Assembly: GCA_047601445.1 (NCBI GenBank) | Contig: JASGJH010000001.1 | Coordinates: forward strand, 5,984,001 to 6,048,000 | Length of the DNA stretch: 64,000 nucleotides | DNA from: Myxococcales bacterium | Lineage (GTDB): Bacteria > Myxococcota_A > Polyangia > Polyangiales > DASUME01 | Direction of reading: 5' to 3' | In this document: piece by piece, positions 1 through 64,000 of the stretch | Layout: every line of letters starts with the position of its first letter | Position numbering within the stretch: the first letter of the stretch is position 1 | Position numbers and translations under genes: made by a program | The notes under the pieces: model-generated | Database searches by the model: none | What the model was told of the DNA's origin: nothing | The model's input: only the letters and a program-made list of their open reading frames with translations

Positions 1-1313
1 TTGCGGCGTTCGAGCAGTGGACTCGCCATCTCGACGCCCTTGGCCACCACATCGCCCAGCTCCACGGCCTCGCAGCGCAGCTCGAGCTTGCCCCGTGTGA
101 TGCGCGTGACATCGAGCAGGTCGTCCACCAACCGCCGCAGGTGCGTCACCTGGCGGGCGATCACGGCGCGCTCCTTCTCGGCCACCGGGCCCAAGATTTC
201 CATCAAGTTGAGTGCGGTCTGAATCGGTGCCAACGGATTGCGTAGCTCGTGCCCGAGCATGGCCAAGAACTCGTCTTTGGCGCGGTTGGCTGCTTCGGAC
301 TCCTCGCGGGCTGCGCGCTCGCTCTCGAGCAGCTGAGCGCGCTCGCGTTCTCCCGCGCGCTGCATGCTCACGTCCACCACGACGCAGCAGGCCTGCACCA
401 CTTCGCCGCCGATCTCCACCGGGTACGCGCTGATCAACACCGCGCCGTCGCCCTTGGGGGCCTCGAAGGGCACCGTGGGCTTTCCGCTCTGAAACACGCT
501 CTCCAACATCAGCTCGGCGCCGCGCCCAATCTCGGGCTCCGTGATCACTTCCGAGGGTTTGCGTCCGATGGTGAGCTCCGCGGGTACGCCGTTGAGCTTG
601 GCCAACCAGTCGTTGATGCGGAGATAGCGGCACTCGCGGTCGAAGAAGGCCATGCCGAACGGCGCGGTGGCGAACACGGTCTGAAGCAAGAGCTGTTGTT
701 CGCGCAGGTTGCGGGTACGCTCTTCGACCAAGGCCTCGAGCTTGTTGCCGTGCTCTGCGAGCGCCCGTGAGTGGCGGGCTTTGTCGTCGTTGCCGAAAAT
801 CACCGAGGCGAAGTCGGCCAAGGTCCCTGCGACTAGTTCTTCCCAGTGCGTCCACTCGCGCGCCGCGCCCAGGTGTTCGTGGCAGACGACGCCGACCAGG
901 CGGCCGGCAAGCCAGATGGGAGCGTCGAGCATGGCGCCGATGTCGTGTTCGCGGAGGTAGTCGTCGAGCTCGCGCGTGCGCGGATCCGACTGGGCGTCCC
1001 GGGCCGCGACGGTGCGCTCTTCCGCGAGGGAGTGAAAGTAGGCGGGCGCGTCGTGCGCCGACAGCCTCAGTCCCGAGCTATGGGTTGCGAGGTCTTGGTC
1101 GAACAGATCGATGCACTCCAATGCACCGTCGTTCGGATCGAAGCGCCACACGCTGGCGCGTCCCACCCGCAGCGCCGCCGCGCCGGTTTCCGTCAGCCGC
1201 TTGAAAGCGTTGGAGATGTCGTCGCGCTCGAGGAGCTCGGGTCGAGCCAGCCTGGCGATCATCTTTCCAACGGCCGCCAAGAACTCGTCGCTCGCCCCCG
1301 CTTGCTCCGACAT
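1..1313 (-). CDS. GAF-PAS sensor histidine kinase (3' end runs off the window)
   Basis: Manual translation from ATG at 1313 (MSEQAGASDEFLAAVG...) gives a GAF-like region (LDAPIWLAGRLVGVVCHEH), a PAS region (APFGMAFFDRECRYLRIN) and an H-box (AKDEFLAMLGHELRNPLAPI...RLVDDLLDVTRITRGKLEL). Absent from the ORF track because it has no stop in the window. Confidence 0.9.
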   Translation of the reverse strand, partial: MSEQAGASDEFLAAVGKMIARLARPELLERDDISNAFKRLTETGAAALRVGRASVWRFDPNDGALECIDLFDQDLATHSSGLRLSAHDAPAYFHSLAEERTVAARDAQSDPRTRELDDYLREHDIGAMLDAPIWLAGRLVGVVCHEHLGAAREWTHWEELVAGTLADFASVIFGNDDKARHSRALAEHGNKLEALVEERTRNLREQQLLLQTVFATAPFGMAFFDRECRYLRINDWLAKLNGVPAELTIGRKPSEVITEPEIGRGAELMLESVFQSGKPTVPFEAPKGDGAVLISAYPVEIGGEVVQACCVVVDVSMQRAGERERAQLLESERAAREESEAANRAKDEFLAMLGHELRNPLAPIQTALNLMEILGPVAEKERAVIARQVTHLRRLVDDLLDVTRITRGKLELRCEAVELGDVVAKGVEMASPLLERR

Positions 1314-1573
1314 CGCGAGAGCACTTACCACATTGATTTGTCCAGGCTGTTCAGACGGTGATGAAGCGCACGCAAATTAGCCCATGAATTCCACGAAAAC
1401 GGGCCCGGGACAGCCCTCGCGAGCTGCGACATGTTGTCGCGGACCCGGCTGCTGCCAGCGAAAATGAACATGTGGGTGGATTGGCGCCAGCGGTACGGTG
1501 CTTGGCGCCCCCTGCCGAGCCAGCAAGCGCGTTATCCCTTAGTTTCCGCGGTGTCCACGAAGGAGATCTCGCC

Positions 1574-2692
1574 ATGAGACCCACAGACCGTGCACCTCAA
1601 GACCTAATTCAAGCCTCCAAGACGCTGCGCCACGAGCTCCAACGCGTGAGCGATGATTACCGTTCTCAACATCCCTGGTTGGCGCATCAGAACGCCATCG
1701 GCCTGACGATCTTCTTGGTCAGCAGCATTGGCATCGTATTAGCCGGATTAGGCTATGCCAGCGGGACGCTGCCTGCCTGGGCCGTGATCCCCACCGCGGC
1801 CTTCTTCATGTCGCTGCTCCACGAGCTCGAGCACGACCTCATCCATCGCCTCTACTTCAAGGACAACAAGTTCCTCTACGACACGATGATGTTCGTGGGT
1901 TGGCTGTTCCGCCCGAGCACCATCAACCCGTGGATTCGGCGCGACCTGCACCTGCACCACCACCGTGCGTCGGGCAGTGAGAGTGACCTCGAGGAGCGCG
2001 GCATCACCAACGGGGAGACCTGGGGCGTGCGCCGCTTCCTGATGACCTTCGACAGCATGCTGGCCATCTTCCTGCGACCGCTGACGCTCAAGCGCATGGT
2101 CTGGGCCTATATTCGCGCGCAAAAGCCCGCCAGCAAGGCGGAGCAACGCCGGCTTCTCTGGCGCAATCGTCTGTCTTACTTTCCCCTTGGGACCATCCAC
2201 TACACGCTCTGGCACTTTTGGCTCTTCGTGAACGTCGGGGGGCTCGTGGCCAGGGCTTGCGGTCTCAGCCTGACGTTGCCGACTCAGCTGAATGCGTGGC
2301 TACCGACCGTGAACTTCCTGGTGGTGGTCTGGGTGGGGCCCAACGTGTTGCGCTCGTTCTGTCTGCACTTCGTGTCGTCCAACATGCACTACTACGGCGA
2401 CATCGAGCCTCGGAACACCATCCAACAGACGCAGGTCTGGAACGCGGCATGGCTGCTCCCGCTGCAGCTCTTCTGCTTCAACTTCGGGTCCACCCACGGC
2501 ATCCACCACTTCGTGGTGCAGGAGCCCTTTTACCTTCGTCAGCTGGTGGTCAGCGAGTCACACGCCCTGATGCGGAAGTACGGAGTCCGCTTCAACGACT
2601 TTGGTACGTTCCGCCGCAACAACCGCTGGCAGCGCGACGAGGTTCCGGAAGAGGCACCCCAGCTGGCACCGACGGTTGCGGAGCCCGCCTAG
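1574..2692 (+). CDS. Membrane fatty acid desaturase family protein
   Basis: Three His boxes (HELEHDLIH, HLHHH, HGIHH) and hydrophobic segments. AGGAGA RBS at 1561 precedes ATG 1574. Confidence 0.88.
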   Translation: MRPTDRAPQDLIQASKTLRHELQRVSDDYRSQHPWLAHQNAIGLTIFLVSSIGIVLAGLGYASGTLPAWAVIPTAAFFMSLLHELEHDLIHRLYFKDNKFLYDTMMFVGWLFRPSTINPWIRRDLHLHHHRASGSESDLEERGITNGETWGVRRFLMTFDSMLAIFLRPLTLKRMVWAYIRAQKPASKAEQRRLLWRNRLSYFPLGTIHYTLWHFWLFVNVGGLVARACGLSLTLPTQLNAWLPTVNFLVVVWVGPNVLRSFCLHFVSSNMHYYGDIEPRNTIQQTQVWNAAWLLPLQLFCFNFGSTHGIHHFVVQEPFYLRQLVVSESHALMRKYGVRFNDFGTFRRNNRWQRDEVPEEAPQLAPTVAEPA

Positions 2693-2967
2693 CTCGCGCC
2701 TAGCTCACCGAAGCGTTCGGCTTGACCCGCTTATCGGGTGAGATTCGCCACCAAGTTTTCGAGCCGCCCAGCGATACGTCCGGGGCCGTCCCGCAAGGAT
2801 GCCTGTCGGGGCGGTGTTGGGCGGCGGTGAGGGTTATCGCGGCCATTGACAGCTCGCGCGAGGCCGGCGAAAAGGGTGGGCGCGGGTAGGGCCCGCGTCT
2901 AGACTAGGCGACCTTTTCGTAGCTCGCGTCGCCCGAGGGCGCGCTTCGACTCTTGCGAGGACTTGTC

Positions 2968-3354
2968 ATGCGTAGACCGGCACAAATCGCTCTTCTTCTC
3001 GCGCTGATGGGCGCTTTCGGCTGCGCGCAGGGGGCCGCCACGCCGAATGGTGAGGTCGGACCCTACGACGACATCGACGCGGGCGACGAAGGCGACGGTG
3101 ACGGCGACTCCGAGAACACCGGAGACGGCGACGGTGACGGTGATTCCACGGGTGACGGGGATGGCGACGGCGATGTCACGCCGGCGGGCGATGGCGATGG
3201 AGACGGAGACGGCGATGCCACCGGGACTCCCGATGCGGGCACCGGCGGGTCGTCGGGATCGAACCCGCTGGGCTCCATCGGCGACATCTTCAATCAGCTG
3301 ATCGGCGCCATCACGGGCATGCCTCCGGCAGGCGGCGCGGACGCGGGTCCCTGA
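2968..3354 (+). CDS. Small lipoprotein with Gly-Asp repeats
   Basis: Signal peptide and lipobox MRRPAQIALLLALMGAFG|C, several GDGDGD runs, GAGGA RBS. Confidence 0.8.
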   Translation: MRRPAQIALLLALMGAFGCAQGAATPNGEVGPYDDIDAGDEGDGDGDSENTGDGDGDGDSTGDGDGDGDVTPAGDGDGDGDGDATGTPDAGTGGSSGSNPLGSIGDIFNQLIGAITGMPPAGGADAGP

Positions 3355-3684
3355 GGGTCACCTCTGAGAACGGGCGATCTAAAGCCGTAGAGTGAGACGA
3401 CGTGGCCATTGCGTGGGCGTGGCCGAGGGCGCACCCCGGGGACGTGGCCGCGCTCGTGAGCTGAACGATGCCGGGTCCGTGATCAACGAGTGTCGGGCGG
3501 TATCGATCACCTTCACGATTTGGTTCCCGCTCACGAGCGCGGGACGAGCGCGGCCACCATCACGGGAGCGCCAACGGCCAGGGTCACGCTCACGGACACG
3601 ATCAAACTGGTGTCCGGTGGAGTTGCCGCGCGGTACGCAGTCAGCGCGAGTGTCGTCGACAGGTTTGACCTTCCGATCTGAGCA

Positions 3685-5031
3685 TCAGTTGCGCGAGGCG
3701 ATCACCTGTGTGCCGTGCTCGGGCCAAAACGTGATCGTGCGGCGTACGGTGCGCGCAGGAGCCTGCTGCGCGAGCGTGAAGTCCGCCTGGGCGAGCATGG
3801 TTCCGAGCACGATCTTCATCTCGTACTGAGCGAAGGCCGCACCGATGCAGCGGCGGACTCCGCCTCCGAAGGGCAAAAAAGCCCCGGGGTCAGGTGTCAC
3901 GCCCAGGAAGCGCTCGGGTCGGAACAGGTCGGGCTCGGGGTAGAGCTCGGGATTGCGCTGGGCCAGGTAGATGTTGGCAGCCACGCGCGTGCCTTCGGGC
4001 AAGTCGTAGCCAGCGAAGCGGAACGGACGCTTGAGCACGCGACCCACCACCGGGACCACGGGCCGCAAGCGCAGGACCTCTTTCAAGCACGCATCGAGAT
4101 AGGGCAGCGCGGCCAGGCGCTCTGGGTCGGGCTCCTTGCCCAGTGCTCGCACCTCGTCGCGCAGGCGCTGGTACACACGCGGGTGAGAGAGGATGCGCTC
4201 GAAGGCCCAGGCCAGTGAGGTGGCGGTGGTCTCGTGGCCGGCCGCCAGGGCCGTCATGAGCTCGTCGCGCAGCTCACGGTCGCTCAGCCCCTGCCCTTCT
4301 TCGTCCTTGGCGTCGAGCAGCATGGCGAGCACGTCTTTGCGCGCGCGCACCTGGTGATCCTCACGGCGCCGCTTGATCTGCTGATAGAGCAGGCCATCGG
4401 CGCGGTCGCGCTCGCGCAGCATCCAGCGCCAGGGAGCGCGCTGCTCGTCCTGGGGGCGCTGGGCCAACACGATGAGGGGCAAGAAGGCGAGCGCGTGTTC
4501 GCCCTGAGAGAGCATGCGCTTGATCTGCCCGTGGAGCGCGTGCGCGTCGGCGCCCTCGTCCATGCCGAACACGGTGCGTAGGATGATCTGAAGCGTGATC
4601 TCCTGGGTCTGCGGGTGCAGCGAGAAGCTCTCTCCGCGTGGCCACTGCGACATCACACGACGCGTGATGTCGGCCATGGTGGCGCCGTAGAAGCGCATGC
4701 GTTCGCCGTGGAACGAGGGCAACAGCAGCTTTCGGCGCGACAGGTGCGGCTCGCCGTCGAGCAGGAGCACCGAGCTATCGCCCACCACGGTGCGCAGGAT
4801 GGTGTTGAAGCGTCCCGCGTGCATCTCGTCCGGGCGCGCCGCGAAGAGCGCACGAATGTCCGCGGGGTCGCTCAGCATCACCAGGGGAAACATCGGTAGC
4901 TTGAGCGTGAAGGCAGCGCCGTAGCGGTGACCGCACCAGTGGAAAAACTCGGTGGGGCGCTTGATCCAGAGCAGCGTCTGGAGGGCGACCGGGAGGGGCG
5001 GACTCGGCGGGCTGGCGTGCGTGGCTTCCAT
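3685..5031 (-). CDS. Cytochrome P450
   Basis: I-helix AAGHETT, ExxR (KEVLRL), FRPERF and heme motif FLPFGGGVRRCIG. Confidence 0.96.
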   Translation of the reverse strand: MEATHASPPSPPLPVALQTLLWIKRPTEFFHWCGHRYGAAFTLKLPMFPLVMLSDPADIRALFAARPDEMHAGRFNTILRTVVGDSSVLLLDGEPHLSRRKLLLPSFHGERMRFYGATMADITRRVMSQWPRGESFSLHPQTQEITLQIILRTVFGMDEGADAHALHGQIKRMLSQGEHALAFLPLIVLAQRPQDEQRAPWRWMLRERDRADGLLYQQIKRRREDHQVRARKDVLAMLLDAKDEEGQGLSDRELRDELMTALAAGHETTATSLAWAFERILSHPRVYQRLRDEVRALGKEPDPERLAALPYLDACLKEVLRLRPVVPVVGRVLKRPFRFAGYDLPEGTRVAANIYLAQRNPELYPEPDLFRPERFLGVTPDPGAFLPFGGGVRRCIGAAFAQYEMKIVLGTMLAQADFTLAQQAPARTVRRTITFWPEHGTQVIASRN

Positions 5032-5152
5032 GGCGAGCCGATTCTACTCCCGGTGCCAAGAATCGTCGTGTCAGGCTGCCGCACCCTGGCAGAAGCGCCA
5101 CGCGAGAATCTCCGCTCGGCCGCAAAATTCCCGCGTTCGAGGCCCCTTTGCG

Positions 5153-5168
5153 CGGCACATGCCTTGCG
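5153..5168 (+). promoter_or_regulatory. Candidate sigma54 (-24/-12) promoter for the DUF1232 gene
   Basis: CGGCACATGCCTTGCG fits GG-N10-GC with GGCAC and TTGC, about 13 nt before ATG 5181. Confidence 0.5.
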
Positions 5169-5180
5169 AGCTTGGTGAGC

Positions 5181-5756
5181 ATGCCAAAGTTCACACTGGT
5201 TCATGCGATCCGCAGGCCCAACGGCGCGGCTCCCAACAAGCCCAGCTCGGACCTTCCGACCAAGCAGGTCGTGGACGTCCCGCCCGAGCCAGAAGCCATC
5301 AACGAGAACGCCGAGACCGCGCGGCAGGCCGAGCAGGCGGAGAGCGAGGTGGAGGCGCCGGCGCGTTGGTACGCGCGCTGGTTCGACAAGGCTTGCCGCA
5401 ACCTCGGGCACCAACACCTGGTGAAGCTCGCCCAGCATCGCGGTCACGTGGCCAAGAGCCTCGATGACGTGCCCAAGCGCATGCACCGGGTGGCCAACCA
5501 GACGCGCCTGGTGCTGGAGCTGATCGATGACTTCGTCGAGGGGCGCTATCGGAAGATCTCGTGGCGCTCCATGGTGGTGCTCGCGGGAGCGGTGCTCTAC
5601 ACGGTGAACCCCGCCGACGTGATCCCCGACGCGCTGCCGTTTCTCGGCGCCATCGACGATCTGGCCTTGCTGGCGGTGGCGACGCGGCTGCTGCGCAAGG
5701 ATCTCGAGCGCTACTGCCGTTTCAAGCACTACTCGGTCACGGCCTACTTCGGCTGA
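5181..5756 (+). CDS. YkvA/DUF1232 family membrane protein
   Basis: Signature LYTVNPADVIPDALPFLGAIDDLALL. Start uncertain. Confidence 0.85.
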   Translation: MPKFTLVHAIRRPNGAAPNKPSSDLPTKQVVDVPPEPEAINENAETARQAEQAESEVEAPARWYARWFDKACRNLGHQHLVKLAQHRGHVAKSLDDVPKRMHRVANQTRLVLELIDDFVEGRYRKISWRSMVVLAGAVLYTVNPADVIPDALPFLGAIDDLALLAVATRLLRKDLERYCRFKHYSVTAYFG

Positions 5757-7153
5757 GCCTTGCGTCCCGCGCGCGATTTGGGCCGCGTTCGCTCGCGGCC
5801 ACGCGCAGCGCCGGCCTGCGGGGACAGCGCGTGGACCTGCACCGCGCGTACCCCGCGGATGCGCGCGAGCCTGCGCGCCAAGTGATCCTTGATGCGAGTG
5901 CTGGTGACGAAACTCATGGTGATCTTGGCGGGGCTGCCCGGGAAGGCCTGCATCGTGTCCAGGCTGATGCCACGTCCGGCGAACACGGCGCTCACCCGCT
6001 CGGCATTCCCTGGACGGGCGCCGCTCTCCACCGAAAGGTCGCAGCGCCAGCGCCTGGCGCGCTCGGCCTGGTTGTCCGTGCGGCTCGATGCGCGCCCTGG
6101 GGCGTGCGAGCGGGAACCAACGCCCACGACTCGGCGTGCAGCAGGCGCGACATACAGCGAAGCCTGGACCTGCGCGCGCTCCTCGGTCGTGAGCTCGTAG
6201 GGCACCACGCGGTCGACTCCGTTGAGCGTGAGCACGATGGGCGCCCCGACCACGCCGTGCATCCCAAAGAGCTCGCCCTCGAGCTTGACCTGGGCTCCCG
6301 TGAGCACCTGACCGCCCGAGAGCAGCGCGCTCAGGAGCCGCAGGATCATCTCCGCCGTGCTGGCGGGGCTGCGGGCACCGCTGAACTGCGTCACGTAGGG
6401 CTTCACCACCGCGCGCAGGGCCGGCCCCATGCGGTTGGCCAGCGCGTAAGCCGCGGCCGACCCGCGTGTCTGTACGGCACGCGAGATCTGCGCGATGGCG
6501 TCGGGCACGCTGGGATCCCTGGGACGCTGGAGCGCCAGCAGCCGAGCGCGACCGTCGCTGCTCTCGAATCCATGCACGTCGACCGTGCTCCAACAGGGCA
6601 CCATGCGGGGCCCGTGTTCACCGAGCACCAAGCCGTGCACCCGCTGCCGCTGCACGCCCAGATCGTGCGCGATCTCCTGGCGAAAGCGCAGGCTGTCCAG
6701 GTAGGCGCCCATGCCGATCACACGCCTTCTATCGAGATAGCGGCAGCACAGGTCGACGCTGGCCTCCACGGGGTTGGTGAGCACCAACAGCAGCTCCTCG
6801 CCGTGACCGTGGCGTGCGATGGCGCGTGCGTAGGCCTCCACCATCGCTCGATTGTTCGCGGCCAAATCGGCGCGCGAGCGCAGGTCGCCGCGCCCCACGG
6901 CGTCGCCGGCCGCCAGGATGATAATGTCGCCCAGGACCTGGTTCGGACCGTAGGCGAGGTCGAGCTCGGGGAGGTCCTCGGCGAAGGCGTCGGTGAGGTC
7001 GGTGGCGATGCCGGGCAAGGTTTGCTCGCTCAGCCCGCCCTTGTGGCCCACGAGCTGAAGACGCGCGTTGCGAGGAATCAACCCCTGCCGCAGCAGGCCG
7101 ATGGCGATCTGGCGCCCGACCGAGCCTGCGGCCCCGATGATGGAGATGTCCAT
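5744..7153 (-). CDS. Lactate/malate dehydrogenase-family enzyme with C-terminal ACT-like domain
   Basis: MDISIIGAAGSVG Rossmann motif, RADLAANN, LTNPVE, LDSLRF, LGEHG. The C-terminal ~75 aa (SGARPGNAERVSAVFAGRGISLD...LARIRGVRAV) resemble an ACT domain. Confidence 0.85.
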   Translation of the reverse strand: MDISIIGAAGSVGRQIAIGLLRQGLIPRNARLQLVGHKGGLSEQTLPGIATDLTDAFAEDLPELDLAYGPNQVLGDIIILAAGDAVGRGDLRSRADLAANNRAMVEAYARAIARHGHGEELLLVLTNPVEASVDLCCRYLDRRRVIGMGAYLDSLRFRQEIAHDLGVQRQRVHGLVLGEHGPRMVPCWSTVDVHGFESSDGRARLLALQRPRDPSVPDAIAQISRAVQTRGSAAAYALANRMGPALRAVVKPYVTQFSGARSPASTAEMILRLLSALLSGGQVLTGAQVKLEGELFGMHGVVGAPIVLTLNGVDRVVPYELTTEERAQVQASLYVAPAARRVVGVGSRSHAPGRASSRTDNQAERARRWRCDLSVESGARPGNAERVSAVFAGRGISLDTMQAFPGSPAKITMSFVTSTRIKDHLARRLARIRGVRAVQVHALSPQAGAARGRERTRPKSRAGRKAQPK

Positions 7154-7288
7154 GCGCTGAAGTGCTCCCAGGTGGCGGTGAACCCGACCCTGTGCTGGTC
7201 GGCGTGTTCCACCGATCACCGACGTACCACTCTACCAGAGGCTGGCGCAGCTGGCTTCAGCCAGCTTGCTCGACTAAAGCAGGCGCTC

Positions 7289-7939
7289 GTGCGCATTCCA
7301 CAACCTCCGCTGAGCGAGCTCGAGACCCAGGAGCTCACCGAACTCCTGGACCAAGTGGCCGGGCGAACCCTGATCTTTGCCCGCGGCGTGTTCGCAGCGG
7401 TGGCCACGGCGCCAGTGGCGCTCGATCCCACCGAGTGGTTGCCACTCCTCCTGGCTCAGACACCCCCCGATCGCGCGTCGCTGCAGCGACTGTTCGAACT
7501 CCTGGTGCGCGAGGCCAGCGCGTGCGCGGAGTGCCTGGCGCTCGGGGTCCCCGCGGTTCCGAGTCCGGACCAGGCCGATGAAGTCGTCGAGTTTTGTAAG
7601 GGGTACGTGCGCTTGATGCAGAGTGTCACGCGCTGGACCCGCGACGCGCAGGCCTTCGAGTTCAGCGTTCCCTTTGCCGTGATGGCGGGCTACGTGGGTC
7701 TGGATGCGCTGCGCAGCTTCGAGCCCGAGGCGGCGCAAGATCCGGACGCCTGGCGCGCGCGACACAACGCGAGTTTGTCGGACGACGTGGCCAAGCTCTA
7801 CGCGTACTGGGCCGAAGCTCGCGCCGAGCCCGCGCCAGCGCCACAGGCCAGCCCGCCGGTGCCGGAGGATAAGGTCGGGCGCAACGACCCATGCCCCTGC
7901 GGCAGCGGCAAGAAGTTCAAGAAGTGCTGCATGAGCTGA
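7289..7939 (+). CDS. YecA/UPF0149-like protein with C-terminal SEC-C motif
   Basis: AVATAPVALDPTEWLP and FCKGY motifs; C-terminus KVGRNDPCPCGSGKKFKKCC. GTG start inferred. Confidence 0.85.
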   Translation: MRIPQPPLSELETQELTELLDQVAGRTLIFARGVFAAVATAPVALDPTEWLPLLLAQTPPDRASLQRLFELLVREASACAECLALGVPAVPSPDQADEVVEFCKGYVRLMQSVTRWTRDAQAFEFSVPFAVMAGYVGLDALRSFEPEAAQDPDAWRARHNASLSDDVAKLYAYWAEARAEPAPAPQASPPVPEDKVGRNDPCPCGSGKKFKKCCMS

Positions 7940-8155
7940 GTGTGGTCCGCGCGGCCCGTTCGTGAGCGCAAGCGTGCGCGCGCGCGTCCCCGTGTTCGTT
8001 TGCAGCGCTGTGCACGCGAGTTCGCCCCTGCGGCCCGTCAACGACGCTCGCTCACGCACGCCTGCCAGCTCGTGATTCGCAGCCGCAGCCGTGCCGCGCG
8101 GCCCCACGCCTCACACACTGAAACGAAGACGCAAACGCGTCGCGGGAGGCGAGCA

Positions 8156-8794
8156 ATGAACACGAGCGTCGTCGGTTGGGGGCTGGTGCTGGGCTTGGGT
8201 TTGGGTGCGGCCGGTTGCGCGCACCACGGGCAGCGACCTCACTCCACCATCAGCTTCATTGGCAACGCGGATCCCAACAAGGTGCCGACCGATCCGGCGG
8301 ATGATCACTTGGGCTTCGTCAGGGTTTACGACAAGGCGGCCATGCTCAATCACACCGCCGCGGCGTGGGCGAACGAGAACCGCTACGGTCAACCCAACAT
8401 GGCTGGACCCAACGCGGCCGCGCGGGCCAAGGCCGAGCGCCTGGCGCGCGCCGAGCTTGCGACGTGCGATCGCACCGTCTACTTCGAGAGCGGCTCCGCG
8501 GTCCTCAGCCCGACGTCGGAGAACAAGCTACGTCAGGTCGCCCTCTGCATGTCTAAGGCCGGCGGGCGTGCCACCATCGTGGGCCGCACCGATCCCCAGG
8601 GCGGCAGCGCCGAGAACCTCAGTCTGGGCGCTGCGCGAGCCAACGCGGTCGCCGCGTACCTCGAGTCGATCGGGGTCTCCCCGAGCGAGGTCGGGCGGGT
8701 GTCGCTCGGCGACTCGGGATCCACGGCGAGAGTCGAGGCGTGGCCGGCGGAGCGACAGGCCCACGTGGGCGTCACTTCACGACGCGGCAACTGA
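8156..8794 (+). CDS. OmpA/Pal-like peptidoglycan-binding lipoprotein
   Basis: Lipobox LGAAG|C; OmpA_C motifs VYFESGSAVL, IVGRTDPQG, NLSLGAARANAVAAYL; GGAGG RBS. Confidence 0.88.
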   Translation: MNTSVVGWGLVLGLGLGAAGCAHHGQRPHSTISFIGNADPNKVPTDPADDHLGFVRVYDKAAMLNHTAAAWANENRYGQPNMAGPNAAARAKAERLARAELATCDRTVYFESGSAVLSPTSENKLRQVALCMSKAGGRATIVGRTDPQGGSAENLSLGAARANAVAAYLESIGVSPSEVGRVSLGDSGSTARVEAWPAERQAHVGVTSRRGN

Positions 8795-8845
8795 GGCGAG
8801 CGCGCCCGCGCGCGCGGATGCGCTCAGCCCCGCCAATGCGGCCGC

Positions 8846-11476
<2,631 letters not shown>

Positions 11477-11645
11477 CCGCTTCCTCCCCTGGTTGGGTCC
11501 ATCGTCGTGGGTACGTCGCCGCGGGCGCGCTGCCCGCACAGATGTGGTTGGCGTGCTTCGACGACCCCAGCCCCGCCAAAAAACAGTGTCAAGGTAAGCA
11601 TGCCTTTTGCGCCGTCAATGCCGGCTTCGCTGTAAGATAGCGCCC

Positions 11646-13661
11646 GTGCAGGGTTCTTTGACTGCTCTTGCTTCTGGGAAGGAACTGACGGGCGAAACCG
11701 CCCGCTTCGACGTGAAAGCGTCCGCGCCGGCTTGGTTACCCTGGCTCGCGGGCGGGGTCCCTTTGGCCTTTTTTGTGGCCACTGCCACAGCTCACGGCGG
11801 CTTTTTCGAGGAAGGGGCGCTGATTGCGGCGGCCCAGTCCCTGGGCGTGGCCCATCCTCCCGGTGGCTTGCTCACGACCCTGTGGTCGGCCGTGTTCGCT
11901 CAGCTGCCCATCGGCCCACTGTCCTTTCGCGTGTCGATCGGAGCGGCTGTGTGCGCCGCCGGTTTGCTGGCCATGTTCGCGCGCGCCGTGTTCTTCAGCC
12001 TGATCGGTGCGGGAGTGCGCGATGCACGCCGGGCCGCGCCCCTCGCGCTGGCCTCGGCCTGGTTCGTGGGGCAGGCCCCGATGTTCTGGCTGCAGGCCGT
12101 GCGGCCCAACGTGTTCGCGCTGCAGTTCTTGCTTTCCCTCGTGATGGTCGAGGCCCTGGTGCGCTTCGAGTTGAGCGAGCCCACGGAGGACACGCGCCTG
12201 CTGTACTTCGCGGCCTTCGTGCAGGGCTTGAGCTTTGCCAATCACCACGTGTACGCGTTGTGGATGCTGTCGGCCGCTGCGCCCACGCTGGGCCGCGTGT
12301 TCGCGCGTCGGGGCTTCGTGGGCATGATGGGTCACGTGGCGTTTCCGATCCTGGGCTTCTCGGCTTCCGCCTACCTCCCCATCCGCGCCAGCCAACGTCC
12401 CTCCTCGGACTTCGGCGATCCTGGAACGCTCGGGAATCTCTACTGGTACCTCAACGAGGACCCCTGGTGGGGGCCCGCGCACGCGGCGCCGCGCTCGGCC
12501 TGGGCCGACCTCGCTCACGGCCTGGGCGGTGCCCACGCGTGGCCCTTCGTGGTGGCGTCCGTGTTGGCGCTGGTGGCGGTTTGGTTTGCCCTGACGGCGC
12601 GGGCGTTTCGGCGTTTCGCGTTGCTCTGGCTGTTGGTGTTGAGCGTGCCGTTCTGCAGCGTGGCTTGGTTGTTGAAGCCGCAAGTGCTCGCCGATGCCTG
12701 GGGCAGCCTCCTGCCGTGCGCGCTCGGACTGGTCGCGCTGGCCAGCGTGGCGTTCGGCCTGTTGCTCGAGCGTGTCTTGGTGCGCTCGACCGCGGTCCGT
12801 CCATCGACGAGCTCAGCCGCCGACTCGGAGCCGTCCACCGTCCCACGGCGGCCGCTCGGTTCCGCGGCGCTCTTCTCTGCGCGCGGTTCCGCCGCGACAC
12901 TGGGGCCCTTTTGGGTCCTTGCCTGCGTGGCCGGGCTCGCGTTCTTTAGCGGGGCGGAGCAGCGCGCGGCCGCCCTGGTGCAGCCCGACCGCATCGACGA
13001 GATCGCGCGGCGCGAGCTGCCCACGCGTGCCGTGCTCTTGAGCTACGACGCCGCCACGGCCTTTCGTCACCTGGGGGCCGAGGCCGAAGAGCAACTACGC
13101 GCCGACCTGGTGCTGGTACCACTTTCGTGGCTGCACTTCCCCGGTCTCGTGGACGGCCTGGTGGATGCCCACCCGGAGCTGCGGGCGCTGTTGAGCGAGC
13201 ACCTGATGAGCAAGCGACTCACCTTGGACAAGTTGCAGTCCCTGAGCGTCACGCGCCCTGTCTTGCTCGAGTTGTCCGAGCAGGTGCCGGGCAGCATCTA
13301 CAACACGCTCATCTCCGACCCTTGGTTTCAGCGCGTCTTGCCCGACGGTGCCACCTTGTCCGATAGTCAGAGCGCGGCCAGCGCGCACTTCGCCGCCCTC
13401 TCGAGGCTCTCCCTCGACATGGGCGGAAGTGAGGCCTTGCCGCTCGCCCTGCGCGAGCAGCTCCAGTTCGAGCTCGCCCGCATGCACTTCTTTCACGGCC
13501 TCCTCGCGGCTTCCCACGCGGACCTCGCCAATGCCCACGAGAGCGTCTTGCTCGGGCTGCGCGCGTCGCCTGATGATCCGGCGCTGCTGCGCCTCGAGAA
13601 GCAGCTACCCGCCAAGGGGCGCTTGTCCGCGGACAGCGTGCTGGAGCCGCTCACACCCTGA
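11646..13661 (+). CDS. DUF2723/TMEM260-like multi-TM glycosyltransferase-family protein
   Basis: LIAAAQSLGVAHPPG, FWLQAVRPNVFAL, LSFANHH and YLPIRA motifs, many TM segments, helical TPR-like C-terminus. Start uncertain. Confidence 0.72.
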   Translation: MQGSLTALASGKELTGETARFDVKASAPAWLPWLAGGVPLAFFVATATAHGGFFEEGALIAAAQSLGVAHPPGGLLTTLWSAVFAQLPIGPLSFRVSIGAAVCAAGLLAMFARAVFFSLIGAGVRDARRAAPLALASAWFVGQAPMFWLQAVRPNVFALQFLLSLVMVEALVRFELSEPTEDTRLLYFAAFVQGLSFANHHVYALWMLSAAAPTLGRVFARRGFVGMMGHVAFPILGFSASAYLPIRASQRPSSDFGDPGTLGNLYWYLNEDPWWGPAHAAPRSAWADLAHGLGGAHAWPFVVASVLALVAVWFALTARAFRRFALLWLLVLSVPFCSVAWLLKPQVLADAWGSLLPCALGLVALASVAFGLLLERVLVRSTAVRPSTSSAADSEPSTVPRRPLGSAALFSARGSAATLGPFWVLACVAGLAFFSGAEQRAAALVQPDRIDEIARRELPTRAVLLSYDAATAFRHLGAEAEEQLRADLVLVPLSWLHFPGLVDGLVDAHPELRALLSEHLMSKRLTLDKLQSLSVTRPVLLELSEQVPGSIYNTLISDPWFQRVLPDGATLSDSQSAASAHFAALSRLSLDMGGSEALPLALREQLQFELARMHFFHGLLAASHADLANAHESVLLGLRASPDDPALLRLEKQLPAKGRLSADSVLEPLTP

Positions 13662-13685
13662 GGCTGTACAGCACCGAGGTCTCGC

Positions 13686-14429
13686 TCAGAACGTGAGCCG
13701 CACCTGGAGGAACGGGGACAGGCCGTAGCCCACCGAGAGGTCGCGGCGGCAGTTGCAGTTCTCCGGCGCGCTCGAGCCGTTTTGGCGACTGGCCGTGCGC
13801 AGATAGCTGGCGCGGGCGAAATAGGTCTCGAAGCGCAGGTACAGATTGGGCAAGAGAGCGTGCTCGAGCACCAGGCCCAGCCGCGCGTCGTAGCCCTTGG
13901 AGACGGCGTCGACGGTGGTGGGCTCGGACGCTTGGCCCGCGCTGGAGTAGGTCGTCGAGGGGATTCCCTTGCTCATGGTCTTGTGTGCCCCCAGCGTGAG
14001 CAGCGGCGACACTTCGACCACCCCACCCGGGTTGAGCACGCAACGCACGCCCGCTGAGCCGCTCAGCATCCAGGTACTCTCCGGACCGTCTCGGACCACA
14101 CCACCGTCCACGGTGACCGTGTTGGGCGAGTTGTTGCTCTCCGTGAGGCGCTTGTCATAGGTGCCGGCGATGCCGAGGACGACGCGCCAGCGCGGGGACG
14201 CCGCGACCTCGAACAACGAGCTACCGATGGGCGTGCGCGAGCCCGCGTAGCGGCCCGAAGTGGCGTTGTAGACCTCGCCCAGGCCCCCGAAGCCGACCCC
14301 CGCACCCACCGAGAAACGGGCCAGGGGTGGCGGTCCGGGGTCGGGAGGCGTGACCTTGGCTTCCTGTGCACGCGCCGGAGAGAGCGCGAACAGGACACCC
14401 AGGATCAGACCAAGACGACCGAGATTCAT
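13686..14429 (-). CDS. Secreted protein, probable small outer-membrane beta-barrel
   Basis: Signal peptide ending ARA|Q, alternating beta-strand pattern, C-terminal LQVRLTF. Confidence 0.65.
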   Translation of the reverse strand: MNLGRLGLILGVLFALSPARAQEAKVTPPDPGPPPLARFSVGAGVGFGGLGEVYNATSGRYAGSRTPIGSSLFEVAASPRWRVVLGIAGTYDKRLTESNNSPNTVTVDGGVVRDGPESTWMLSGSAGVRCVLNPGGVVEVSPLLTLGAHKTMSKGIPSTTYSSAGQASEPTTVDAVSKGYDARLGLVLEHALLPNLYLRFETYFARASYLRTASRQNGSSAPENCNCRRDLSVGYGLSPFLQVRLTF

Positions 14430-14498
14430 CACGCGGCGCATGATGCGCGATCGCGGCCGCTGTGGTCCAGAGCTTCACCCCGACCCCGAGCGCAGGAG

Positions 14499-16421
<1,923 letters not shown>

Positions 16422-16651
16422 TTCCATTCTCCTAGGCAAGCTGAAGTCCCATAGAGGGTTTGGCCTGGAGAGGTCAAGCCTGGTGCGCAGCGCGTGGCTC
16501 CAGAGGGTCCACGAAGGACCTCCGAGCGCACCAAGGGGTGAGTTCTGGCTGGAATTGCCGCGCGGACGCGAGCGGCGAGTCAACTCGGAGTACTCGGGGG
16601 TCAATCGCCCCTTCAGAAGCAAAGCACCCCACGAGCTCCCGTCTCTGGGGT

Positions 16652-16719
16652 CGTACGCGTGCCCGTGCCCGTGCCCGTACGCGGATTCTCCCCGGAGATC
16701 GTGCACGGGCACGCGTACG
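16652..16719. repeat. 17-bp perfect inverted repeat (REP-like hairpin with GTGCCC units)
   Basis: CGTACGCGTGCCCGTGC (16652-16668) and GCACGGGCACGCGTACG (16703-16719), just downstream of the acyl-CoA dehydrogenase stop. Confidence 0.85.
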
Positions 16720-16739
16720 TGGAGGTTCGTTGGACCCGC

Positions 16740-17900
16740 CTACAAGAAGCGCCCAATGAGCTCTTTCATGATTTCGTTGGTGCCCCCGTAGATGCGCTGC
16801 ACGCGGCTATCACGCCACATGCGCGAGATGGGGTACTCGTCCATGTAGCCGTAGCCGCCGTGCAATTGCAGGCACAGGTCGGCTACCTCGAACTGCTTGT
16901 CCGTGGTCCAGTACTTGGCCATCGCGCCGGTGACCGCGTCGAGCTTCTTCTCCAGCAACAGCTCCGTGCAGCGCTCCACGAACACGCGCCCAATGGCCGT
17001 TTCCGTCTGTGCCTCGGCCAGCTTGAAGCGCGTGTTCTGGAAGTCGAAGACCCGCTTCCCGAAGGCCTTGCGCTCCTTCACGTAGGTCAGCGTGTGCTCG
17101 AGCATGATCTCCATGCACGCCACCGCCGTGATCGCCACGATCAGCCGCTCCTGCGGCAGCTGCTGCATGAGCTGCACGAAGCCCATGCCCTCCATGGGCC
17201 CGAGCAGGTTCTCCTTGGGCACCCGCACGCCCTCGAAGAAGAGCTCCGAGGTGTCCTGCCCGTGCATGCCCACCTTCTCCAGGTTGCGCCCACGTCGGAA
17301 GCCCTCCGTGCCCTCGGTCTCCACCACCAACAGCGACACGCCCGCGCCCTTCTTGGTGGGATCGGTCTTGGCCGCCACGATGATCAGGTTGGCTTGCTGG
17401 CCGTTGGTGATGAACGTCTTCTGACCCTCGAGCACGTAGTGGTCGCCCTCTGGCTTGGCCACGGTGGCCACCGCTTGCAGGTCGGAGCCCGTGCCCGGCT
17501 CGGTCATCGCGATGGCGCTCACGAGTTCGCCCGTGGCCATCTTGGGCAGCCAGCGGCGCTTCTGCTCCTCCGTGCCGTATGACAGGATGTAGTGGGCCAC
17601 GATGCCGCTGTGCAACGACGCGCCGAACGAGCTGCACAGGATGCGCGCCTGCTCCTCGATCAACACCTTCTCGTAGCCGAAATGCCCGCCGCCGCCGCCG
17701 TACTCCTCGGGAATGGAGGCGCACAACAGACCTTGCTGACCGGCCTTGAACCAGAGCTCGCGGTCCACGTGCCCCTGATCGTCCCAGCGCTTGAGGTGCG
17801 GCTTGCACTCGGCCTCGAAGAACTTGCGCGCCGATTCGCGGAAGATCTTGAGCTCCTCGGACTCGTAGGAGCCGTGCGAGAGGTTCGGATTGTTAGGCAT
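16740..17900 (-). CDS. Acyl-CoA dehydrogenase (long-chain type)
   Basis: AIAMTEPGTGSDL, GQKTFITNG, RKAFG, QLHGGYGYMDEY, QRIYGGTNEIMK. Confidence 0.96.
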   Translation of the reverse strand: MPNNPNLSHGSYESEELKIFRESARKFFEAECKPHLKRWDDQGHVDRELWFKAGQQGLLCASIPEEYGGGGGHFGYEKVLIEEQARILCSSFGASLHSGIVAHYILSYGTEEQKRRWLPKMATGELVSAIAMTEPGTGSDLQAVATVAKPEGDHYVLEGQKTFITNGQQANLIIVAAKTDPTKKGAGVSLLVVETEGTEGFRRGRNLEKVGMHGQDTSELFFEGVRVPKENLLGPMEGMGFVQLMQQLPQERLIVAITAVACMEIMLEHTLTYVKERKAFGKRVFDFQNTRFKLAEAQTETAIGRVFVERCTELLLEKKLDAVTGAMAKYWTTDKQFEVADLCLQLHGGYGYMDEYPISRMWRDSRVQRIYGGTNEIMKELIGRFL

Positions 17901-20028
17901 GGAAGGTCTCTCCCTTGGCTGCCATCTCCACCAACACGTTGGCCGGCGCGAAGCGCTCGCCGTACTTTCGCGCGAGCTCGCGTGCCCGCTCCACGAAGCG
18001 TGCCACGCCGTAGCTATTGATGAACTGCAGCGCGCCGCCGTGGAAGGGCGCAAAGCCCCAACCGAAGATGGAACCCACGTTGGCGTCCGCCACCGAGCGC
18101 ACTACGCCCTCCGCGAAACACTTGGCGGCCTCGTTGGCTTGGGCAAACAGCAGGCGATCCACCATGTCCGTTTGTGCGTAGGCGGGCTCGGACGAGCCGA
18201 AGTGCTCTCTCAAGCCCGGCCACAGACGCTTCTGGGCTCCCTCCGGATAGTCATAGAAGCCCTGCTTCTCCTTCTTTCCGGGGCGCTTGAGCTCCTCCAC
18301 CATCTTGCCCACCACGAGCGAGCCCGGGTGTCGCATCACCGCGCTGCCCGTGCGTTCGGCGTCCTTCTGGTTCTGACGCTCGATGCGCCAGGCCGTTCCC
18401 AGGTTGACCTCGTCGAGCAACGCGAGCGGTCCCACGGGCATGCCCGCCTTGAGTCCTGCGGCCTCGATGGAGCGCGGATGTTGGCCCTCGGCCAACAGCG
18501 CCGCGCCCTCCATCACGTAGGTGGCGAACACGCGCGAGGTGTAGAAGCCCCGCGAGTCGCGCACCACGATGGGTGTCTTGTTGATCTGACGCACGAAGTC
18601 GAAGCCGCGCGCCAGCGTCTCGGGCGCGGTCTGCTCACCCACGATGATCTCCACCAGCTCCATCTTGTCCACCGGCGAGAAGAAATGGAGACCGATGAAC
18701 TTCGCAGGCCGCACGCTGGCCTCGGCCAGCCCCGTGATGGGCAATGTGGAGGTGTTGGAGGCGAACACGGCCTCCGGGCTCAGGCGTGCCTCGGCGCGCT
18801 TGGTGACGTCCGCCTTGATGGTGCGATCCTCGAACACCGCCTCCACCACGAGGTCGCAGCCGTCGAGATCTTCGTAGCGCGTGGTGGCCAGGATGCGTCC
18901 CAGCAAGGTCGCCTTGCCCTCGGCTGTCTGGCGACCCTTCTTGATCGCGCCGTCGAGCAGGTTGGCCGAGTACTCCTTGCCCTTATCTGCCTGCTCTTGT
19001 GTGGCGTCGAGCAGCACCACCTGGATGTTGGCCTTGGCCGCCACGTAGGCGATGCCGGCGCCCATCATGCCAGCGCCCAGAATGCCGAGTTTCTTCACCT
19101 GAGCGCGGTCGATTCCCTCGGGGCGTGAGCGCCCCTTTTGCACGCTTTGCAGCTGGAACCACAGGGTGGTGATGAGATTCTTGGAGACCGGCGAGATGAC
19201 GCACTGGGCGAAGTAGCGACTCTCCAACGTGAGGGCCGCGTCGAAGTCCACCAGGCCGCCTTCGTACACGCAGGCGAGGATCAAGATGGGCGCGGGGTAG
19301 TTGCCGTGGGTCTTGTCGTTGGTCACCGAAGGCGCCAGCGACATCATCTGGGCCACCTGCGGAGAGCGCGAATCGCCGCCCGGGTACTTGAAGCCCTGCT
19401 TATCCCAGGGCTGCTGTGGCTTCGGATTCTGGTCGATGAAGGCGCGCGCCTTGGCCAACAGCTCCGTCTGATCCTTGGCCAGCTCGTGCACTACACCGAG
19501 ACCCTTCGCCTCGGCCGCCCGCAGTTCCTTGCCCTCGAGCAACAACGGAGCCGCCGCCTGCATGCCGATCAGGCGCGGCAGGCGCTGTGTGCCACCGCCG
19601 CCAGGCAAGAGGCCGAGCTTCACTTCGGGGGTGCCCACGCGCAGGGTCGGTACGTCGAGCGCGACGCGGTAGTGGCAGGCGAGGGCGAGCTCGAGGCCGC
19701 CACCCAATGCCGTTCCGTTGAGGGCCGCTACCACGGGCCGGCCCAGGCGCTCGATGCGCCGCAAGAACGCCTTGTAGGCTTCGGCCAGCTCGAAAGCCTC
19801 CCGCGGATCGTGGATGGCGTACACCTTCTCCAGGTCGGCCCCCACCACGAAGTCCTTCTTGCCCGAGGTGAGGATCACACCGCGGATGGAGGCGTCGCCT
19901 TCGACCCGCTTGAGCGCGGCATCGAGCGGCCCCATCAGCTCGTCGTTGAGGACGTTGGTGGAGCGGCCCGGCATATCGAGCGTGAGCACGGCGATTCCGT
20001 CGTCGCCCTTGTGGAACGTAACACTCAT
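17893..20028 (-). CDS. fadB: Fatty-acid oxidation complex alpha subunit (enoyl-CoA hydratase / 3-hydroxyacyl-CoA dehydrogenase)
   Basis: Crotonase domain ([29 protein letters not shown]) followed by [26 protein letters not shown]. Confidence 0.93.
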
Positions 20029-21278
20029 GACTGCACCCGCTCGATGATGGTTGCGATGCCCATGCCCCCGCCCACGCACAGCGTGACCAGACCCGTGGCG
20101 AGATCCCTGCGCTCGAGCTCGTCGAGCACCGTGCCCAGCAACATGGCGCCGGTGGCACCCAGCGGATGACCCAGCGCTATCGAGCCGCCGTTTACGTTGA
20201 CCCGATCCAGGTCGACCTCGAGGTCACGCGCGGTCTTCATGGGAACCACCGCGAACGCCTCGTTGATCTCGTAGAGATCGATGTCCGACGGCTGCATCCC
20301 GGCCTTCGCCAGCGCCTTCCGGGAAGCTGGGGTCGGCCCGGTGAGCATGATGGTGGGCTCGCTCCCTACCACTGCGCAGCTCACGATACGCGCGCGCGGC
20401 TTGAGCCCGAGCTGTTCGCCCGCCTGGGCGCTGCCCAACAACACCAGCGCCGCTCCGTCGACGATCCCCGAGCTGTTGCCCGCGTGATGCACGTGCTCGA
20501 TGGACTCGAGTGTCGTGTACTTGCGCAGGGCGGTGGCATCGAAGCCCATCTTGCCGATGGTGGCGAAGGAGGGTGCGAGCGAGCTAAGGCTCTCGAGCGT
20601 GGTCTCGCGGATCAGCTCGTCGTGCTCCAGCACCGAAAGGCCGCTGATGTCACGCACGGGGACGATGGACTTTGCGAAGTAGCCGGCCTTGCGCGCATGG
20701 GCTGCGCGGGCCTGGGAGCGCACCGCATATTCGTCCACATCGCGCCGCGAGAAGCCCTCGAGGGAGGCGATGAGATCCGCGCTGATGCCCTGGGGCACGA
20801 AAGCAGTCTCATGGTTGACCAGTGGGTCCGAGTACCAGGCGCCGCCGTCGCTGCCCATGGTCACGCGCGACATGCTCTCGATGCCGCCCGCCACCACCAG
20901 CTGTTCCTGGCCCGACATCACCTTCATGGCGGCCAGGTTCACCGACTCGAGGCCCGAGGCACAGAAACGACTCTGGGTTACGCCCGGGACACTCTGGTCC
21001 CAGCCCGCGTAGAGCACCGCCGTGCGCGCGATGTCGGCGCCCTGCTCTCCCACCGGCGTCACGCAGCCGAGCACGACGTCGTCTACGCGGCTGGTGTCGA
21101 GCTGGTTGCGATCTCGAAGGCCCACCAACACGTTCTTGAGCAACTGGATCGGTGAGATGCCGTGCAGCTTCCCGTCCTTCTTGCCCTTGCCGCGCGGTGT
21201 GCGGACGGTGTCGTAGACGTAGACCTCTTGCCCACGCCCAGACGAGGTGTAATTCGCTTTACGCGATGCTTCTCCCAT
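20025..21278 (-). CDS. fadA: Acetyl-CoA C-acyltransferase (thiolase)
   Basis: [26 protein letters not shown]. Stop overlaps the next start (ATGA). Confidence 0.95.
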
Positions 21279-21300
21279 GCGCTAACAGTAGACTCGGGCC

Positions 21301-21987
21301 ATGCGCAGGAGCAACGGTTCCATCGGGAAAGACTTATTACACGAAGAGCCCAGTGCGGGACGTCCACGACGCAAGCCTCAGAGCTTCGACGTGCGTGATC
21401 TCGCCGGCCTCGATCCCGCGATCCGTCAGCGCATCGAAGCCACGGTGCTCGAGATGTTCTCGGAGCAAGAGTTCCATCGCGTGAACCTCGGTGAACTCGC
21501 GACGAACGCGAAGACATCGCTGCAGACCATCTACAAGTACTACGGCAGCAAAGAGGCCCTGGTGTTCGCCACGCTCGATCGCGAACTCGGCGAGCTGGCC
21601 GCGCGCATGACGGATCACTTGCAGGGCATCGAGAACTACAAGGATCGCCTGCGCAAGGTGTACTGGGTCGTACTCGAGTACTTCGAGCGCAAGCCCAAGG
21701 TGGCCGCGATGATCCACACCTCGATCTACGGCAACACCTGGACCCATGACGTGACCTTCCGTCAGCCCGAGTTGATGTCTGCCTTCATGCGCGTGCTCGC
21801 CGAAGGGCGTGATCAGGGCGTGCTCACCGACGAGGTCGACCAGCGCGTGCTGCTCGACTTCTTCCTGGGCGTGCTCTGGCGTCTGGTGCACATGTATCTC
21901 ACGCGCGGCATGAAGCACCCGCCCACGCAGGAAGCGAACGCGTCGTTCGAGCTCCTATGGCGGGCGCTCGCCAAGCCCTCTCTCTGA
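21301..21987 (+). CDS. TetR/AcrR family regulator, divergent from the beta-oxidation operon
   Basis: HTH LGELATNAKTSLQTIYKYYGSKEAL. Confidence 0.92.
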   Translation: MRRSNGSIGKDLLHEEPSAGRPRRKPQSFDVRDLAGLDPAIRQRIEATVLEMFSEQEFHRVNLGELATNAKTSLQTIYKYYGSKEALVFATLDRELGELAARMTDHLQGIENYKDRLRKVYWVVLEYFERKPKVAAMIHTSIYGNTWTHDVTFRQPELMSAFMRVLAEGRDQGVLTDEVDQRVLLDFFLGVLWRLVHMYLTRGMKHPPTQEANASFELLWRALAKPSL

Positions 21988-22049
21988 TTCTCTCTCCTTG
22001 CTCGCCCGACCTCTCGCGCGCCCTTGGCCCGAGTTTGCTCCTTGGGTGG

Positions 22050-22393
22050 GGCCGGCGCTGCGGGGGCGCAGGGACGTGATGGCTGCGAGAGGGCGCTTTG
22101 TCGCTCGTGGGCGGGCGGTTCGATAGGAGTCGGTGGCGTTCGGTCGAGAGAACGCAAAGAGGGCGGTGGGGAAGCACGGGGCTTAGCGAGCTTTTGGGGT
22201 TTTTGGCTCGAGTGAAACTCGAGTGTTCTCGAGCTCGAGTGAGCCCGAAAAAGAGCTCGCTCGAGAGTGCTCGAGTAAAAACAAGCGCCGCGCCGGCTGC
22301 CGAACCGCCACCGACTCTGATCAACGCGCGACCACCGAGCGACAAGGCGCCCTCTCTCCGCCCTCACGCCCCTGCGCCCCCGCAGCGCCGGCC
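22050..22393. mobile_element. Long inverted-repeat element (MITE/REPIN-like) with CTCGAG-rich core
   Basis: Arms 22050-22143 and 22300-22393 are imperfect reverse complements. Six CTCGAG sites lie in 22207-22275. Mobility is inferred only. Confidence 0.55.
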
Positions 22394-22472
22394 GAGACCG
22401 AGAGAACACGGAGGAGGGACCCGTGAGAAGGTTGGGTGGGTTCTCTTGAGCGAACGCAAGCGGGGGAGAGGG

Positions 22473-22796
22473 TCACCTCTCCAGATGCAGCCCAGCGTCG
22501 CTCCAGTCGGCTTTGCCTCCTTGGTATACGTGGACGCTTTGGTAGCCGAGTTGCTGGAGTAGCGCGGCGGCTGTGTGGGAGTTTCGGCAAGTGTCGCTGG
22601 CGCAGTACACGACGATGGGCACGGCGCGATTGGGGGCGAGGCACGGGGCCAAGTTGCGGGTTTCCTGGTAATCGAGCTGGAGCGCGCCGGGAAGGTGGCC
22701 TTCGCGGTAGTACTTCTCGGGCAGCGCTTCGAGCAGCACGTGAGGGGTGCGGGAGTCGATCAGGGTCTTGAGGTCGTCGCGGCTGATGGTTTGCAT
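22473..22796 (-). CDS. Rhodanese-like domain protein
   Basis: YREGHLPGA, VVYCASDTCRNS, YQGGKADW; GGAG RBS. Confidence 0.92.
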   Translation of the reverse strand: MQTISRDDLKTLIDSRTPHVLLEALPEKYYREGHLPGALQLDYQETRNLAPCLAPNRAVPIVVYCASDTCRNSHTAAALLQQLGYQSVHVYQGGKADWSDAGLHLER

Positions 22797-22825
22797 TGGT
22801 GGATCTCCGTGGTGTTGCGTTGAGT

Positions 22826-23305
22826 TCACGCAGGCTGGGTCTGCTGTTGCGCGCGGGGAGCCTTGAGCCACCGGAGCACTCGCGTGTCGGCCGCATAGCG
22901 ACCACCGCCGCGCCACATCAATGGCAGGGAGAGTGCCAATGCGAGCAGGTGGAACTCGAAGCCCTCGCCGCTCTGGTTGCCGAACCAGTTCATGAAGAAG
23001 CCGTTGGTCCAATGCACCAGATACACGGCGCCGAGCATGATGGCGCTGATGCCGAAGGCGGCGACGCGCGTGAACAGCCCGAACGCCAAGAGCAGAGCGC
23101 CCAGGGATTCGCCGAGTACGACCAGAAGGGCGAGCATGGAAGGCACGTGCTCGGGGCCCGTGAGGAAGTTCATGGAGGCCTCGAAGCCGAAGCCGCCGTA
23201 CCAGCCGAGCAGCTTCTGCGCTCCGTGGGGCCAGATGACGAGGGCCAGGACCGCGCGTTGTACGAGTAACTGGGTCGATTCGTTGGTGGTGAGCAAGCGT
23301 TGCAT
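22826..23305 (-). CDS. DoxX family membrane protein
   Basis: HGAQKLLGWYGGFG, GLFTRVAA, HWTNGFFMNW, GEGFEFHLL. Confidence 0.93.
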   Translation of the reverse strand: MQRLLTTNESTQLLVQRAVLALVIWPHGAQKLLGWYGGFGFEASMNFLTGPEHVPSMLALLVVLGESLGALLLAFGLFTRVAAFGISAIMLGAVYLVHWTNGFFMNWFGNQSGEGFEFHLLALALSLPLMWRGGGRYAADTRVLRWLKAPRAQQQTQPA

Positions 23306-23401
23306 GGAAGGGGGCTCCTTGGATGAGAGAGAGGTACGCCTCGCCGAGCGCTTGCAGTAGAGGCCCTCTCGCCACCACACTGTTCTCCCAGGAGAACAAT
23401 C

Positions 23402-24376
23402 GTGACGGTCCCGCCCATTGCACGAGCGCCTAGAGCGCTCGATGACCTCGCTTCCATGGCCCTGTTCGCTCACGTGGTGCAGGCCCGCTCCTTCACCGGC
23501 GCTGCGCGGGAGGTGGGGATCGCCAAGTCCGCCGTGTCCAAGCGCATCGCGCTCTTGGAGGAGCGGCTCGGAGTGCGCTTGCTCAACCGTTCGACACGCA
23601 AGCTGTCGGTCACCGGCGATGGCATGCGTTACTACGAGCACTGCGCTGCCCTGCTCTCAGCGGCGGCAGCGGCGGACGCCGCGCTAAGTGACGCGAGCCA
23701 GGTGGCCAAGGGGAGTCTCAGGGTCAACGCGCCCGTCACCCTCTCGCAGCTGCACCTGGGCCGAGCCATCTCCCAGTTTCTGCGCAGCTATCCCGAGATC
23801 GACGTTCATCTGCACGCCGAGGATGCATTGGTGGACGTCGTGGAGGGCGGCTTCGACGTAGTGATCCGCATTGCGCGGCTCGGCGAGTCGAGTCTGGTGG
23901 CGCGTAAGCTAGCGAGCGATCGGTTGGTGGTGTGCGCTTCACCAGACTACTTGGCGCGCGCGGGCACACCCGACTCGCCCGCTGACCTGGTGCATCACAA
24001 CTGCCTGCACTACGCGCGCGTGCCGACGGCCGCCGAGTGGCGCTTTCGAGGCCCGCAGGGGACCTTTGTGGTGCCGGCGCGCTGCAACTTCAGCACCACC
24101 AACGGCACGGTGCTGCGCGAAGCCGCCCTGGCCGGCCTCGGACTCGCCGTGCTGCCGTCGTTCATGGTGGCGGAAGAGGTGGCCGCGGGAAGGCTGGCGC
24201 TGGTGTTGGAGGGAGCTCGCAAGGCAGAAATCGGGGTCTACGCGATGTTTGCCGAGCGCAGGCAGCTGCCCGCCCGCACCAAGCTCTTTCTGCAGTTTCT
24301 CGCGCAGTACTTCGGTGGTCGTCCGCTCGGCCTCGCGAGTTCCAGGTCCGATCGCTCCCGCCGCACTCCAACGTGA
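23402..24376 (+). CDS. LysR family regulator (CrgA-like)
   Basis: SFTGAAREVGIAKSAVSKRIALLEERLGVRLLNRSTRKLS followed by a PBP2 effector domain. Confidence 0.95.
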   Translation: MTVPPIARAPRALDDLASMALFAHVVQARSFTGAAREVGIAKSAVSKRIALLEERLGVRLLNRSTRKLSVTGDGMRYYEHCAALLSAAAAADAALSDASQVAKGSLRVNAPVTLSQLHLGRAISQFLRSYPEIDVHLHAEDALVDVVEGGFDVVIRIARLGESSLVARKLASDRLVVCASPDYLARAGTPDSPADLVHHNCLHYARVPTAAEWRFRGPQGTFVVPARCNFSTTNGTVLREAALAGLGLAVLPSFMVAEEVAAGRLALVLEGARKAEIGVYAMFAERRQLPARTKLFLQFLAQYFGGRPLGLASSRSDRSRRTPT

Positions 24377-24526
24377 ACGTCAGCGCCCTCGCCCGGCCAC
24401 CGTGAGCGTCAGCGTAGTCGTGCGCGTGCGCATCACCGCCCTCGCTTCGTCACCGCAGTCGAGCGCGTGCGCGTCCTCGTCACTCCTACTCGTCCCCCGC
24501 CCCAACCCCAACAAACACAACGCCGC

Positions 24527-25204
24527 CTAGCTCCGCGCCGGCAGCGCCTGCCCTCCTCGCGCCTCCGCCCGCTGATACGCGGGCCTTTGCTTGATGCGGT
24601 CGAGCCAGTCGAGGATGCGCGGGTGAGCTTCGCGCGTGAGGGGTACGCGCGTGCGCGCCGCCTCGAGGGGCATGCTCATCTGGATGTCGGCTGCACTGAA
24701 CTCGGAGCCCGCGAACCAAGGCGTCCTGCCGAGCTCGTTTTCCACGAAGCCGAGCTGCAAGGCCAGCTGGGGCCTGGTCCAGGCGCGCTCCACGCCTTCG
24801 ACGATCAACCAGGCGGCCGGGCGCAAGAGCAGCGGCGTGGGCTTCTGAGGGACCTTGCTGAGCACCAGCTTCATCACCAGGAGCGGCATCAGCGAGCCCT
24901 CCGCATAGTGCAGCCAGTAGGTGTAACGCAGGCGCGCATCGACCTCGGCGGCCACCGGCGCCAGGCGTCCCGCTCCGTAGCGCCCCAGCACGTACTCGAT
25001 GATGGCGCCGGACTCCGCGATGGTGTGGCCCTCGTCGGTGATGACCGGCGACTTGCCCAGGGGGTGCACGGCCTTCAGCGAGTCGGGCGCCAGGAAGCGC
25101 TTGGTGCGCCGATAGCCCACGATTTCGTAGGGCAACCCGAGCTCTTCGAGCAGCCAGAGCACACGCTGAGAGCGCGAGATTTCCAGGTGATGGACAGTGA
25201 TCAC
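24527..25204 (-). CDS. Glutathione S-transferase
   Basis: HHLEISRSQRVLWLLEEL, HPLGKSPVI, ESGAIIEY, WLHYAEGSLMP, FSAADIQM. Confidence 0.95.
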   Translation of the reverse strand: MITVHHLEISRSQRVLWLLEELGLPYEIVGYRRTKRFLAPDSLKAVHPLGKSPVITDEGHTIAESGAIIEYVLGRYGAGRLAPVAAEVDARLRYTYWLHYAEGSLMPLLVMKLVLSKVPQKPTPLLLRPAAWLIVEGVERAWTRPQLALQLGFVENELGRTPWFAGSEFSAADIQMSMPLEAARTRVPLTREAHPRILDWLDRIKQRPAYQRAEARGGQALPARS

Positions 25205-25308
25205 GGGCCTTGCCTTTCCAGGTCCCGAGCCTGGCACGCCCTCCTCTCCCCCGCGACCTAAGCCGGCCCGACTTGAATCGTAACGTTGTTCCGATTAGGC
25301 TGTGCGGC

Positions 25309-26064
25309 ATGTCGGAAAGCCCAGTCAGCTATCGCAGTCAGGCCGGCGTCGCCACCATCACGATGGACGACGGCAAGCGTAACGCCCTCTCGCCTCGCAT
25401 GTTCGAGGAGCTCAGCAAGGCCTTCGATCAGGCCGAGCGCGAGGACGCCATCGTGATCCTCACGGGTCGCGAGGAGGTGTTCTCGGCGGGCTTCGATCTG
25501 AAGGTCTTGCGTGCGGGCAACTTGAGCTCGCTCGCCCTGATGCGCGCGGGCTTTCTGTTCGCGGCGCGCATGCTGGGCCATCCGCGGCCGGTGATCTCCG
25601 CCTGCAACGGGCACGCGCTCGCCATGGGCGCCTTCCTGCTGCTGGCCTCCGATTACCGCATCGGCACCGAGGGGGCGTACAAGTTCGCCACCAACGAGGT
25701 TGCCATCGGCATCCCCATGCCGCGCTCGGGCGTGGAGCTGTGCCGTCAGCGTCTTGCGCCGGCCCACTTCCACCGCGCCGCGATCTTGGCGGAGACCTTC
25801 AACCCTCAAGGCGCCGTGGAGGCGGGCTTCATCGATCGGCTTGTGCCCGCGTCCGAGCTGCAAGGCGCCGCGCAGGCGATGGCGGGCGAGCTCGCCAAGC
25901 TCGATCGCGACGCCCATGCCATCACCAAGCTTCGGATCCGCGAGCACAGCATCGAGACCATCCGCACGGGGGTGCTGCTCGATCTGCGCGACTTCGCCAT
26001 GATGGGGGCGAAGGCCATGCTCAACGCGAAGCTGCGCCCGAGCAACGCCAGCCGAAAGGCCTGA
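25309..26064 (+). CDS. Crotonase / enoyl-CoA hydratase family protein
   Basis: DDGKRNAL, FSAGFDL, GHALAMGAFLLLASDYRIG, NEVAIG. Confidence 0.93.
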   Translation: MSESPVSYRSQAGVATITMDDGKRNALSPRMFEELSKAFDQAEREDAIVILTGREEVFSAGFDLKVLRAGNLSSLALMRAGFLFAARMLGHPRPVISACNGHALAMGAFLLLASDYRIGTEGAYKFATNEVAIGIPMPRSGVELCRQRLAPAHFHRAAILAETFNPQGAVEAGFIDRLVPASELQGAAQAMAGELAKLDRDAHAITKLRIREHSIETIRTGVLLDLRDFAMMGAKAMLNAKLRPSNASRKA

Positions 26065-26069
26065 GATCG

Positions 26070-26676
26070 GTGCCGCGCACCAAGCTTCGTACCGAGGAGC
26101 TGCGGGAGCGCGTGCTCGAGGTGGCGCTACGTGCGCTCGAGTCCGAGGGCGTGCTGGGCTTCACGACCCGGCGTATCGCGGCCCAGGCGGGCACGTCGCT
26201 GCCGGCCGTGTACGAGCTGTTCGGCGACAAGGCGGGCCTCGTGCGCGCCATGTATTTCGAAGGGTTTCGTCGGCTCGGGCAGCACTTCGCGGAGCTCGCC
26301 ACCGCCGACGATCCGCGGGGCGATTCTGTTGGCGCTCTTGCGCCTGCAAGCAGGCTTCGTGCGCGAGCACCCCAAGCTCTCGGAGGTGATGTTCTCGCGT
26401 CCGTTCGCGGACTTCGACCCCGGGCCCGCGGAGCTCAAGGCCGGCAACGCCGTGCGCAAGGCCATCGTGGGCCGCGTGCGCCGCTGCATCGAAGCCAAGG
26501 TGATGACTGGCAACGAGACCGACATCGCCCACGTGTTGCTGGCCATGTTGCAGGGCTTGATCATGCAGGAGCGCGCGGGCTGGCTCGGCACCAGTCAGGC
26601 CTCCATCGAGCGACGCTGGGAGCTGGGCTTGCAGGCTGCCATCGCTGGACTGAGGCCTACGGACTGGTCGGGGTGA
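26070..26676 (+). pseudogene. Frameshifted TetR family regulator (pseudogene or sequencing error)
   Basis: The HTH half (TTRRIAAQAGTSLPAVYELFGDKAGL) and the C-terminal half (FVREHPKLSEVMFSRPF...QGLIMQERAGWL) are in different frames. One extra T at GGC GAT-T-CTG (26324-26325) reconciles them. Confidence 0.85.
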
Positions 26677-26780
26677 AGCAGTCCGACCTGAGTGTTCTTA
26701 CCTTGGTGGAGACCGGGATTGCCGCTAGCATCGTGCGCTCTCTCCGGAGCTCAGATCTCTGAGCAAGAAGGTGTGCGCGT

Positions 26781-27371
26781 ATGAAGCGTTCCTGGCAGCT
26801 GGGTCTCGTGTTCTCGATCGCTCTGATGGGATGCACGGGCGCCCACTTGGTTCCGCGATTTCGCTCGGTAGGCAAGATCGGCGGGCCGCCGCGTGCGGCC
26901 GCGCCGGTGCAGGCAGAGAACGTGGCCGTGTATCAGGCCAGCGCGCCCGAGGGCTTCAAGCTCGACGATCTCGAGCTCCGAGTGGAGCCGGGCTACACGC
27001 ACGAGGTCATCGGCTCGATCGTCCTCGATTCCGAGGGCTACTGCGACCTGGGCGAGAAGGGCACGTACTCTTTCGCCAACGTCACCAAGGCGCTGCAGGG
27101 CGCGGCCGCGGAGCGCGGGGGCACCGCGGTGATCTATGCGGCGATTAGCGTGACCGACCAGGAGATGGCCGACTGCAAGCACGCCTCCGAGATGACGATC
27201 GTGGACGGCAAGCGCGTGGCTGCCGCAGGTTGGATCGTGGTGGTCGGTAAGGGGCCCGAAGCAGCCGCGCCGACGGCAGCGGTCCCTGCTGCCGGTGGCG
27301 AGCAGCCTGCCGCGGAGACAACCGGGACCAGCAACGACTCCAACGCACCCGTGGCCGCCGGCCAGCTCTGA
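26781..27371 (+). CDS. Hypothetical lipoprotein
   Basis: MKRSWQLGLVFSIALMG|C lipobox, GAAGG RBS, Ala/Pro/Thr-rich tail. Confidence 0.8.
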   Translation: MKRSWQLGLVFSIALMGCTGAHLVPRFRSVGKIGGPPRAAAPVQAENVAVYQASAPEGFKLDDLELRVEPGYTHEVIGSIVLDSEGYCDLGEKGTYSFANVTKALQGAAAERGGTAVIYAAISVTDQEMADCKHASEMTIVDGKRVAAAGWIVVVGKGPEAAAPTAAVPAAGGEQPAAETTGTSNDSNAPVAAGQL

Positions 27372-27454
27372 CACGAGGGTGCTCTCGTGCCCCAGGCATC
27401 GACGGGTCGGAACCCATCGAAAGCCGCAGAGGCCCGCGTGGCGCAACCCCGCTG

Positions 27455-29680
27455 CTACTTCACGATGCGCAGGTGGGGCGTCTTCTCCCCGGGCGCGCTC
27501 TCAGGAGCGCGCTGGGGCTCGAGCGCGTCGTGCACCTTGCGCACGAGGCTGATGGACGTGAACGGCTTCTTGAGGAAGCTCGTGGCCACGCCCAGGAGTT
27601 GTTCGCGCCCCAGGAGCTGCTCGCTATAGCCGGACATGTAGATCACCGGCAGCGTCGGGCGTAGTTCACGCAGCTTCTCGGCGAGCTCCGTGCCCTTCAT
27701 CTGCGGCATCAAGATGTCCACGAGCAACAGATCCGGCTCGACCTCCCCGCGCGAGACTGCCGCAAGCGCGTCGAGGGCCTGGGCCGCCGTACGTACGTCG
27801 TAGCCCTGGGCTTGCAGGGTGTTGGCGATCATCCCGCGCACCATGTCGTGGTCCTCCACCACGAGCACCGTCCCGTGATGCTCGCCCTGGGGCTGCTCTT
27901 CGACGTCCTGTTCGGTGGGAGGTTCGACACCCTCGGCGCGCGGCAGGTAGATGCGAAACTCCGTGCCCTTGCCTAGCTCGCTGGACAGGAGGATTTGTCC
28001 GCCCGCTTGCCGCACGATGCCGTGGGAGCTGGCGAGCCCGAGGCCCGTGCCTTGGCCCACGTCCTTGGTGGTGAAGAAGGGCTCGAACGCGCGATCCTGC
28101 ACCTCCTTGGTCATGCCCGTCCCGGTATCGCTGACCGCCAGCATCACGTAGTGCCCTGCGGCGAGGCCGGGCAATGCGTCGTGATCGCCTTCGAGCACGA
28201 TGTTGGCGGTCTCCAGCGTGAGCAGGCCGCCCTGCGGCATGGCGTCGCGAGCGTTGATGGCCAGGTTGAGCAACACCTGTTCGAACTGTCCCGGGTCGAC
28301 CTCCACCGTCCACAGGCCCTTGGAGAGCTCGGTTTTGAGCTCGATGTCCTCGATCAGCGCACGGCTCAGCAGCGTGCTCATGCCTAGCACCAGCGAGTTC
28401 AAGTCCACGATCCGCGGCTCGATCACTTGCTTGCGTGCGAATGCCAGGAGCTGTTGCGTCAGCGTGGCGGCGCGCTCTGCAGCCGAACGCACGTGATCGA
28501 TGTACGTCAGCGCGGGCCCGCTCTTCACGGCGCTCTGCGCCAGCTCGACCGACCCAAGGATCACGGTGAGGAGGTTGTTGAAGTCGTGGGCGATGCCGCC
28601 CGCGAGTCGGCCGATGCCCTCGACCCGCTGCGCCTGCACCAGGTCCTCCTCGAGGCGCTTGCGATCGGTGACGTCGGTCATGAAACCCTCGATGCCGGTC
28701 AGGCGACCCTTGGCGTCGTGCACGGCGCGGGCTACGTCGAGGATCCAGCGCGTCTCACCGGCGCGCGTGCGCAGGCGATACTCCTGGGAGGCGGGTTGCT
28801 GCGAGCGAAAGCTCTGGCTGCGCTTCTCGCGCAGGCCAGGCAAGTCGGCGGGGTGCACGAGATCGAGGTACGAGACGGATCCACCGATGAGCTCGTCGGC
28901 CCGATAGCCCGTGAGTTCGAGGCAGCGTTCGCTCACGAAGTCGAAGTCGAAGTCCTCCCTCGCGCAGCGGTACACCATGCCCGAGAGGTTGGCGATCAAG
29001 TTGGACAGCATGCGCTCGCGCTCGCGCAGGGCATCCTCGAGGCGGCTCCGTTCGCGGTCGATGGCGTGCAGCTCGTTGACCTGGCGCTCGAGCTCCACCA
29101 GTGCCGGATCGCGCAGCCAGGCCGTCAAGCGCGAGATGAGCCGCACGTGCTGCGCTGGCAGCGCCACGTCGTAGTGGGCGTAGTGGGATGAGATCTGCGC
29201 GTCGACCTTGGCCAGCTCCAGGTTCTGCATGATGGGTAGGGCCTCGAGCCCGCCCTGCAGCACGCGAAACCAGCCCGGGCTGGTACGAAAGTGGGCGGGC
29301 ACCCGGATCTCGATGCTCAGATTGCGCTTGTTCACCGCGCGCACTTGTACGATCAAGTTGCGGTGCAGCAGCGGGAGTTGCCAGCGCAAGCCCACCTGGT
29401 AGAGCTGCGTCAAGCCCATCGCCAAGCCCGCAATGCGTCGCAAAGGGGCCACTACATCCTGACGGATCGCCTCCCGTCCGATCTCGATCAGGGCGTCGTC
29501 CCCGAGCACGGCGGTGAAGCGGTCGATGACCTCCATCAACACGTCCCAGTCGATCCATCCGCTCTTGTCGCGCAAGTCGTGCGGCACGGGTAGCCCCGCG
29601 ACCATGTCCTCGAAGGACAGTCCGTGCGTCGCTGCGACGTGCTCCCATACGCCGAGGACGCGACACGAAACTTCCCGCAT
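27455..29680 (-). CDS. Hybrid histidine kinase (unusual N-terminal domain, PAS, HisKA, HATPase, REC)
   Basis: PAS (LVHPADL, EYRLRTRAGETRWI), GRLAGGIAHDFNNLL, FEPFFTTK...GTGLGL, receiver VLVVED...DILMP...KPF. Confidence 0.95.
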   Translation of the reverse strand: MREVSCRVLGVWEHVAATHGLSFEDMVAGLPVPHDLRDKSGWIDWDVLMEVIDRFTAVLGDDALIEIGREAIRQDVVAPLRRIAGLAMGLTQLYQVGLRWQLPLLHRNLIVQVRAVNKRNLSIEIRVPAHFRTSPGWFRVLQGGLEALPIMQNLELAKVDAQISSHYAHYDVALPAQHVRLISRLTAWLRDPALVELERQVNELHAIDRERSRLEDALRERERMLSNLIANLSGMVYRCAREDFDFDFVSERCLELTGYRADELIGGSVSYLDLVHPADLPGLREKRSQSFRSQQPASQEYRLRTRAGETRWILDVARAVHDAKGRLTGIEGFMTDVTDRKRLEEDLVQAQRVEGIGRLAGGIAHDFNNLLTVILGSVELAQSAVKSGPALTYIDHVRSAAERAATLTQQLLAFARKQVIEPRIVDLNSLVLGMSTLLSRALIEDIELKTELSKGLWTVEVDPGQFEQVLLNLAINARDAMPQGGLLTLETANIVLEGDHDALPGLAAGHYVMLAVSDTGTGMTKEVQDRAFEPFFTTKDVGQGTGLGLASSHGIVRQAGGQILLSSELGKGTEFRIYLPRAEGVEPPTEQDVEEQPQGEHHGTVLVVEDHDMVRGMIANTLQAQGYDVRTAAQALDALAAVSRGEVEPDLLLVDILMPQMKGTELAEKLRELRPTLPVIYMSGYSEQLLGREQLLGVATSFLKKPFTSISLVRKVHDALEPQRAPESAPGEKTPHLRIVK

Positions 29681-29851
29681 GCGCCGCAGTATACTCAATC
29701 GATTCCCGCGCCCAGCAGGCATCTGTCGCGAGTCAGCGCTTGCTCGTGGCGCCCGCGCGCGAACACGCTGCGCGCACTCGAGTCAGCCACGTGTGCGCGG
29801 CGCGAAAGCGCGCAGGGCAGCCGAGACCGCTTTGAGTTAGGCTCGCATGTA

Positions 29852-30436
29852 GTGGGCACACCTCCCTTACTCGGCATCTTCGTGGGCGGCGCCTCGCGCC
29901 GCATGGGTGGTTACCCGAAAGGGCTACTTACGGCTCGGGACACGGCGGAGCCACTCGTCGTGCGTCTCGCACGGCTCGCGCGCGAGGTCGGTCTCGAGCC
30001 AGTCTGGGTGGGACGCGCAGATGCCTATCGCGCGCTTTTGCCCGAATTGAGGGAGCTCACGGACGACCCAGCGGGCGTCGGTCCACTCGGCGGATTGATG
30101 GCCCTATTGCGGGCTGCTCGTCACGAGCACGTGTTGGCCATGGCCTGCGACATGCCGCATGTGTCCCCGCAACTGTTGTGGCGTTTGCGCCAGGAGCAGC
30201 CCGAAGCGAGCGTGCTTTCGCCGCGCTCCGAGGTCGGCCTGTGGGAGCCGCTGTGCGCGCGCTACCGCGTGGCCGCCGTGCTGCCTGCTTGCGAGGCGGC
30301 CCTGGCGCGCGGTGACCGGTCGTTTCAAGCGCTGTTCGCCACGCTTCCCGTGGTGGAGCTCCCCTTGTCGGAGCTCGAGCGTCGCGAGCTGGTGGACTGG
30401 GACCGACCCGAAGACCTCAGCGAGAAGAGCCGCTGA
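29852..30436 (+). CDS. mobA: Molybdenum cofactor guanylyltransferase-like protein
   Basis: VGGASRRMGGYPKGLL, GPLGGL, MACDMPHV, WEPLCARY, DWDRPEDL. Start uncertain. Confidence 0.85.
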   Translation: MGTPPLLGIFVGGASRRMGGYPKGLLTARDTAEPLVVRLARLAREVGLEPVWVGRADAYRALLPELRELTDDPAGVGPLGGLMALLRAARHEHVLAMACDMPHVSPQLLWRLRQEQPEASVLSPRSEVGLWEPLCARYRVAAVLPACEAALARGDRSFQALFATLPVVELPLSELERRELVDWDRPEDLSEKSR

Positions 30437-30467
30437 GCTGTCCGCTGAGCTCACCAAGGCCGTCGTA

Positions 30468-32333
30468 CTAGGCCGCGGCTTCGCCCAGGACCCGTAAGAT
30501 CTCCTGGCCATAGACCTCGATCTTCTTTTCGCCCACGCCGCTGATACTCCGTAGCTCGGGCAGCGTGCTCGGTTGCCTGCGGGCCATCTCGGCCAAGGTC
30601 GCGTCGTGAAACACCACGTAGGCCGGCAAGTTTCGTTCGCGAGCCACCGCCGCGCGCCAGCTCTTGAGCGCCTCGAAGCGCCGTTGGGCCGGGGCATCCA
30701 TGGCGGCGTTGACCTCGGTGCGGCCGCGCCCGCGATCGCCAGCCTTTTTGTCGCGTGTTTTCCTGGCCTTGGGAGAGGGCCGGCGCATCAGAAGCGAGGC
30801 CTCTCCGCGCAACAGCGGGCGCGCGTGTTGAGTGAGGCTCAGCGTGTTGAACTCGCCCTCCGCGTGCAGCTGTCCCAGCGCCACCAACTGCCGCAGCACC
30901 GCGCGCCACTCGGCTTCGCTCAAGTCGGCTCCAATGCCGAACGTGCTCAAGCGCTGGTGTTGATATTGCTCGACCTTGTCGGTCTCCTTACCCCGCAGCA
31001 CGTCCACCAAGTGACCTGCCCCGAAGCGCTGGCCGCCCTGCTGATAGAAGCGATAGACGCAGCTCAGGGCCTTGCGTGCTGGTTCGGTGGCGTCCCACAC
31101 GGCCGGTGGCGTGAGGCAATTGTCGCAGTTGCCGCAGGGCGCACTGGCTTCCCCGAAGTACGAGAGCAGCCGCACGCGCCGACAGTCATAGGCCTCGGCG
31201 ATGGCCAGCAGCGCGTCGAGCTTCTTTTGCTGGGTGCGCTTGAACTCTTCGCCGGCCGGGCTCTCGTCGATCATGCGCCGCTGATTGACCACGTCGTGGA
31301 GGCCGTAGGCCATCCAGGCATTGGCCGCTTGGCCATCGCGTCCGGCGCGCCCCGTCTCCTGGTAGTAGCTCTCGACGGTCTTGGGCAGATCGAGGTGGGC
31401 CACGAAGCGCACGTCGGGCTTATCGATGCCCATTCCAAAGGCGATGGTCGCCACCATCACCAGGCCCTCCTCGCGGATGAACCGGTCCTGGCTCTGGCGC
31501 CTGAGCGAGCTGTCCATGCCTGCGTGGTAGGGCAGGGCGTCGATGCCCTCGCTCTTGAGCCAGGCGGCGGTCTCCTCCACCTTCTTGCGTGAGAGGCAGT
31601 AGACGATACCGGCATCGCCCGCGTGCTCGTCGCGGATGAAGCTCAGCAGCTGACCCTTGGCGTTGTCCTTCTCCACCACCGTGTAGCGGATGTTGGGCCG
31701 GTCGAAACTGCTGATGAAGCAGCGCGCTTCCTCGAGTGAGAGGCGCTGCACGATGTCCTGGCGCGTGACCTCGTCGGCCGTGGCCGTGAGGGCCACCCGC
31801 GGCACGCTGGGGAAGCGGCGCTTGAGTACGTTGAGCGCCAGGTAGTCGGAGCGGAAGTCGTGGCCCCATTGGCTCACGCAGTGCGCTTCGTCGATGGCGA
31901 ACAAGCTAAGCAGCCCGCGCTGGTGCAACGACTCGAGCTGGGCCTGGAAGCGGGGCATGGAGACGCGCTCGGGCGCCGCGTAGAGCAACACCAGACGCCC
32001 GCTCTCGAGCTCCTGCTCCACGCGCCGAGCCTCCTCGCCGCTCTGCGACGAGTTGAGGAACGCTGCGTGAACGCCGGCCTCTTCGAGCGCATCGACCTGG
32101 TCGTGCATCAAGGCGATCAGTGGGCTCACCACCAGCGTGACGCCCTTGCCCTCGCGATGACGCGCGATGGCGGGCACCTGATAGCAGAGGCTCTTTCCGC
32201 CTCCCGTGGGCATCAACACGAGGGCATCGCCGCCGGCGGTGACGTGTTCGACGATCTCCTGCTGCGCGCCGCGAAAGGCCGGATAGCCGAAGACCTCTTG
32301 GAGCACGGAAGACGGAGCCGACTGCGAAGCCAT
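30468..32333 (-). CDS. recQ: ATP-dependent DNA helicase RecQ
   Basis: [36 protein letters not shown], Zn-binding CGNCDNC, RQC and HRDC domains. Confidence 0.98.
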
Positions 32334-32402
32334 GACGGGCACACCATAGCCTCTCGGGCGCGCCCGTGCGCAGCCCCCACCGGCCTGCGTAACGGTGCTA
32401 GT

Positions 32403-33041
32403 TCAGTAGGGTCCCGAGCCGCCCCGGTAGGCGTAGTAATGCGAGAGCACGCGGTTCACGTAGCGCCGGGTCTCGCCGTACGGCGGCACGCCCTTGTAGC
32501 GCTCGACGGCCCCGGAGCCGGCGTTGTAGCTAGCCACGGTCAGCACCAGGTCGCCGTTCCACTGGTTGGCCAGGATGCGCAGGAAGCGCGCCCCACCCAG
32601 GATGTTCTGGCGGGGATCGAAGGGGTTGGCCACACCCATCTTCTCCGCGGTGAACGGCATGAGCTGCATGAGCCCCATGGCTCCGTCCACCGAGACCACG
32701 TTGGCGTCGTAGTTGCTCTCCACGTGCATCACTGCCCGCAAGAAGGCTTCCGGCAGCTGATAGAGCCGGGCGGCTTCGACGATGTACGAGTCGTAGCGCT
32801 TGAACCGGTCGGACGAGCGATCGCGCAGGGCGCGTGGAGTCTTGATGGCGCGCGAGGTGCGGGCCTGGAAGATCACGCGCTTCCAGCGCTTACCCGACTC
32901 GGGCATGTTCGTGTAATGGGACACGCCTTCGGCGTCGACGAACTCGTAGATGTCGGCCTGGACCGAAGCGGGCGCGCAGATCGGGGTCGCCAGTAACGAA
33001 AGGCCCAGTACGGCCGACCTCAAGGTTCTGCTGCGCGTCAT
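32403..33041 (-). CDS. Secreted lytic transglycosylase (SLT) with DUF4124-like N-terminus
   Basis: Signal peptide, IYEFVDAEGVSHYTN, AVMHVES, GAMGLMQLMP, ASYNAG, PPYGETRRYV. Confidence 0.93.
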   Translation of the reverse strand: MTRSRTLRSAVLGLSLLATPICAPASVQADIYEFVDAEGVSHYTNMPESGKRWKRVIFQARTSRAIKTPRALRDRSSDRFKRYDSYIVEAARLYQLPEAFLRAVMHVESNYDANVVSVDGAMGLMQLMPFTAEKMGVANPFDPRQNILGGARFLRILANQWNGDLVLTVASYNAGSGAVERYKGVPPYGETRRYVNRVLSHYYAYRGGSGPY

Positions 33042-33251
33042 GGAGTGGAGTTTCGATCCTAAGCTGTCAGGCTTGATCCCGCCAAGAGTTCGGGCGGCGA
33101 CAGCCCCCGAGCACAGCCCGCGCGCAGGGCTCCTATCGGGGAGCTCGGCGGAGTTCCTCGTCAACTCTGCTCGAGCGCACTACATTCCCACTTCGCCCTT
33201 TTCGAGCCCGCGCGCAGCCTTCTGCGCCTCCGTGCTTGGCGTCACCTATCT

Positions 33252-34859
33252 ATGCGAATAGTCACCGATTACCTGGTTCTCGGCAGCGGTATTGCCGGCC
33301 TCACCTTCGCCCTCGAGGCGGCCAAGCGAGGTCGCGTACTCGTGCTTACCAAGCGCACTGAGCGCGACGCGGCCACGGCCTGGGCGCAGGGTGGTATCGC
33401 CGCCGTGCTCGACCCGGACGACAGCTTCGGGGAGCACACGGCGGACACCCTCACCACCGGTGGCGGCATCTCCCACCGCTCCATCGTCGACATGGTGGTC
33501 GAAGATGCGCCGAAGCGCATCGAGGCCTTGATGGAACTCGGCACTCACTTCAGCGCCGCCCACGATGGTCACCTGGATTTGGCCCGCGAGGGCGGGCACG
33601 GGAAGCGCCGCGTGGTGCACGCCGGCGACATCACCGGGGCCGAGGTGCAGCGGGCGTTGCTCGAGGCGGTGCACGCGCAGCCCAACATCGAGGTGCGCGA
33701 GGGTCACATGGCCATCGACCTCATCGACCTGGCTCGACTCGGGGGCCCGCGCCGCATCGTCGGGGCCTACGCGCTCGATACGGCGAGCCAGCAGGTCTAC
33801 GCCATCGTGGCGCGCGCCACGGTGTTGGCCACGGGCGGCGCCGGCAAGGTTTACCTCTACACCACCAACCCGGACATCGCGACCGGCGACGGCGTGGCGA
33901 TGGCCTATCGTGCGGGCGCCGAGATCGCGAACATGGAGTTCTTCCAGTTCCATCCGACCTGCCTCTATCACCCTCAGGCCAAGAACTTCTTGATCAGCGA
34001 GGCCCTGCGCGGCGAAGGCGGCATCCTGCGCTTGCCCGACGGCACCGCCTTCATGGAGCGCCACCATCCCATGAAGGACCTGGCCCCGCGCGACGTCACC
34101 GCGCGCGCCATCGACTACGAGATGAAGCGCACGGGCGCCGACTGCGTGTGGCTCGACATGACCCACAAGCCCGCGGACTTCCTGCGTGAGCGCTTCCCCA
34201 ACATCGCGGCGCGCACCCAGGCGCTCGGCATCGACCTCACCCGTGAGCCCATTCCGGTGGTGCCCGCGGCCCATTACATGTGCGGCGGTGTTCGCGTCGA
34301 CGGCCACGGCCGAACGTCGCTACCGGGGCTGTGGGCGGTGGGTGAAGTCGCCTGCACCGGCCTGCACGGAGCCAATCGCCTGGCCTCCAACTCTCTCCTC
34401 GAGGGCTTGGTGTTCGGTCACCGGGCAGCCGTGGCCCTGGCCGATCAGGATCCGGACCTGCCTCAAATCGAGCCGCCCTTCTGGGACCCCGGCAAGGCCA
34501 CCGTGAGCGACGAGGCCGTGGTGGTCGCCAACGACTGGGACGAGCTGCGCCGTTTCATGTGGAACTACGTCGGCATCGTGCGCTCCGACCGCCGCCTGGT
34601 GCGGGCCTCTCGGCGCATTGCCATGCTCAAAGAAGAGATCCGCGACTACTACTTCCGGCACGTGGTCACCATGGATCTGCTCGAGCTGCGCAACATCGCC
34701 GAGGTCGCCGAGCTCATCATTTCGAGCGCCGCCTTCCGCCGCGAGAGTCGCGGGCTCCACTACAACGTGGATCATCCCGACACCGACGATCGCCTGTACC
34801 GCTCGGACACCGTGCTGCGTTGGGGGGGCCTGCCCGAGCGGCGTGTGGTCCGCGAATAG
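33252..34859 (+). CDS. nadB: L-aspartate oxidase
   Basis: GSGIAGL, WAQGGIAAV, EGGH, FFQFHPT, LISEALRGEG, AAHYMCGG, GLHGANRLASNSLLE, RESRGLHY. Confidence 0.97.
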   Translation: MRIVTDYLVLGSGIAGLTFALEAAKRGRVLVLTKRTERDAATAWAQGGIAAVLDPDDSFGEHTADTLTTGGGISHRSIVDMVVEDAPKRIEALMELGTHFSAAHDGHLDLAREGGHGKRRVVHAGDITGAEVQRALLEAVHAQPNIEVREGHMAIDLIDLARLGGPRRIVGAYALDTASQQVYAIVARATVLATGGAGKVYLYTTNPDIATGDGVAMAYRAGAEIANMEFFQFHPTCLYHPQAKNFLISEALRGEGGILRLPDGTAFMERHHPMKDLAPRDVTARAIDYEMKRTGADCVWLDMTHKPADFLRERFPNIAARTQALGIDLTREPIPVVPAAHYMCGGVRVDGHGRTSLPGLWAVGEVACTGLHGANRLASNSLLEGLVFGHRAAVALADQDPDLPQIEPPFWDPGKATVSDEAVVVANDWDELRRFMWNYVGIVRSDRRLVRASRRIAMLKEEIRDYYFRHVVTMDLLELRNIAEVAELIISSAAFRRESRGLHYNVDHPDTDDRLYRSDTVLRWGGLPERRVVRE

Positions 34860-34995
34860 TCGACGGCTCGCTCGTCCCAACCTCTGAAAAAGGCGAAGGG
34901 CGCGCGTCTGAACGGCTCGCGGCCTGCGGTGCTCGATAAGCGCTTGCCCGGCCGATTCTTGCCCTGCTCCGTCTCGAAACGAAGCACCCTACGGC

Positions 34996-36408
34996 ATGGC
35001 CCTCGAGCATCAGCACAACCTCAGCGTCGCCAACCGCCGCGAACTCGGGCGCGCCGCCCGTGAGCACGCACCGCGCTCGTCGCACGCCGACTGGGAGCCC
35101 TCGCCCAAGCGCGCCGATCCCGTGTCCATCGTGTGCGACGCGGATGCCGACCGCGTCGAGCTCCTCGTGCCCATCCGCCATGACCGCATGAGCGTGTCGA
35201 CCCTGGCGTTCTATCGAGGCACCGCCGCCATCATGGCGGCCGACCTTGCCCGCACCCCCAACAGCGGCCTCGAGGCCCAGTTGTGCGGTGACGCCCACCT
35301 GTCCAACTTCGGTCTGTACGCATCCCCCGAGCGCAGCTTGCTGTTCGACGTGAACGACTTCGACGAGACGCATCCGGGGCCCTGGGAGTGGGACCTCAAA
35401 CGCCTGGCAGCGAGCCTGGTGATCGCCGCGCGACACAACTCTTTCTCCGCAGCCGCCGCACGCGAGGCCAGCCTCACCGCGGTGCGCTCGTATCGTGAGT
35501 CCATGCGCGACTACGCCGGCATGGCCTGGCTCGACATCTGGTATCAGCGCATCGACGCCGAACAGATCCTCTCGCTGGCAGCCGACCACGATCAACTCGG
35601 GCGCATCGACAAGGCCATCGAGAAGGCGCGCAGGCGCACCAGCCATCAGGTGCTGATGAAGTTGACCGAGGAGGTCGACGGCGAGCGCCGCATCATCAGC
35701 AAGCCGCCGCTCATCGTGCCCCTCCGCGACGCCCCCGAGTTCAGCGAGGAAGGCGCGCTAGAAGAGCGTGTGCAGGAACTGCTCGAACGCTACCGCGGCA
35801 CGCTCACCAGCGATCGCAGGCACCTGCTCGAGCGCTACGAGGTCGTGGACATCGCGCACAAGATCGTGGGCGTGGGCAGCGTGGGCCGGCGCTGCTTCAT
35901 CGTGTTCCTCAAGGGCCGCGACTGGGGCGATCCGTTGATCTTGCAGCTCAAGGAGGCCGCGAAACACTCGGTCCTCACCACTCACGGTGGCCTGCGACCC
36001 TGCAAAGTCAGTCACGGCGGCCGGCGCGTGGTGCAGGGTCAGCGTTTGATGCAGGCCGCCAGCGACGTCTTCCTCGGCTGGAACGAGACCCATGAGGGGC
36101 GGGACTTCTACTGGCGTCAGCTGCGCGACATGAAGGGCTCCCTCGAGGTGGAAACCTGGCGTCCCACGGACCTCGTGTCCTATGCCCAGGTCTGCGGCTG
36201 GGCCCTCGCGCGAGCCCACGCGCGCTCGGGGGATCCCGTCGCCATCGCGGGTTACCTGGGCAAGTCCGACACCTTCGACCGTGCCCTTGCGGTGTTCGCC
36301 GAACGCTATGCCGACCAGGCGGACAAGGACTACGTTGCGTACCGAGAGGCGATCCAGGAACAGCGTGTGAGCACCGAGCCTGCCCTTCACGCCACCGTCC
36401 GTTTGTGA
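34996..36408 (+). CDS. DUF2252 family (kinase-like fold) protein
   Basis: FYRGTAAIMAADL, CGDAHLSNFG, FDVNDFDE, KIVGVGSVG, LQLKEA, RQLRDMKGS, LARAHARSGD. Confidence 0.92.
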   Translation: MALEHQHNLSVANRRELGRAAREHAPRSSHADWEPSPKRADPVSIVCDADADRVELLVPIRHDRMSVSTLAFYRGTAAIMAADLARTPNSGLEAQLCGDAHLSNFGLYASPERSLLFDVNDFDETHPGPWEWDLKRLAASLVIAARHNSFSAAAAREASLTAVRSYRESMRDYAGMAWLDIWYQRIDAEQILSLAADHDQLGRIDKAIEKARRRTSHQVLMKLTEEVDGERRIISKPPLIVPLRDAPEFSEEGALEERVQELLERYRGTLTSDRRHLLERYEVVDIAHKIVGVGSVGRRCFIVFLKGRDWGDPLILQLKEAAKHSVLTTHGGLRPCKVSHGGRRVVQGQRLMQAASDVFLGWNETHEGRDFYWRQLRDMKGSLEVETWRPTDLVSYAQVCGWALARAHARSGDPVAIAGYLGKSDTFDRALAVFAERYADQADKDYVAYREAIQEQRVSTEPALHATVRL

Positions 36409-36508
36409 CATCTCCCAGGCACGAGACGCCCGGTTCGGGGGAGCGCGGCGCGGCCGGTGATGTCTCGTTTGACGTTATGCCTTCATGCGTCTAAAAGCAT
36501 GAACAACT

Positions 36509-37741
<1,233 letters not shown>

Positions 37742-37749
37742 ACCCGAAC

Positions 37750-37783
37750 GGGCACCGGACCCTACGAGCAGGGTCCGTTGCCC
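37750..37783 (+). terminator. Hairpin after metK (possible terminator, weak U-tract)
   Basis: GGGCACCGGACCCT-ACGAGC-AGGGTCCGTTGCCC, 13 of 14 bp paired. Confidence 0.5.
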
Positions 37784-37906
37784 ATTCCCCAGGCGCATGC
37801 CGGGCCATGGCCGTTGGCTGTGGCTGTGGCCGCTACGGTGACTGCAGCGGCGAGGCCCACCGTCTTGCAGCTGATTCCATGTTTGGGGTATAGCCTATCC
37901 GCTTCG

Positions 37907-39862
37907 ATGACCGATTCGGACCAGGCTGAAGCCGTGCGTGCCCTCGAGGAGCGAATCAGGCACCTCGAGGCGCGACTGTCGGCCAGCGAGGCTGCCGCGG
38001 CCTTCCTGGACTCGGTGCTTCGGGCGGTGCCCGCCTTCGTGGTCAATCTCGATCCCGAGCTCCGCATCCGCTACCTGAACCGCTATCAACACGGATTCAC
38101 TGCGGACGGCACGGTGGGACGCCACATGTGCGATTTCATCGCGCCCGAGCAACGTGAAGAGGTGCTGCAAAAGGTCGAGAGCGCGCGCCGGACCGGCCAG
38201 ATTACCACCTTCGTGAGCGCCAATGCTGCGGGTCCCCACGGCGGCACCACCAACTACATGACCTATGTGGCGCCGGTGCAGGAGCCCGACGGATCGGTGG
38301 GCGTGTGTTTGGCGGCGGTGGACCTGGTCGAGCAGGAAGCCCGCGAGCGGGCGCTCAGGGAGAGCGAGGAGAAGCTGCGGCTGGCGGCCGACGTCACGGG
38401 GCTCGGCGTGTTCACCTGGGACATCGCGACCCGGGAGGTGCGCTGGGACGAGAACATGAAGCGGCTCCATGGCGTGTCGCAGCCGCCCAGCGCGCTCGAG
38501 TACATCGATACCTTGGTGCATCCGGAGGAGCGCGAGCAGCTACGCGCGGACACCCTGATCGCCTACGAGACCGGGCGCATCTCGCCGCAGGTCACCTATC
38601 GCATCGTGTGCCCGGATGGCACCGTGCGCCGAATCCTCACGCTGAGCCGCATGCAGTTCGCTCCCGATGGCAGGCCGGCGAAAATGGTCGGCTGTGCCCT
38701 GGACGTGACGCGCACCTATGAGCTCGAGGAGCAGCTCCGGCAGTCCCACAAGATGGAAGCCGTGGGCAGTCTCACCGCCGGCATCGCCCATAACTTCAAC
38801 AACATGCTGGCCGTGATCTTGCCGACCCTCGAGATCGCCGCCGACCTCGTGCCACCCGCGCGCGCCGACCTGATGCGCCAGGCATCGCAAGCGGCGGGGC
38901 GCGCCTCCGAGTTAGTGCGCCAGCTGATGACCTACGCCGGGCAGAGCCGCAGTCTGCGTCAAAAGGTCTGCCACCTCGCGGGCATCGCGGAGTCTGCGGT
39001 GGAGATCTGCCGACGCACCTTCGATCCTCACATCGTGATCGCCCTCGAGATTGCGCCCGACGCACGCAGCCTCAACGTGGCGGGCAGCGCGGTGCAGCTC
39101 GAGCAGGTCGTGGTGAACCTGCTGCTCAACGCGCGCGACGCCATCGTGGAGGCCGGGCGGACGCGGGGGCTGGTGCAGGTCACGGTGCGTCGCTCTTCCG
39201 ACCCCCTACGCGGCAAGCGCGGGGTGGTTTGTGACGCTGTGTGCATCGACGTGCGCGACAACGGCACCGGGATCCCGGAGGCGGTGCGCAGCCGCATGTA
39301 CGAACCCTTTTTCACCACCAAGCCCGCGGGCAAAGGGACCGGACTCGGGCTCGCGACCAGCTTCGGCACCATCCGCGACCACGAAGGGACCCTCGTCTGC
39401 CATCCGGGTCTCCAGGACGGGGCCGAGTTCACCCTGACCTTGCCGCTGTCCACTGAGCAGGTCCACGCCTCCACCATGCCGCCCACCACCGAAGATGTGC
39501 CGCTGGGCACCCGTGTGCTCCTGGTGGACGACGACGAAGCCGTGCGCGGGGCACTGGGACATGTGTTGGCCAGCGCGGGCCTCACCGTGCACCTGGCGGG
39601 CTGCGGCCACAGCGCCCTGGAGGAGCTCGCAGCCTGTCCTGCCATGGACGTGGTCTTGCTCGACCGCGCCATGCCGGGTGGTGCGGGGGAGGAGTTCGTC
39701 CCGCGCATGCGTGAGCTCGCGCCCCGGGCGAGGCTCGTCTTCCTCTCTGGTCAGTCCATCGAGCCGCCGCTCGCGCGTCTGGTCGACGCGGTGATCCCCA
39801 AGCCCGTCAGCAGCCCGAATCTGCTCACCACGATCCGCCAAGTCCTCGAGCGAGAACACTGA
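37907..39862 (+). CDS. PAS-PAS hybrid histidine kinase with receiver domain
   Basis: Two PAS-like regions, GSLTAGIAHNFNNML, YEPFFTTKPAGKGTGLGL, VLLVDDD...LLDRAMP. Confidence 0.94.
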   Translation: MTDSDQAEAVRALEERIRHLEARLSASEAAAAFLDSVLRAVPAFVVNLDPELRIRYLNRYQHGFTADGTVGRHMCDFIAPEQREEVLQKVESARRTGQITTFVSANAAGPHGGTTNYMTYVAPVQEPDGSVGVCLAAVDLVEQEARERALRESEEKLRLAADVTGLGVFTWDIATREVRWDENMKRLHGVSQPPSALEYIDTLVHPEEREQLRADTLIAYETGRISPQVTYRIVCPDGTVRRILTLSRMQFAPDGRPAKMVGCALDVTRTYELEEQLRQSHKMEAVGSLTAGIAHNFNNMLAVILPTLEIAADLVPPARADLMRQASQAAGRASELVRQLMTYAGQSRSLRQKVCHLAGIAESAVEICRRTFDPHIVIALEIAPDARSLNVAGSAVQLEQVVVNLLLNARDAIVEAGRTRGLVQVTVRRSSDPLRGKRGVVCDAVCIDVRDNGTGIPEAVRSRMYEPFFTTKPAGKGTGLGLATSFGTIRDHEGTLVCHPGLQDGAEFTLTLPLSTEQVHASTMPPTTEDVPLGTRVLLVDDDEAVRGALGHVLASAGLTVHLAGCGHSALEELAACPAMDVVLLDRAMPGGAGEEFVPRMRELAPRARLVFLSGQSIEPPLARLVDAVIPKPVSSPNLLTTIRQVLEREH

Positions 39863-40000
39863 CACTGCTGCTTTGCAGCCTACATGTGGCCGTTTTCGCC
39901 TTCTGTTGGATGTCTCACGCAGACCGGTGTTTTCAGCGCGCCGAGAGATCGATATGCTCGAAGGCTCAAGTTTTCTGCTCCCTCGCAGGAGGCTGTGACG

Positions 40001-40576
40001 GTGGAGATTCGCGTCAACGTGGTGCTGATGGTGCTGGTCGGGCTGACTTGGCTCGGCCTGCGCGCCCATGCGCCGACGCCTATCGAGTCCGGCAAACAGT
40101 GGGCCTCGCAGCTCGCGGCGCTCGAAGACGCCTTCGGCGCGGACCCCAGCGACAAGGGCGCGCTCGTCTCTCTAATCGACGCTTACTTGGAGGAGGGCTA
40201 CCCGCTGCTCGCGGTGGCCGCCCTGCGTAGCGCTGAGCCCACGCTGCTCGAGGAGCCCGTGGTCTCCCATCAGCTGGCGCGTGCCTACGAGGCCAGCGGC
40301 CGCCTGCTGGACGCCCTCGCCACCGCGGACCTCGCCCTAGCGCGCTGCAGCCGCGCCATCGGGGCACGTCCGCTCGAGACAGCTGTGCCGCACTTCTCGT
40401 GCAGCGAGCGTACCTTCGCCATGCTCGACACGCATAAGAGCGCGCTCGAGCGCATGGTGCGGTGGGGCATCGTCGACCCGCGCGTGGACCCCCGGGCCCA
40501 GCGTGCTTACGACCTCGCTCTGCGCCGTGCGCGCATCGCGGTGGGCGAGCTGCCCGCTGGACCGGGCGTTCCGTAA
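40001..40576 (+). CDS. Hypothetical protein with N-terminal TM/signal and TPR-like helices
   Basis: AGGAGG RBS, hydrophobic N-terminus, helical LARAYEASGRLLDALA. Start uncertain. Confidence 0.7.
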   Translation: MEIRVNVVLMVLVGLTWLGLRAHAPTPIESGKQWASQLAALEDAFGADPSDKGALVSLIDAYLEEGYPLLAVAALRSAEPTLLEEPVVSHQLARAYEASGRLLDALATADLALARCSRAIGARPLETAVPHFSCSERTFAMLDTHKSALERMVRWGIVDPRVDPRAQRAYDLALRRARIAVGELPAGPGVP

Positions 40577-40582
40577 GTCCGC

Positions 40583-40631
40583 CCACAGCCATCGGCCAGC
40601 AGCCAACCGCCAGCAGCCAACCGCTAGCAGC
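40583..40631. repeat. Heptamer-periodic short tandem repeat between convergent genes
   Basis: CATCGGC CAGCAGC CAACCGC CAGCAGC CAACCGC TAGCAGC. Confidence 0.75.
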
Positions 40632-40685
40632 CGTTCGGGCGCTATTGGATGGCCGCTATCGGATGCCTGGCGGCCGCTTGCATCC

Positions 40686-41042
40686 TCACGCCGCCTTGGC
40701 CTCGACCCGACGCGCAGAGCTATCCGTTGGATCAAGGCTGAGGATCCAGCGGGCCACGGTGCGGGCACGTCCGCGGGTCGACTCGTGCCGAAATGCGTAC
40801 AGCGCCTGACGCAGCGCGTGCAACGCGTCGTCCCGCTTGCCGGACCGCAGCATGGCTTCGGCGAGCCAACAGTAGCTCGGGCCGCTGGGCTCCCTCGCTG
40901 CGCTCTCACGCAGCAGCTGGAGGGCCTTGCGCTCCTCACCCCGCCGCAGCAGGCGACGGGCACGGCGCTGTTGGAGGCGCGTACCTGAAGCGAGCCACTG
41001 AGACTGACCTGACACGGACTGGGAGCGACCGGGCTTGGACAT
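40686..41042 (-). CDS. Small TPR-like hypothetical protein
   Basis: ARRLLRRGEERKALQLLRESA...WLAEAMLRSGKRDDALHALRQAL...ILSLDP pattern. Confidence 0.65.
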   Translation of the reverse strand: MSKPGRSQSVSGQSQWLASGTRLQQRRARRLLRRGEERKALQLLRESAAREPSGPSYCWLAEAMLRSGKRDDALHALRQALYAFRHESTRGRARTVARWILSLDPTDSSARRVEAKAA

Positions 41043-41055
41043 GCCAGGGCAAGTG

Positions 41056-41072
41056 AGCAAGCGGCGCGCCAA
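41056..41072 (-). promoter_or_regulatory. Candidate sigma54 promoter
   Basis: TTGGCGCGCCGCTTGCT on the minus strand (GG-N10-GC), 13 nt before ATG 41042. Confidence 0.6.
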
Positions 41073-41620
41073 GCGCTGCGGCGGAGTCAGTTTCGGCAAC
41101 TTGAGTTGCCTCGGCGTCCGACTTTGTGGCGCTGCGCACGCTGCCCGAATTGCCGACCGTGGCAATTCGATCCGGGGTGGCGAGGTGGGTATGCGGCGTG
41201 TGCGCACACCACACCGCTGACGCAACGTCCATGTGGGTTCAATGAGATAGCCGACGCACGACGCGCGTTCGGCACTGTTCGTCGTGCGCCACCAGTGTCT
41301 TCACTTGGGAGGTCCTGAACATGGATTCTCGTTCTCTCTTTGGACGCCGATCGCGAATGCCATATAGTTGCAGCAGGCTGCCGGCAGATGGGCAGACGCC
41401 CCGGAATGGTCCGAAACCCGACGGGATCTTGCCGCGCAGAACCGAGGAAGCATCCGCTTCCTCGCTCGTGGAACGCTCCGTGTACGCGGTCGCTCTGACC
41501 TCATCAAAATGACCGGAGCGCCGGCTGACGCCGGGGGAGGAATGGCACAACATGCACAATCCGAAGAATCCCAGCCCCTCACCGGAGGTCAGCCTCAGCT
41601 GATCCACGACGTGCACCTTG

Positions 41621-41739
41621 GTGAGGCGTAAAGTCTCACTGTGCCGGTTCACTCCGTTCAACCGCGCGTAACATTCCGCGCGGCGGAGACCGGCGACGAG
41701 AAGGGCGGCAGACCGCGAGGTCAGCCGCCCTTTGTTTTT
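41621..41739 (+). ncRNA. Candidate structured small RNA (three consecutive stem-loops, 5' end unknown)
   Basis: Stem-loops at 41621-41639 and 41643-41694, then a terminator at 41701-41739. No convincing + strand CDS upstream. Confidence 0.45.
41701..41739 (+). terminator. Rho-independent terminator
   Basis: AAGGGCGGC-A-GACC-GCGA-GGTC-A-GCCGCCCTT followed by TGTTTTT. Confidence 0.85.
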
Positions 41740-41871
41740 GTCGCGCTCGTATGTCGCACACACGCTGCTCTCTCAGTGGCCTTCATCACGCGCGCTGGCG
41801 ACCAGTCTTGCCGCCGTGGCCACGGCCCTGGTCGGTGCGCAAGGACGGGTAGAGCGGCTCCTCGGCGCCTT

Positions 41872-42255
41872 TCACTCCACCTTGATTACACCGCCGATCA
41901 TCTTCTGCATCGCGCAGCCGTACTTGAGCATGCCGCTCTTCTTGGGCGTGAAGCTCAGCGTGACCGCGGTATTTAGCGGCAGCTTGGTGTTCACACCGTA
42001 CTCGTCGATCACGATCTCCGTGGCACAGGTGGAGTCCGTTTTGCGCGTGATCACCAGCGTGACCGGCTCGCCGCTCTTTACCCGCACATTCTGAGGCTCG
42101 AAGCCGTGCTCCGTGACCGTCATCTCCACACGGTTCTGCACGGGTCCATCGAAGCTAGGTGCCTTCTCGGGTTTGTCCGCCGCGCCCGCCGAGCAGGCGA
42201 GCGACCCCAGCGTTACACCAATCATCACGAGATGCCGAAATCGTGTTCGCAACAT
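41872..42255 (-). CDS. Exported cupredoxin-domain protein
   Basis: Signal or lipobox SLA|C, VTEHGFEPQNVRVKSGEPVTL, TCATEIVI, YGCAMQKMIGGVI. Confidence 0.88.
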   Translation of the reverse strand: MLRTRFRHLVMIGVTLGSLACSAGAADKPEKAPSFDGPVQNRVEMTVTEHGFEPQNVRVKSGEPVTLVITRKTDSTCATEIVIDEYGVNTKLPLNTAVTLSFTPKKSGMLKYGCAMQKMIGGVIKVE

Positions 42256-42415
42256 GCGGACAAGACTAGCCGAACTCCTCTCTGCGCGCGACGCCACGCC
42301 TTTTCCCGCACAGCCCCAAGCCTCGAATGGCAAGTCGTCTTGCCGCCTCACACGCGCGCCGCGAGCCTGGTTTTTGAGGCGCAGAACTCGCGGCGAACCA
42401 TGTTAGGAAGCTCCC

Positions 42416-43717
42416 ATGCATCCTTACGGTACGAGCTCGTACGAGCCGACGGAGCTCCACACGGAGTCGGTCGACGCACGCAGTTCGGTGCTGGAGCCGA
42501 CTTCCGTCGAAGGCAAGGGAGAGCGCGCCGCGCGCGTGCTCATCGAAACCATTCGAGCGCTCTCGGGGACGCGCAGCGCCGCCGCCATCGCCGACGTGGT
42601 GCGCAAGGCTGCGGCCAAGCTGGTCGGGGCCGATGGCACCTCGTTCCTGCTGCGAGAAGGCGACGCCGTGGTGTGCGTGGACGAGGAATGCATCGAGCCG
42701 AGCTGGCGCGGCAAACTCTTTCCGCTCAGCGAGTGCGTCGCGGCCACGGTGCTCGAGCACGGCGAGCAAATCGCCATCCCGGACCTGTACGCCGATCCTC
42801 GCATCAACCAGGACAACTTCCGGGGAACCAACGTGCGTGGGCTGGTGTTGACCCCTGTGCGCGGGAATCCCTGTGTTGCCCTCATCGCCGCTTTCTGGTC
42901 GCACACCCATGGGCCCAGCGAGGGTGAGCTCCTCCTGCTCCAGGACCTCGCGGACGCCACCGCGGTGGCCACCGAGAACGCGGGGCTCCACGCCGAGCTC
43001 GAACGCAGAGTCGAGCGCCGCACGCTCGAGCTGCGGGACGCCAATCGGGACCTCGAGGCCTTCTCGTACAGCGTCGCCCACGACCTGCGCGCGCCGCTGT
43101 CGGCCATGTTGGTCACGCGCTCCATCCTGGAGCGCAGCTACGGGTCGGCGCTGGACAGCCACGGGGTCAAGCTTCTGCGCGACATCGAGCGCACCGGCAA
43201 GCGCATGGGCGAGCTCATCGGTGGTCTCCTGCAGTTCGCGCGTTGCGCGCGCGTGGAGCTGTCACGGGAGGCGGTCGACCTCTCCGCGCTCGCCGCCGGC
43301 GTGGTGATGGCGCTGCGTCAACAGAACCTATCTCGGCAGGTGCACGTGCGCATCGAGCCCGGTCTCCGCGCCAACGCCGACTCCACGCTGATGGAGGTGG
43401 TCATCGCGAACCTGCTCAACAACGCATTCAAGTACACCAGGGAGCGCCCGCTGGCCGAGATTCACGTGGGCCAAATGCGAGAGCTCGGCGGCCATGCTTT
43501 CTACGTGCGCGACAACGGCGCGGGCTTCGACATGGCGTCCTCCGCGGAGCTGTTCTTGCCCTTCAAGCGCCTGCACCCGTCCCATCTCTTCGATGGGCAC
43601 GGCGTGGGGCTCGCCACCGTGTCGCGCATCATCGGCAAGCACGGCGGACGTGTGTGGGCGGAGTCGCAGCCCGGCGTCGGAGCGACCTTCTACTTCACGC
43701 TGCCGAGTCTCGACTGA
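42416..43717 (+). CDS. GAF-domain sensor histidine kinase
   Basis: GAF (IPDLYADPRI), LEAFSYSVAHDLRAPL, NLLNNAFKYT, VRDNGAGFDM, GHGVGLATV. Confidence 0.95.
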   Translation: MHPYGTSSYEPTELHTESVDARSSVLEPTSVEGKGERAARVLIETIRALSGTRSAAAIADVVRKAAAKLVGADGTSFLLREGDAVVCVDEECIEPSWRGKLFPLSECVAATVLEHGEQIAIPDLYADPRINQDNFRGTNVRGLVLTPVRGNPCVALIAAFWSHTHGPSEGELLLLQDLADATAVATENAGLHAELERRVERRTLELRDANRDLEAFSYSVAHDLRAPLSAMLVTRSILERSYGSALDSHGVKLLRDIERTGKRMGELIGGLLQFARCARVELSREAVDLSALAAGVVMALRQQNLSRQVHVRIEPGLRANADSTLMEVVIANLLNNAFKYTRERPLAEIHVGQMRELGGHAFYVRDNGAGFDMASSAELFLPFKRLHPSHLFDGHGVGLATVSRIIGKHGGRVWAESQPGVGATFYFTLPSLD

Positions 43718-43718
43718 A

Positions 43719-44396
43719 TCAGCTCACTTCCAGGGGCTCGGGGGTCTCTTCGCGCTTCTCCAGGCTGCGCTCCTTGGGGCGCACTTCCGCAGGCGGCGCA
43801 GGCTCGCTGACGGGTGGCGGGGCATCGACCTTTGTCGGCTCGGTGGCCTTCGCTGGCGGGCTCGAAGGCTTCCTACGCGGCCCGAAGGCTTCCACCAGGC
43901 TGCGCGGGATGACGCGGTTCTTGGCGACGACCACGGTACAGCCATCGGGCACGCTCTGCGACACCACGCAGTTGGCTCCCACCTTGACGCCGTTTCCCAG
44001 ACGAATCTCGCCGATCACACGGGCGCCCGCGTAGATGTCCACGTCGTCTCCCAGCTCGGGGAAGACCAGGGAATTGGCGTCCATCCCCAGCGTGACCTCC
44101 TGGAAGATCAGACAGTTCTTGCCGATCTTACAGCCGCCGATCAGGACGTTGCGTGGGTGAATCAAGGTCAGACCGGGGCCGATCTCCGCATGCGGGGAGA
44201 TGTCCAACTGGTAGACGATGTGGAAGTACTGGTTGAACAGCTTCTGCGGCGCGAGCACCAGGAGACGCCCGGGGCCCTTGAGCGTTCGGCCCCAGCGCCC
44301 CCAGCGATAGGTGACGGTCGCCCAGAAGCCGGGCTCGAAGTACCACGGGTTCGTGTAACGTGCGGTGTCTGCGCGTAGATCGCTGAGGATAGTCAT
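43719..44396 (-). CDS. Serine-acetyltransferase-like left-handed beta-helix acyltransferase
   Basis: Hexapeptide repeats ISPHAEIGPGLTLIH, IGKNCLIFQEVTLG, LGDDVDIYAGARVIG, VGANCVV; Pro-rich tail. ATG overlaps the fabG stop. Confidence 0.88.
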   Translation of the reverse strand: MTILSDLRADTARYTNPWYFEPGFWATVTYRWGRWGRTLKGPGRLLVLAPQKLFNQYFHIVYQLDISPHAEIGPGLTLIHPRNVLIGGCKIGKNCLIFQEVTLGMDANSLVFPELGDDVDIYAGARVIGEIRLGNGVKVGANCVVSQSVPDGCTVVVAKNRVIPRSLVEAFGPRRKPSSPPAKATEPTKVDAPPPVSEPAPPAEVRPKERSLEKREETPEPLEVS

Positions 44397-45178
44397 CCGC
44401 TGAAGCCTCCGTCGACGACGATGGTTTGGCCGGTCATGTAGAGAGGCGCCTCGTGCGCGAGAAACCCTACCAGCGTGGCGACCTCCTCGGAGGTTCCGAG
44501 CCGCCGCATGGGAATGCGTGTGAGGGTCTGCGCGCGTTGCTCCTCGCTCTGATACTTGAGCATGTCCGTATCGGTGAAGCCGGGCGCCACTGCGTTCACG
44601 GGGATGCCCCAGGCGGCGAGCTCCTTGGAGAGCGAGCGCGTGAAGCCGATGATGCCGGCCTTGGCGGTCGAATAGTTCGTCTGGCCCGGGATGCCAATCA
44701 GGCCCGAGACCGAGGTAATGTTGACGATGCGTCCGGTGCGCTGGCGAATCATCTGTTTGGTGCTCGGTCGCGTGGTGCCGAACAGACCGTACAGACTCGT
44801 TTCGAGCACGCTGGACCAATCGGACTCGCTCATCATCGGCAAGAGCTTGTCCTGAGTGATGGCCGCGTTGTTCACCAGCACGTCGAGGCGTCCCGTGTCT
44901 TTGACGGTGTCCTCCACGAAGGCCGTGCAGGCCCGCGCGTCCCGCGAGTCCACGCGGGTGGCCCTGGCGCGACCGCCGCGCGCCATCACTTCTTGCGCGA
45001 CCTCGGCCGCTTTTTCCTCGCTGTTGACATAGGTGAAATGGACGCTGAAGCCGAGCTCCGACAGCCGCATCACGACGGCGCGTCCAATGCCACGTGAGCC
45101 GCCGGTGACGATGGCGACGCGTGGCCTTTCGAGTTCAACTTCCGTTCCGAGCGACGACTCGACCACATGATCAGTCAT
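44393..45178 (-). CDS. fabG: 3-oxoacyl-ACP reductase (FabG-like SDR)
   Basis: TGGSRGIG, LVNNAAIT, GQTNYSTAKAG, VNAVAPGFTDTDM; AGGAG RBS. No acpP/fabD/fabF neighbours. Confidence 0.88.
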   Translation of the reverse strand: MTDHVVESSLGTEVELERPRVAIVTGGSRGIGRAVVMRLSELGFSVHFTYVNSEEKAAEVAQEVMARGGRARATRVDSRDARACTAFVEDTVKDTGRLDVLVNNAAITQDKLLPMMSESDWSSVLETSLYGLFGTTRPSTKQMIRQRTGRIVNITSVSGLIGIPGQTNYSTAKAGIIGFTRSLSKELAAWGIPVNAVAPGFTDTDMLKYQSEEQRAQTLTRIPMRRLGTSEEVATLVGFLAHEAPLYMTGQTIVVDGGFSG

Positions 45179-45468
45179 GTCTGAACCGCTTCTCCTGCGA
45201 AGGGGGAACAGCCACGGCGAACGAACACTGTCTGCACATCTTTGCGCATTGCTGCGCAGGCTGCACGAAACGTCATGGTAGTCACTTTTCGATGGACCAT
45301 GTCAAACTCGCCAGTCGAAAACTCGTGCAAAAATGCCAGGGATTCGCAATTTTCATACGCAAGCTTCGCGCCTCATCCCCGACCGGTGACGCCGCGCGCA
45401 GCGAGCGCGCGAGACTCAGCAGAAGCAGAGCAGACTCGATTGAGGACAGCTAAGTCAGGAGAATCTCC

Positions 45469-46476
45469 ATGAGTGATTTGGTGAATCGTCAGTGGCTGCT
45501 TGCGCAACGCCCCAAGGGGGTTCCCAGCAGCGACGACTTTCGGTGGCACGAGGGAACGGTCGCGCGTCCCCAGGAGGGAGAGGTACTGGTGAAGAACCTG
45601 TATCTCGCGTGTGAACCGACGCAGCTCGGCTGGGCGGCCGGTGAAACCTACTTGCCCGCGGTGGGGCTCGGCGAAGTGATGCGCTCGTTGGGAGCAGGAG
45701 AAATCCTCGAGTCTCGTGATCCCGCATTCAAGGTCGGCCAGCGCGTGCAGGGACTATTGGGCTGGCAAGACTTCGCCACGGTGTCGGCGTCCGGTCACTA
45801 CCCAATGCTCCCCCTGTTGTCGGACGCACCGCTCGAGGCCTCGCTGTCGATTCTGGGCAACACCGGCATGACCGCCTACTTCGGGATGCTCGACATCGGG
45901 AAACCCAAGCCCGGTGAGACCGTGGTGGTCTCGGCTGCGGCAGGCGCCACGGGATCGGTGGCGGGGCAAATCGCCAAAATCCAGGGCTGCCGGGTGGTGG
46001 GCATCGCGGGAGGCGAGGACAAGTGTCGCTACCTGGTGGAGCAGCTGGGGTTCGACGCGGCCATCGACTACAAGCGGGAGAACCTGCTCTCGCGTTTGAG
46101 GCAGACCTGTCCGCAAGGCATCGACATCTACTTCGACAACGTGGGGGGCAAGACGCTGGACGCCGCCTTCCTCTACCTGGCATTGCGCGGGCGCGTCGTG
46201 CTCTGCGGCGCCATCTCTGGCTACGCCGACCCAGGCGCGATGACCGGACCGCGCAACTACCTGAGGCTGCTGCGACAGCGCGGCCGTATGGAGGGCTTCA
46301 TCGTGCTCGACTACCTGCACCGCGCCGAAGAGGCCATGTTGGCCCTAAGAGACTGGCACGAGCGCGGGCTGCTCAAGGACCGCGTGGACGTGCTGTCCGG
46401 GCTGGAGCAGGCGCCGGTCGCACTGAGGCGGCTGTTCACCGGGGAGAATCAGGGCAAGCAGCTGGTGCGGTTGTAG
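45469..46476 (+). CDS. NADP-dependent alkenal/enone reductase (PTGR/CurA-like MDR)
   Basis: NRQWLLAQRPKG, GMTAYFGM, VVVSAAAGATGSVAGQIAK, YFDNVGG, GENQGKQLV; AGGAG RBS. Confidence 0.94.
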   Translation: MSDLVNRQWLLAQRPKGVPSSDDFRWHEGTVARPQEGEVLVKNLYLACEPTQLGWAAGETYLPAVGLGEVMRSLGAGEILESRDPAFKVGQRVQGLLGWQDFATVSASGHYPMLPLLSDAPLEASLSILGNTGMTAYFGMLDIGKPKPGETVVVSAAAGATGSVAGQIAKIQGCRVVGIAGGEDKCRYLVEQLGFDAAIDYKRENLLSRLRQTCPQGIDIYFDNVGGKTLDAAFLYLALRGRVVLCGAISGYADPGAMTGPRNYLRLLRQRGRMEGFIVLDYLHRAEEAMLALRDWHERGLLKDRVDVLSGLEQAPVALRRLFTGENQGKQLVRL

Positions 46477-46542
46477 ACGCGGGCACTCGCCCTTGGGCAG
46501 GAAAGAGTGAGGTCCGCACTTTGGCTTGCGGACCTGAAAGCG

Positions 46543-47667
46543 TCAGGTCTGGTCAGCGAGGGGAACGTAGACGGAGAAGCGGGTGCCCTTGCCCATCTCG
46601 CTGGTCATGTGAATGACGCCGCCGACCTCCTCCACAATACGCCTGGAAATCGCGAGGCCAAGCCCCGTGCCGCCGTCGGCCTTGGTGGTGAAGAACGGAT
46701 CGAAGACCTTCTCCAGGTCGGACTCGGCGATGCCGCAACCGTTGTCCTGGACATCGAGTCGGGCCTGCCTGCCCTCCTTGCGCAGCGAGATGTCCACGTT
46801 GTTTTCCACGCGCGGGCGCTCGGGCAGGGATTGAAGCGCGTTCACCAACAGGTTCAACACTACCTGGCCCAGCTTGGTGCGTGAGCCGCGCACGGGCGGC
46901 AGCGGGTCGAGCTCGCACCTCACTTCGGCTCGCATCCGCAGCTCGCCGCGCAGGCTAGCGAGTGTCAGCCGAATGACATCGTTGAAATCCGCGTGGTTCT
47001 CGGTGTCGCGGCGGCGCTGGCTGAGCTCGACTCCGCGCGTGATATCGGTGATGCGCTGGACGCCTTCCCGTGCGTCGGCCAACAATAGCGTTAGCTGGCG
47101 CAGGGCTTCCGAGAGCGGGGACGCCGAGGGTAGGCCTTGGAGCAAGCCCGCTACCTCTTCGCGCATCAGCGATAGATTGGTCGCCACGGCCGTGATGGGG
47201 TTGCGGAGCTCGTGGGCGATTCCGGCCGCAACCACGCCGAGCGCGTAGACACGCTCGGTCTCACGCAGGCGCAGCTCGAGGGCCTTGATGCGTTGGCTCG
47301 TTCGGTACACGGAGAGCGCTTCGGCGACGTTCGCGCGCAGCTCTTCGATGACCCACGGCTTGCGCAGAAAGCGCTGCACCTGACCGCGGTTGATGGCGGC
47401 CGTGGCGTCGTGAAAGTCGGAGTACGCCGTGATTAGAATGCGCACGACGTCGGGCCACTCGGTCCGGGTCCGCTCCAGGAGCTCGACGCCCGTCATGCCG
47501 GGCATCCGCTGGTCCGCGATGACGAGCGCGAACTGCTGCTTGCGCATCAGCTCGAGAGCCTGGGCACCGCTGCTGGCGGTGACGATCTTGAAGTCGCGCC
47601 CGCAGGCCGCTTGAAAGACCACCAGGTTCGACTCGTCGTCGTCTACGTACAGAATGGTCTCAGTCAT
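46543..47667 (-). CDS. Receiver-histidine kinase hybrid (PhcR-like architecture)
   Basis: [11 protein letters not shown]...[10 protein letters not shown]...KPW, then [30 protein letters not shown]. No DNA-binding domain. Confidence 0.92.
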
Positions 47668-47936
47668 TGGTTGGCCTCAGGTGCAAGCCCGATTGCACCC
47701 CTGGGTGGCAGGGGAGAATACCCAGAGCACGGCACTTCATTCCCGGATTCTTTGCTCGCTTCGCCCATCGGCTGTCATCCACTCATTCTACCTACGTCCA
47801 CGTCGTTCACCGCTGGGAATGATTGCACAAAGTTGATCATCCGTGCGGCTCAGGGTGACAGAACCTGAATCCCGTCCAAGGACACCATAGGCGCGTTTCG
47901 CTTTCGTTTCCCTCACGTCACGCGCTCCTCGTTTGG

Positions 47937-47999
47937 TCGTCCATTCGGGCCGTCAGGTTCCCTTCGTCCGTTTCGGCTCGTCAGGTCGCCGTCCATCGG
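47937..47999. repeat. Three imperfect direct repeats in the divergent intergenic region
   Basis: TCGTCCATTCGGGCCGTCAGGT, TCGTCCGTTTCGGCTCGTCAGGT and CGTCCATCGG, with a period of about 26-27 nt. Confidence 0.6.
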
Positions 48000-48517
48000 A
48001 CCAGCGCTGCGCGCGCCGACGCGTGTGCGGCGAGCGAGCAAGTGTCTCCGACTCAGTTCGAAAGGTACCGCGGAGCGCACTGCGCGCGGATCGAAGATCA
48101 ACACGAACGCGTCGCTGCATCACGCGCGAATGATGACCGCTGGTCGATAGACTCATATGGGCCTGTCGTGCAGCGATGCAGACTAAAAATCACCACATTG
48201 CGCGCGAAATACAGCCTGGATTTTCAGCTCCTACGCGAACGTCACTGCAAAGCGTTAGTCTGATCTCCACTCTGTTGATCCAAAACTAATCGCCAACGTT
48301 GACTTCCACTAATCAGCAAGCCACCGTTGTTCGGCACCAGCGAGTCTGCGACCGCAGCAAGCGTTCGCGAGAAGTCGCGCCAACCCTGAGCTGTTCACGT
48401 CTGCGCTGAAGGCATGCGCAGCGCTCGGTTGAGCAATGGATGGCATTCGTCGGGCTTTGTCGAAGCTGCGACGCAATGTCGGTGGCGCTTCCACGCTCGC
48501 AAGAAGGACCTCTACAG

Positions 48518-50107
48518 ATGAACAATTCGCCGGCTTCCATGGACGTTCAGCAGGCGCCGAGGGCAACCGCGCCCGCCGAACGCATCTCCGGCATCGCGCC
48601 GGTGCCCCCCGTTGTCCGCAACTATCAGGATCTCGAGGGAGGCGTCGGCCGGGAGGTCAACTTCCGGCCCCCTCGCTACCAGTCGGCGGAGTTCGGACCG
48701 GTTGGCGCAGTGGTCAACGCGGTGGTGGACGGCAAGAGCTACACCTGCGTGCTGCACGACGTATCGCAGAACGGCGTCGCCTTCGAATGGCACGAGGTGG
48801 GGCGTCTGGAGGTCGGTGCGACCATCTCCGTGCTTACCGTGAGCTTCGATCGGCACGAAGCCTATCGTGGGGCCGCGCGCGTGGGGTCCGTGCGCGACGC
48901 CGACGGCTATCAGCTGGTTGGGGCTTCATTCCTCGACACGCTGATGAATATCGACGACGTGCTCCAGTTGCGCGACGTCAAGGCCTGGAGCGGCGCCGGA
49001 CCGGGTCTCGCGCTCAAGGAGCGCCCCTGGCGGTTTGCCGGGCATGAACGCTTCAAGTCGCTGGTGGCGGAGATGCGTCTGCTGCTGCTGGACGCCGAGC
49101 AGCAGCTCGGTGAGCTCGAGGCCTCGCTGCCCTGGCACGTCGTCCACGGTGGCGACCAGGACCTGCCCGCGAGAGACGCTCTCATCCACCGCCTGCGCAC
49201 CGAGGTCGTGGACGAGATCATGACGGTCTACAACGAGATCGGGTCCATGCGGGATCCGGTGAGTCCGGCCGAGCATCGGGCCATGAAGGAGTACTCGATT
49301 CGTCAGCTCAACGATTTGCTCATGCAGGCATCGTGGCTGCGACGGGCACGTGACAAGCCGCTTGGTTATCCTGGCGACTTCGAGCTGATGAACGGCATTT
49401 ATGGCATCGGCGCGTTCGGCAGCTTTGCGGGCAATACCTTGTTCGCCAAGACCTTGAACTTGTTCCTGGTCAACACGCCAGCTGCGCGCGCGGTGGCCGA
49501 GCGCAAGAACGTCGTGGCTGCACGACTCTCCAAGCTGCTCGACGAGTGCAAGCCGAGCGGCCGACCCATCCGCGTGCTGTCGCTGGCGGCGGGACCGGCC
49601 CAGGAGACCTATGAACTGCTCTCGACCCGCGAACACTTCCCGACGCCGGTCGAAATCGTACTTTTCGACCAGGACAAGCGCGCCCTCTCCTTCGCCTACG
49701 GGCGCTTCAAGCAGCTCCCGGCGGTCAAGTACGGTCAGGTCCGCATCGTCTACCTCCACGACACCATCAAGCGCTTGCTGAGAGATCCCCGTCTATTCGC
49801 GTCGTTCGGCGAGTTCGACATGATCTTCTCGTGCGGCTTGTTCGACTACCTGCCGCAGGCCACGGCCACCACATTGACTACGAACCTCTACGCGAACCTG
49901 GCGTCCGGGGGCTCCCTCTACGTCGGCAACCAGACGATCAAGACCACCAGCCGCTGGCTGATCGAGTTCCTGGCCGACTGGTACCTCATCTACCGCGAGC
50001 ATTCCGAGATGCTGGCCTTCGCCAGTGCAGGCGTACCCACGGCCGACATCTCGATCCTCGAGGAGCCGACCGGCATCAACCCGTTCGTCGTCCTGCGCCG
50101 TCCCTGA
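48518..50107 (+). CDS. PilZ-like N-terminal domain plus class I SAM-dependent methyltransferase, PhcB-like signal synthase candidate
   Basis: N-terminal FRPPR...LHDVSQNGVAF (RxxR / DxSxxG). RARDKPLGYPGDFELMN and TLFAKTLN, as I recall them from PhcB-type proteins. SAM motifs RVLSLAAGPAQE, LFDQD, FDMIFSCGLFDYL, LASGGSLYVGN, DWYLIYR. AGAAGGA RBS. Confidence 0.75.
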   Translation: MNNSPASMDVQQAPRATAPAERISGIAPVPPVVRNYQDLEGGVGREVNFRPPRYQSAEFGPVGAVVNAVVDGKSYTCVLHDVSQNGVAFEWHEVGRLEVGATISVLTVSFDRHEAYRGAARVGSVRDADGYQLVGASFLDTLMNIDDVLQLRDVKAWSGAGPGLALKERPWRFAGHERFKSLVAEMRLLLLDAEQQLGELEASLPWHVVHGGDQDLPARDALIHRLRTEVVDEIMTVYNEIGSMRDPVSPAEHRAMKEYSIRQLNDLLMQASWLRRARDKPLGYPGDFELMNGIYGIGAFGSFAGNTLFAKTLNLFLVNTPAARAVAERKNVVAARLSKLLDECKPSGRPIRVLSLAAGPAQETYELLSTREHFPTPVEIVLFDQDKRALSFAYGRFKQLPAVKYGQVRIVYLHDTIKRLLRDPRLFASFGEFDMIFSCGLFDYLPQATATTLTTNLYANLASGGSLYVGNQTIKTTSRWLIEFLADWYLIYREHSEMLAFASAGVPTADISILEEPTGINPFVVLRRP

Positions 50108-50152
50108 GGGCGGGCGCGCCCGCGCAGCGAGCCGATCACAGGAGCAGAGACC

Positions 50153-51133
50153 ATGCCGACGAAGCAACTCGTCCAGGTCGCCTCACGCCTGGTCAGCAGA
50201 CTGGCCGGCTCCAACGGGCGTCGTGTAGACCGTCCGTCCGAGCAACTGCCCGGCCGAGGGGCGAGCACCCCAGAAGGCGTCCGGGTCACCTATCGCAAGA
50301 TGGAGTTCGAGTTCGAGAGCCGGGGCTTCGAGCGCCGCTGGCACAGCGACAGCACCTTCATCAGCGGCTTCTGGAACGCGCTCTCGAGCGCGTTTCCGGC
50401 CGGGGAGAGGTTCTTCATCGACGCGGCGAACTCGGTGCGCGACCGCATCGACGACCCCGTCCTGCGCGAGGAGCTGAGCGAGTTCCTGCGCCAGGAGAGC
50501 CACCATATCGTCCAGCACAAGAAGTTCAATCGCATGGTCGCGGAGCAGGGCTTCGACATGAAGACCTACGAGGCGCGCTATGCGATTCCGCTCCAGGCGG
50601 CCGCCGCCCAGTTGAAGCCGATGCAGAAGATGGCGGTGACCGTCGCGCTGGAGCACTTCACGGCCGTCTTTGCCCACCAGGTGCTGACCAATCCTGCAGT
50701 GATCGGCGGCGCCGACCCCTGCGTGTTGGCGCTCTGGTCGTGGCATTTCATGGAAGAGCTCGAGCACAAGGCCACCTGCTTCGAGGCCTATGAGCGTCTC
50801 GGGGGCAGCTACGTCACTCGGGTCAAGGCCGCGGGTCCGGCTTGGCAGCTCTACCTTCTGCTCGCTGTCCGCAGCGCGCTCAGCATGCTGCGCGAAGACG
50901 GGCGCAGCCTGGACCCGCGGGAGTACGCCCGAGGGCTCTGGTACCTGTTCGGTCCGAGCGGCTTCGTGACGAGTATGATTCCGGGCCTACTTGACTACTT
51001 CCGCCCAGATTTCCACCCATGGCAGTTCGACGACAGCAACTTGATCGCCAACTGGCAGCTGCGTAACAATCCCCACGTCAGGAGCATGCAGGTGTTCAGC
51101 CGACAGCCGGAGGTCCAGACGGCCTCCGCTTGA
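50153..51133 (+). CDS. 'Predicted metal-dependent hydrolase' family protein (ferritin-like di-metal motifs)
   Basis: FPAGERFFI, QESHHIVQH, LEHFTA, WHFMEELEHK, YFRPDFHPW; AGGAG RBS. Confidence 0.88.
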   Translation: MPTKQLVQVASRLVSRLAGSNGRRVDRPSEQLPGRGASTPEGVRVTYRKMEFEFESRGFERRWHSDSTFISGFWNALSSAFPAGERFFIDAANSVRDRIDDPVLREELSEFLRQESHHIVQHKKFNRMVAEQGFDMKTYEARYAIPLQAAAAQLKPMQKMAVTVALEHFTAVFAHQVLTNPAVIGGADPCVLALWSWHFMEELEHKATCFEAYERLGGSYVTRVKAAGPAWQLYLLLAVRSALSMLREDGRSLDPREYARGLWYLFGPSGFVTSMIPGLLDYFRPDFHPWQFDDSNLIANWQLRNNPHVRSMQVFSRQPEVQTASA

Positions 51134-51208
51134 GCAGGCGTCGCAGGCGGTGCTCGGCGGGCGTGTTGCCCGTGTCGACTGGCTTGGCCCGCTTCGACGG
51201 AGACGTAA

Positions 51209-53911
51209 ATGGCTGAAGTATCCCCGGTCCTCAAAGCCGCTGAGGATAGTCCCGAGCTGGAAGCTCGCTGGTCCGTGTGGCTGCTCACACGAAACCGCCG
51301 CGCGACCATCATGTGCCTCTGGCTCAACGCGGTGCTCTACCCGCTGTTCGGCGTGCTCGACTACTTCGTGGCGCCGCGCGAGTGGCTGTCGCTGCTGTGG
51401 GGCACCCGGTTCCTGGTCGCCATCGTCACGCTGACGATGTTTCGGATCGTGCGCGGACCGCTGTTCGACCGCCACTCCAACGTGCTCTCCGCGGCCTATC
51501 AGGTGCTGATCTCCTGCGGCATCAGCTTGATGACCGTGATCTTCGGTGGACTCGCGTCGTCTTATTACGCGGGTCTGAACCTGGTGATGCTGGGTGCCGG
51601 CCTGTTGTTCGTGTGGCCGCGCTCCATCGTGCTCACCACTCACGCAGCGATCGTCGCGTCGTTCATCCTGCCCAACTGGATCCTCGGCCGCACCGGCGAT
51701 GCCTTCAACTCGATCACCAACCTGTTCTTCCTGATCTCCACGGCCTGCATCGCCATGGCCGGACAGCTGGTCGCCTATCGCGTCAACCGCGAGCAGCTCT
51801 CCGCCATGCTGTTGATCGAGTCCACCACGGCCAACCTCGAGCGCGCGCACGTGAAGTTGCAGCAGCTCGACAAGTTCAAGTCCGAGTTCTTCGCCAACAT
51901 CACCCACGAGCTGAAGACGCCGCTCACGATGATCCTGGCCCCGCTCGAGCTGATGCTGCAGGGCGAATTCGGCAAGATCACGGAGACCCAGCGGGCCTCC
52001 CTCGACTCCATGCTGCGCAGCGGGATCAAGCTGCTCAAGCTGATCGGCAACCTGCTCGACCTGTCGAGGATGGATGAGTCGCGACTGCGTCTGCAGGTGG
52101 CCGAGCACGACCTCGCGGTGTACCTGCGGGACCTGGTTGCGCAGGTGCATTCGCTGGCCGGCCGCAAGGGCATCGAGCTCAGCTTCGAGACCAGCTGCGA
52201 GAGGACCATGGTCCACTGCGACCTGGAGCGGCTCGAGCGCGTGTTCGTGAACCTGCTGTCCAATGCGGCCAAGTTCACACCGGCTGGCGGCAAGATTCGG
52301 GTCTCGCTGGTGGACGCCGGCGACCGCGCGCGCGTCTCGGTGAGCGACACGGGCATCGGCTTCCCGCAGGACATGGCCGAGCGCATCTTCGAGCGCTTCG
52401 TGCAGGTGGATATGGCCGGTACGCGTAAGTTCGGCGGCACCGGCATCGGCCTGGCCCTGGCCAAGGAGCTGATCGGGCTGCACGGCGGCACCATCAGCGC
52501 CCGCAGCGAAGTGGGCGCCGGAGCGACCTTCACGGTGGAGCTCTTGAAGGACCGCGAGCACTTCGACCCCGAGCGCGTCGACCGGCGCGCGCGGCGCGCT
52601 GACCTGCTGGACGGCAATCGCGAGACCGACCGCGGCATCGGCGAGTGGGAAGTGGAGACCAAGGCGCGCTTCCGCTTCATCGACATCGACGAGGCCACCG
52701 ATCAGCGCATCGTTCAACGCGACCCCGACGAGCACGAGCGCTCGCAGAGCGTGCTGGTGGTGGACGACACCCCGGACGTCATCCGCGTGATCTACCTGGC
52801 CCTGCGCAACCAGTTCCGCGTGCTGGCCGCGCCCGATGGCGAGAAGGGCTTCGACCTGGCGGTGAGGCACCTGCCGAGCCTGATCATCACCGACCTGATG
52901 ATGCCCGAAGTGGACGGCATGGAGTTGAGCCGACGGCTGCGCCAGGACCCCCGCACCAAGCACATCCCCATCGTGATGCTCACGGCCCGTGACCACGTGG
53001 ACGAGCGCACCGCGGGCATGGACTCGGGCATCAACGCCTACCTGACCAAGCCGTTCGCGGCCAAGGAGTTGCTCTCGACGGTGCGCGGGTTGGTGCGCAT
53101 CCAGGAGACCAACGCGGACCTGGTGCTGACCCACAGCATGGACTCGCTGCAGACCATCGCCGGCGGCCTGGCCCACGAGATCAACAACCCCCTGAACTAC
53201 ATCCGGAGTGCACTCGCCATGATCCAGAGCGACGGCGAGCACATGCTCTCGATCGCCAAGGAAGGTGGCTTGAGCGGCGACTCCCCGGCGATGGAGCCGC
53301 TCTCGAGCCGCATGATGAAGATGTTCCAGGTGGCCGACACGGGGCTGCGCAAGATCGGCTCGACCGTGGAGTTGATGCAGCGCTACTCCCGCGAGGGTTA
53401 CTCGCGCACCATGCAGGCCATCGACGCCTTCGCGCTGACCCGCGACGTGGTGTCCATGCTGGAGGGGGTCGCCCAGCGCACCATCGAGCTGAGCTTCGAG
53501 GGCGAGGGCAGCGTGGAGTGCGTGCCGGACGAGCTGAGCCAGGTGCTCACGAACCTGGTGCAGAACGCCATCGATGCCACTCCCGCGGACGGGACCGGCA
53601 ACGTGCAGGTACGCGGTAGCTACGAGGGCGGCACCTTCGTCTTCTCGGTGCGCGACAATGGCCACGGCATTAGCCCGGAGGACCGAGCCAAGATCTTCAC
53701 GCCCTTCTACACCACCAAGGACGTGGGCAAGGGCATGGGTCTCGGCCTAACCATCGTGCGGCGCGTGGTCACGGCCCTGGGGGGCACCGTCACGCTGACG
53801 AGTCAGGTGGGGAAGGGCACCGAGTTCATGCTGCGCATCCCCTGCAAGCGGGCGCTGCTGATGACCACCAACGAGGCGGGCCAGACGACCTTCGAGGACG
53901 TCACGGCATAG
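51209..53911 (+). CDS. Membrane-bound hybrid sensor kinase (~6 TM, HisKA, HATPase, REC, HisKA, HATPase), PhcS-like
   Basis: Closely spaced TM segments (LFGVLDYFVAP, YYAGLNLV). H-box 1 FANITHELKTPL, receiver VLVVDD...TDLMMP...KPF, H-box 2 GGLAHEINNPL, two ATPase domains. Confidence 0.93.
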   Translation: MAEVSPVLKAAEDSPELEARWSVWLLTRNRRATIMCLWLNAVLYPLFGVLDYFVAPREWLSLLWGTRFLVAIVTLTMFRIVRGPLFDRHSNVLSAAYQVLISCGISLMTVIFGGLASSYYAGLNLVMLGAGLLFVWPRSIVLTTHAAIVASFILPNWILGRTGDAFNSITNLFFLISTACIAMAGQLVAYRVNREQLSAMLLIESTTANLERAHVKLQQLDKFKSEFFANITHELKTPLTMILAPLELMLQGEFGKITETQRASLDSMLRSGIKLLKLIGNLLDLSRMDESRLRLQVAEHDLAVYLRDLVAQVHSLAGRKGIELSFETSCERTMVHCDLERLERVFVNLLSNAAKFTPAGGKIRVSLVDAGDRARVSVSDTGIGFPQDMAERIFERFVQVDMAGTRKFGGTGIGLALAKELIGLHGGTISARSEVGAGATFTVELLKDREHFDPERVDRRARRADLLDGNRETDRGIGEWEVETKARFRFIDIDEATDQRIVQRDPDEHERSQSVLVVDDTPDVIRVIYLALRNQFRVLAAPDGEKGFDLAVRHLPSLIITDLMMPEVDGMELSRRLRQDPRTKHIPIVMLTARDHVDERTAGMDSGINAYLTKPFAAKELLSTVRGLVRIQETNADLVLTHSMDSLQTIAGGLAHEINNPLNYIRSALAMIQSDGEHMLSIAKEGGLSGDSPAMEPLSSRMMKMFQVADTGLRKIGSTVELMQRYSREGYSRTMQAIDAFALTRDVVSMLEGVAQRTIELSFEGEGSVECVPDELSQVLTNLVQNAIDATPADGTGNVQVRGSYEGGTFVFSVRDNGHGISPEDRAKIFTPFYTTKDVGKGMGLGLTIVRRVVTALGGTVTLTSQVGKGTEFMLRIPCKRALLMTTNEAGQTTFEDVTA

Positions 53912-54001
53912 CGGGGCGCGGACAAGTCGGCGCCCTGCTCCCGTGCCAGCCTTGCGCCAGCAAGGCGAGCCCGCGCCGGACTACGCCGGCTACGCCTAGA
54001 A

Positions 54002-54697
54002 TCAAAGCCCTGCGTAGACTGCGCGCACGTCGTCGTCGTCGTCGATGGCCTGCAGGAAGGCCTCGACTTCAGCTCGCTTCTCGTCGTCCAGGCTGACGGG
54101 GTTCTTGGCGACCCAGATCAAGTCCTGCGAGGAAAGCGTCCAGCCACGGGCCGTCAGCGCGCGTCCGACGGCGTCGAGGTCGGCGGGTTCGGTGAGAAAG
54201 CGTGAGTCGCCGTCTTCGCCCGGCTCCACTTCCTGGGCTCCGGCTTCGATGGCGGCCTCCTCGGGGTCTTCGCCGCTGGCGGGCGGGCTGGCCTCGATGG
54301 CGCCCCGGCGGAGGAAGTCCCAGGACACCGAGCCCGAGGCGCCCAGCTGGCCCTTGCGGAACAGGATGCGCATGTTGGGGGCGGTGCGGTTCTTGTTGTC
54401 GGTGAGGCACTCCACGATCACCGGCACCTGATGCGGCGCGAAGCCCTCGTAGACGACCGTCTCGAAGGTCGCGGCGTCATCCAGCAGGCCGGCGCCCTTT
54501 TTGATGGCGCGCTCCAGGGTGTCGCGGGTCATCGACGCCTTCTTGGCCGCTTCCACGGCCAGACGCAGACGCGGGTTCATCGTCGGGTCGGGGCCGCCCT
54601 TGGCGGCGATCATGATTTCCTTGGCAAGCTTGGTGAAGAGACGCCCCTTGGCGTCTGCTGCTTGCGCGCGGCCCTTGGCTTTCCACTGTGCACCCAT
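54002..54697 (-). CDS. yebC: YebC/PmpR family protein
   Basis: [44 protein letters not shown]. Confidence 0.95.
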
Positions 54698-54907
54698 AGG
54701 GCGCTGGATTTAGCGCATGGTGCCGAGGGAGGTCGAGCGACAACTCGGGGGCCCGTACCCAACTGTGGCGACGCCTACATGGCGGGCCACCTGCAATACA
54801 CTGAAGCCCGGCCCTCCGTGGGTGTAGCGAACCTCGCGGAGGGGTGGTCCCAGCGCGGCTTTGCCGCGATGGGCGGGGAGGGCGTGCGCCCTTCCCGTGA
54901 AAAGAGC

Positions 54908-55006
54908 TTACTTGCCGGCCGCCTTTTCCTTCTTCTTGGCCTTCTTCTCCTTCACGGAGAGCTTGGGCTTGTTGTTGTTCTTGGGCCGCTCTTGTCCTTT
55001 GGCCAT
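54908..55006 (-). CDS. 32-aa Lys-rich small protein
   Basis: GAGGAGG RBS 5 nt before ATG; MAKGQERPKNNNKPKLSVKEKKAKKKEKAAGK; GC-ending codons; hairpin downstream. Confidence 0.72.
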   Translation of the reverse strand: MAKGQERPKNNNKPKLSVKEKKAKKKEKAAGK

Positions 55007-55190
55007 GTCGTCCTCCTCGGTGTCTGGAAGCTGGGAATTAATCTGCTTGTAACACACCCGATCGAGGGGCCCCTGTCCAAAAAGCGCGCTGCCTTTGAGC
55101 CGTGCGAGCTCACGGAGTACGTTGTGCGTGCGTTGTCCCGGGACATCGCGGCGGGTCTCCGGCCCGCGAGTCTTCTGCGAAAGGCCGAGC

Positions 55191-55856
55191 GTGCGAGGCG
55201 CATCAGGGATCCAGGCAAAGCGTTGGGCGGGTGTGTTGTCGGTGTGCCTCCTGGCCGTGGGCTGCGCGCGCAACATGAAGGTTCCAGAGAAGGTCGCGGG
55301 CAACCCGGTGATGAACGCGCAGCGCGAGGGCGGGCTCAAGGAGAACGAGCTGAGGCTCGGCGGTGCGGTGGCGAGTCAGATCGAGCGCAATTGGAGTCGC
55401 CCGCTGGGGCGTGGCCTGGTCTCGTTCGAGAAGGCGCCCGAGGAAACCACGCTGAAATTCGCCTTCAAGGAGGGGCAGGTGGCGCTCTCGGGGGGCTGTG
55501 TCGAGCAACTGCGGACCAACCTGATGGGGCTCAAGGATCCCAAGGTGTCGCTCGAGTGCAGCTGCAAGGACGGCGAGACGCTCAAGGGGCAGCTCAAGCT
55601 CGAGCAGTACCAGGGCAAGGCGGAGCTCGGTGGCGCGAACAGCTACCAGGTGTACGGCGTGCACACCACGACCAGCGGCAAGAAGCGGAACGAGGTGCTG
55701 GGCTACTGGTTCTTGAGCAAGGCGGGCGAGGGCGCCATCGAGCTCAAGAACGACGGGCGCGCTTGGTTGCCGCCGACCTTGAGCGCCGAAGAGCGTCCGA
55801 CCCTGTTGTGCCTGTACTCGGCGCTCCTGCTGTATCGGCCGAGCGAGGCGAGATAG
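55191..55856 (+). CDS. Hypothetical lipoprotein
   Basis: Lipobox LLAVG|C after a basic/hydrophobic leader, strongly GC3-biased codons. Start inferred. Confidence 0.75.
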   Translation: MRGASGIQAKRWAGVLSVCLLAVGCARNMKVPEKVAGNPVMNAQREGGLKENELRLGGAVASQIERNWSRPLGRGLVSFEKAPEETTLKFAFKEGQVALSGGCVEQLRTNLMGLKDPKVSLECSCKDGETLKGQLKLEQYQGKAELGGANSYQVYGVHTTTSGKKRNEVLGYWFLSKAGEGAIELKNDGRAWLPPTLSAEERPTLLCLYSALLLYRPSEAR

Positions 55857-55880
55857 AGCGGCTGCACCGAATCGCCGGCT

Positions 55881-57677
55881 TCACAGCGGCCAGACGCCGT
55901 GGCTCTGGAGTGGGGTCCACTCCGGCTCCACCGGGATGGCCACGCTGAACGTGGTGCCCTTGCCGGACTCGCTCTCGAACCACACGTCGCCGCCGTGGGC
56001 CTTCACGAGCTCGCGGGCCAGGGAGAGACCCAGGCCGAGGCCGCCGATGCGCTTGCCCGAGGGCTCCTGGATCTCGCGGAAAGCCTGGAAGAGTGCCTCC
56101 TGATCGGCCTCGCGGATGCCAGCGCCGCGGTCCACCACGTCGACGCGCAGGTGGCGCACCTGGGGGCCGGGTGGGCCGTTGGCCACGCGGGCCACGAGAC
56201 GGATGGTGCCGCGCTCCATGGCGTCGATGGCGTGGCTGAACAGGCCCACCACGGCCTGCACCACGCGATCGGCGTCCACATAGACCGCAGGCAAGCCGGG
56301 CTGGATGTCGGCTTCGATCTCGAGCGGGCGATCTTCGATCATGCGGCGGCCGTCGCTGACCGCCTGGTTGAGGATATCGGCGGCCGGGGTCAGGCGTCGA
56401 CGCAGGGCGAGGCGGCCGGCTTCGAGGCGCGCCGAGTCGAGGATGTTGGTCACCAGGCGCAGCAGGTCGCGGGCGCTGCGCGTGATCATTTGAATGCTCT
56501 CGCGTTGTTCGGGTGTGACCGGGCCCTCCGTACCGCTCGAGATCAGCACCGCGAAGCCCAGGATGGAGTTGAGTGGACTGCGCAGGTCGTGGCTCATGGA
56601 CGCCAGGAATTGTGTGCGCAGGCGCTGGACCTGCTCCATGGCGAGGCGACCCTCGCGCTCTTTCTGACGCATCTCGTCGAAGCGCTGCGCGAGCTCGGAG
56701 AGCGAGGCTGCCAGGCGCTGCCCCGCTTGCGTGTGGGCGATGCGCGCAAAGGCGGTGACCTCTTGCTGGATCGGCGCGTCGCTGGTGTGCATGCGCTGGA
56801 TCTGGGCGGTCAGCGCGCGCAGGTCGCGCGCGAGCTGTTCGCCCAGGCGGCGCGCGATGATCCAGGCCACCACCACGCCCGCCACGATGAGCAGCAGGGC
56901 GAAGATGCCCGCCACGAGATCGAGCGCGAGGGAGAGGTCTCCAACCTGGAGGTTCGGGGCCACGCGCGTACGCAGCGCCACCAGGTGCGAAGCCAGGACC
57001 ACCACCGCCGAGATGCCGACCACGGCCACCGGCAGGGTCAAGGTGATGGCGAGGCGATAGCTCAGGTGCTGACGGACCTCGAGCGTGATGTCGTTGGGGT
57101 GCAGGCGGCCCAGCCAGCGCCACACGATGCTGCGATACAGCACGATACAGGGCATCAAGCCGGCGGTGGCCACGGCGATGGAGAGCAGGTCGGCGGACCA
57201 GCGCGACCAGCCGTCGAGGCCGGAGATGGAGACCACGCCCAGGGCATCGAGCACCGGCACCAGCTGCGTGCAGGCGGTGTTGAGCAACACGCCGCGCTCG
57301 GGCCAGTGGAAGGCCTTGGCGATCACGCGTGGATCGGGCCGCGGCCCTTCTGGCAAGTCGCGCGGTCCCCGCAGGAGCATGAGGTAGAGCGGGCGCATGC
57401 CGCGGACCCCGCGCAGGATCACCAGCGAGAGCACCACGCCGCCGACCAAGCCCTGCACCAGCGACAGCCGCAGCATGGCCTGCGCCTCCACGCCCGGCAG
57501 CGCCAACACGAAGGCCGCGCCGAGCAGCGTGAACAGACCGAGCGTCGCGCCCACGGCGCAGGTGGCCAGGCCGAGCAGCAGGATCATGCGGCCCGGGGAG
57601 GTGGGCAGCGTCTCGAGCGACGGCACGATACTCAGGCCTCTACGTTGCGAGGCGCGTTGCGACGGAAGGCCGTCCAT
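55881..57677 (-). CDS. Multi-TM sensor histidine kinase
   Basis: About 6 TM segments, FLASMSHDLRSPLNSILGF, GLGLGLSLARELV. ATG overlaps the upstream stop. Confidence 0.92.
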   Translation of the reverse strand: MDGLPSQRASQRRGLSIVPSLETLPTSPGRMILLLGLATCAVGATLGLFTLLGAAFVLALPGVEAQAMLRLSLVQGLVGGVVLSLVILRGVRGMRPLYLMLLRGPRDLPEGPRPDPRVIAKAFHWPERGVLLNTACTQLVPVLDALGVVSISGLDGWSRWSADLLSIAVATAGLMPCIVLYRSIVWRWLGRLHPNDITLEVRQHLSYRLAITLTLPVAVVGISAVVVLASHLVALRTRVAPNLQVGDLSLALDLVAGIFALLLIVAGVVVAWIIARRLGEQLARDLRALTAQIQRMHTSDAPIQQEVTAFARIAHTQAGQRLAASLSELAQRFDEMRQKEREGRLAMEQVQRLRTQFLASMSHDLRSPLNSILGFAVLISSGTEGPVTPEQRESIQMITRSARDLLRLVTNILDSARLEAGRLALRRRLTPAADILNQAVSDGRRMIEDRPLEIEADIQPGLPAVYVDADRVVQAVVGLFSHAIDAMERGTIRLVARVANGPPGPQVRHLRVDVVDRGAGIREADQEALFQAFREIQEPSGKRIGGLGLGLSLARELVKAHGGDVWFESESGKGTTFSVAIPVEPEWTPLQSHGVWPL

Positions 57678-58834
57678 CAGAGCGCCCCCTGACCGTGGGC
57701 CGGGGTTGGCTCCATGCGCACGGTGGGCACCGGCAGCATCACGTTGAACGTCGAACCGCGCTCGAGTTCGCTCTCCACCTCGACCCGGCCCCCGTGCAGG
57801 TTCACCAGCTCGCGCACGATACTCAGACCGAGTCCGGAGCCCCGCCGCGAGAGCTCGGAGGTGCCCACCTGCGTGAACTCCTCGAACAACAGCGGCAGGT
57901 CCTCCGCCGCGATGCCCACACCCGTGTCGCGCACGCCGATGTTCACCTCGCGTCCGTTGAAGCGGGCGAACAGGCGAACCTCGCCGCGCGCCGTGAATTT
58001 CAGGGCATTGGTGCCTAGATTCATCACGATCTGCCGCAGGCGCACGGGGTCGGCTTCGAGCTCGGGCATGAAGTCGGGACAATCCACCACGATGGCCACC
58101 GGCTTGCCCTGACGCTGTCCCTCGAGGATCGACGCGACTTCGTCGAGCACCTGGCGCACCTCCACCGTCTCGACATTGAGCTGGATGCGACCCGAGGCCA
58201 GCGCGGACATGTCGAGCACGTTGTTGAACAAGGCGAGCAGATGCTCACCCGAGGCGCGGATCATGCGCAGATCCTCGCGCTGGCCCTCGGTCAACGGCCC
58301 CTCGATCTCGGCCAGCAACACCTCCGTGAAGCCGAGCAGCGCGTTGAGCGGGGTGCGCAATTCGTGGCTCACGGTGGTGAGGAACTCGCCCTTGTAGCGG
58401 TCGGCCTCCTGGGCCTGACGGTGGGCAGCGCGCTCGCGCATGAGCTGCTCCACGTAGCCTCGTCGCAGTTGCTCGAAGGCTCGCGTCAGCGCGCCCACTT
58501 CGTCGAGGCTGCGGATAGCCACCGGTTCACCGAGGTCGCCTTGCTCGGCCACCGCGCGTACGCGGCGACTCACGAAGTGCGCGTCGCCCGAGACGTCGCG
58601 CGCGCTCAACCAGGCGGCGAGCACCGAGAGCGCCAGGAAGACGGCGCCGATGAGGGCCAGCGATGCCAGGAATGCACTGCGGGCCTCGTCGACGCGCCCG
58701 ATCTGCGCCAGCGCCTCCGGGATCGCTGCGAAGCGCAGGACTCCGAGCAGGGCGGTGGCGAGCAGCATCAACAGGCCGGCCCCGAGCACCACCATCACAC
58801 TGACGAACGAGAGGTGGGGTGTGCGCTCTTTCAT
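57677..58834 (-). CDS. 2-TM HAMP sensor histidine kinase
   Basis: HAMP (DEVGALTRAFEQL), FLTTVSHELRTPLN, NLGTNALKFT, GSGLGLSIV. Confidence 0.94.
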   Translation of the reverse strand: MKERTPHLSFVSVMVVLGAGLLMLLATALLGVLRFAAIPEALAQIGRVDEARSAFLASLALIGAVFLALSVLAAWLSARDVSGDAHFVSRRVRAVAEQGDLGEPVAIRSLDEVGALTRAFEQLRRGYVEQLMRERAAHRQAQEADRYKGEFLTTVSHELRTPLNALLGFTEVLLAEIEGPLTEGQREDLRMIRASGEHLLALFNNVLDMSALASGRIQLNVETVEVRQVLDEVASILEGQRQGKPVAIVVDCPDFMPELEADPVRLRQIVMNLGTNALKFTARGEVRLFARFNGREVNIGVRDTGVGIAAEDLPLLFEEFTQVGTSELSRRGSGLGLSIVRELVNLHGGRVEVESELERGSTFNVMLPVPTVRMEPTPAHGQGAL

Positions 58835-58837
58835 GGA

Positions 58838-61800
58838 CTACGGAGCACACTCACCGAGCACCACGAAGCGCCCGGCGCCTCGCTCGTGATCGGGCTCGAG
58901 GACGGCAAGATCGAGGTGACCATCGCCGTCGACATCGCCGATCCACTGGCCCTGTCGGCGGTAGGGTGCCTCGGCGGGAGCGTCACTCGTCGGCAGGTTG
59001 TCGTCACCCAGGGCGATGGCGCGCGACGAACGCGGACGGCTGCCCGAGTAGGGCGCGAGCTGTTGGAACAGATCCACGCTGCCATGGGGGCCCGCCTCGC
59101 CCTGGGCCGACACGAGCAGATCGGCTCGGCCGTCTGCGTCGAGGTCGCCGAGCTGGCCGAGCTCGGGATGGGCGCCGCTCGCCACGTCGTAGCCGAAGCC
59201 GTCGGCGCTGCCGCCGGCCAGGTCGTTGAGTACGCTGAACGCCGTTACCAGGCCTTCGCCGCTGCGCCGATACAGCTGGACCGAGCCTGCGCCCGCGCCA
59301 TGGCCCCAGGCGAGCTCCGCTTGGCCGTCGCCGTCGAGGTCGCCCACCAGCGCAAGGTTCCCTGGGGTGACCGGCGCGCCGGGTTGCTGAAGCAAGCTGA
59401 GCTCGCTGCTCGCGACGCTGACCAGCTGGTCCTCGCGCGCATAGGCGCGTCCCGCGGAGAGCCAGAGCGCGGGTGCACCCTGAGAGCCCGCGTGCGCCAG
59501 GAACAGGGCACCGGGCCAGGCGCCCGCGATGAGGTCTACCGAGCGTTCGGTTTGCACTCGAAAGCCGCGCGCCGCGCTGCTGGAACCGCTGCCACAAGCG
59601 TCGGGGGCAGGGCCGCCCAGGCGCGCGTCCAAACACGAGCCCGCGCCGCTCGCGCCCAACTCGGGAATCGGCTCGAAGCCCCCGTCTCCCAGCAACACCA
59701 GAGCCCCCGCGGCATCGGCGGCGGCCAAATCCGGCAGCGCGTCGAGATCGTAGCGCGCGCTCGCCAGTGCCGCGCCGAGGCCCACGGAGCCGACGACGCA
59801 CAGGTCGGCACTGCACCCGCCCGCGTCGAGCGCGCGGTTCCCGGCAGGAAACTCTCGGCGTCCGAGCACCACGAACAAGCGTCCGCTCAGGGGCGCCGAA
59901 ATCGCGAAGTCGTTGAGGCCGAAGGCGTCACCGTCGAAATTGCCGAGCGCCACCACAGCCGTTCCGAGCTCGTAGCTGTCCGTGGTCTCGAATACGCTGT
60001 GGGCGTTCGCCGCGAGTCCGTGTGCGCTGCCGAGGTAGAGCGCTGCCGCCCCCAAGTTGCGCGGCGCCGCGCGCGACACCACCACGTCGTCGAAGCCGTC
60101 CCCATTCACGTCGCCGACCGCGGTCATGGTCAGCCCTGCGGGCTCTTCGTGTGCGCTGTCGTCGAGCTCACTCGGGAGCGGCACGCCGCGCGCCGTCAGG
60201 GCTGGTTGCTCGAACAGGTGGCTCGTACCGAGTGGCGTGTAGGCACCGACCCGGTCGTAGCCGCGCACACTGCAGTAGTGGCGCGCCCCCGGCAGCCAGG
60301 CGGGCAACGTCCACGTGAGCGCTCCGGGGGCCGAGTTGGTTCCACTTGCTCCACTAGCTGTGGAGGCCTCGTGCAGCGCACCGGGGACTGGCTGAGCTGC
60401 TTTCCAGGCAGCTTCGGAGTCGATACTGGTGCTGCTGCAGCGCAGCTCGAAACTCAAAGGGTCGTCTTCGCTCGCGCTCACCCCAAAGTTCAAGCTACTC
60501 GGCTCCCGGCAGCTGGTCGCGAGCGCGCTCGACACGAGGGCGCTCGTGGGCGCCAGGGTGTCCACCCCGAAGCGGCGCTCCGCCGCTCCGTACAGACCGT
60601 TGGTCGCAGCGCTGGCTGCATCGACCTCGATCCTCAGGCGCAGTGCCCCCTCTTGCGTGCGCACGCAGGCCACGACACGGCCCTGCCCGTTGACGCTGGT
60701 GGGCACCTCGTCCACCAGCGCTCCTGCGACGTCGTACACACGCACGCGCGCGGCGCGACCCACCGCCGCGTTGGTCACCCCGGCGATGACGGGAACCTGC
60801 AGGCCGGCCACACCACTGCAGTCGACGTCGCTCGGTGCGGTCCCGTGATAGGCCACGCCCGCCGCGCTGTGATCGACGCTGTAGACCACCTGGTCATCCG
60901 CCGGCGTCAGGATCGTCACCGCGGGCACGTCGCCCACCAGCAAGTCGCAGGGCGCGCTGCAGGCTGCGTTACCGCTCTCGTCACTGGCGCAGGCTTGGGC
61001 CTCGATCAATCCCGTCGGCAAGGTCAGCCCGGCGAACACGGTCTCAGGGCCGTCGTGCGTCTCGCTGTTGAAGGGCGAACCCGCGAGCGGACCCGCGCTG
61101 GTGCTCAGGCTCAAGCTGACCGCGGGCTTGGGGTTCGGCATGTTGCTCACGCGAAGCGTCTTCTGCAGACCGGCCTTGCCCGCGTCCTCGTCCATGTCGG
61201 AGGTGACGGCCGATAGCCCGCAGCTGAAGTTCGAGAAGCTCAGGTGCGGCGGCTCGCAATCCGCCCAGACCTCGAGCGGCGTGGACTTTCCGATCAGGCC
61301 CTTGTCGCTCGTGGTGCGGGCCGCCACCTGGTAGCTGGTGCCGTCGTTCTGCGACGGGAAGGGCACGCTCGCGAAGCTCGCGCGATGCCCGACGCAGGTG
61401 GTCTCGGCGAGCACCACGTTGTCCGGCATCCGTACCAAGCTCACCGTCTTCCCATCGAGCGCGCAAGTCACAGCGACCGCCTGATCGCAGGCCGGGGTGC
61501 TCGGGTCGGCGTCCGCCACGTGCGTCGCGTCGCCCGCTCGATTGAGCATCAAAGGTCCGTTGGGACTCTGGATACTCAGGCTCGGCCCCTTGTTCTCGAA
61601 GGTCACGGGCACCGATACCACGCTCTGGTTGTCGCTGGAGTCCTTGGTGCCCACGCACAGGAATCGTGGGCCGTTCTTGCTCAGCGTGAGCGTGGAGGAG
61701 AAGGTGGTCTGCCCGAGCGTGACCGCTTGATAGGGCGCGGCCGAGAGCTGCGCGCAGTCCGGCGTGTCCGAGTCCGCGAAGCGAGCGCTGGCGCAATCGC

Positions 61801-62950
61801 TGCCGAGGGCCGCCGTGATGGGGATCGTGAGCGACTGGCCGTCCTCCGCCGCCACGAACGTGGTGCCCGAGGCAGGACTCGTCAGGCTCACGCTGCAGCC
61901 GCTAGTGTCCACGGTGATCACCCGCTGGCTTCGGGTGGTGGCACCGGCTTCGTCGCGGCAAATCGCCATCACGCGCGCCGATCCGTCGGGCAAGGCCACG
62001 CCCTCGAAGCGAGCCACCGTGCTGCCGGGCGCGATCATGGCGGTGACCACGTTCTGCTCATCACCGTTGATCAAGAGCTGCACCGGATGGCTCGCGCCGT
62101 CGGCGTCGGTCTGCACCTCGATGTCGAGGTTGAGCCCTGGAATCTCGCCGTCATCGATGTCGTCGGCGGAGGTGTACGTGCGTTCCTCGAAGGGATTCAG
62201 CGCACACGAAGGTCCATTGCAGTCGAGCATCACGTCGGCCGGGAAGGGCACCGCGGCGCAGTGATTGTCTTCCACCAACAGCGCCAGTTTGAACGCCTCG
62301 TTGCGCAGCTCGATGGGCACGTCGGCGATCTGCAGTGTGCCCCCGCGCGTCACGCCGCTGGCCACGCGGCCGCCCTTCACCAACACCGAGACACGCGTGC
62401 CGTCGCGCAGACCCGTGGCCGCGAGCAACGGGATCGTGTAGCTCTCCCCGCAGCTCTCGCCCGCGCGAGGACCCAGCAGCAAGGGCTCACCGAGGGCCGG
62501 CGGCGCCGGATCCAGGAACGTGATGGAGCCGCAGGGGTCCTCGAAATAGAGCGTGATCACCGGCGACATGCGGCCGCTGCGCGCGTCCCGTGCGGCCAGC
62601 CGGTTGGCTCCGGGAAACAAGGTGACCGAGGGGAAGGTGGCTGCGCTGCCGCTCGTGGGCATGCGCGTGATCACCTCCGGGGCGCCACCCGAGAGTCGCA
62701 GCAGCTCGATGGGCACGCCGTCGTCCACCGTCTCCACGCGCACCTGGATCTGCATCCCGGCGGTGTAGGTGTCGACGTCGTCGGCGTCGCTGAAGGTCTG
62801 GTCGCTCGCTGGCGACACGATGCGCAGAGCGTACGGGTCTTCCTCGGCGAGATCGCAAGCGGGGACGCAGCTCACCAGGGCCAAGAGGCAGGCCCAGCGC
62901 GCTCCGTGTCTGGCTTCCGGGCCCACCAGCGCCCGTCGACTTCGCCCCAT
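58838..62950 (-). CDS. Large Cys-rich surface lipoprotein with Ig-like repeats and FG-GAP (integrin-like) repeats
   Basis: Lipobox-like VSCVPA|C, repeated I/L-x-SP beta-sandwich starts, C-terminal GDVNGDGFDD, GDLDGDGQAE, GDLDADGRAD and GDVDGDGHLD repeats. Confidence 0.85.
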   Translation of the reverse strand: MGRSRRALVGPEARHGARWACLLALVSCVPACDLAEEDPYALRIVSPASDQTFSDADDVDTYTAGMQIQVRVETVDDGVPIELLRLSGGAPEVITRMPTSGSAATFPSVTLFPGANRLAARDARSGRMSPVITLYFEDPCGSITFLDPAPPALGEPLLLGPRAGESCGESYTIPLLAATGLRDGTRVSVLVKGGRVASGVTRGGTLQIADVPIELRNEAFKLALLVEDNHCAAVPFPADVMLDCNGPSCALNPFEERTYTSADDIDDGEIPGLNLDIEVQTDADGASHPVQLLINGDEQNVVTAMIAPGSTVARFEGVALPDGSARVMAICRDEAGATTRSQRVITVDTSGCSVSLTSPASGTTFVAAEDGQSLTIPITAALGSDCASARFADSDTPDCAQLSAAPYQAVTLGQTTFSSTLTLSKNGPRFLCVGTKDSSDNQSVVSVPVTFENKGPSLSIQSPNGPLMLNRAGDATHVADADPSTPACDQAVAVTCALDGKTVSLVRMPDNVVLAETTCVGHRASFASVPFPSQNDGTSYQVAARTTSDKGLIGKSTPLEVWADCEPPHLSFSNFSCGLSAVTSDMDEDAGKAGLQKTLRVSNMPNPKPAVSLSLSTSAGPLAGSPFNSETHDGPETVFAGLTLPTGLIEAQACASDESGNAACSAPCDLLVGDVPAVTILTPADDQVVYSVDHSAAGVAYHGTAPSDVDCSGVAGLQVPVIAGVTNAAVGRAARVRVYDVAGALVDEVPTSVNGQGRVVACVRTQEGALRLRIEVDAASAATNGLYGAAERRFGVDTLAPTSALVSSALATSCREPSSLNFGVSASEDDPLSFELRCSSTSIDSEAAWKAAQPVPGALHEASTASGASGTNSAPGALTWTLPAWLPGARHYCSVRGYDRVGAYTPLGTSHLFEQPALTARGVPLPSELDDSAHEEPAGLTMTAVGDVNGDGFDDVVVSRAAPRNLGAAALYLGSAHGLAANAHSVFETTDSYELGTAVVALGNFDGDAFGLNDFAISAPLSGRLFVVLGRREFPAGNRALDAGGCSADLCVVGSVGLGAALASARYDLDALPDLAAADAAGALVLLGDGGFEPIPELGASGAGSCLDARLGGPAPDACGSGSSSAARGFRVQTERSVDLIAGAWPGALFLAHAGSQGAPALWLSAGRAYAREDQLVSVASSELSLLQQPGAPVTPGNLALVGDLDGDGQAELAWGHGAGAGSVQLYRRSGEGLVTAFSVLNDLAGGSADGFGYDVASGAHPELGQLGDLDADGRADLLVSAQGEAGPHGSVDLFQQLAPYSGSRPRSSRAIALGDDNLPTSDAPAEAPYRRQGQWIGDVDGDGHLDLAVLEPDHERGAGRFVVLGECAP

Positions 62951-62969
62951 CAGCTCACTCGATTCTCGC

Positions 62970-64000
62970 TCACACCAGGATTTCGGCGTCGGCCGCCAGC
63001 GACTCTTCGGCGGAGACCGCCCGGATCTCGTCGTCGCGTCGCGTGGCCAGCTCGTACAGCTCGACCAGCAGGCCAGGGTAGGTGCGCATCAACGTCTTGA
63101 GGCTCTCGCGCGTCAGTTCGTAGGCCACCGTCGGGTACATCGCGAGCACGTCCGCCGTGGCGTCGCGCCGTAAAATCAGCGAGATCTCGCCCACCACGTC
63201 GCCCGCGCCCAGCGTGGCTAGCACCAGCCGGTCTTGCCCCTCCGGCACGGACACGGCCACGGCGCCGCTGGCGATGAGGTAGATGCTCTCGGCCTCCTGC
63301 TCGCGCACGATCAGGGCCTCGTTCGGCTCGAAGAAGCGCATCTCGAGCTTGCCAAGGAGCTCCGCCCGCTGGCTCATGGGCAGGCCGGAGAGCACTCGCG
63401 CGTGGCGCATCAAGTTCGCCTGCATGCGACCGCGGCAGAACAACGAGAGCTCCTTGCTCAGCTCGGGCGCTCCCTCTGCCGCACGCTCCAGCTCGGCGCG
63501 TCCGAGCACGAGCAGCTGCGTCGGCTCCAGGGCGACCACGCTGGCGCTGCGCGGCGCCGCGCTCAAGAGGGCCATCTCGCCGAACATGGCGCCCGGCCCC
63601 AGCTGGGCGAGCAGCGTCTCGTCGCCGCCCGTGCTGCGCACCACTTTGAGCACGCCGCGCGCGACCACGAAGGCTTCCTGACCCTGGTCGTCCTGGCGCA
63701 CCACGGCCTGTCCGCCCGAGATCTCCTCCACGCGAATCGCATTCAACAGGCGGCCGAGCTCCTTGGGGGGTAGGGCGGCGAACAGCGGCAGCGCCGGCAA
63801 CGGGCTGTCGGCCGGCACCGGGTCCTCGAGCTTCAGGTAGCCCTGCATCACCTCGTCGGCCTCGGCGTACAGGGCGTCGCCGGAGAGCTTGTTCAGGTCG
63901 GGCTGGACATCGATCTTGGGGAAGGGTGGCGGGCGCTGCGTGTTGTCGCCGATGCGCGGGGAGCCCTTGGCGAAGGCCTTGGCGATCTGGGCGATCAGGG
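62970..64000 (-). CDS. Tandem cyclic-nucleotide-binding domain protein (5' end outside the window)
   Basis: LPLFAAL...FGEMALLSAAPRSASV and a second domain VGEISLILRRDATADV. The frame stays open to the window end. Confidence 0.9.
   Translation of the reverse strand, partial: LIAQIAKAFAKGSPRIGDNTQRPPPFPKIDVQPDLNKLSGDALYAEADEVMQGYLKLEDPVPADSPLPALPLFAALPPKELGRLLNAIRVEEISGGQAVVRQDDQGQEAFVVARGVLKVVRSTGGDETLLAQLGPGAMFGEMALLSAAPRSASVVALEPTQLLVLGRAELERAAEGAPELSKELSLFCRGRMQANLMRHARVLSGLPMSQRAELLGKLEMRFFEPNEALIVREQEAESIYLIASGAVAVSVPEGQDRLVLATLGAGDVVGEISLILRRDATADVLAMYPTVAYELTRESLKTLMRTYPGLLVELYELATRRDDEIRAVSAEESLAADAEILV

Follow-up and report, generated by a model that had tools for sequence, protein, structure and literature searches.

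Genes of the locus

The region from 43719 to 53911 of the window (the whole stretch of DNA that was analysed, 64,000 bp in length) contains seven genes, and ORF and domain searches confirmed the positions, strands and domains that the initial annotation had assigned to all of them. The left part encodes a hexapeptide acyl/acetyltransferase (43719-~44390, minus strand), for which the match in the domain search covers residues 153-307 only and the ORF as listed extends to 44819, overlapping fabG; a FabG-type SDR (44393-45178, minus strand; TIGR01830, 282 bits); and a CurA/LTB4-12-HD-type NADPH enone reductase recognized by a domain match (45469-46476, plus strand). A PhcR-like protein of 374 aa, composed of receiver, HisKA and HATPase domains (Pfam), is encoded on the minus strand at 46543-47667, divergently from the gene for a PhcB-like SAM-dependent methyltransferase of 529 aa, here called the synthase (48518-50107, plus strand; BLASTP to PhcB). 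The spacing of these two genes, previously given as about 850 bp, was measured as 850 bp between 47667 and 48518, and the intergenic region (47668-48517) is presumed to bear the promoters. An Rfam search of the region gave no match of note, inspection for ORFs revealed no convincing one, and a single weak sigma-70-like site was located inside a neighbouring gene.

The synthase gene is followed on the plus strand by genes for a PF10118 ferritin-like di-metal protein of 326 aa (50153-51133; Pfam) and a sensor kinase of 900 aa (51209-53911). The PF10118 gene lies within the operon, 46 bp from the synthase gene and 76 bp from the sensor gene, and AAGGA/AGGAG-like ribosome-binding sites are found upstream of 48518 and 50153. 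The sensor contains about six hydrophobic segments, a HisKA-HATPase unit, a receiver and a second HisKA-HATPase unit; these correspond to a PhcS-type multi-pass membrane sensor domain (residues 1-215, 51209-51853; hhalign), a first kinase core (51854-52708; Pfam), and a fused PhcR-like module with receiver, second HisKA and HATPase domains that forms the C-terminus (52709-53911; Pfam).

The protein encoded at 50153-51133 scored 254.9 bits with the PF10118 (Metal_hydrol) profile, for which the cut-off is 33.2; the database name of this family, "metal-dependent hydrolase", is itself a prediction. In 41 aligned sequences an E, ExxH, E, ExxH ligand pattern is invariant (E85, E115, H118, E167, E201, E202 and H205), as are H168 and H198. 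With two such E...ExxH ligand pairs, the label "di-metal" given earlier to this protein therefore holds. R2-like ligand-binding oxidases, RNR R2 and AurF/CmlI have a similar all-helical fold and E/ExxH pattern, but the fold matches found by Foldseek (R2lox, RNR-R2 and AurF) are weak, with E-values of at least 0.025 and TM scores of 0.41-0.53, and a sequence search of solved structures gave no match at E<=1. R2-like ligand-binding oxidases bind fatty acids.

Relation to PhcB, PhcS and PhcR

The Phc loci used for reference were L079 (C. necator), L089, L114 (R. chuxiongensis) and L040/L059 (Paraburkholderia). The roles of PhcB, PhcS and PhcR are covered in parts of PMC10653808 and PMC6989110, while passages of PMC2842291 put phcBSRQ of Cupriavidus at 56-75% identity to phcBSRQ of R. 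solanacearum and describe a Cupriavidus strain that apparently produces a form of 3-OH PAME.

PhcB and the synthase were aligned by BLASTP over residues 54-523 versus 2-457 (23% identity, E-value = 7e-33). When PhcB was used as the query against the whole 9.5-Mb genome, the 48518-50107 gene was the single match, and the synthase in turn had one match in each of three Burkholderiaceae genomes, at the phc locus. The kinship with PhcB that had been proposed for the methyltransferase is thus upheld by full-length homology and reciprocal single whole-genome matches, and many homologues of the synthase bear a PhcB-type product name in their source annotation. Both proteins have, in the same order, an N-terminal beta-barrel, a helical domain with the motif KPLGYxGD(F/Y)E, and a Rossmann domain. 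However, identities of the window's proteins to those of Phc are only 23-28%, and the synthase does not fall in the PhcB clade, where the initial annotation had required it to lie: a quick maximum-likelihood tree (49 rows, midpoint root only, with the Burkholderiales clade starred at 100) placed it apart from the PhcB proteins of Burkholderiales, in a distinct clade of Myxococcota. At 23-26% identity to PhcB and with this placement, its substrate may differ from that of PhcB. A literature search found no paper linking PhcB with myxobacteria.

The synthase comprises a disordered N-terminus, a PilZ-like beta-barrel (residues ~62-141, nt 48701-48940), a helical domain and a Rossmann methyltransferase domain, and its AF2 model (pLDDT 85.4) has the barrel at residues 64-138. 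The closest folds in Foldseek were those of SgvM, AprA MT2, PKS C-methyltransferase domains and PhzM, all of them small-molecule or natural-product methyltransferases; the Pfam match to class I methyltransferases was below threshold. Against the PilZ profile PF07238 the synthase scored 20.4-20.5 bits, under the cut-off of 22.5, and 42 of the 48 members of its family were matched by the PilZ HMM at E<=0.01 (best 2.8e-6). PilZ receptors of c-di-GMP carry a (D/N)xSxxG motif and, N-terminal of the barrel, an RxxxR motif. The DxSxxG motif is invariant in the family (D81, S83 and G86 in 48/48 sequences), whereas it is absent at the aligned position of Cupriavidus-type PhcB, and the reference PhcB has no PilZ match in Pfam. 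The canonical RxxxR is absent from the synthase; the 48-sequence alignment has in its place an invariant F49-R50-P51-x-R53 with RxxR spacing, and R45, present in 42 of the 48 sequences, gives RxxxxR.

The membrane domain of the sensor is alignable with that of PhcS, as had been suggested, at 98.7% and E = 3.4e-16 over 180 columns when 26 myxobacterial and 21 Burkholderiales PhcS-type domains were compared by hhalign. This relation is visible by profile comparison only: as a single-sequence query the PhcS membrane domain had no match in the whole genome at E<=1. The sensor's membrane domain has no paralogue in the genome. The first kinase core region aligns with PhcS over 40-445, and the second core is closer to the PhcS core than the first (E = 2e-21 versus 1e-14, the latter value including the membrane part). 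The sensor differs from that of Phc in carrying a second, PhcR-like receiver-kinase within the same 900-aa protein; this fused module has 24% identity with PhcR (E = 1e-17) and 30% with the receiver-kinase encoded on its own (E = 1e-42). Of 20 related loci, 19 have a corresponding module after the first kinase core, and in the 17 closer loci the two matches adjoin with no gap.

The PhcR-type fusion of receiver and kinase is common to both systems. The stand-alone protein (46543-47667) shares 28% identity with Cupriavidus-type PhcR over its full length (E = 3e-33) and is the best of 146 PhcR matches in the whole genome, which bears out the earlier view that it is related to PhcR. In the reverse search PhcR was the best full-length match in two of three reference genomes, both of Burkholderiaceae; in the third, a Paraburkholderia, the annotation gives a receiver-only regulator in the place of PhcR. 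Unlike in Phc, the stand-alone gene of the window is divergent, and PhcQ, which combines a receiver with a specific C-terminal domain, was not found: with PhcQ as the query, tblastn of the whole genome hit nothing but receiver domains, most strongly over residues 14-129 on the PhcR-like gene. The output of Phc runs through the LysR regulator PhcA. No DNA-binding output gene lies in the window's locus, nor was a conserved DNA-binding gene found across the related loci that were searched with the window's genes.

In Phc loci and myxobacterial relatives alike, the synthase gene is immediately 5' of the sensor gene, and in the window the two are co-oriented but separated by the PF10118 gene, which is likewise a difference from Phc. 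The linkage assumed in the initial annotation is conserved, beyond chance: the synthase is followed directly by the same sensor kinase in 29/29 loci of other genomes in the phylum, in 20/20 related loci read with 19-kb context (17 shared with the former set, and three more distant relatives), and in all six readable metagenome loci. In 16 of the 20 the pair is accompanied by a separate receiver-kinase gene alongside it. It is divergent, as in the window, in L145-L147, and the order synthase, sensor, receiver-kinase is kept in some relatives (L122, L123 and L139-L141). None of 34 genomes sampled from one large Myxococcota family (f21) had a phc-type circuit.

A candidate signalling circuit

We regard it as rather likely that the locus represents a Myxococcota-wide module distantly related to the phc signalling module of Ralstonia/Cupriavidus. 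As judged from sequence, the analogy to phc is one of true homology for the three core genes and goes beyond shared architecture. Of the phc-like system originally put forward, the homology of synthase, sensor and receiver-kinase and their linkage have stood, whereas the placement in the PhcB clade and the lipid-tailoring neighbours (see below) have not. Since the three genes are genuine, if distant, relatives of the core phc genes, the myxobacterium probably makes and senses a methylated lipid-like signal of its own. Judged by its homology and fold, the PhcB-like enzyme would use SAM to methylate a small, probably fatty-acid-derived carboxylate, and the PhcS-type membrane domain of the adjacent kinase would sense the product, in keeping with the invariant pairing and the homology of the sensor domain. 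From the domain order, the signal could then run through the kinase, receiver and kinase chain in one protein and also via the stand-alone PhcR-like receiver-kinase. The PilZ-like domain may let c-di-GMP or some other input gate synthesis, though its arginine motif is non-canonical.

A fuller scheme can be offered only tentatively, and as a whole we would sooner doubt than adopt it. Many Myxococcota might possess a dedicated phc-type cell-to-cell circuit based on a small molecule, in which a PilZ-bearing synthase, controlled by a second messenger, would produce a lipid methyl ester and a PhcS-type receptor, fused to its own PhcR-like relay, would read it, while a ferritin-like di-metal oxidase (PF10118), recruited into the operon in the window's lineage, would alter or destroy the signal. 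If true, it would be the first case in myxobacteria of a self-made, diffusible autoinducer of the phc kind.

Alternative readings and the neighbouring genes

The product of the synthase might instead be a cell-bound or intracellular methylated lipid, with the kinase acting as a sensor of membrane or metabolic state and no quorum sensing involved. The PilZ-like domain suggests control inside the cell, neither an export function nor a density-dependent output gene is present at the locus, and the failure of the PhcQ search would also fit. Fatty acid methyl esters, however, are membrane-permeant by general chemistry, which argues against such confinement. Moreover, the homologous characterised system signals by a diffusible, volatile methyl ester, according to parts of PMC2842291 and PMC6989110, and we consider an intracellular role unlikely. 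Much less probable still is a CheR-like protein methyltransferase acting on the partner kinase or another protein in an adaptation circuit. Such an activity is hinted at by the invariable adjacency of a kinase gene and by a CheR SAM-binding-domain match in Pfam, found at E<=0.01 in 28 of the 48 family members; but in the synthase this match is sub-threshold (23.3 bits versus a cut-off of 27) and is confined to a 44-residue part of the shared Rossmann core. Over its full length the synthase is homologous to PhcB, which methylates small molecules, its best fold matches are without exception enzymes of that kind, and the partner kinase has no MCP-type methylation helices in Pfam.

The initial annotation had counted extra lipid-tailoring enzymes among the parts of the system, and the whole 43719-53911 block might accordingly be read as one biosynthetic unit, in which fabG, the acyltransferase, the enone reductase and the PF10118 protein would modify the acyl chain of a novel autoinducer. 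All of these genes are physically adjacent, and for PF10118 the position inside the operon and the weak fold matches to fatty-acid-binding oxidases are in favour, as is L149, where a PF10118 gene closely precedes the gene of a synthase with 66% identity. A PF10118 protein and a 68%-identical synthase also both occur on 4722-bp contigs, which by guess are one shared contig. Nevertheless, fabG, the acyltransferase and the enone reductase were each found in 0/20 of the related 19-kb loci (E<=1e-8 and at least 50% coverage) and lie beyond the receiver-kinase gene, on other transcription units, and PF10118 was absent from the same 20 loci and from all of the 29. In L142, a 90%-identical relative, PF10118 is reduced to a 3' remnant of ~150 bp, while both the synthase and the sensor gene are intact up to where the contig ends. 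A single unit is thus improbable. From their distribution, the three lipid genes are unrelated neighbours and no conserved part of the system. By the same comparison the PF10118 gene is specific to this lineage, inserted between the synthase and sensor genes, and its di-metal product is a recent passenger or optional accessory rather than a core component. Counting the 50153-51133 gene, the genome contains 12-13 PF10118 paralogues.

Gene content of the region

Based on ORF, Pfam and NCBIfam analyses of the window, which lies within one 9.5-Mb contig (G000:C1:5984001-6048000), all seven genes of 43719-53911 were found as the initial annotation had described them. These are a CysE/WcaB-like hexapeptide acyltransferase (43719-~44390, minus strand), a FabG-type reductase (44393-45178, minus), a CurA/LTB4-dehydrogenase-type enone reductase (45469-46476, plus), a receiver-HisKA-HATPase protein of 374 aa (P0004, the relay; 46543-47667, minus), a SAM methyltransferase of 529 aa (P0001, the synthase; 48518-50107, plus), a PF10118 protein (P0002; 50153-51133, plus) and a kinase of 900 aa (P0003, the sensor; 51209-53911, plus). 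The sensor is composed of about six hydrophobic segments, a HisKA-HATPase core, a receiver and a second HisKA-HATPase core, while the synthase and the PF10118 protein were left without any family assignment by NCBIfam. The receiver-kinase and methyltransferase genes are divided by a gap of 850 bp; Rfam and promoter/terminator scans of this gap and of the operon gave results no better than chance, and a small-ORF search of the gap yielded no convincing ORF.

Two long ORFs without a Pfam match, 54431-55948 (plus, 505 aa) and 55899-57692 (plus, 597 aa), overlap YebC and a 733-aa kinase, which are real genes encoded on the other strand; both ORFs are probably artefacts of the high GC content.

Homology to PhcB, PhcS and PhcR

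In PMC10653808 and PMC6989110, PhcB is described as a methyltransferase that makes methyl 3-hydroxy-myristate or -palmitate, PhcS as a sensor kinase and PhcR as a receiver plus kinase. Reference proteins were reached by a tblastn search of plasmids with the synthase, which led to a locus in Paraburkholderia graminis (methyltransferase, kinase, response regulator, response regulator); its methyltransferase, used as a query, gave 80 loci at 64-92 % identity, distributed over Paraburkholderia, Telluria, several Ralstonia species and Cupriavidus, C. necator among them. The genes of locus L089 encode 463, 453, 377 and 333 aa, with the domains expected for PhcB, PhcS, PhcR and PhcQ. The record of L089 is titled Ralstonia pickettii strain RAL3, but in PhcB and in the N-terminus of PhcS this locus shares 98-99 % identity with C. 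necator (L079) and was therefore treated as Cupriavidus-type; identity to the other Ralstonia species is only about 54-70 %, and the record may be mislabelled at the genus level. According to PMC2842291, identity between the Phc proteins of C. necator and their counterparts in R. solanacearum GMI1000 is 56-75 %, and a Cupriavidus strain appears to produce a form of 3-OH PAME. In the P. graminis plasmid locus, the annotation gives the gene at the PhcR position (L040:8751-9155) as a response regulator of roughly 134 aa that lacks the kinase half, and a receiver-only match was seen at the same position in P. xenovorans.

The likening of the three proteins to PhcB, PhcS and PhcR in the initial annotation is supported by the comparisons below. 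The synthase aligned with PhcB over nearly its full length (residues 54-523 against 2-457, 23 % identity, E 7e-33), through the N-terminal barrel, the helical domain (KPLGYPGDFELMN vs KPLGYAGDYEMVN) and the Rossmann domain. A tblastn search of the whole genome with PhcB gave exactly one match, the synthase gene, and the reverse search of three Burkholderiaceae genomes gave exactly one match in each, located at the phc locus. Many homologues are labelled by their sources as [quoted passage not shown], which we take to be the KEGG name of PhcB, automatically assigned. In the AF2 model of the synthase (pLDDT 85.4, pTM 0.80), the N-terminal residues 1-49 are disordered, 64-138 form a beta-barrel, 178-343 a helical domain and 351-527 a Rossmann domain. 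Foldseek matched the model best to 3ocj, an uncharacterised protein of Bordetella, and to the small-molecule methyltransferases SgvM, AprA MT2, PhzM and PKS C-methyltransferase domains, and a sequence search of the PDB found a PKS C-methyltransferase domain only (E 2.8e-4).

Membership of the synthase in the PhcB clade itself was not recovered. In a quick maximum-likelihood tree (49 rows, midpoint root), from which L002 (no match) was left out, the PhcB proteins of Burkholderiales grouped in a single starred clade with a long stem, and the synthase branched beside L143 in a different clade, made up of Myxococcota; three distant Myxococcota loci (L139-L141) joined the side of the Burkholderiales, a placement weakly supported (86). 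The nearest homologues are in records named Polyangiales or Polyangiaceae, which makes a probable myxobacterium a reasonable source of the window. In public data the family numbers 4049 representatives of 50 %-identity clusters at E<=0.001, 2451 at 1e-10 and 343 at 1e-30.

The sensor aligned with PhcS over residues 40-445 against 38-449 (25 % identity, E 1e-14), although many other kinases of the genome outscore it against PhcS through their kinase cores. Because the PhcS membrane domain as a single query found no match in the genome at E<=1, a profile of 26 myxobacterial sensor N-termini was compared with one of 21 PhcS N-termini from Burkholderiales, and the two were matched with 98.7 % probability (E 3.4e-16, 180 columns), with common motifs including LDY..P and G..S.YY.GLNL. 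No paralogue of the membrane domain of the sensor was found in its genome. The first kinase core of the sensor is the one joined to this PhcS-like domain, and the C-terminal 400 residues are PhcR-like, matching PhcR at E 1e-17 and the relay at E 1e-42. The PhcS kinase core is closer to the second core of the sensor (53126-53848; E 2e-21) than to the first (51854-52549), which suggests that the sensor domain has been joined to a different kinase subfamily.

The relay aligned with PhcR from end to end (28 % identity, E 3e-33) and, at 9.4e-30, ranked first among the 146 matches to PhcR in the genome; of the full-length matches, the C-terminal half of the sensor came next (2.1e-17). In the reverse search of Ralstonia and Cupriavidus genomes, PhcR was the best full-length match of the relay, and matches confined to the kinase core scored slightly above it.

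Conserved linkage and accessory genes

Homologues of the synthase at E<=1e-10 were found in 89 of the 401 sampled genomes of the phylum. A kinase resembling the sensor lies directly 3' of the methyltransferase in all of the 29 best loci, and a full-length gene resembling the relay lies just upstream in 15 of them, three more being cut by the end of the locus. Twenty loci were taken with about 19 kb of context, 17 being the same places as among the best 29 and three being distant relatives. In all 20 of these context loci the synthase is followed by the sensor, a PhcR-like module follows the first kinase core in 19, and a separate receiver-kinase gene stands beside the synthase-sensor pair in 16 (11 upstream and five downstream); the five with the downstream gene have the order synthase, sensor, relay, as in phcBSR. 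Among metagenome contigs, from which L150 and L151 (28 % matches, methyltransferase domain only) were left out, the sensor follows the synthase in all six loci having downstream sequence, and L145-L147 have the divergent receiver-kinase arrangement of the window. The linkage of synthase and sensor is conserved in these loci. The synthase and its membrane sensor domain thus move together as a unit, with differing kinase modules behind the sensor domain.

The distant L139, L140 and L141 have the order synthase, sensor, receiver-kinase, receiver-kinase. Their synthases are 28-31 % identical to that of the window and the last gene is 43-50 % identical to the relay, so the receiver-kinase is better conserved than the synthase.

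The initial annotation had also placed a cluster of lipid-tailoring genes around the synthase, and this part fell away: fabG, the acyltransferase and the enone reductase, as well as YebC, were each present in none of the 20 context loci. The region is flanked by two more histidine kinases, a GAF-HisKA-HATPase protein (42416-43717, plus) and the 733-aa kinase (55881-58082, minus). For the former, no separate recurring neighbour was found in the 20 context loci, where its matches mostly lay within the kinase core of the sensor itself, apart from a half-length match in L122; for the latter, no match of at least 50 % coverage was found in the same loci.

The PF10118 gene was likewise rejected as a core component, being present in none of the 29 best and none of the 20 context loci and mostly deleted in L142. 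In this metagenome locus, the synthase of which is 90 % identical to that of the window, a gap of 330 bp between synthase and sensor (L142:2388-2718, against window 50950-51208) holds a remnant of about 150 bp from the 3' end of the same PF10118 gene; about 850 bp seem to have been deleted here, and the remnant implies that the insertion predates the split of the two strains and was then mostly lost in one. We read the PF10118 gene as a putative sporadic accessory of the closest subclade, outside the core. The genome holds 12-13 paralogues: 13 matches exceeded the cut-off, two of which are perhaps pieces of one gene, and 12 other places on G000:C1 (for example 3731546-3732286 and 4903276-4904019; loci L032-L038) carry copies 31-39 % identical to that of the window. 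In the short contig L149, a synthase (716-1159, 66 % identical) is immediately preceded by a PF10118 gene (1-411, 59 % identical), which is a second and different arrangement of the two families. P0132, a PF10118 protein, and P0006, a synthase, each come from a contig of 4722 bp and are, at a guess, on the same one.

The PF10118 protein of the window has an E, ExxH, E, ExxH pattern that is invariant in 41 sequences, its model is all-helical (pLDDT 90.9), and its best Foldseek matches, although weak (E >= 0.025), were R2-like ligand-binding oxidases, RNR R2, AurF and CmlI. Together these features support the description as a di-metal protein and make the database name "hydrolase" doubtful. A sequence search of the PDB with this protein gave no match.

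Departures from phc and possible signalling

To our knowledge, the phc system has been studied in Burkholderiales only. The PhcX study sought Phc orthologues in Proteobacteria only (PMC10653808), and for PhcB together with myxobacteria, Deltaproteobacteria or PilZ a literature search, which covered PMC12950752, found incidental co-occurrences only. Judged by homology and linkage at the sequence level, the synthase, sensor domain and relay are true Phc homologues and make up an operon that is conserved in another phylum. Of the circuit first proposed, the phc-like synthase, sensor and relay therefore stand, and the extended lipid-tailoring cluster does not. That the locus works as a diffusible signal circuit is a reading we somewhat favour. 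Myxobacteria are known for contact- and amino-acid-based signals, and should the product be a diffusible methyl ester, they would gain a defined chemical signalling pathway, open to genetics and GC-MS.

The locus differs from phc in several respects. Unlike PhcB, the synthase carries a PilZ-like domain: its barrel scored below threshold against the PilZ profile, and 42 of 48 relatives matched at E<=0.01. A DxSxxG motif is invariant in the barrel of the family, and the canonical RxxxR of PilZ is absent, with an invariant F-R-P-x-R instead. The alignment with Cupriavidus-type PhcB extends over this barrel, where PhcB has no DxSxxG at the aligned position, and the reference PhcB has no PilZ match in Pfam. 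Binding of c-di-GMP by the barrel is possible, and the PilZ-like domain would then couple a second messenger to signal output. Also unlike phc, the window sensor protein carries a PhcR-like module of its own, and the locus includes the lineage-specific di-metal gene. Finally, a search of the whole genome with PhcQ matched receiver domains only, and thus no PhcQ was found. A receiver domain outside the window (G000:C1:8171188-8171577), within an open frame of 229 aa, was the second-best match to the receivers of PhcR and PhcQ (40-45 % identity) and could be a downstream partner of the phc-like system.
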